From: Halorhodospira halophila SL1
GTDB taxonomy: Bacteria; Pseudomonadota; Gammaproteobacteria; Nitrococcales; Halorhodospiraceae
NCBI RefSeq assembly: GCF_000015585.1
Contig: NC_008789.1
Location: forward strand, 300,001-332,000
Length of the DNA: 32,000 bases
Direction of reading: 5' to 3'
The notes under the pieces were generated by a model, which saw nothing but the letters and a program-made list of their open reading frames with translations, was not told the origin of the DNA and made no database searches. This document shows, piece after piece, positions 1 to 32,000 of this stretch. Position 1 is the first letter of the stretch, and each line of letters opens with the position of its first letter. The translations under genes were made by a program, and so were the position numbers.

Positions 1-167
1 ACCTCGGGGCAGACGGGCACGTAGCGGAAGTAGCGCGAGAGTGCCTCGGTAACGAAGGGGTTGCGCTTGTGACTGCCGTCGTAGCGCACCTCCTCGCCGA
101 GCAGGCAGCTGCTCACGCCCACCGGAATCTGCGGCTGCGACGCGGTCTGATCGCTTGGCCGGCTCAT
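1..167 (-). CDS. DUF523/YbbK-family protein (2-thiouracil-desulfurase-like), 5' fragment; gene continues past the window start
   Basis: Not in the ORF track because it is too short. ATG at 167..165 is preceded by a GGGAGAG SD and the frame stays open to position 1. Translation MSRPSDQTASQPQIPVGVSSCLLGEEVRYDGSHKRNPFVTEALSRYFRYVPVCPEV carries the GxSxCLLGxxVRYDG N-terminal pattern typical of DUF523. Confidence 0.45.
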   Translation of the reverse strand, partial: MSRPSDQTASQPQIPVGVSSCLLGEEVRYDGSHKRNPFVTEALSRYFRYVPVCPE

Positions 168-203
168 GCTCTCCCTAGGGTTGTACAACTTGTGTACAGC
201 ATT

Positions 204-941
204 CTAGCCATCCGCATCCACGCTTGCATCCACGCTGCGCAGGATCGCCCGGCGCAGCGCCGCCATGTCCGGGACCATCAGGCAGTCGGGCACGCCGTGG
301 GACGGCTCCGGCGGGCCGTAACGGCAGATCAACGCCGCCTGCATGCCGGCGGCCAGCGCCCCGGCGGCGTCGCTGTCCGGGTCATCCCCCACGTGCAGAA
401 CCTCGCCGGGGGGCGCCCCGGCGTGCTCGCAGGCCAGGGCGAAGATCTCCGGCTCGGGCTTGGGAATGTCGATGTCCACGCCGCGCACCACGAAGTGGAC
501 GTAGGGGCCGAGTTCGGTGCGGTAGACATCGGCGTTGCCGTTGGTGATCACGCCGATACGGAACCGCCCGGCCAGATCGCGCAGGGCCGGCAGCACTTCG
601 GGGAACGGGGCCACCCGGCTCTGCCGCGCCTCGAGGAACACGGCGAAGGTCTGCTCCACGAACCGCTCCGCCGCGGCTCCGTCGATCCCGCAGCTGCGGG
701 CGATCTCAGCCATGGTGGCACGGCGCAGGGTGGTGGCGTTGCGTGTGAGTTCCGGGCGCGCGGCGGCCAGTTCGCGGCGCAGCTGCCGCATGGTGTCGGG
801 ATCGAAGCGCTCGGCCACCACCGGGTAGGCGTCGCGCAGATAGTCGTGGAGGGTCTGCTCGGCCGCCGCGAGGACATCGTCGACGGACCAGAGGGTGTCG
901 TCGAGGTCGAAGGTCAGGGCCCGCAGGGGGGGACGGATCAT
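204..941 (-). CDS. HAD-superfamily hydrolase
   Basis: ORF 204..980. The internal ATG at 941 forms an ATGA overlap with the dnaQ stop. HAD motifs are present: FDLDDTLW (DxDxT), VITNG, HVGDDPDSD. Confidence 0.8.
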   Translation of the reverse strand: MIRPPLRALTFDLDDTLWSVDDVLAAAEQTLHDYLRDAYPVVAERFDPDTMRQLRRELAAARPELTRNATTLRRATMAEIARSCGIDGAAAERFVEQTFAVFLEARQSRVAPFPEVLPALRDLAGRFRIGVITNGNADVYRTELGPYVHFVVRGVDIDIPKPEPEIFALACEHAGAPPGEVLHVGDDPDSDAAGALAAGMQAALICRYGPPEPSHGVPDCLMVPDMAALRRAILRSVDASVDADG

Positions 942-1669
942 GATCCGGACGCCTCCTCGCCACGGGCCGAGCCGCGCCACAACGCCGGCCCGCCGCAGGT
1001 GGCCTCGATGCGCTGGAGCAGCTGCTCGTGGGCCTCGCGCTCGAGTTCACCGGGCTCCGGGACGCGCAGCCGCGGCCGCTCCGCCGACAGCCGCTGCACC
1101 GGCTCGGCGCCGCCCGGCTCCAGGCCCTCGCCCTCCAGGGAGAGCTTGCCCTGACCACCGGTCATGGCCAGGTAGACCTCGGCGAGCAGTTCCGAGTCGA
1201 GCAGCGCGCCGTGGAGTTCGCGGCGCGAGCCGTCCACGCTGTAGCGCTTGCACAGGGCATCGAGGCTGCAGCGCTGGCCCGGATGCATGCGCCGGGCCAT
1301 CTGCAGCGAGTCGGTGATGGTGCAGTAGTCCTCGAGCTGCCCCCACGCCGGCCCCAGACGGGCCAGCTCGGCGTCGATGAAGCCGACGTCGAAGGGCGCG
1401 TTGTGGATGATCAGCTCGGCATCCTGGACGTAGTCGACGAAGCGCCGGGCGATGTCGGCAAAGCGCGGCTTGTCGGCCAGGAAACGATTCGACAGACCGT
1501 GGACGTTCTCCGCCCCCTCGTCCACTGCCCGGTCCGGATTGAGGTACTCGTGGAAGTTGTTGCCGGTCAGCCGCCGGCGCACCAGCTCGACACACCCGAT
1601 CTCGATGATGCGGTGCCCCTCGGTGGGGTCCATGCCGGTGGTCTCGGTGTCGAGCAGGATCTGCCGCAT
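938..1669 (-). CDS. dnaQ: DNA polymerase III epsilon subunit (3'-5' proofreading exonuclease)
   Basis: 243-aa ORF with Exo motifs LDTETTG, HNAPFDVGF and HGALLDSELLAEVY. Length is typical for DnaQ. Confidence 0.9.
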   Translation of the reverse strand: MRQILLDTETTGMDPTEGHRIIEIGCVELVRRRLTGNNFHEYLNPDRAVDEGAENVHGLSNRFLADKPRFADIARRFVDYVQDAELIIHNAPFDVGFIDAELARLGPAWGQLEDYCTITDSLQMARRMHPGQRCSLDALCKRYSVDGSRRELHGALLDSELLAEVYLAMTGGQGKLSLEGEGLEPGGAEPVQRLSAERPRLRVPEPGELEREAHEQLLQRIEATCGGPALWRGSARGEEASGS

Positions 1670-1741
1670 GGCTCAGGGTCCGGATACATTGCAAGGATTC
1701 GAAACAGTCTGCGACGCGGCCCATCCAGGGTCAACGCAGGG

Positions 1742-1757
1742 TGTCACAAACGGCACA
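1742..1757. promoter_or_regulatory. NifA-type upstream activator site (TGT-N10-ACA), distal site for nifENX
   Basis: TGTCACAAACGGCACA is a perfect TGT-N10-ACA, centred about 118 bp upstream of the predicted nifE transcription start. Confidence 0.6.
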
Positions 1758-1771
1758 CCATAACGCCCGGC

Positions 1772-1787
1772 TGTCGGATTTGCGACA
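1772..1787. promoter_or_regulatory. NifA-type upstream activator site (TGT-N10-ACA), proximal site for nifENX
   Basis: TGTCGGATTTGCGACA is a perfect TGT-N10-ACA. It shares the TGTCG half-site seen at the nifH, nifB and rnf/nifA sites. Confidence 0.6.
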
Positions 1788-1841
1788 CACCCGCAAAGCC
1801 CACCCCCCCGCCGTGACGCGCCTCCCACCGCCGCCCGGACC

Positions 1842-1857
1842 TGGCACGCCCCTTGCT
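1842..1857 (+). promoter_or_regulatory. sigma54 (-24/-12) promoter of nifENX
   Basis: TGGCACGCCCCTTGCT matches TGGCACG-N4-TTGCW exactly, with GG-N10-GC spacing. It lies about 40 bp upstream of the nifE ATG. Confidence 0.8.
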
Positions 1858-1898
1858 GCACTGCGGGAGAAGCCACCCAGGACCGGAGCCGCCCGCCC

Positions 1899-3278
1899 AT
1901 GCGAAACCAGGAGATCGCCGCCCTCCTCGACGAACCGGGCTGCGCCCACAACCAGGGCAGCAAATCGGGCTGCGCGCGCCCCACGCCGGGCGCCGCCGCT
2001 GGTGGATGCGCCTTCGACGGCGCCCAGATCACCCTGCTGCCGGTGGCCGACGCCGCGCACATCGTCCACGGCCCCATCGGCTGCGCCGGCAGCTCCTGGG
2101 ACAACCGCGGCACCCGCTCCACCGGCCCCACCCTGTGGCGCATCGGCATGACCACCGACCTCAGCGAGCAGGACGTGATCATGGGCCGGGGCGAGGCGCG
2201 GCTGTTCCACGCCATCAAGCAGGCGGTGGACGATCACGCCCCGGCGGCGGTCTTCGTCTACAACACCTGCGTCCCGGCGTTGACCGGCGACGACATCGAG
2301 GCGGTGTGCCGCAGCGCCGAGCGCCGCTGGGGGACCCCGGTGGTTCCGGTGGACTGCGCCGGCTTCTACGGCAGCAAGAACCTCGGCAACCGCATCGCCG
2401 GCGAGGCGGTGGTCCAGCACATCGTCGGCACCCGCGAACCGGAGCCGGTGCCGGCGGAGCGCCGGCCGCGGGATCACCAGGTCCACGACGTCGGCCTGAT
2501 CGGCGAGTTCAACATCGCCGGCGAGTTCTGGAACGTGCTGCCGCTGCTCGACGAGCTCGGCCTGCGCCTGCTCGGCAGCCTCTCCGGCGACGCCCGCTAC
2601 CGCGAGCTGCAGACCCTGCACCGCGCCGAGGCCAACATGCTGGTCTGCTCCAAGGCCCTGCTCAACGTGGCCCGCACCCTGGAAGAGCGCTACGGCATCC
2701 CGTATTTCGAGGGCAGCTTCTACGGCGTCGCCGATACCTCCGCGGCCCTGCGCGGCTTCGCCGGGCTGATCGACGACCCAGACCTGAGCGCACGCACCGA
2801 GCAGGTCATCGCCCGCGAGGAGGCCCGTGCCGATGCCGCCCTGGAGCCCTACCGCGAGCGCCTGCGCGGCCGCCGGGCCCTGCTCTACACCGGCGGCGTG
2901 AAGAGCTGGTCGGTGGTCTCGGCGCTGCAGGACCTGGGCATGGAGGTGGTCGCCACCGGCACCCGCAAGTCCACCGAGGCGGACAAGGCGCGCATCCGCG
3001 AGCTGATGGGCGAGCAGGCGCAGATGCTGGAAAGCGGTGCGCCGCGGACGCTGATCGACACCGTCCGCGCCCACCAGGCCGACGTGCTCATCGCCGGCGG
3101 GCGCAACATGTACACCGCCCTCAAGGCGCGGATCCCGTTCCTGGACATCAACCAGGAGCGCCCCCACGCCTACGCCGGCTACACCGGCATGGTGGAGCTG
3201 GCCCGCCAACTGTGCCGCAGCATCGAGAGCCCGATCTGGCCGCAGGTGCGTGAGCCGGCTCCCTGGGAACGGCAGTAA
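1899..3278 (+). CDS. nifE: Nitrogenase FeMo-cofactor biosynthesis scaffold NifE
   Basis: 459 aa with NifD-like architecture and NifE hallmarks ([27 protein letters not shown]). Immediately followed by nifN. Confidence 0.93.
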
Positions 3279-3292
3279 CGGAGGACGGGGCC

Positions 3293-4669
3293 ATGACCCG
3301 CATCGAACGATCCACCAGCCCGCTGAGCGTCAACCCGCTGAAGGCCAGCCAACCGGTGGGCGGCACCCTGGCGACCCTCGGCTTCCGGGGGGCCGTGCCC
3401 CTGCTCCACGGCGCCCAGGGCTGCACCGCCTTCGGCAAGGTCTACTTCGTCCGCCACTTCAACGAGCCGATCCCGCTGCAGACCACCGCCATCGACCCGA
3501 TCAGCGCGGTGCTCGGCGCCGACGACAACGTCCTCGGCGCCCTGGACACCCTGTGCGGTAAGTCGGCACCGGCGCTGATCACCCTGCTGACCACCGGGCT
3601 CTCCGAGGCCGAGGGGACGGACATCGAGCGCCTGGTGCGCACCTTCCGCGAGGCACACCCGGAGCACGCCGGCACCGCGGTGGTCCCGGTGAACACCCCG
3701 GATTTCGTCGGCAGCCTGGAGAGCGGCTACGCCGCCACGGTGGAGGCGATCATCGAGCACCTGGTCCCCGAGGCGGCCAGCGCCGGCACCCGGCCCGGAC
3801 GGGCGGCGCGCCAGGTCAACCTGCTCCTCTCCGACGCCGTCTCCCCCGGCGACGCCGAGGCCCTCTGCGAACTGCTCGAGGCGTTCGGACTGGAACCGGT
3901 GGCCATCCCCGATCTGGGCGCCTCCATGGACGGCCACCTGGAGGACGGGGACTTCAGCCCGGTGACCACCGACGGCACGCCGCTGGACGCCCTGCGCGAA
4001 TGCGGCAACGCCGCCGCCACCGTGGTCGTCGGCGCCTCGCTGCACGCCGCAGCCGACCGGCTGCGGGCCCGCACCGGGGTGCCGGACTACCGCTTCGACC
4101 ACCTGATGGGGCTGCACGCCACGGACCGGCTGGTCATGGTCCTGTGTGCCATCGCCGGCCGCGAAGTGCCACCACCGCGGGTCCAGCGCCAGCGCCGGCA
4201 GCTCCAGGACGCCCTGCTCGATACCCACTCGGTGCTGGGCACGACGCCGGTGGGGGTGGCCGCCGAGGCCGACCTGCTCGCCGGGCTGACCACCCTGCTC
4301 CACGACGCCGGCGCCGAGGTGACCACCGCGGTGGCCCCGGAGCGCTCGCCGGTCCTCGACGGGCTGCCCGCCGGGCGGGTGGCGGTGGGGGACCTGGAGG
4401 CCCTGGAGCACCACGGCCGCGAGGACGGCGTCGAGCTGATCCTCGGCAGCGGCCACGCCGCCGCCACCGCCGGCCGGCTGGGGGTACCGATCCTGCAGTG
4501 CGGCTACCCGATCTGGGAGCGCGTCGGGCTGCACGCCCGCCCCCGGGTGGGCTACCGCGGCAGCCGCGACACCCTCTTCGAGCTGGCCAACACCCTTCTT
4601 GAGCATCGCGAGGTGCACGGCGACGTGCGCCCCTACCGCTCGATCTACCGCAGCGCGGACGCCGCCTGA
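3293..4669 (+). CDS. nifN: Nitrogenase FeMo-cofactor biosynthesis scaffold NifN
   Basis: 458 aa. N-terminus PLSVNPLKASQPVGGTLA...LHGAQGCTAF is typical NifN. Positioned between nifE and nifX. Confidence 0.92.
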   Translation: MTRIERSTSPLSVNPLKASQPVGGTLATLGFRGAVPLLHGAQGCTAFGKVYFVRHFNEPIPLQTTAIDPISAVLGADDNVLGALDTLCGKSAPALITLLTTGLSEAEGTDIERLVRTFREAHPEHAGTAVVPVNTPDFVGSLESGYAATVEAIIEHLVPEAASAGTRPGRAARQVNLLLSDAVSPGDAEALCELLEAFGLEPVAIPDLGASMDGHLEDGDFSPVTTDGTPLDALRECGNAAATVVVGASLHAAADRLRARTGVPDYRFDHLMGLHATDRLVMVLCAIAGREVPPPRVQRQRRQLQDALLDTHSVLGTTPVGVAAEADLLAGLTTLLHDAGAEVTTAVAPERSPVLDGLPAGRVAVGDLEALEHHGREDGVELILGSGHAAATAGRLGVPILQCGYPIWERVGLHARPRVGYRGSRDTLFELANTLLEHREVHGDVRPYRSIYRSADAA

Positions 4670-4679
4670 GGAGGTCGCC

Positions 4680-5165
4680 ATGACAGTCCGCCACCTGAAG
4701 GTCGCCGACAACGAGGTCCAGGAGGCCACCCACCCCGGATCGGTCCGCATCGCCTTCGCCACTGGCGACCGGCACACCGTGGATCAGCACTTCGGGCTGG
4801 CCAGCGGCTTCGCCATCTATCAGGTGGGCTGCTCAGGCACCCGGCTGCTGGAGGTGGCCGCCATCGAGGAGCCCGCCGACGCGGCGCCCGACTGCGACCG
4901 CCTCACCCCCCGCCTGGAGGTGGTCGACGGCTGCGCCGCCCTCTACTGCAACGCCATCGGCGCCCCGGCCGTGCGACGCCTGCTGGCGCAGCAGTGCCAG
5001 CCGCGCAAGGTCCCCCCCGGCACCGCCATCGACGCCGTGATCGGCCGCCTGATCGCGCAGTTGCGCGAGCGCCCGCCGGCGTGGCTCGGCCGCGCCCTGC
5101 GCGGCGACCCGCCCGGCGAAGAGCGCTTCGACGCCATGGAAGCCACCGGCTGGCGCGCCGACTGA
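4680..5165 (+). CDS. nifX: FeMo-cofactor carrier NifX
   Basis: ATG at 4680 with a GAGGAGG SD at about 4668. Dinitrogenase FeMo-cofactor-binding fold pattern (RIAFATGDRHTVDQHFG ... LYCNAIGAPA). The in-frame N-terminal extension from 4599 overlaps nifN and was discarded. Confidence 0.85.
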   Translation: MTVRHLKVADNEVQEATHPGSVRIAFATGDRHTVDQHFGLASGFAIYQVGCSGTRLLEVAAIEEPADAAPDCDRLTPRLEVVDGCAALYCNAIGAPAVRRLLAQQCQPRKVPPGTAIDAVIGRLIAQLRERPPAWLGRALRGDPPGEERFDAMEATGWRAD

Positions 5166-5195
5166 ACCGGACCGAACGAAGGAGGAACGCGCACC

Positions 5196-5705
5196 ATGTG
5201 GACCTGGAACCCGCAGGACGACCGCCCCGAGACCACCGCCACCGCGCAGGTCCTGGCGGACGACGACCCGGCCCTGGAGACCCCGTTCATCCGCGAACTG
5301 CTGCGCCAGGTCCGGGCCATGGACACCTTCGGCGCCTGGGAGCATTACAGTGATGCGGCGGTCATCGACCCGTTCATCCTCACCCCCGAGCGCAAGCGCG
5401 CCATCCCGGTGGTAGCCGACCCCGACGGCGAGACCGTGAACCGCGTACGCACCTTCTACAACGCCGTCGCCACCCGCATCGAGGCCCGCACCGGGGTGAT
5501 GGCGGTACCAGTGATCAATCTCAGCCACGAGGGCTTCGGTCGCGCCTTCGTCCTCGCCGGTAAACTGGTGGTGGTCGATAAACCGCTACGCGATGTCCAC
5601 CGCTTCGGCTTCGCCAGCACCGACAAACTGGTCCGCCGCGGCGAGCGCCTGGTGGACGGAGCCGTAGCGCTCGTCGAGCGCTTCCCGGAGGTGGCGCGGG
5701 CCTGA
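5196..5705 (+). CDS. NifX-associated nitrogen fixation protein (DUF269 family)
   Basis: 169 aa directly after nifX with an AAGGAGGA SD. Pattern FIRELLRQVRAMD...W...D...IDPFILT..RKR..P resembles the conserved nifX-downstream ORF family. Confidence 0.75.
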   Translation: MWTWNPQDDRPETTATAQVLADDDPALETPFIRELLRQVRAMDTFGAWEHYSDAAVIDPFILTPERKRAIPVVADPDGETVNRVRTFYNAVATRIEARTGVMAVPVINLSHEGFGRAFVLAGKLVVVDKPLRDVHRFGFASTDKLVRRGERLVDGAVALVERFPEVARA

Positions 5706-5706
5706 A

Positions 5707-5728
5707 CCCGCCGCCGTGCGCCGGCGGG
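5707..5728. terminator. GC hairpin between the convergent DUF269 and usp genes
   Basis: CCCGCCG / CGGCGGG forms a 7-bp stem with an 8-nt loop. There is no U-tract on either strand. Confidence 0.25.
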
Positions 5729-5739
5729 CCATGCACCGT

Positions 5740-6618
5740 TCAACCCTCGACCCCCGGGGCGTCGTCGCGAACCAGCAGCAGGTCCGTGGACAGCTCGCGC
5801 AGCAGCCGCGAGGCGACACTGCCGAGCAGCATATTGGCCCAGCGACCGCGGCCGTGGTTGCCCATCACCACCAGGTCCGCGCCCAGCCCGCCGAGGGCCT
5901 CGAGCAGGACGGTGGCCGGATAGCCAGCGTGCACCTCCAAGTGGACCTCGTCCGGGCTCAGCTCCTCGTCCCGGGCAAACTCCTCCAGTTCCGTGCGCGC
6001 CTCCTCCATCCAGCGCGTCTGCTGCTCCTGAATGTAGCTGTCACCGATGCCGGCAGCGCGCATGCGATCGAGTTCGGCGGTGTCCACCACATAGAGCAGG
6101 TAGAGTTCGGCGGCCGGGAACCAGCGCCGGGCGATCTGCAGCGCAGCCCGCGAGCACTCGGAGAAGTCCACCCCCACGACCACGCGCCGATACGGCGCAT
6201 CGGAATCGCGGCGGACCACCAGCGTCGGCGTCCGGGCGTGGCAGACCAGCTGCTCGGCGGTGGTCCCGAGCATCCAGTCGCGGACGTACTGCCGACCGTG
6301 GGCACCGACCACCAGCAGATCGGCGTCGCCCTCATCGGTGGCGCAGACCACCTCGCCGACCACATCGCCGATCAATACCCGGGGCTTGGCCCGGTGGCCG
6401 GGCGTGCCGGACTGCAGCTGCTGCTCGGCGGCGGCCTGGAAGACGCCTTCCCGGTCCGGCGAGCCACTGAGCGCACGCAACCCGGGCGAGTCGGTCTCGA
6501 TCACGTGGACCGCCTCCAACTGCGCATCGTGGGCCTCGGCCAGCTGCACGGCGCGGCGCCCGGCCCGTCCGGCGCGCTCGGACAGATCGCTGGCGAAGAC
6601 GACTTTCTGCATGCTCAT
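5740..6618 (-). CDS. Universal stress protein, tandem USP domains
   Basis: ORF 5740..6660. ATG at 6618 has an AAGGGGG SD. Two USP-like halves each end in a G-x2-G-x9-G(S/T)-type pattern (VVGAHGRQYVRDWMLGTTAEQL, VMGNHGRGRWANMLLGSVASRL). Confidence 0.8.
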   Translation of the reverse strand: MSMQKVVFASDLSERAGRAGRRAVQLAEAHDAQLEAVHVIETDSPGLRALSGSPDREGVFQAAAEQQLQSGTPGHRAKPRVLIGDVVGEVVCATDEGDADLLVVGAHGRQYVRDWMLGTTAEQLVCHARTPTLVVRRDSDAPYRRVVVGVDFSECSRAALQIARRWFPAAELYLLYVVDTAELDRMRAAGIGDSYIQEQQTRWMEEARTELEEFARDEELSPDEVHLEVHAGYPATVLLEALGGLGADLVVMGNHGRGRWANMLLGSVASRLLRELSTDLLLVRDDAPGVEG

Positions 6619-6791
6619 GGCGGCCCCCTTGATCCCATCAACCGGAAGAGTACGGTGCATCCGGCCCCGGCGCTTGCCCGGGTGCCGGTCTCCTCCTTAG
6701 ATTGTGGCACCATTGCCCGCGAGCGCGGGAGCCTCAGCGTGGCAACACGCCGCGGCCCCGGAGAATCCGATACTCAACAGGAGAGCTACCC

Positions 6792-7160
6792 ATGCTGCAA
6801 AAGGAACACATGCGCTTCGAGCTCGTCGCCTTCCTGGTGGCAGTCGCCACCGGCGTGCTCGGTGCCGTCGCGGCCACGGCCGGCGCTCACTGGTTCGGCG
6901 GGATCCTCATGGCGATCATGGCCCTGGCGCTGTTCATCCTCGTCATCCCCGGCATCGCCGCCAAGCTGCCGCCGGCCGCCCAGGCGCTGCCCGGAGCGCT
7001 GCTGCTGATCCTCGGTCTGTGGATGATGGCCGGGGTGGGCCAAGGGCTGAGCTTCCTCGGCTTGATCGCCATGGTGGTGGCTGTGGGCACCGTGCTGATG
7101 CCCTTTTACCTGATCGCCCTTGGTGGGCAGGCCTTCCACCTCAAGCAGCATAAGCGCTGA
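6792..7160 (+). CDS. Small hypothetical integral membrane protein (about 4 TM segments)
   Basis: ATG at 6792 with an AGGAGAG SD. 122 aa, almost entirely hydrophobic segments. No family recognised. Confidence 0.55.
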   Translation: MLQKEHMRFELVAFLVAVATGVLGAVAATAGAHWFGGILMAIMALALFILVIPGIAAKLPPAAQALPGALLLILGLWMMAGVGQGLSFLGLIAMVVAVGTVLMPFYLIALGGQAFHLKQHKR

Positions 7161-7211
7161 ATCGCAAAGACCCCGCGGGACGGCGTCCCCCCAGCCGCCG
7201 CCCCGCGGGGT
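7161..7211 (-). terminator. Probable intrinsic terminator of the nifHDK-fdx-nifY-fdx operon
   Basis: 7170-7185 pairs with 7196-7211 (10 bp + 5 bp, one mismatch, 10-nt loop). On the - strand RNA the stem is followed by CUUUGCGAU. It lies 22 nt downstream of the 2Fe-2S ferredoxin stop. Confidence 0.5.
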
Positions 7212-7232
7212 ATCCGGCCCGCCCTGCGCGGA

Positions 7233-7517
7233 TCAGGCCGGTTTCAGCGTCACGTCACCGAGGATCTGCGCCTGGCAGGCGATGCGCTGCTGCTTGCCGG
7301 CGAAGTGCTCGCGCAACAGCTTCTGCTCCAGCTCGGAAGGCGGGCTCAGGTTCTCCTGCCCCTCCACCACCTGGCACAGACAGGTGCCGCAGTCCCCCTC
7401 GCGGCAACCGTAGACGATCCCCGAACCGACCTTCTCCGAAAGCTCGATCACCCGGGTCCCGGCGGGTGCGCTGACGGTCAGATCGATGTCCTTGAACGTT
7501 ACCTGGGCTCTAGCCAT
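7233..7517 (-). CDS. [2Fe-2S] ferredoxin (plant-type Cys pattern)
   Basis: 94 aa with CREGDCGTCLC...C (C-x4-C-x2-C ... C). TAAGGAGT SD. Last gene of the nifHDK transcription unit. Confidence 0.8.
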   Translation of the reverse strand: MARAQVTFKDIDLTVSAPAGTRVIELSEKVGSGIVYGCREGDCGTCLCQVVEGQENLSPPSELEQKLLREHFAGKQQRIACQAQILGDVTLKPA

Positions 7518-7576
7518 CCCTTTGACTCCTTATCGTTTCTAGTTAGATTCTGGTTGCGGCCCGACCCGGCGTGCGG

Positions 7577-8284
7577 CTACGAGGCCGGTGCTGCCGCCGA
7601 CCGCCCGGCCATGAGCTTCGCCAGCCACGGCGGTGGGCGCTTGGCCAGCGCCGCGCTGAGTTCCTTCATGTGCCCCCCGGCGGCACCGCCCACGTCGCGC
7701 TTCATGGGGAAGACCCCGGCGTTGACCACCTTGGCCGCCGCCGGCCCGCCGATGGAGCAGCAGTAAAGCACCTGGCAGTCGGCGATCAGCGCCACCCGGG
7801 CGCCGATCCGATCATCCCGCCGCGTACCGCTGCCGCTCACCGCCTCGGCCACGGGCCGGACGTCGGCGAGCCGGCAGCCGGTGGCGGCGACGTCATAGAT
7901 CAGGAAGCGGGTGCAGGCCCCGAAGTGGCCGTCCAACTCCTCGCCGGTATTCGAGGCGCAGGCCACGCGGATGGCGCCCTCCGGCGACGGGCCCGACTCC
8001 GGCTCGGGGACCGGGTCCGTCGCCGCCTCCTCGCCGTGCAGGGCCCGGCACGCGGCCTCCAGGCGCGCTGCCGGGGCCTGCTGCACGGCCTCCAGGTGGT
8101 GGGCACCGCCGGCGTCGCGCAACCCTCGCGGGGTCACCCCGGCGAGCTTCTCGGCAGTGAGCGGGGCGCCGAGTAGTGCGGTGAGCACCCGCACCAACTG
8201 CGACACGTCGAGTTCCGGGAGCTCCCGGGCCGCCAGCCCGATGCGCAGGGCCAGCTCCGGTTGCAGTGAGGCGTCCTGCTGCAT
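7577..8284 (-). CDS. nifY: NifY/NafY-type FeMo-cofactor insertion chaperone (N-terminal NafY domain + NifX-like domain)
   Basis: ATG at 8284 with an AAGGAGGGGGA SD (codon 119 of ORF 7577..8638). N-terminus LALRIGLAARELP...L..LLGAPLT. The C-terminal half has the NifX-like RVACASNTGEELDGHFG ... LYCCSIGGPAA. Confidence 0.75.
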   Translation of the reverse strand: MQQDASLQPELALRIGLAARELPELDVSQLVRVLTALLGAPLTAEKLAGVTPRGLRDAGGAHHLEAVQQAPAARLEAACRALHGEEAATDPVPEPESGPSPEGAIRVACASNTGEELDGHFGACTRFLIYDVAATGCRLADVRPVAEAVSGSGTRRDDRIGARVALIADCQVLYCCSIGGPAAAKVVNAGVFPMKRDVGGAAGGHMKELSAALAKRPPPWLAKLMAGRSAAAPAS

Positions 8285-8298
8285 GCCGTCCCCCTCCT

Positions 8299-8499
8299 TC
8301 AGTCCGCCGGGACCACGCACTCGTCCACCTCGCAGACCTCCTCGCAGCGAGGCATCTCGAAGTGGCCCTCGCACTCGGTACAGCGGTCCGCGATGATCTC
8401 GTAGAGGCCCATCTTGTTGCGCTTGATGGCCGCCTCGGGGCACTCCGGCTCGCAGTCGCCGCAGCTGGTGCAAAGCTCGGGATCGATCTTCATGGCCAT
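8299..8499 (-). CDS. Small 2x[4Fe-4S]-type ferredoxin, nif-associated
   Basis: 66 aa with CTSCGDCEPECP and CTECEGHF...C...C motifs. GAGGGAGGGAAG SD. Starts 26 nt after the nifK stop. Confidence 0.85.
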   Translation of the reverse strand: MAMKIDPELCTSCGDCEPECPEAAIKRNKMGLYEIIADRCTECEGHFEMPRCEEVCEVDECVVPAD

Positions 8500-8525
8500 G
8501 CTCTTCCCTCCCTCGATCGCCGCGA

Positions 8526-10097
8526 TCAGCGGACCAGGTCGTAGTTGAAGTCGGTGACACCCATGTGCCGGGTCTCCTCGTCGAGCCGGTCCAGCACCTC
8601 GTTGACGATGGTGGTGAGGATGTACATCGCCCCCTCATAGCCCCAGATGCTGTTGCGGTGCAGGTGGTGCCGGTCGAAGATCGGGAAGCCGAGGCGGATC
8701 AGCGGGACCTCGAACTCCTTGCCCTTGTAGAGGGTGTCGCGCTGGATGAACTTGCCGTAGGAGTTGCCGATCATGAAGTCGGGCTTGTCGGTGAAGCACA
8801 GCGAACGCATGTGCCACAGATCCTTGCCGACGTAGACCTGGGCGCTCTCCCCGTAGGGCGTCTGCTCGAGCATGGCGCGCATCGCCTTGCCCCAGCGCTT
8901 GTTGGCGTTGTGGCAGAGCACGTGGCGCGGTTCGGCGCCGAGCTCGGTGAGGAAGCGGGTCATGCCCATGACGAAGTCCGGATCCCCCCACAGGGCGAAG
9001 CGCTTGCCGTGCAGCCACTGGTGGGAGTCGGTCATCATGTCCACCAGCCGCCCGCGCTCCTTCTCCAGGGACGGGGGGATCGGCTTGCCGGTGATCTGCG
9101 AGACCTGCATCAGGAAGTTGTCCGTCGCCTCGAGGCCGATGGGCACCTGCACCTCGGGGCAGTCGTGCTTCCAGGTCTGCTTGACGTACTTCTTGGTCTT
9201 GGTCAGCGCCCAGGGCTGGAGCAGGAGCGTGTCCAGGGCGTTGGGCGCATCGCGGACCTCGTCGATGGGCGTCCCGCCGGCGTACATCCGGTACTCGCCG
9301 TCGGCCGGGGTGTCGAGCACCTCGGTGGGATCACTGAGCACCGAGGCCTCCACGCCCATCTCATCCAGGGCGCGCTTGACCCAGCGGTAGCTACCCAGGT
9401 AGGTCTCGAAGCCGGGCACCAGGTTGAGCTTGCCGTTGCTGCCCGGCTGCTTGTCTTCCATCTCATTGATGGTGAAGTAGCGGATGAGGCCCTCGAACAT
9501 GCCGTCCCAGCCGGTGATGTGGCTGCCGACAAAGCTCGGCGTGTGAGCAAACGGGGTCGGGACCTCCTGGGGCAGATACCCCTCGTCCTTGGCGTTGCCG
9601 ATGAAGGCGTTGAGGTCGTCGCCGATGACCTCGGCCATGCAGGTGGTGGAGACGGCGATCACCTCGGGCTGGTAGATCTGGTAGGCGTTCTGCAGCCCCT
9701 GGTTCATGTTCTTGTGACCGCCGAAGACCGCCGCGTCCTCGGTCATGGAGTCGGAGACGCAGGCCACCGGCTCCTTGAAGTGGCGGTTGAAGTAGGTCCG
9801 GAAGTACGCCACACAGCCCTGGGAGCCGTGGACGTAGGGTAGGGTCTTCTCGAACCCCAGCGAGCAGAGCACCGCGCCCAGGGGCTGGCAAACCTTACCC
9901 GGGTCAACGGTCAGCGCCTCGCGGGAGAAGTTCAGCTCCTGGTACTCCGGCGTGGTCGTCCACTGGAAGGTCTCGTCGATGGTCTGCTGATCGACGCCCT
10001 CCTCGTGCTCCTGCCGCTTGCGGTTGAGAACCTGCTGGTAGTCGTCATCCCGGAACAGCGGGTAGCACGGCTTGATGGCTTCGGTGTCTTCGTTCAT
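8526..10097 (-). CDS. nifK: Mo-nitrogenase MoFe protein beta chain
   Basis: 523 aa with HGSQGCVAYFR and TTCMAEVIGDD P-cluster contexts. Follows nifD. Confidence 0.95.
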   Translation of the reverse strand: MNEDTEAIKPCYPLFRDDDYQQVLNRKRQEHEEGVDQQTIDETFQWTTTPEYQELNFSREALTVDPGKVCQPLGAVLCSLGFEKTLPYVHGSQGCVAYFRTYFNRHFKEPVACVSDSMTEDAAVFGGHKNMNQGLQNAYQIYQPEVIAVSTTCMAEVIGDDLNAFIGNAKDEGYLPQEVPTPFAHTPSFVGSHITGWDGMFEGLIRYFTINEMEDKQPGSNGKLNLVPGFETYLGSYRWVKRALDEMGVEASVLSDPTEVLDTPADGEYRMYAGGTPIDEVRDAPNALDTLLLQPWALTKTKKYVKQTWKHDCPEVQVPIGLEATDNFLMQVSQITGKPIPPSLEKERGRLVDMMTDSHQWLHGKRFALWGDPDFVMGMTRFLTELGAEPRHVLCHNANKRWGKAMRAMLEQTPYGESAQVYVGKDLWHMRSLCFTDKPDFMIGNSYGKFIQRDTLYKGKEFEVPLIRLGFPIFDRHHLHRNSIWGYEGAMYILTTIVNEVLDRLDEETRHMGVTDFNYDLVR

Positions 10098-10148
10098 TGC
10101 GCTTCCTCCAGCTGCGCCGCGACGGATCGACGGCGCCTTGCCTCGATC

Positions 10149-10173
10149 GGGCGGGCCGGCCTCCGGCCCGCCC
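10149..10173 (-). other. Stable intercistronic stem-loop in the nifD-nifK spacer
   Basis: GGGCGGGCC(GG CCT CC)GGCCCGCCC: a 9-bp perfect stem extendable to 11 bp with a 3-nt loop, inside the 90-nt nifD-nifK gap. Confidence 0.5.
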
Positions 10174-10187
10174 CTGGCTGCGAGTGG

Positions 10188-11654
10188 TCAGGCCGCCTTG
10201 GAGGCCGGCTCACCGGTGGCTTTCCACGGCGGAGTCATGCGATCCCAGACCGGGTTGTTCAGGGTCATGTCCATATCCCGGGCGAAGATCGCGAAGCCGT
10301 CGTAGCCGTGGTACGGCCCGGAGTAGTCCCAGGAGTGCATCTGCCGGAACGGCAGACCCATCTTCTGGAAGACGTACTTCTCCTTGATCCCGGCGGCCAC
10401 CAGGTCCGGTCGGGCCCGCTCGATGAAACGCTCCAGCTCGAAGGCGTTGGCGTCGTCGTAGACCAGCGTCCCCTCCTTGAGCTCCGGGTAGGTGCGGTCG
10501 TAGTCGTCGTCGTGGGCGAACTCGTAGCCGGTGCCGATGACCTCCATGCCCAGGTCCTCGTAGGCCCCGATGACGTGGCGCGAGCGCAGCCCGCCGACGT
10601 AGAGCATCACCTTCTTGCCCTCGAGCCGCGGCCGATACTTGGCGATCACCGCCTCCATGGTCGGCTGGTACTTGGCGATGACCTGCTCGGCGTTGGCCTG
10701 GATGGTCTCGTCGAACTGCGCCGCGATCTCGCGTAGGCTCTGGGCGATCCGCGTCGGCCCGAAGAAGTTGAACTCCATCCACGGGATGCCGTGGGTCTTC
10801 TCCATGTGCTCGCAGATGTAGTTCATGGAGCGGTAGCAGTGCAGGAGATTGAGCTGGACCTTGGGCGTGTTCTCCATCTCGGCCAGGGTGCCGTCGCCGG
10901 ACCACTGCGCCACCACGTTCAGGCCCATCTCCTCGAGCAGGATGCGCGAGGCCCAGCAGTCGCCACCGATGTTGTAGTCGCCGACGATGGCCACGTCGTA
11001 GGGCCCGGCCTGGCGGCCGTCGCCCTCGCGGTTCTCCAGGACGTGGTCGCGGATGGTGTCGTTGGCGATGTGGTGGCCGAGGGACTGCGACACGCCGCGG
11101 AACCCCTCGCAGCGCACCGGGATCACCGGCTTACCGAGGCGCTCGGTGGCCTGCCGACCCACGGAGTCGATGTCGTCGCCGATCAGCCCGATGGGGCACT
11201 CCGACTGCACGGTGATGCCCTTGTTCAGCGGGAAGAGCATCTCGATCTCGTCGACGATCTTCTCCAGCTTCGGGTCGCCACCAAAGACGATGTCCCGCTC
11301 CTGGAAGTCTGAGGTGAAGTTGATGGTGCCGAAGGTGTCCACCCCGGTATGGCCGGTGTAGTAGTTGCGCCGGCCGGCCCGGGAGAGCTGACCACAACCC
11401 ACCGGGCCGTGGGAGACGTGCACCATGTCCTTGATCGGCCCCCAGACCACACCCTTGGAGCCGGCGTAGGCGCAGCCGCGCTGGGTCATCACCCCGGGGA
11501 CCGACTTGCGGTTGGAGGTCACGCACTTGCTAGGCTGCTGATCCGGGCCGACGGCGGCCAGGTGCTTGTCCCGTTCCGCGCGGGTGGCCTCGGGGTAGAC
11601 CTCGAGGACCTCCTCGATCACCGCCTGGGCCTCTTCCTGCGTCAAGTTGCTCAT
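10188..11654 (-). CDS. nifD: Mo-nitrogenase MoFe protein alpha chain
   Basis: 488 aa with the CYRSMNY (FeMoco Cys) and [11 protein letters not shown] (FeMoco His) contexts. Confidence 0.95.
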
Positions 11655-11669
11655 GTTGGTGATCCCCCC

Positions 11670-12863
<1,194 letters not shown>

Positions 12864-13334
12864 TCAGTGCTCACTGTAGACGGCGGTCTGCCCGGCCTCG
12901 TTGAAGGCGAGGACCTGGAAGGACTCGGCGGGCTGGCCGGGGATCTCCATCCCCGGCGACCCGATGGGCATACCGGGAACGGAGAGACCGCTGATCGACG
13001 GTTGTTCCTCCAGCATGCGCCGGATATCGGCGGCCGGGACATGGCCCTCCACCGCGTAGCCGTCGACCACGGCCATGTGGCAGGAGACCAGTTCCGGGGT
13101 GATCCCGTGGCTGCGCCGGACCTGGTTGATCTCGCGCTGCTCGGTCACCACCGGCTCGACCTCGAAGCCCTCCTCACGCAGGTGGGTGACCCAGTCCGCG
13201 CAGCATTCACACGTCGGGGTCTTGTAGACGGTAACCACGCCCTCGTCGGTGCCGCCGCCGAGCACGGCGTAGCTGGCCCCACCGACCACCCCGACCGCGC
13301 CCAGAACGCCGGCATAGATCCAGTTGCGTCGCAT
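12864..13334 (-). CDS. DUF411 / CopG-type periplasmic copper-binding protein
   Basis: ATG at 13334 with a GAGGAGGAG SD. N-terminal signal/TM segment, then the DUF411 hallmarks CECCADW ... CHM ... PIGSPGME. Confidence 0.8.
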   Translation of the reverse strand: MRRNWIYAGVLGAVGVVGGASYAVLGGGTDEGVVTVYKTPTCECCADWVTHLREEGFEVEPVVTEQREINQVRRSHGITPELVSCHMAVVDGYAVEGHVPAADIRRMLEEQPSISGLSVPGMPIGSPGMEIPGQPAESFQVLAFNEAGQTAVYSEH

Positions 13335-13386
13335 CGGCCCCGCTCCTCCTCGGCTGACCATGGCACCGGACCCATTATTGACATAA

Positions 13387-13402
13387 CGCAACCCGGATAC
13401 CA
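13387..13402 (-). promoter_or_regulatory. Possible sigma54-type promoter for the DUF411 gene
   Basis: The - strand reads TGGTATCCGGGTTGCG (GG-N10-GC with TTGC at -12), about 55 nt upstream of ATG 13334. No TGT-N10-ACA within 200 bp upstream. Confidence 0.35.
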
Positions 13403-13427
13403 CCCCCTTCTTGCCGACCGAGGGGGT
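13402..13427 (-). terminator. Hairpin immediately after the SIR2-like gene stop (possible end of the nifB operon)
   Basis: ACCCCCT / AGGGGGT forms a 7-bp stem with a 12-nt loop, starting 1 nt after the stop codon. No clear U-tract. Confidence 0.25.
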
Positions 13428-14309
13428 TCAAGCGCGCTGGGGCGTCTCGCGGGCGGCCCGCTCGGCCAGGTCCCGGGCGCAGGCTTCGATCACGGTCACG
13501 CCGTGGCGAGCCAGGTAGCGCCGCTCCTTCCCGGCGGTGGCCGGAAGCAGGGCCCACCCCTTAGGCTCCCCGGCCTCCTGGGTGATCTCGGTAAAGAGCA
13601 TGCGCTCGGTATCCCGGGTAAAGCGCACCCCCAGGCTCAGGTAGCGCACGCCGCGCCGCCGCTCCTTGAGAAAGCGCGGCAGGGCGAAACCGCCCATCAG
13701 CTCGGTGAGGTAGTCCACAAAATCAGCGTCCGAGGCAACGAAGCTCGGATCGGGCCGCGGCGTGCCCAGCGGCTTGAACAGCACCGGGCCCGAGGGCGTC
13801 GGCGGCGACTCGGCCGCCTCGTCGTGGAGCTCGTGATAGCCGATGCCGTCGTGGCGAAAGACCCGGTAGCGCCGACCGCCGGTGACCCGGGCGATGCCCT
13901 GGACCAGCAAGTGCGGGGTGCCGGCCCAGGCGTCCTGAAGCTGGGTATCCCGATTCAGGTCGACCACCCACGCCGGCCGTTGCTGCGCCAGCCAGTCGAT
14001 CACCGGGGCGCGGGTCCACGGCACCTCACCAAAGCAGGCGCAGAGGAAGCGCTCCAGATAGGGGCGACCGTAATCCTGTTCGATCTTCATCGCCGCCCGG
14101 GAGAACTCGTGCATCAGCACCGGCGACATGGGCCGCCCCTGATTCAGGGCAAGGATCAGCCGCTCGTTGTCGGCGGGCATGGCGTCGCCGGTCTCCGGAT
14201 GTCGGGCCCCCTCCAGGGCCCCCGGCCCGAGCACCGGGACGACACTGCCGTCGGCAAACCCCTGGGTCCACCGCTTCAACCGCTCCTCATCCAACCCCGG
14301 ATGGCTCAT
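13428..14309 (-). CDS. SIR2-like (SIR2_2-type) domain protein of unknown function, last gene of the nifB operon
   Basis: ATG at 14309 with a GGGAGGGGA SD, 23 nt inside the 3' end of nifZ::nifM. 293 aa. Ordered motifs resemble the SIR2_2 fold: VVPVLGPGA, AWVVDLNRDTQL, VLFKPLG...SFVASDADFVDYL, VRYLSLGVRFTRDTERMLF. The assignment is by eye and needs a profile search. Confidence 0.5.
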   Translation of the reverse strand: MSHPGLDEERLKRWTQGFADGSVVPVLGPGALEGARHPETGDAMPADNERLILALNQGRPMSPVLMHEFSRAAMKIEQDYGRPYLERFLCACFGEVPWTRAPVIDWLAQQRPAWVVDLNRDTQLQDAWAGTPHLLVQGIARVTGGRRYRVFRHDGIGYHELHDEAAESPPTPSGPVLFKPLGTPRPDPSFVASDADFVDYLTELMGGFALPRFLKERRRGVRYLSLGVRFTRDTERMLFTEITQEAGEPKGWALLPATAGKERRYLARHGVTVIEACARDLAERAARETPQRA

Positions 14310-15252
14310 GGCTTTCCCCTCCCTGGCCGATCCGCGCCCGATCCCGCTGGACCTGCCGGGCCCGCTGCTCCTGCAGCGCCCCGCGAATCCGTTCCCGAAG
14401 CTCGTCGTCCAGCGGCGCAACGTCCGGCGGGTGAATGGTTTCGCAAAGGAGCACATGCAGGCCCATCGCCGTTTCCACCGGCCCGCGCACCTCACCGGCA
14501 GCCATCTCGAACAGGGCCGCATCCAGCTCCTCGTGCAGTTGCCCCCGGGGCACCCGACCTACCAGCCCGCCGTGCAGGGCACTGGGGCACTCGGAGTGGC
14601 GCTCGGCGGCGGCGGCAAACCCCCGCGGATCGGCGGCCAGCTTTCCAGTCAGCTTCTCGGCCCGCGCCCAGGCCCGCTGCCGTGTGTTCTCCGGGAAATC
14701 GTCGTTGATGGTGATCAGCAGGTGGCGCACGGTGCGCGTCTCGTCGCGCCGAAACCGCTCGGGGTTCTCGTGGTAGAAGCGCTCCACGTCCTCGTCGGTG
14801 ACCGCCGGCACCTCGGCGGCCAGCGCCGCCAGGGCGTGCTCCGGGACCTGCAGGGTGTGCCCCGGAAAGCGCACCTGGTAGGCCGGCCCGGTCGGGGCAT
14901 CGCGCACCACGCGGAGAATCTCGCCGACGGCCCCAGGCTCGGCCACCACCTCGCCCTGGACCGCGAGACGGCGGGTGGGCGTCACACGGTCACGACACTC
15001 GAAGCGGGTCTCCACCCAGTGGCTGGCTGCATCCATGAGCTCCTCCTCGCGACAACCGACCATGCGATCCTGATCCAGGAAGAAGACGGTGTAGATGATC
15101 TGATCCTGCAGGAACGTCCCGACATCCCGGACGTAACCCACACTCCCCCGGGGGACCAGCAACTCACCCCGGGCCACGCCGGGGTAAGTGCCGTCGTTGC
15201 GGATGTTGCGGGTCACCCGCACCGCCGCGCCGATCCTGAACTGCGGGAGCAT
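14287..15252 (-). CDS. nifM: NifZ-NifM fusion protein (full NifZ + parvulin-type PPIase part of NifM)
   Basis: Single uninterrupted 321-aa ORF. The N-terminal roughly 145 aa is NifZ-like (FRIGAAVRVTRNIRNDGTYPG...GSVGYVRDVGTFLQDQIIYTVFF...VGCREEEL, plus a second NifZ C-terminal module). The C-terminal roughly 175 aa is NifM/parvulin-like (RHLLITINDDFPENT...HSECPSALHGGLVG...G.HVLLCE). ATGA overlap with the nifW stop. Confidence 0.8.
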   Translation of the reverse strand: MLPQFRIGAAVRVTRNIRNDGTYPGVARGELLVPRGSVGYVRDVGTFLQDQIIYTVFFLDQDRMVGCREEELMDAASHWVETRFECRDRVTPTRRLAVQGEVVAEPGAVGEILRVVRDAPTGPAYQVRFPGHTLQVPEHALAALAAEVPAVTDEDVERFYHENPERFRRDETRTVRHLLITINDDFPENTRQRAWARAEKLTGKLAADPRGFAAAAERHSECPSALHGGLVGRVPRGQLHEELDAALFEMAAGEVRGPVETAMGLHVLLCETIHPPDVAPLDDELRERIRGALQEQRARQVQRDRARIGQGGESHEPSGVG

Positions 15253-15587
15253 CAGCCGACCCTCCCGCGGCCGATGTGCGCCACCGGGACCTCCGCGGTG
15301 GCCCCGCGGGCCGCCTGGCGATGGATCCGCAACGCCGCCTGGCTACGGGCATCGGAGCCGACGAAATCGTCGTGGGCGCGCTGGAGCAGCGCCCGGGCGT
15401 GGGCCTCGGCCTCCGCCGGGTGGGACGGCGGTTCGGCGGTGGCGTAATCGTGGAAGCGCTGGAGGATGTGCAGCCGATAGACCCGCACCAGCTGCGGGTC
15501 GTGGGCCACCCCCAAACCCTCCAGCCAAGCCTCGATGCCCTCAAGCCCTTCCTCGCTCTCCGGTTCCAATGCCTCCAACCACTTCAT
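15252..15587 (-). CDS. nifW: Nitrogenase-stabilising/protective protein NifW
   Basis: 111 aa with an AGAGGAGG SD. DPQLVRVYRLHILQRF core typical of NifW. Located between nifV and nifZ. Confidence 0.8.
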   Translation of the reverse strand: MKWLEALEPESEEGLEGIEAWLEGLGVAHDPQLVRVYRLHILQRFHDYATAEPPSHPAEAEAHARALLQRAHDDFVGSDARSQAALRIHRQAARGATAEVPVAHIGRGRVG

Positions 15588-15598
15588 GGCAACCTCCT

Positions 15599-16744
15599 CT
15601 AGGCCTCGACGGCACCGTTGGCGGCTGTAACCGCCCCCTCGACCACCAGCGCGCGCAGCTCATCCGCACTCGGGGCACGCTTATGGGTGACACTCCAGCG
15701 CCGGATCAGGGGCAGGAGCGCGCGGGCCTGCTCACGGTCGAGATCCACCCCCGCCTCACGGCATGCGGCCTGGACGCCGCGGGTCCCGGAGTGCTTGCCG
15801 AGGACCAGCTCATGGCACCGCCCGACCTCATCCGGATCCAGGCCCTGGTAGTTGCGGGCATCCTTGAGCAGCCCATCGACGTGGATCCCGGCCTCGTGGC
15901 GGAACACCCCGGCGCCGACCACGCTCTTGCCCCAGGGCACCGGCCGCCCCGAGGCCGCCTCCACCAGCGCCGCCACAGCGGTCAGGCCGGCGGTATCGAC
16001 CCCCGTGGGCCGATGGCAGAGCCGGTGCAGACCGAGGACCACCTCCTCCAGGGCGGCGTTCCCGGCACGCTCGCCGAGGCCGCAGACGGTGGTATTGACG
16101 TGGGTGGCCCCACCGCGCACCGCGGCCAGGGAGTTGGCCGTGGCCAGACCGAAGTCGTCGTGGGCGTGCATCTCCAGCTCCAAATCCGTGGCGGCGCGCA
16201 GACGCTGGAACACTTCGCAGACCGCGAAGGGCTCGGCGATCCCCACCGTATCGGCAATGCGCAGCCGCCGCGCTCCGGCCGCCTCCGCACACCGCGCCAC
16301 CTCGACGAGGAACTCCGGATCGGCCCGGGTGGCATCCTCGCCGCCGACGCTGACCTCCAGCCCCTGCACCCGGGCCCGGCGGACCCAGGCATCAATCCGG
16401 CCCAGCACCCAGCGACGATCCCGCCCCAGCTTGTGGGCGATCTGCTGATCGGAGACCGGGATGGAGCCATCCACTCCCCAGACGCCCAGGCCGCCGCACG
16501 CCTGCAGGTCGGTCTCGCGCATCCGCGCCCAGACCAGCAGCCGCGCCGACACCCCGGACTCCGCCAGGGCGCGGATGTCGGCGCGCTCCTCGGGGCCCAT
16601 GGCCGGGATGCCCACCTCCAGCTCCGGCACCCCGATCCGATCCAGCGCCGCGGCGATGGCGAGCTTCTCGGCGCGGGTAAAGGCCACCCCGGCGGACTGC
16701 TCGCCGTCGCGCAGGGTCGTATCGTCGATCACTACCCCGGCCAT
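15599..16744 (-). CDS. nifV: Homocitrate synthase NifV
   Basis: ATG at 16744 forms an ATGA overlap with the nifQ stop. [34 protein letters not shown] and other HMGL-like/IPMS family motifs are present. Confidence 0.9.
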
Positions 16745-17337
16745 CACGCCTCCGGCCCGAAACATTCGGAGAAATCGCTGCAGGCGTCACAGGAGGGCGC
16801 CCGGCAGGTGTAGATCCCGGTCTCCTCGCAGAGCCGCTTATAGAGAAACTTCTTCCACTTCATGTCGCGGTCGTTCAAGGCACACAGCGCGGGGAAACCC
16901 GCCTGCATGAGCCGGGTCAGCTCCTTGCGCGAGCGCAACCCCAGGTCCTGCCACAGGTGGTCGCGCCCCAGGCAGCCAGCGGCGACGATCTGCGCCAGCC
17001 AGCGCTCGGAGCGATCGGCACCGCGCCGGTAGCGCAGCAGCAGATCGGCCACATCGGCCTGCTCGTCGGCCAGCGGCCGGGCGAGTGTTGGCGGATCGGG
17101 GAACGGCGTCACCGCGCCAACACCGGGGAAGTGGCGGGCCATCATGGCCACGTAGTCACCGGGCTCGAGCCCCATCCAGGCCGGCAGGACGCTCTCGCCG
17201 CTGAGCCAGGCCGCTACCAGCTGCGCCAGCGGCTGATCGTTGGGTAGACCGGTGGCCTCGGCGAGCATGCCGCCGCAGGTGTGCGGCCAGAAGACCCGGC
17301 CCACGGGGGCCGTCGGCGTTGTCTCAGTGCCGTTCAT
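16744..17337 (-). CDS. nifQ: Molybdenum-processing protein NifQ
   Basis: 197 aa. [29 protein letters not shown] and the C-terminal Cx4Cx2Cx5C ([15 protein letters not shown]). ATGA overlap with the nifB stop. Confidence 0.88.
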
Positions 17338-18389
17338 GGGGTGCCCTCCTCTTCCCGCAGCTGCTCATCCAGGGCCTGCCAGGCCGCCTCCTGGCGGACG
17401 CGCACCGCCTCCGGATCCAGGGACAGCCCGGCCACGCGGGCGCGGCTGAACTCCGCGCCGCGGTCCTCGCCGAGCATCCCGGCGGCATCAGCGCGGCACT
17501 GCTGGCAGTGGCTCATCACCGCAATATCGTTGGCGCAGGCGGCGCGCAGCCCGAGCAGTTCCGCGTCGGTGGGGCCGCGCTGGCCGATCTGGCCGAAGTG
17601 GGTGCCGTGACTCGGATCGGAGATCAACGGCATGACGTTGTGCAGGAACGCCCCGCGCTGCCGGACCACCCGCGACACGGCGGGCAGGTGCTGGTGATTG
17701 ATCCCCGGGATAGCCACCGAGTTGACCTTCACCAGCACCCCCCGCTCGGCCAGGGCCTCGATCCCGGCGAGCTGGCGCTGGAGCAGGATCCGGGCCGCCT
17801 CCAGGCCGCGCCGCCGGCGGTGCTCGAAGAGGATCGACGGGTGGATCTGCGCACCGATCTCCGGGTCGATGGCGTTGACCGTGACGGTGACATGCTCCAC
17901 ATCCAGGGCCACCAGATCGTCGACGTAGTCGGGCAGCGCCAGGCCGTTGGTGGACAGGCACAGGCGCAGCTGCGGGGCGACCTCGCGGATGCGCTCGAAG
18001 GTCTCGAAGGTACGCCGCGGGTTGGCCAGGGCGTCGCCGGGGCCGGCGATGCCCACCACCGACAGCTGCGGGATCTCCGCGGCCACCGCCAGGGTCTTGG
18101 CCACCGCCTCCTCGGGGGTGAGGACCTCGGAGACCACCCCGGGGCGGGACTCGTTGGCGCAGTCGTACTTGCGGTTACAGTAGTTGCACGAGAGGTTGCA
18201 ACCCGGGGCGACGGCCACGTGCAGCCGCGCAAAGTGGTGGTGGGCGCGCTCGGAGTAGCAGGGGTGGTCCCGGACCTTGGCGCGCAGCGCCTCGGGCAGG
18301 TGCTCGAGCCCGTCGCCGGGTGCCCCCGCGCCACCGACACCGGGACACCCGGCTTCCGGGTCGCAGATGGTGGAGCCGCTTGCGTCCAT
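17334..18389 (-). CDS. nifB: Radical-SAM FeMo-cofactor (NifB-co) synthase NifB, short form without NifX-like domain
   Basis: ATG at 18389 with a GGAGGGAGAG SD. HPCYSERAHHHFARLHVAVAPGCNLSCNYCNRKYDC (CxxxCxxC), HCQQCRADAAG. Only about 45 aa follow the CRADA motif before the stop. Confidence 0.9.
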   Translation of the reverse strand: MDASGSTICDPEAGCPGVGGAGAPGDGLEHLPEALRAKVRDHPCYSERAHHHFARLHVAVAPGCNLSCNYCNRKYDCANESRPGVVSEVLTPEEAVAKTLAVAAEIPQLSVVGIAGPGDALANPRRTFETFERIREVAPQLRLCLSTNGLALPDYVDDLVALDVEHVTVTVNAIDPEIGAQIHPSILFEHRRRRGLEAARILLQRQLAGIEALAERGVLVKVNSVAIPGINHQHLPAVSRVVRQRGAFLHNVMPLISDPSHGTHFGQIGQRGPTDAELLGLRAACANDIAVMSHCQQCRADAAGMLGEDRGAEFSRARVAGLSLDPEAVRVRQEAAWQALDEQLREEEGTP

Positions 18390-18445
18390 TGTCTCTCCCT
18401 CCGTCGGGACCGGAGCCGGGCTCCGGTCGGGCCTGCCCGTGTCAA

Positions 18446-18461
18446 TGCAACCCTCATGCCG
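18446..18461 (-). promoter_or_regulatory. sigma54 (-24/-12) promoter of the nifB operon
   Basis: The - strand reads CGGCATGAGGGTTGCA with correct GG-N10-GC spacing. Predicted 5'UTR is about 46 nt. Confidence 0.7.
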
Positions 18462-18522
18462 GATCTGCGAATCGGCTAACCGCCCGTTTCGCCGGTGCCC
18501 CGGTGCCGCTGCGTGCCGGATG

Positions 18523-18538
18523 TGTCGCAAACCCCACA
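18523..18538. promoter_or_regulatory. NifA-type UAS upstream of nifB
   Basis: TGTCGCAAACCCCACA is a perfect TGT-N10-ACA at about -96. It lies between the nifA stop and the nifB promoter. Confidence 0.6.
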
Positions 18539-18574
18539 GCCGCATGTCGTTTCCGCCACGCTTCGGCCCGCCGC

Positions 18575-20152
<1,578 letters not shown>

Positions 20153-20273
20153 GAATCCTCCTTCACTCGCCTCTCTGTTGGGCGTAGCCGGGGGCGTCGA
20201 GGGGCGCCGGAAGAACGCGCCCTTCGGGTGCCCACCGGTGCCCCGAGTGCCGTTCCTGGGCCGACCAACGAGA

Positions 20274-20289
20274 AGCAAGACCCGTTCCA
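20274..20289 (-). promoter_or_regulatory. Putative sigma54 promoter of nifA
   Basis: The - strand reads TGGAACGGGTCTTGCT (GG-N10-GC, TTGC at -12). Predicted 5'UTR is about 110 nt. Confidence 0.5.
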
Positions 20290-20318
20290 GCGACCCGATA
20301 AGGGCCCCACGCCCCATT

Positions 20319-20334
20319 TGTCGCGTTTCTCACA
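20319..20334. promoter_or_regulatory. NifA-type UAS in the nifA/rnfA divergent region (site 1)
   Basis: TGTCGCGTTTCTCACA is a perfect TGT-N10-ACA. Confidence 0.55.
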
Positions 20335-20358
20335 GTGATTCATGAAAACCGATGTCTT

Positions 20359-20374
20359 TGTCGCCTGTGCCACA
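20359..20374. promoter_or_regulatory. NifA-type UAS in the nifA/rnfA divergent region (site 2)
   Basis: TGTCGCCTGTGCCACA is a perfect TGT-N10-ACA, 40 bp (centre to centre) from site 1. Confidence 0.55.
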
Positions 20375-20464
20375 TCGGTGCACAGGCACTACCGCAGTGC
20401 AACACGGCCCCTCTCAGGCGTAAGGACGCGGGGTTGGGTCACGGAGTGGACCGCCGGGGTGAGC

Positions 20465-20480
20465 TGGCACGGCTGATGCT
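20465..20480 (+). promoter_or_regulatory. sigma54 (-24/-12) promoter of the rnf operon
   Basis: TGGCACGGCTGATGCT with correct GG-N10-GC spacing, about 47 bp upstream of the rnfA ATG. Confidence 0.65.
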
Positions 20481-20526
20481 TATCCAAGGGCAAGCGTCGC
20501 CGACTGGCCGGGGGAAGGGAGAGAGA

Positions 20527-21111
20527 ATGACGGAATACCTGTTGCTGCTGATCGGCGTGGCCCTGGTGAACAACGTGGTGCTCACCCAGTTCCTGGGCCT
20601 GTGCCCGTTCATGGGCGTGTCGAATCGGCTGGATACCGCCCTGGGCATGGGGCTGGCCACCACCTTCGTGCTCACGCTGGCGGCGGCAGCCGGATGGGTG
20701 ATCGAGCACGCCCTGCTCATCCCCCTGGGGCTGGAGTTCCTGCGCATCCTCAGCTTCATCCTGGTCATCGCCGGGACCGTGCAGTTCACCGAGATGGCCG
20801 TGGCCCGGGTCAGCCCCACCCTGCACCAGGTCCTGGGGGTGTTTTTGCCGCTGATCACTACCAATTGCGCCGTGCTCGGCGTCGCGCTGCTTAATATCCA
20901 GGAGGCGCACACCTTCGCCCAGAGCCTGGTCTTCGGTGTCGGCGCGGCGCTCGGTTTCACGCTGGTCCTGGTCCTCTTCGCCGGATTGCGGGAGCGGCTG
21001 GCCACGGCGGCGGTACCGGCGGCCTTCGCCGGTGCGCCCATCGGGTTCGTGGTCGCCGGGCTGCTGTCCCTGGCGTTCATGGGACTGACCGGACTGCCCG
21101 AGGGAGGGTGA
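20527..21111 (+). CDS. rnfA: Rnf electron-transport complex subunit A
   Basis: ATG at 20527 with a GGGAGAGAG SD. 194 aa. [32 protein letters not shown] is a typical RnfA N-terminus. Confidence 0.92.
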
Positions 21112-21115
21112 AGCG

Positions 21116-21661
21116 ATGTATGCAGCGATGCTGGTACTGACCGGAATGGCGCTACTCATCGGGTTCCTGCTGGCCGTAGCGGCGCAGTACCTGAAGCCGC
21201 CGCCGGACGAGACCGCCGAGGCGGTCGAGCGGGTCCTGCCCGGCACCAACTGCGGGCAGTGCGGCCTGCCCGGCTGCAGCATCGGGGCCCAGGCCGTGGC
21301 CGCCGGGGAGCTACCGGTGAACTTCTGCCCGCCCGGCGGCCGAGCCGTGGCCGAGGAGATCGCCCGGATCACCGGTCAGCCCCTGGTCCTCGATGACGGC
21401 GACGACGGCATCCGCCGGGTGGCGCGGGTCACCCGGGAGGACCTGTGCACCGGGTGCCTCAAGTGCATCAAGGCCTGCCCGACCGACGCGGTGATCGGCG
21501 CCCCCAAGCAGATCCACGGGGTGCTGCCCGAGGCGTGCTCGGGGTGCGCGGCGTGCATCGACGTCTGCGCCACCGGGGCGCTGGAGATGGTCCCGGAGCC
21601 GGTGACGCTGGCCAACTGGCGCTGGCCGCGGCCGACGGAGGCGTACGACCATGCTGCTTAG
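21116..21661 (+). CDS. rnfB: Rnf complex subunit B (Fe-S)
   Basis: 181 aa with an N-terminal TM segment, CGQCGLPGC and two CxxCxxCxxxCP-type ferredoxin motifs. Confidence 0.9.
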   Translation: MYAAMLVLTGMALLIGFLLAVAAQYLKPPPDETAEAVERVLPGTNCGQCGLPGCSIGAQAVAAGELPVNFCPPGGRAVAEEIARITGQPLVLDDGDDGIRRVARVTREDLCTGCLKCIKACPTDAVIGAPKQIHGVLPEACSGCAACIDVCATGALEMVPEPVTLANWRWPRPTEAYDHAA

Positions 21662-23171
21662 CAAGCCGAAGATCATTCGCGGCGGCGTGCGCACCGAGCC
21701 ACGCAAACAGCCCACCGCGGAGTCCCCGCTGGAGCCCCTGCGGGCACGACAGCGACTCTATGTCTCGCTGGCCCAGCACATCGGCGCACCCGCCCTGCCA
21801 GCCGTGGCCCCGGGTGAACACGTCACCAAGGGCCAGCGGATCGGCACGCCGGAGGCCGGCCTGTCGGCGGCCGTCCACGCCCCGACCTCGGGCCGGGTGG
21901 TGGCCGTCGACCGCCACCCGGCGCCCCACCCCTCCGGGCTGACGGTACCCACCGTGGTCCTCGACCCCGACGGCGAGGAGCAGTGGAGCGAGACCCTGCC
22001 GGAGCCGCTGACCGCACCGGCCAGGCAGATCGACCCGGCGACGATCGCTGCCCGGGTGGGCGAGGCCGGCATCGTCGGGATGGGCGGTGCTGCCTTCCCG
22101 GCGGCGGTGAAGCTCGGCGCCGGGCAGCCGGTGGCCACGCTGATCCTCAACGGCGGCGAGTGCGAACCGTACCTGACCTGCGACGACCGACTGATGCGCG
22201 AGCGCGCCGCCGGGATCATCGACGGCGCCCAGCTGATGGCCCGCGCCCTGGGCGCCGAACGCACCGCCATCGGGGTCGAGGACAACAAGCCGGAGGCCAT
22301 CCACGCCCTGCGCCGCGCCAGTGACGCCCTCGGTGGCCCCGACGTGGTGCCGGTCCCGAGCCTGTGGCCCCAGGGCTCGGAGAAGCACCTGATCTACACG
22401 CTGACCGGCCGCGAAGTCCCGGCCGGCGCACGGGCGGGGGACATCGGCGTGGTCGTCCACAACGTCGGCACGGCCTACGCCGTGCATCGCGCCGCCCGCC
22501 ACGGCCGCCCGCTGATCAGCCGCCCGGTGACCGTCGGCGGCGGCGCCGTGGCCGAACCGGGGAACTTCGAGGCGCCCCTGGGCCTGCCCCTGCAGGCCCT
22601 GATTGAGCAAGCCGGCGGGCTCCGCGAGCCCCCGGCCCGGGTGCTTGCCGGCGGCCCGATGATGGGCCAGGTGGCACCGCTGGAGGCCGCCGTGGCCAAG
22701 GGCACCAACGGTGTCATCGCCCTGACCGCCACCGAGATCCGCGAGGCCGAGGGGCGCCCCTGCATCCGTTGCGGCCGCTGCGTCGATGCCTGCCCGATGG
22801 GATTGATGCCCTTTGACATCGCCAACCGCGCGGCCGCCGGCGATGTCGACGGCGCCGCAGCCACCGGCCTGATGGACTGCCTGACCTGCGGCTCCTGCGC
22901 CTACGTCTGCCCCTCGGCGCGGCCCCTGGTGCAACTCTTCCACTACGCCCGCGGCCAGCTCGCCGAACAGGCCACCGCCAAGCAGCGCAGCGAGCTGCAG
23001 CGGCGCATGGCCGAGCAGCGGGCAGAACGCCAGCGCCGCGAGCAGGAGCGCAAGAAAGCGGCCGCTGCGGCCCGGCGCAAACAGCGGGCCCAGCAGAAGG
23101 CCGCCAGCAGCGAGACCGACCCGCCGGCGCAGGAGCAGCCGGTCGATGAGGAGAAGGAGACGCAGACGTGA
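21651..23171 (+). CDS. rnfC: Rnf complex subunit C (NADH-binding, Fe-S)
   Basis: 506 aa. GMGGAAFP, NGGECEPYLTCDDRLM, two 4Fe-4S motifs (CIRCGRCVDACP, CLTCGSCAYVCP) and a K/R/Q/E-rich C-terminal tail. Confidence 0.92.
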   Translation: MLLSKPKIIRGGVRTEPRKQPTAESPLEPLRARQRLYVSLAQHIGAPALPAVAPGEHVTKGQRIGTPEAGLSAAVHAPTSGRVVAVDRHPAPHPSGLTVPTVVLDPDGEEQWSETLPEPLTAPARQIDPATIAARVGEAGIVGMGGAAFPAAVKLGAGQPVATLILNGGECEPYLTCDDRLMRERAAGIIDGAQLMARALGAERTAIGVEDNKPEAIHALRRASDALGGPDVVPVPSLWPQGSEKHLIYTLTGREVPAGARAGDIGVVVHNVGTAYAVHRAARHGRPLISRPVTVGGGAVAEPGNFEAPLGLPLQALIEQAGGLREPPARVLAGGPMMGQVAPLEAAVAKGTNGVIALTATEIREAEGRPCIRCGRCVDACPMGLMPFDIANRAAAGDVDGAAATGLMDCLTCGSCAYVCPSARPLVQLFHYARGQLAEQATAKQRSELQRRMAEQRAERQRREQERKKAAAAARRKQRAQQKAASSETDPPAQEQPVDEEKETQT

Positions 23172-24241
23172 GCGAACTGGTCGCCGGCCCCCACACCCGC
23201 GCCCCGCTGAGCCTGCCCACGCTGATGCGCCAGGTCCTCCTGGCCGCGGCTCCGGCCACCGCCTTCGGCGTGTGGCTCTACGGCTGGCCGGCCCTGAACC
23301 TGCTGCTCATCACCCTGGTCACCGTGCTGGTCGCCGAGGCGGCGTGCCTACGCGCCGCCGGGCGGCCCGTGCGCAGCGGCCTGGGCGACAGCTCGGCGCT
23401 GGTGGCCGGCTGGATCCTGGCCATGAGCCTGCCCCCGTGGGCGCCCTGGTGGATCGGGGTCATCGGTGGCCTGCTGGCCGTCGTCCTGGGCAAAGGGGTG
23501 TTCGGCGGCACCGGGCAGAACCTGTTCAACCCGGCCATGGTCGCCCGCGTGGCGCTGCTGATCGCCTTCCCGGTGGAGATGACCCGCTGGGTCGAGCCCG
23601 CCCCCCTGGGCTCCGCCGTGGCGCCCGGGTTTCTCGAATCCCTGGGGATCACCTTCACCGGCACCGCCGACTGGGATGCGGTCACCGGCGCCACCACCCT
23701 GGACGCCACCCGCACCGCCGTCACCGAAGGGCAGAGCATCGAGACCGCCCTGCCTGAGGCCTACCAGCCCGCCCTGGCCCTGCTCGGCTACGCCCCGGGG
23801 AGCCTGGCCGAAGGCTCGGCGCTGCTGCTCGCTCTCGGCGGGGTCTACTTGATCTACCGGCGGGTCATCGCCTGGGAGATCCCGGCGGTGATGCTCGCAA
23901 CTCTGGCGGTGCTGGCCACCGTCTTCCACACCCTGGATCCCACGCGCTACGCCGATGCCGGCGTCCACATCCTGGCCGGTTCCACCCTGCTCGCCGCCTT
24001 CTTCATCGCCACCGACCCGACCACCTCACCGACCACCACCGTCGGCCGCGCGGTCTTCGCCGCCGGCTGTGCAGTGATCGTCTGGGTGGTGCGCACCTAC
24101 GGCGGCTACCCCGAGGCCACCGCCTTCGCGGTGCTGCTGATGAACGCCTTCACGCCGCTGATCGACCACTGGATCCGCCCCCGGGTCTACGGCCGGACCC
24201 GGCTGGGCGCCCCGCTGAGCACGGACCGGGAGGGCCCATGA
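23168..24241 (+). CDS. rnfD: Rnf complex subunit D
   Basis: 357 aa, polytopic membrane protein. GTG start in a GTGA overlap with the rnfC stop. NqrB/RnfD-like FNPAMVARV and FFIATDPTTSP motifs. Confidence 0.9.
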   Translation: MSELVAGPHTRAPLSLPTLMRQVLLAAAPATAFGVWLYGWPALNLLLITLVTVLVAEAACLRAAGRPVRSGLGDSSALVAGWILAMSLPPWAPWWIGVIGGLLAVVLGKGVFGGTGQNLFNPAMVARVALLIAFPVEMTRWVEPAPLGSAVAPGFLESLGITFTGTADWDAVTGATTLDATRTAVTEGQSIETALPEAYQPALALLGYAPGSLAEGSALLLALGGVYLIYRRVIAWEIPAVMLATLAVLATVFHTLDPTRYADAGVHILAGSTLLAAFFIATDPTTSPTTTVGRAVFAAGCAVIVWVVRTYGGYPEATAFAVLLMNAFTPLIDHWIRPRVYGRTRLGAPLSTDREGP

Positions 24242-24906
24242 GCACACCGGAGCGCCCCACCTACCAACAGCGCACTGCCTACCACGTCACCCTGCTGGGC
24301 ATGGTGGCCCTGATCAGCAGCACCGCCCTGGTCATTGCCGACCTGCAGACCCGCGAGCAGATCGAGGCGCAGCGCGAACGCCAGCTCGGCGAACGCATCG
24401 CCCAGGTGACGCCGGTGCGGACCGCCGCCGACGCGCCGCTGGAGCGCACGGTCTCGGTCCGCCACGACGGCCGTGAACACACCGCCTGGCAGTACCTGGA
24501 AGACGGCGAGGTGGCGGCGGTGGCCCTGGAGAGTCAGGCGCAGGGCTACGGCGGTACCATCCGGGTGATCGTCGGCATCGACCGCGACGGCGAGGTGCTG
24601 GCCGCCCGCGTCACCGAGCACCAGGAGACCCCGGGGCTCGGCGACGACATCGAGGCCGAACGCTCCGACTGGATCGACGCCTTCGAGGGCCGCTCGCTGG
24701 GCAACACCGCCGAGGACGACTGGGCGGTGGAGAAGGATGGCGGCGAGTTCGACCAGTTCACCGGCGCCACCATCACCCCGCGGGCGGTGGTCGCGGCGGT
24801 CCACACCGCCCTGCTCGCCTTCAACGCCCACCAGGGGCGATTGCTCGATCCGCGTGCCGGTCAACGCACCGCCGAGGACGCAACCGAGGAGGCCGACGAT
24901 GGCTGA
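24238..24906 (+). CDS. rnfG: Rnf complex subunit G (FMN-binding)
   Basis: 222 aa. GYGGTIRVIVGID, ETPGLG, DQFTGATITPRAV. ATGA overlap with the rnfD stop. Confidence 0.9.
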   Translation: MSTPERPTYQQRTAYHVTLLGMVALISSTALVIADLQTREQIEAQRERQLGERIAQVTPVRTAADAPLERTVSVRHDGREHTAWQYLEDGEVAAVALESQAQGYGGTIRVIVGIDRDGEVLAARVTEHQETPGLGDDIEAERSDWIDAFEGRSLGNTAEDDWAVEKDGGEFDQFTGATITPRAVVAAVHTALLAFNAHQGRLLDPRAGQRTAEDATEEADDG

Positions 24907-25594
24907 TACCGATGCCGGACTCGCTGGACCCGCCCCCGCCGCCGAGGCCGGCCGCTGGCGGCGCATCGCCCGCGAGGGTCTGTGGGACAACAACGTGGTC
25001 TTTGCACAGCTGCTGGCGCTCTGCCCGCTGCTGGCGGTGACCTCCACCGCCACCAACGGCCTCGGGCTGGGGCTGGCGACGCTGTTCGTGATGGTGCTCT
25101 CGGCGGTGCTGGTCTCCACCCTGCGCGGGCTAATCACCGACCCGGTGCGCATCCCGGTCTTCATCCTGCTCATCGCCACCCTGGTGACGGTGGTGGACCT
25201 GTTCATGGAGGCCCACCTCAACCCCCTCTACCAGGCGCTGGGGCTGTTCATCCCGCTGATCGTCACCAACTGCGCCATCCTCGCCCGGGCCGAGGTGTTC
25301 GCCTCGCGTCACCCGCCGGCCGAGGCGGCCTTCGACGGCCTGATGATGGGGCTGGGTTTCACCGCCATCCTGCTCGTCCTCGGCGGCGTGCGCGAATTGC
25401 TCGGCGCCGGCACCCTGTTCGACCAGGCCGGGTTGATGCTCGGCGACGCCTTCGCCTTCCTGGAGATCACCGTGTTCCCCGATTACCCCGGCTTCCTGCT
25501 CATGGTACTGCCGCCAGGGGGCTTTATCGCGTTAGGATTCCTGATGGCCGGCAAGCGGCTGCTGGATCGACGCCGGGAGGCACAGACGGCATGA
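24899..25594 (+). CDS. rnfE: Rnf complex subunit E
   Basis: ATG at 24899 overlaps the rnfG end by 8 nt. 231 aa. GLWDNNVVFAQLLALCPLLAVTSTATNGLGLG is typical of RnfE. Confidence 0.9.
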   Translation: MADTDAGLAGPAPAAEAGRWRRIAREGLWDNNVVFAQLLALCPLLAVTSTATNGLGLGLATLFVMVLSAVLVSTLRGLITDPVRIPVFILLIATLVTVVDLFMEAHLNPLYQALGLFIPLIVTNCAILARAEVFASRHPPAEAAFDGLMMGLGFTAILLVLGGVRELLGAGTLFDQAGLMLGDAFAFLEITVFPDYPGFLLMVLPPGGFIALGFLMAGKRLLDRRREAQTA

Positions 25595-25908
25595 GCGAGC
25601 ACGAACCGGAGAGCAAGCAGGACGGCCCGCTGGAGGTCTCGGTGGCCTACGTCGAAGCCGGCGAACACTTCTGGCGGTGCTTCCAGGTGCCGGCGGGCAC
25701 CAACGCCGCCCAGGCCGTGGCCCGCAGCGGCCTGCAGCAGCGCTTCCCCCACCTGGACCTGAGCACACTCAAGCTCGGCGTCTTCGCCAAGCCGGTGAAG
25801 GCGGACCGGGTTCTCGAGGACGGCGACCGGGTGGAGGTCTACCGGCCGATCACCGCGGACCCCGAGGCGCTGGCCAGCGACCGGGACACCGAGGAGGCCG
25901 GATCGTGA
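25591..25908 (+). CDS. rnfH: RnfH family ubiquitin-like protein
   Basis: 105 aa. ATGA overlap with the rnfE stop. Pattern V.V.Y.......W......P.G.....A...SG..........L..GVF.K.V.....L.DGDRVE.YRP is typical of UPF0125/RnfH. Confidence 0.85.
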   Translation: MSEHEPESKQDGPLEVSVAYVEAGEHFWRCFQVPAGTNAAQAVARSGLQQRFPHLDLSTLKLGVFAKPVKADRVLEDGDRVEVYRPITADPEALASDRDTEEAGS

Positions 25909-26351
25909 GCGGCTGCCTGGAGCGCGAGGCGGTGGTCATCGAGACCCGCGGCGACCAGGCCCGGGTCCACGCCGACCGGCCGACCGCCTGCGGCGCCTGC
26001 AAGGCCCGGGGTGCCTGCGGGGCGCAATTGCTGGACCGCCACCGCGGGGCCCGCGGCGTCTGGGTGCGCAACGCCATCGGCGCCCGCGAGGGCGAGGCCG
26101 TGGTGGTCTCGGTCCCCACCGGCGCCCTGCTCGGCGGCGCCCTGGCCGTCTACCTGCTGCCGCTGGCCGGGCTGCTCGGCGGGGCGCTGCTCGCCGACGC
26201 CGGCCTGGGTGCGGGCACCCCGGGGACCGTCGCCAGCGCGGCGGTGGGGCTGGTGGCCGGGCTGCTCGGCGCCCGCAGCCTACTCCAGCGCCGTGAGAGC
26301 GCCACCAGACAGCTCAGCCTGCGCCGCCCCGGCCCCACCGCCGGCGCCTAG
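25905..26351 (+). CDS. RseC/MucC-family (SoxR-reducing-system-type) membrane protein
   Basis: GTG at 25905 in a GTGA overlap with the rnfH stop, GAGGAGG SD. 148 aa. The N-terminal domain carries CGACKARGACG, followed by two TM segments. Confidence 0.7.
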   Translation: MSGCLEREAVVIETRGDQARVHADRPTACGACKARGACGAQLLDRHRGARGVWVRNAIGAREGEAVVVSVPTGALLGGALAVYLLPLAGLLGGALLADAGLGAGTPGTVASAAVGLVAGLLGARSLLQRRESATRQLSLRRPGPTAGA

Positions 26352-27097
26352 AAGCGCAGCCGCACGCCGATCCGCCCGCTGCGGTTGCGCGACTCCTCGT
26401 ACTGGATGACGCCGTCGAAGAGATCCTCCACCAGCTCGACACTGGCGCTGAGGGTCAGCCGCCCGTTGCCGATGCGCAGCAGCCGCTCCTGCGCGTCGTC
26501 GGGATCGTCCATGCCCAGGTAGTAGGCGTAGTGGGCATCCACCGCCCAGCGATCGGAGAGCGGCCGCTGCACGCCGATCCCGACGGTGGCGCCGGCGCGC
26601 CGATCGTCGCGGCAGGCGTCGTCTTCATCCGCTTCGCACTTCTCGACATTGCGGCGCTCGCGGGCCGCGGTGGCGTAGAGGCCCGTCCCGGCCAACACCT
26701 CCTCCCAGTGCCAGCCGAGACCGAAGGCGTAGTGCTCCAGCCCGGCGCGGGTATCTTCGGCGTCCCCGCCCCCCAGGCAGTCGCCGACGCAGGCGTCGGT
26801 GCCCAGATAATCGAAGTAGAGGAAGCCGCCCACCGCGGACTGCCACGAGGCCCGTAGATGGCCGCCAATGGCCCGGCGGTAGTCGATGGCCTCCTCGTCC
26901 TCGTCTCCGTCCGGGTGGACGCTCAGGGAGCTGTCGAAGACGACCTGGGCAAAGGCCAGCTGCAGGTAGCTATGCGGCCGCGATATCTCAGCCACGGCCT
27001 GGGCCGGCGCCAGCCCTAGGGCCAGGAGCAGCCATAGCGGCCCGAGGCCCGGTCGGGCCCGACGCCGCAGCAGTCGCGGGGGGTGGCGTGCGTCCAT
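26348..27097 (-). CDS. Small outer-membrane beta-barrel protein (hypothetical)
   Basis: ATG at 27097. Signal peptide ...LLLALGLAPAQA/VA, alternating beta-strand pattern and a terminal GVRLRF aromatic OMP signature. Acidic Cys-containing loops (TDACVGDCLGG, EKCEADEDDACRDD). Confidence 0.65.
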   Translation of the reverse strand: MDARHPPRLLRRRARPGLGPLWLLLALGLAPAQAVAEISRPHSYLQLAFAQVVFDSSLSVHPDGDEDEEAIDYRRAIGGHLRASWQSAVGGFLYFDYLGTDACVGDCLGGGDAEDTRAGLEHYAFGLGWHWEEVLAGTGLYATAARERRNVEKCEADEDDACRDDRRAGATVGIGVQRPLSDRWAVDAHYAYYLGMDDPDDAQERLLRIGNGRLTLSASVELVEDLFDGVIQYEESRNRSGRIGVRLRF

Positions 27098-27144
27098 CCA
27101 GCCATTGGCCTCAACGGTGGGGTGAGTGCGGAACGTACCGCCTT

Positions 27145-27174
27145 GCCCGCGGCGATTCAACGCTCGCCGCGGGC
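27145..27174 (-). other. Perfect 10-bp stem hairpin in the lipoprotein-OMP intergenic spacer
   Basis: GCCCGCGGCG-N10-CGCCGCGGGC. No U-tract on the - strand. Confidence 0.45.
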
Positions 27175-27196
27175 ATCGCCCCCCGAGTCCCACCGG

Positions 27197-28423
27197 TTAG
27201 TCGATGCGGATCTCGCCGCTGCCGCCAACCGAGCCGTCGCCGGCCTCCAGGATCAGCAGTCCGCCGCTGTCGAGCACACGGGTGAGCTCCCCGGGGCCCT
27301 CGTAGCCATCCTGCAGTGCGTAGAGCAGATCCACGGCGTCCCCCTGGTCGTGGCAGCGCAGGGTGTAGTCAAAGCTGGCGCTGCCGGCGGCGTTGCGGTT
27401 GGCTTCGGCGCAGAGATCGTTGAACAGCCGGTGCAGTTCGCGCCCCACCTCCGCGGCCTGCCCCTCGTCGGTGGTGGTCACGACCTTGAACGGTCGGCCG
27501 CGCTCCACGACGTCCAGCCAGCTGTTGTCGATTTGATTGAGGACCCGGTTGGCGGTCTCGCTCGCCGCCTCCTCGGCCAGAACCCCATAGTCCCCGGCGT
27601 CCCGCTCCGGGGAGTGGCCACTGCTGGCACCGATCTGATCCGCCGTGGCCGTATAGAACGCCACCGCCGTGACAACGGCGCTGCGCACGGTATCGGCCCC
27701 CACCTCGCGGGCGCTGTGATCGACATCCAGCGTGATGTAGACATCACTGCCGACCTCCAGGGCCAGCTGGTGCATGGGATCGTCGTGGCCTTCCAGCGCC
27801 GCCACCTGACCGATCACCTCGTCGACCCGCTCATCGGCCTCGGGCACCTCCACATCGAAACCCCGCTCCTGCAGGTACTCGGAGACGCGCACTATCGCCG
27901 GTCGCGTATCGTCGGCGTGCTCGGCATCCCGCGGCAGAACGGCGATGCGGGGCCGCCCGATCCGGTCCATGACATCGACGCTGTCTTCGATCACGTCCCG
28001 CGCCACCAGATCGTCGGAGAGCCGCGCAATGTTCACGCGCACATTCTTCTCCACCACCCGGTCGCCACCCTCCTGCCGACTGCCGAGGATATCGCTCTCC
28101 CAGCCGATGTAGGAGCGGGCATCGGCGAAGATCTCTTCCTCATGCTCGGCGAAGGCGTGGCGGCTGGCGGCATCCGCCAGCAGCGGATGATCCCCGCCGT
28201 ACAGCGCATACCAGACCGCAGCCAGGCGAGCGTCCTCCTCGGCGGCATCGACATCGCTGCCAATCCCCTGGGCGCGGATCATGACCTCCGAGGCGGAGGT
28301 GGATTCCACCAGACGGGCCTGGTTCGACTCGGGCAGGGGGCTGCTGGCACAGCCGACCAGGCCCACTGCCAGGGCAGCTGCCGTAGCGGCGGTCGCCGCG
28401 CCCCATACTCGATTCCGGTTCAT
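27197..28423 (-). CDS. Acidic lipoprotein with a CsgG/LpoB/FlgO-like central domain (hypothetical)
   Basis: ATG at 28423 (an alternative GTG is at 28429). Lipobox AVGLVGC. The central segment RPRIAVLP...YLQERGFDVEV...LALEVGSDVYITLDV resembles the (k)iAVlpF / alpha-beta sandwich pattern of CsgG/LpoB-type lipoproteins. Assigned by eye only. Confidence 0.6.
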   Translation of the reverse strand: MNRNRVWGAATAATAAALAVGLVGCASSPLPESNQARLVESTSASEVMIRAQGIGSDVDAAEEDARLAAVWYALYGGDHPLLADAASRHAFAEHEEEIFADARSYIGWESDILGSRQEGGDRVVEKNVRVNIARLSDDLVARDVIEDSVDVMDRIGRPRIAVLPRDAEHADDTRPAIVRVSEYLQERGFDVEVPEADERVDEVIGQVAALEGHDDPMHQLALEVGSDVYITLDVDHSAREVGADTVRSAVVTAVAFYTATADQIGASSGHSPERDAGDYGVLAEEAASETANRVLNQIDNSWLDVVERGRPFKVVTTTDEGQAAEVGRELHRLFNDLCAEANRNAAGSASFDYTLRCHDQGDAVDLLYALQDGYEGPGELTRVLDSGGLLILEAGDGSVGGSGEIRID

Positions 28424-28438
28424 GGACACCCCCTACTG

Positions 28439-30373
28439 TCAGTGCGCAAAGGCGCGGGCAATGGCGTCCGCCGGGGTACAGGCTGCTGCCTGGCTCCCGC
28501 GGTCGTCGCGCAGCTCGTTGCAACGCTCGGCCGGCTCATCCCCACCACCGAACAGGCCATCGGCGAAGGATGCGTGGTGGACCACCTGCAGACCGGCGTA
28601 GAAACCGTTGGTGAACTCGACCTCGGGCCGGGCATCGGCATCGTTGTGCTCGTCGTCGTAGCTGATCCCGTCCACGACGTTGTAGGCGTAACCGGCCTGG
28701 GCCTGGATCTGCGTATGCGGGGTCAGGAAGGCCCCCAGGGTCAGCCGGGGCTGGACGTGGAGGGTGTTGATATCGAGATCATCCTCCTCGAAGCCCTCCC
28801 CCTCGTGCTTGAGGCGCAGGATCTCGCCGGTGACGCCCACCCCGAGCCCGACGTAGCTCCGACCCATCGGGTAGATGCGGCGCTCGGCGAAGAGCCCTAA
28901 ACGACCGGCAAAGCCCCGGTTGATCTCCTGCTCGCCGCCATCGATCTCCACGTCGCCCCCCCTGGCCACACCAATACCGCCCTCGAGGTGGACCCACCAC
29001 TGGGAACGCTGCGGCGCGTTCTGGGTGAAGGCAAGGTTGTAGCTGCCGATGAGGTTCGCGTAGGCCTGACCACCGGCCCCGCCGGCGGGCTCGCCGTCGA
29101 GCTCGATCTCGTTGCCCTGGTAGCTGCCGCCGTAACCGAGGAAGACGCCGCTGTACGGGATCTCCTCGGCGCGGTCCGAGCGTTCGATGCGGGTTTCCCG
29201 CGCCAGGACGCGCACCGAACTATCGGTTCGCTCGCCCTCGGGCAGCACGAGACAGGTCTCGCCCACATCGCGGACCATGCCCCAGCCAATCCGCTCCTCT
29301 TCACCGTCGATGGTGCGGTAGAAGGCCACCAGCGCGTCGGGACGAACGTTCTGCTGATCCCCGAACGGCACTTGCACGTTGCGCAGTCCGGCCTCCGTGA
29401 CCGGGGCGGCGTAACGGAAGTCCGCGTGCTCCTCGACCAGAAGCTGTTCGAGCGTGGAGATGTTGTCCACGAACGCGCTGCGGTAGGCGCTGATCAGATG
29501 CGGCTCGATATCCATCCGCCAAGCTGCGGACTCCTGCTTGGTCGTCTTACCGGACCGGCCTCTGTTGTTCAGCGCGTCGGGGTAGTCCACAGGGGTGATC
29601 ACATCGCGAACCTCGAAGCGCTCCCCGTTGAACTGGAAGACCGCCACCCCGGTAGGGACCTCAGCCCGGATTTCACTCCTGTAGTCGAAATATTCCTCGC
29701 CGTCGTCATCCTCCTGCTCACGCTTCGTAATGCGCCAGTCAGCCCCGGCGGCAGAGGTGTAGAAACCGATGACACGCACCGACTCACTCATGCGCTCGAG
29801 TACCTCGGCAGGGATACCGGTCTGCCGGGCGCGCTCGGTGATGAACGTCGCCTGCTCGGTCTGCGACATGTGCTCATAACGCTCATCCCGGGCCGCGCTG
29901 ATCACCTCGGCCAGGGGGGCGGCGAGCTTCTCATCGAGCTGCTCGCGCATGGTCTCGGTGTAGGTCTTCGGATCCACGCCCACCGGCGCCTGGAGACCCT
30001 CGCCGAACGCGCTCTCCGTTTCGATGACCTGCGTGGGGGTTTGGATCTGCGTGGTCTCGGGGCCGAGCAGGATGCGATCCACCCGCGGCGACAGGATGCG
30101 ATCCAGATGACCGTCGAGCACGTCTTCCGGCACATGCTGACCGAGGGTGACCTCCTCAATGCCACGAACCTCACATTCGCCCTCGTGATCGCAGTACTCC
30201 TGCGTAACCCTGAACGTCTCCGTGGCCACACCCACCCCGGAGAGGACCAGCACAGCCTGGCGCTCACTGTGGGCGACGGTCTCGTCGGCCCACTCCACGG
30301 CAACACCACTCCCCCAGGGGATCCCCAGCAGGACCAGGCCTGCCAGGGATCGCCGTAAGATCCGTGCGGTCAT
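28439..30373 (-). CDS. Large exported protein with a C-terminal beta-barrel-like region (hypothetical)
   Basis: ATG at 30373 with an AAGAGGGG SD. 644 aa with a signal peptide (LAGLVLLGIPWGSGVAVEW). The last roughly 230 aa show amphipathic strand periodicity ending in GLQVVHHASF, followed by a 41-aa tail containing two Cys. Confidence 0.6.
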   Translation of the reverse strand: MTARILRRSLAGLVLLGIPWGSGVAVEWADETVAHSERQAVLVLSGVGVATETFRVTQEYCDHEGECEVRGIEEVTLGQHVPEDVLDGHLDRILSPRVDRILLGPETTQIQTPTQVIETESAFGEGLQAPVGVDPKTYTETMREQLDEKLAAPLAEVISAARDERYEHMSQTEQATFITERARQTGIPAEVLERMSESVRVIGFYTSAAGADWRITKREQEDDDGEEYFDYRSEIRAEVPTGVAVFQFNGERFEVRDVITPVDYPDALNNRGRSGKTTKQESAAWRMDIEPHLISAYRSAFVDNISTLEQLLVEEHADFRYAAPVTEAGLRNVQVPFGDQQNVRPDALVAFYRTIDGEEERIGWGMVRDVGETCLVLPEGERTDSSVRVLARETRIERSDRAEEIPYSGVFLGYGGSYQGNEIELDGEPAGGAGGQAYANLIGSYNLAFTQNAPQRSQWWVHLEGGIGVARGGDVEIDGGEQEINRGFAGRLGLFAERRIYPMGRSYVGLGVGVTGEILRLKHEGEGFEEDDLDINTLHVQPRLTLGAFLTPHTQIQAQAGYAYNVVDGISYDDEHNDADARPEVEFTNGFYAGLQVVHHASFADGLFGGGDEPAERCNELRDDRGSQAAACTPADAIARAFAH

Positions 30374-30419
30374 AAACCCCTCTTGGTTGTTCTTGTTCGT
30401 CTGGGTGCACTGGCCGCAA

Positions 30420-31511
30420 TTACTGCAGCAGCGCCTCACCGCTCTCACCGCTGATGACGGCCTCGGTCAGGGCCTCGGCCAGTGCCCGGCGGCGCTCCTC
30501 GAGATCGCCTTCGGCGACCCGATCGATCCCCCCGGTGTGCTCCGCCACCGGCTGACCGCCTCGGTGGGCCTCGATGCGCGCCTCCAGGGCGTAGTAGTCC
30601 TGATCAGCAACCCGGGACAGGTGGCGCTGTTCGATGCGCAGTTGCACCGTACGCTCGGCGTGAGCGTCCACCTCGATATCGTGTCGACCCAGCACCCCGG
30701 CAACGGCCGACCGGGTGTCCTCGGGCAGATCCAGGGCCACACCGTGCTCAGCCACTGGGACCAACTCGATCTCCAGCGTCTTGTGGGTGTGGGCGACCAG
30801 ATCGATGCGCCGCCGCTCGGTGCGGTACCCGTCGGCCTTGGCGCGGTAGCGGTACCGGCCGGGCGGGACGAGTTGCTCCTGGCGGTTGTCGAGGACCCGA
30901 TCGCCGACGTGCAGTTCGGCCTCATCGGGTATCAGATCCGGTGTCAGGCGGGCGTAGTCGAGATACTGAATGGCCTCATCCCGATGCGCAGCCAATTGCT
31001 CCGCCGCCTCCTCGGCGGCCGCAGCATCGGGCTCGGCAGCGAAGGGCACCAGGGCCAGGCCGAAGTCGGCCCGGTCGGTGACGGCCTCGATCTCCTCGGC
31101 GTCGAGTCGCCCATAGTCGCGATCCACCTGACGCAGGAGACTCTCCAGCGTGCGCAGGACCCCCGACTCCCGCAGCCGCGCCTCCACCCGGTAGTCGTCA
31201 CGCGCCGCCTCGGGGTCGCTATACTCCACGCCCTCGAAGAAGCCCCGGGCCCGCGAGGCGATCCTGGCGTCCATCTCCTCGCTCACTTCGTCATCGGCGA
31301 GGGTGGTGCGCACCTCCTGGTCGCTCTCGACGGTGACCGCCACGCGCTCGCTCAGCGCGTTGAGGGCCGCGGCACGGGCACTCTCCTCGTCCGCCCCGTA
31401 GCCGGCAGCACTGAGGACCACCTCGCCGGCGTGGGCCTGCGAACCGACTGCCCCTGCCAGGAACACTCCCAGAGACCACGCCGCAGACCGGCGTAATTTG
31501 CGACTGCCCAT
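30420..31511 (-). CDS. Exported LPP20-like + PEGA-domain protein (hypothetical)
   Basis: ATG at 31511 (GTG at 31517 is also possible) with a GGAGGGGAGGG SD. Signal peptide ...GSQAHA/GE. The N-terminal GYGADEESARAAALNALSERV pattern is LPP20/FlgO-like. The central LHVGDRVL...VPPGRYRYRAKADGYRTERRRIDL resembles a PEGA domain. Confidence 0.6.
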   Translation of the reverse strand: MGSRKLRRSAAWSLGVFLAGAVGSQAHAGEVVLSAAGYGADEESARAAALNALSERVAVTVESDQEVRTTLADDEVSEEMDARIASRARGFFEGVEYSDPEAARDDYRVEARLRESGVLRTLESLLRQVDRDYGRLDAEEIEAVTDRADFGLALVPFAAEPDAAAAEEAAEQLAAHRDEAIQYLDYARLTPDLIPDEAELHVGDRVLDNRQEQLVPPGRYRYRAKADGYRTERRRIDLVAHTHKTLEIELVPVAEHGVALDLPEDTRSAVAGVLGRHDIEVDAHAERTVQLRIEQRHLSRVADQDYYALEARIEAHRGGQPVAEHTGGIDRVAEGDLEERRRALAEALTEAVISGESGEALLQ

Positions 31512-31586
31512 GGTCACCGGCCCTCCCCTCCGGTCGGTTAGAAGGCCGGGGCACTCACAGCGCCCCGGCTCGGCTCCGGAACCCCA

Positions 31587-32000
31587 TCACTCCAGGGCTT
31601 CGTCCATGCGGTTGAGGGCCTCCTGACTGAGGAAGCGCTCGCGCAGCTCGGCGTCGGTGAACACGTCCTCCTCCTCGGGCTCGACCCGCTCGGCAACCTG
31701 ATCGACGATCTGATTCACGCTGTCCTGGCCAAGCGCCATCATCGAGCAGAAGTGGGTCACGTCCTCGCCGTCCCCGTCGGGCAGATCCACATAATCGGCA
31801 GTCACCCGGAACGACCCCCGCACCTGCTCCTCGACCACCTGGCGGCTGACCTCCTCGAACATGCCGCCCTGCTGAACGGCGCCGTCGTCGCCGTCGATGG
31901 TGCTCTGGTAGTCCTCGGACAGCGACTGCATCTGGGCGCTGAGCCCGGCGGCCAGCTGCTGACGTGCGTCCATATCGGCACGGCTCTGGTCCGTGTTGAA
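31587..32000 (-). CDS. LPP20-like acidic protein, 5'-truncated by the window edge (hypothetical)
   Basis: ORF 31587..31973, but the frame stays open to position 32000 and there is no signal peptide after Met-31973. The true start is therefore probably outside the window. Confidence 0.45.
   Translation of the reverse strand, partial: FNTDQSRADMDARQQLAAGLSAQMQSLSEDYQSTIDGDDGAVQQGGMFEEVSRQVVEEQVRGSFRVTADYVDLPDGDGEDVTHFCSMMALGQDSVNQIVDQVAERVEPEEEDVFTDAELRERFLSQEALNRMDEALE

Follow-up and report, generated by a model that had tools for sequence, protein, structure and literature searches.

The Halorhodospira halophila SL1 sequence analysed here, a stretch of 32,000 nucleotides that we call the window, carries on its minus strand an ORF (13428..14309) encoding a 293-residue, single-domain protein of the SIR2_2 fold. 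The genes lying 5′ of it are nifA, nifB, nifQ, nifV, nifW and a nifZ::nifM fusion. Its sequence matches exactly that of H. halophila SL1 ABM61070.1 / WP_011813093.1, which RefSeq labels ‘SIR2 family protein’. Yan et al. (2010; BMC Genomics 11:11; PMC2820453) gave the name pnfA to PST1325 of P. stutzeri A1501 and include among the PnfA homologues an H. halophila SL1 protein with 49% identity; PST_1325, which adjoins nifH, is now also annotated ‘SIR2 family protein’. On the basis of this listing and the matching annotation, the ORF is most probably the H. halophila orthologue of pnfA. A first-pass annotation of the window had taken the protein to be possibly undescribed, but RefSeq annotates it, and the 2010 study both named PnfA and reported a mutant phenotype. 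The PnfA family is thus already known and the H. halophila gene correctly annotated; its operon arrangement is lineage-specific.

The ORF starts at ATG 14309–14307, a start supported by homologues of ~285 residues that align from residues 1–10. A Shine-Dalgarno sequence, GGGAGGGGA (14315..14323, minus strand), lies within the 3′ end of nifZ::nifM and places its GGAGG core 8 nt 5′ of the ATG. Directly upstream, nifZ::nifM (14287..15252, minus strand) encodes 321 residues with Pfam matches to NifZ (residues 3–73, 1e-34) and Rotamase (177–271, 2e-20) and a partial match to TIGR02933 (nifM). The two genes overlap by 23 nt (14287..14309, minus strand), which suggests that translation of pnfA is coupled to that of nifZ::nifM. 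L081, a relative with 85% identity, shows an overlap of equal length, and so do L081–L083 as a whole. The start codon, ribosome-binding site and overlap proposed in the first-pass annotation therefore all stand.

Promoters and the region downstream of pnfA

A promoter scan found no σ70-like site, no σ54-type −24/−12 element and no NifA upstream activating sequence (UAS) upstream of pnfA inside nifM, in agreement with the earlier suggestion that no promoter directly precedes the gene. Upstream of pnfA, the nifB-Q-V-W-ZM-pnfA string contains just one promoter-like signal, a σ54-type −24/−12 element, CGGCATGAGGGTTGCA (18446..18461, minus strand), located upstream of nifB; it is accompanied by a TGT-N10-ACA UAS that starts at 18538 (minus strand). 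An equivalent site is found at position 5859 in L081. From nifB to pnfA the genes are closely packed or overlapping, an arrangement kept in L081–L083. Given this packing and the lack of a promoter inside nifM, pnfA would very probably be transcribed as part of the nifB operon.

The first-pass annotation had also described pnfA as the terminal cistron, followed by a hairpin. Directly after the TGA stop there is a GC-rich inverted repeat, ACCCCCT...AGGGGGT (13402..13427, minus strand; stem 13421–13427/13402–13408), but its predicted stability is no better than that of shuffled sequence (z = −0.43), a T-run is lacking and a scan for terminators returned no such site. Furthermore, a DUF411 gene (12864..13334, minus strand; 156 residues; Pfam PF04214, 5e-26), which the first-pass annotation did not mention, follows on the same strand 93 nt downstream of pnfA. 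Because this gene sits between pnfA and nifH, the terminal position of pnfA in its operon is not established. The DUF411 product has an N-terminal hydrophobic stretch resembling a signal peptide; the gene is absent from the 85%-identical L081 and from L081–L083 as a whole, and its pairing with pnfA recurs in L088. The stretch from the stop of pnfA to the start of DUF411 contains a σ54-like element with one mismatch, TGGTATCCGGGTTGCG (13387..13402, minus strand), which has no accompanying UAS. The σ54 promoter of nifH, TGGCATGGCGGTTGCA (12605..12620, minus strand), has a UAS that begins at 12825 (minus strand).

Fold and domain assignment

At E ≤ 1, Pfam returned a single family for the window protein, SIR2_2 (PF13289; residues 150–274), with a score of 33.2 bits against a gathering cut-off of 24.5. 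Alignment with a bona fide SIR2_2 protein using hhalign gave a probability of 98.6 over 275 columns, and the four motifs recognized in the first-pass annotation proved homologous to SIR2_2 motifs and in the same order. We used AlphaFold to generate a model (pLDDT 92.1, pTM 0.91), for which Foldseek retrieved the SIR2 domains of DSR2, KomC and Avs5 from the PDB as best matches (E ~1e-9, TM 0.60–0.66). These searches bear out the earlier assignment to a SIR2_2-type fold. No NCBIfam model covers the protein. Searching PDB sequences with the family profile yielded nothing at E ≤ 1, and residues were therefore mapped via bridging homologues taken from an exhaustive search of representatives.

CobB/Sir2 sirtuins (PF02146) and the ADP-ribosylating SirTM share a distantly related NAD+-binding fold. 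In contrast to sirtuins, PnfA has no PF02146 match in the Pfam search, no catalytic His and no Cys4 zinc module, as the homologue alignment contains no conserved Cys motif that could form a Zn-ribbon. The SIR2_2 domains of ThsA, DSR2, KomC and Avs5 have a Rossmann-type fold without a Zn-ribbon and the motif order seen in PnfA. With such structural matches, one could suppose that PnfA is an anti-phage defence protein of the ThsA or DSR type that lies in the nif region by chance. However, defence NADases depend on Asn and His and have sensor or effector domains as partners, whereas PnfA lacks the catalytic His and the Ser, is a single 293-residue domain with no sensor domain attached and matches no PADLOC model at E ≤ 1. 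Its nif linkage in 73 of 80 genomes and its NifA/σ54-type promoter, both described below, effectively refute this reading, and we rejected it.

Loss of SIR2 active-site residues

In the hhalign alignment, the SIR2_2 motifs FLGAGAS, TTNYD and YKLHGS pair with VLGPGAL, DLNRD and FKPLGT in the window protein. Using hhalign and MAFFT, we found that the Ser of the GAGxS loop is replaced by Leu32 (the loop reads G28-P-G-A-L32) and the catalytic His of KxHG by Leu181, while the TxNxD motif retains Asn119 and Asp121. As these motifs align with those of a bona fide SIR2_2 protein, the replacement of His by Leu181, already noticed in the first-pass annotation, is real. That this His is catalytic in relatives is indicated by PDB entries of the mutants DSR2 H171A and KomC H146N with NAD+ or NAD fragments bound.

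We then took a residue census of 119 sequences from the main clade, to which the window protein belongs, and 119 from a rhizobial clade. In the main clade, Asn is present in 119/119 sequences and the His position reads Met (80), Leu (34), Thr (3) or His (2). The rhizobial clade is the opposite, with His in 118/119 and Trp in place of Asn in 119/119; among its wider members the His position is also occupied by Ile, Leu, Phe or Tyr. The GAGxS Ser is Leu in 116/119 main-clade sequences and non-polar in 118/119 rhizobial ones (Leu in 97/119). The two clades have thus reciprocally lost catalytic residues, the main clade His and the rhizobial clade Asn, which is new here. The Ser is lost in both, and the nif-linked family has no catalytic residue set in common.

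These data bear on the main idea of the first-pass annotation, namely that PnfA is enzymatically active and consumes NAD+ by non-canonical catalysis, for example as ADP-ribosyltransferase, deacylase or NADase, to modify NifH or another nif protein covalently. The SIR2 fold seen by Pfam, AlphaFold and Foldseek would suit such an enzyme. So would the invariance in the main clade of Asn119-Arg120-Asp121 and His133, which could reflect a pocket that still works and whose catalytic residue has moved, His133 standing in for the lost His. In the AlphaFold model, however, His133 is at the N-terminal start of a β-strand and appears to lie away from the nucleotide site, and the clade-wise loss of His, Asn and Ser, together with the missing Zn-ribbon and PF02146 match, argues against catalysis. 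Two recent papers, on Z. mobilis and Thalassolituus, suggest speculatively a deacetylase role for PnfA-type proteins, a role that the residues do not support. The PGAP name for the rhizobial members, ‘NAD-dependent protein deacylase’, would also speak for an enzyme and is spreading in databases; the residue census disfavours both the name and the deacetylase role.

Distribution, neighbourhood and regulation of pnfA

At least 525 proteobacterial species, among them members of Azotobacter, Pseudomonas and Azoarcus, encode relatives of the window protein, and some of these relatives reside on rhizobial symbiosis plasmids. Using tblastn with annotated proteins to score neighbouring genes, we found nif, dra, rnf or fix-type genes within 10 kb in 73 of 80 sampled loci, a few of which show only an Rnf or hemerythrin match. 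Usually pnfA sits between nifHDK and a nifA-nifB-nifQ cluster, often just after draT, and in P. stutzeri and most genomes it is divergent from nifH.

Own σ54 promoters proved to be the rule. A −24/−12 element was present 45–105 nt upstream of pnfA in 75 of the 80 loci scanned, compared with 12 of 80 on the control strand, and a NifA UAS was present in 61 of 80; the occurrence of an own promoter across these loci is new here. Expression data point in the same direction: P. stutzeri pnfA is NifA/σ54 (RpoN)-dependent (PMC2820453), and accumulation of the PnfA-type protein of R. capsulatus needs NifA. Halorhodospira is an exception that is likewise described here for the first time, with pnfA joined into the nifB operon. 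The H. halophila protein and PST1325 are of similar size (293 residues and 31.7 kDa, respectively), and both occur only in diazotrophs and show linkage to nifHDK. PST1325, though, is oriented divergently from nifH under a separate NifA/σ54 promoter, whereas the H. halophila gene is co-directional with nifH, has no promoter of its own, overlaps nifZ::nifM and is separated from nifH by the DUF411 gene. The own σ54 promoter appears to have been lost in Halorhodospira.

The rhizobial/Rhodobacter members, such as R. etli p42d RHE_RS30545, R. capsulatus Rcc03262 and probably Z. mobilis ZMO1821, are ~30% identical to the window protein and share its fold and length, nif linkage and, in their case, NifA dependence. 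They likely correspond to the second PnfA subfamily of ‘20% identity’ described by Yan et al. On rhizobial symbiosis plasmids the gene follows nifZ-nifT, as it does in R. etli, R. capsulatus and Rhodovulum, and, like its H. halophila counterpart, it is co-directional and stands at the end of a nifZ-containing nif operon.

In P. stutzeri, a non-polar pnfA mutant had unchanged nifH mRNA but at 0.5% O2 retained only 23% of nitrogenase activity; the defect was not seen under strict anaerobiosis and was severe with nitrate respiration (PMC2820453). The mutant was made by plasmid integration, and complementation is reported as ‘data not shown’ (PMC2820453). The same study reports a 72% identical homologue in A. 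vinelandii (PMC2820453). In an A. vinelandii supplement, Avin_01360 is labelled only ‘conserved hypothetical’. We rejected A. vinelandii NafH as the same protein; nafH is a different gene, belonging to a nafH-nifW-nifZ unit.

Lowered activity with unchanged nifH mRNA would fit a chaperone that matures or assembles the Fe or MoFe protein together with NifW, NifZ, NifM and NifT and uses the SIR2 fold as a scaffold only. The placement of pnfA directly after nifW-nifZ::nifM in H. halophila and after nifZ-nifT elsewhere is what such a role would predict. Against it, immature MoFe protein of A. vinelandii reportedly co-purified only with NafH, NifW, NifZ, NifY and NafY, and a defect that depends on conditions and disappears under strict anaerobiosis is unusual for an assembly factor. 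We consider this role very unlikely.

Relationship to DraT and DraG

As stated in the first-pass annotation, the NifH encoded in the window carries GCAGRG, including the Arg of this motif, and a tblastn search of the 32-kb window with DraT and DraG queries found neither draT nor draG. In many beta- and gammaproteobacteria, draT and draG share the neighbourhood of pnfA. In 39 of 70 loci, draT lies upstream of pnfA in the same orientation, which is new here, and in at least 25 of 64 a convergent draG is located where the nifB-nifQ operon ends. PnfA resembles DraT and DraG in its NAD-related fold and its post-translational effect on nitrogenase activity. Their folds are nonetheless unrelated to that of PnfA, and PnfA is also encoded in genomes lacking DraT and DraG. 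DraT, moreover, turns nitrogenase off, while it is the absence of PnfA that lowers activity. As loss of pnfA lowers rather than raises nitrogenase activity, a DraT-like inhibitory modifier is unlikely. For the NAD+-consuming enzyme introduced above, the draT-pnfA order is a point in favour, as is the on/off switching of nitrogenase in P. stutzeri, where DraT and DraG are absent; weighed against the sign of the mutant phenotype and the lost residues, we regard an active enzyme as unlikely.

The same gene order could mean that PnfA senses NAD+, NADH or ADP-ribose and tunes DraT/DraG, for example by holding DraT off or shielding Arg101 of NifH, with a residual role where draT is missing. The retained pocket Asn and Asp are compatible with such a sensor, and an earlier study suggested a polycistronic mRNA comprising draT, azo0536 and dcrH1 of Azoarcus. 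Yet where pnfA adjoins draT it still has its own σ54 promoter in 22 of 23 loci, and in Azoarcus azo0536, at the pnfA position just downstream of draT, was induced 60-fold while draT was not induced. The strong pnfA phenotype in P. stutzeri, which has neither DraT nor DraG, the presence of the gene after nifZ-nifT on rhizobial symbiosis plasmids and the lack of draT and draG in the window also count against a DraT/DraG-tuning function, which we judge decidedly unlikely.

Proposed function of PnfA

We propose, with a probability of about 0.6, that H. halophila PnfA is a degenerate SIR2_2 protein, expressed with the nifB operon, that serves as a non-catalytic or non-canonical accessory factor sustaining nitrogenase activity. 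This is the most likely role of PnfA. The fallback offered in the first-pass annotation, binding only or non-canonical chemistry, would thus remain the best reading of the protein.

In Halorhodospira, the nifB promoter would drive expression of pnfA, whose translation would be coupled to that of nifZ::nifM just upstream, and PnfA would act after transcription. Rather than deacylating proteins or hydrolysing NAD+, PnfA would be non-catalytic, or at most a non-canonical accessory factor. A remnant dinucleotide pocket and a helical insert (residues 45–100), which is strongly conserved, would probably bind a nucleotide-type ligand and/or a partner from the nitrogenase pathway. PnfA may thereby maintain active nitrogenase during respiration or redox stress. 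H. halophila is an anaerobic phototroph, and a role tied to respiration may for that reason not transfer to it.

A more specific and rather doubtful idea is that PnfA is a pseudo-sirtuin whose SIR2 fold no longer catalyses, each clade having lost a different half of the Asn/His pair, and which as an NAD(H)- or ADP-ribose-binding regulator would couple redox or NAD status to Fe-protein function. If so, it would work beside the ADP-ribosylation switch in species that carry draT, and it might explain the DraT-independent control of nitrogenase in P. stutzeri.

Whatever its mode of action, the accessory factor PnfA belongs to a small set of NifA-regulon members that are widely conserved and have a clear activity phenotype but uncharacterized biochemistry. 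Nif clusters transferred for engineering usually omit pnfA, the loss of which cost 77% of the activity in microaerobic P. stutzeri.

PnfA in the Halorhodospira nif region

The 293-aa open reading frame (ORF) on the minus strand at 13428-14309 is a probable orthologue of pnfA and a member of an already described family, so its discovery is not new. The first-pass annotation, which had suggested that the protein may be undescribed, was otherwise largely correct in what it observed and was right in its SIR2 call. The product is identical to H. halophila SL1 ABM61070.1 (WP_011813093.1), already named 'SIR2 family protein' in RefSeq, as P. stutzeri PST_1325 currently is, and the PnfA family was introduced with pnfA (PST1325) of P. 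stutzeri A1501 (Yan et al. 2010, PMC2820453). To this we add a reciprocal loss of catalytic residues between two clades, a near-universal sigma54 promoter of the gene's own, frequent draT adjacency and a Halorhodospira operon fusion, which together sharpen the mechanistic question on PnfA.

According to the available text of PMC2820453, P. stutzeri PnfA (31.7 kDa) is restricted to diazotrophs, and its gene is divergent from nifHDK, with a -24/-12 promoter, a TGT-N10-ACA UAS and NifA- and RpoN-dependent expression. Homologues are listed there from A. vinelandii (72%), Azoarcus BH72 (55%), Dechloromonas (54%) and H. halophila SL1 (49%), together with a second, ~20% identical subfamily. That text shows pnfA to be needed post-transcriptionally for full nitrogenase activity: a non-polar mutant, complemented in trans, had unchanged nifH mRNA and 23% nitrogenase activity at 0.5% O2, with wild-type-like activity under strict anaerobiosis and loss of activity under nitrate respiration. 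Electron transfer or oxygen protection was proposed, and we found no mention of a SIR2 fold in the same available text. Other publications touch on a PnfA-type gene in passing only: Z. mobilis ZMO1821 is upregulated when N2 is fixed, and a role in deacetylation was speculated on; the R. capsulatus Rcc03262 protein is missing in a nifA1/nifA2 mutant; and the gene is noted for Rhodovulum, Thalassolituus (23 genomes) and Paenirhizobium. No later work following up pnfA was found in the literature searched. NafH of A. vinelandii was considered as the same protein and rejected, being a different gene.

ORF reading bore out the ATG at 14309 and the 23-nt overlap with the nifZ::nifM fusion (14287-15252, minus strand; Pfam NifZ at residues 3-73, PPIC rotamase at 177-271, partial TIGR02933). 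The Shine-Dalgarno sequence that had been noticed corresponds to GGGAGGGGA (14315-14323, minus strand), whose GGAGG core lies 8 nt 5' of the ATG. Tightly packed or overlapping nifW, nifV, nifQ, nifB and nifA lie upstream of nifZ::nifM on the same strand, and a DUF411 gene, nifH, nifD and nifK lie downstream of pnfA. The 321-aa fusion of NifZ and PPIC rotamase domains is kept in Halorhodospira relatives (for example, 9058-10023 of the related locus L081). NifB in the window (17334-18578, minus strand) matches only positions 3-290 of the 441 in TIGR01290, and that of L081 (5930-6976, 348 aa) has a Radical_SAM domain only; on these grounds NifB here lacks the C-terminal NifX-like domain found in the other proteobacterial NifB proteins compared (for example, that of locus L085, 495 aa, Nitro_FeMo-Co). 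The nif region also contains a gene for a tandem universal stress protein (Usp; 5740-6660, minus strand), located between its nifEN and nifK sides.

A SIR2 fold with a degenerate active site

The window protein scores 33.2 bits against Pfam SIR2_2 (cut-off 24.5), while no NCBIfam model and no PADLOC defence model matches it, and a PDB sequence search with its family found nothing. The AlphaFold prediction, made from 30 homologues, has high confidence (pLDDT 92.1, pTM 0.91). Among PDB structures it most resembles the SIR2 domains of DSR2, KomC and Avs5 (E ~1e-9, TM 0.60-0.66), showing a SIR2 fold.

An exhaustive profile search over 1.84 billion cluster representatives returned only 463 relatives at E ≤ 1e-3, among them canonical SIR2_2 proteins (P0260 and P0265; 94 and 88 bits to PF13289) that served as a bridge in the alignment. 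MAFFT and hhalign (probability 98.6) concordantly map canonical FLGAGAS to VLGPGAL (Ser to Leu32), TTNYD to DLNRD (Asn119 and Asp121 retained) and YKLHGS to FKPLGT (His to Leu181). The protein lacks the canonical His and Ser, in keeping with the Leu first read at the His position. This His is catalytic in relatives: the PDB holds DSR2 H171A and KomC H146N with NAD+ or NAD fragments bound.

Two sets of 119 sequences were compared: the main clade, which includes the window protein, and relatives of the homologue on the R. etli plasmid. The Asn of TxNxD is invariant in the main clade (119/119) but Trp in all 119 rhizobial sequences, whereas the His of KxHG is retained in 118 of the 119 rhizobial sequences and replaced in nearly all of the main clade (80 Met, 34 Leu, 3 Thr, 2 His); the Ser of GAGxS is mostly Leu in both. 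More diverse second-clade members also carry Ile, Leu, Phe or Tyr at the His position. Thus, no catalytic pair is common to the whole nif-linked family. PGAP and UniRef have recently named rhizobial-clade proteins (P0287-P0299 and others) 'SIR2 family NAD-dependent protein deacylase'. This is probably over-annotation, because all 119 sampled members have Trp for the catalytic Asn and lack the GAGxS Ser, and the census speaks against spreading the name.

Because the catalytic residues lost differ between the two clades although both occur in nif context, their common function is most likely non-catalytic, involving ligand and/or partner binding, which would proceed via the remnant pocket and a helical insert at residues 45-100 that is highly conserved. 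It is possible that the protein is an enzyme whose catalytic residues have moved: His133 (codon ~13911-13913) is present in 119 of 119 main-clade sequences, which have lost the canonical His, and is replaced by Arg in the clade that keeps it. In the AlphaFold model, His133 occupies the N-terminal end of a strand; its invariance could reflect a relocated functional His or coincidence. An assembly chaperone is likewise possible. No PnfA homologue has been reported among the A. vinelandii proteins co-purifying with immature MoFe protein and the mutant defect depends on growth conditions, from which we infer that the target of PnfA is probably on the Fe-protein or electron-supply side.

PnfA genes in the NifA regulon

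Relatives occur in at least 525 species of the GTDB collection. Linkage of orthologues to nitrogen fixation, which the first-pass annotation had proposed surveying, is extensive: nif, dra, rnf or fix-type genes flank 73 of the best 80 loci, a few with an Rnf or hemerythrin match only. The common order is nifT-K-D-H, divergent from (draT)-pnfA-(small Cys-rich ORF), followed on the opposite strand by draG and nifQ and then nifB and nifA. In the R. etli plasmid p42d, the second-clade gene closes nifA-nifB-fdxN-nifZ-nifT. A sigma54 -24/-12 element lies 45-105 nt 5' of pnfA at 75 of 80 loci, compared with 12 of 80 on the control strand, and a NifA UAS lies upstream at 61 of 80. These findings place the family in the NifA regulon.

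Among the 70 loci with enough flank, 39 have a co-directional draT upstream of pnfA, less than 500 nt away in 19 of these. PnfA could possibly be a sensor linked to DraT/DraG. The window NifH keeps the GCAGRG Arg, as first read. P. stutzeri has pnfA and neither DraT nor DraG, and the window likewise gave no tblastn match to DraT or DraG queries from three genomes, as had been stated, nor did Pfam scans find these families in ten other window ORFs, mostly near its ends. An own sigma54 element is present at 22 of 23 draT-adjacent pnfA loci. Expression in Azoarcus fits this: N2 fixation induces azo0536, which follows draT, 60-fold, but does not induce draT.

In the window and the 85%-identical relatives L081-L083, pnfA is co-directional with nifHDK and comes after nifW and nifZ::nifM, overlapping the latter by the same 23 nt. 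The promoter-motif scan found no sigma54 element or UAS directly 5' of pnfA. Minus-strand -24/-12 elements precede nifB (18446-18461; UAS beginning at 18538) and nifH (12605-12620; UAS beginning at 12825); the only other element, with one mismatch and no UAS, precedes the DUF411 gene (13387-13402, minus strand). The simplest reading is that, in this lineage, fusion into the nifB operon, also NifA-controlled, would have replaced pnfA's own NifA promoter.

The DUF411 gene (12864-13334, minus strand; 156 aa, its N-terminus having a hydrophobic stretch that resembles a signal peptide) lies between pnfA and nifH. It is co-directional with pnfA, starts 93 nt beyond the pnfA stop and had been overlooked, leaving the proposed role of pnfA as terminal cistron unproven. 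The hairpin described after the pnfA stop (13402-13427, minus strand) is an inverted repeat no more stable than shuffled sequence (z = -0.43), and the terminator scan called no terminator-like site there. The pnfA-DUF411 pairing recurs in a second read assembly (L088); in L081, DUF411 is missing and nifH directly follows pnfA.

At 25 or more of 64 loci, draG (ADP_ribosyl_GH) is not part of a draTG operon: it stands apart from draT and closes the nifB...nifQ operon in convergent orientation to pnfA (L085, 12577-13491; L086, 11155-12069; L087, 10862-11809). A ~75-aa Cys-rich ORF (CxxxxxxxxCxxCGR, weak DUF1289 match) follows pnfA by 50-450 nt on the same strand at 16 of 80 loci (L085, 10951-11178; L086, 10837-11061), with no match in the window. 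Two pnfA-like copies, in the same orientation and spaced by 4 kb, occur in a Sulfuritalea MAG (L052; 10001-10825 and 14180-14986). Finally, hemerythrin-like genes recur beside pnfA (L039, L062 and Azoarcus azo0535, dcrH1, the last co-induced 64-fold with azo0536), which possibly points to a connection with O2 or NO.
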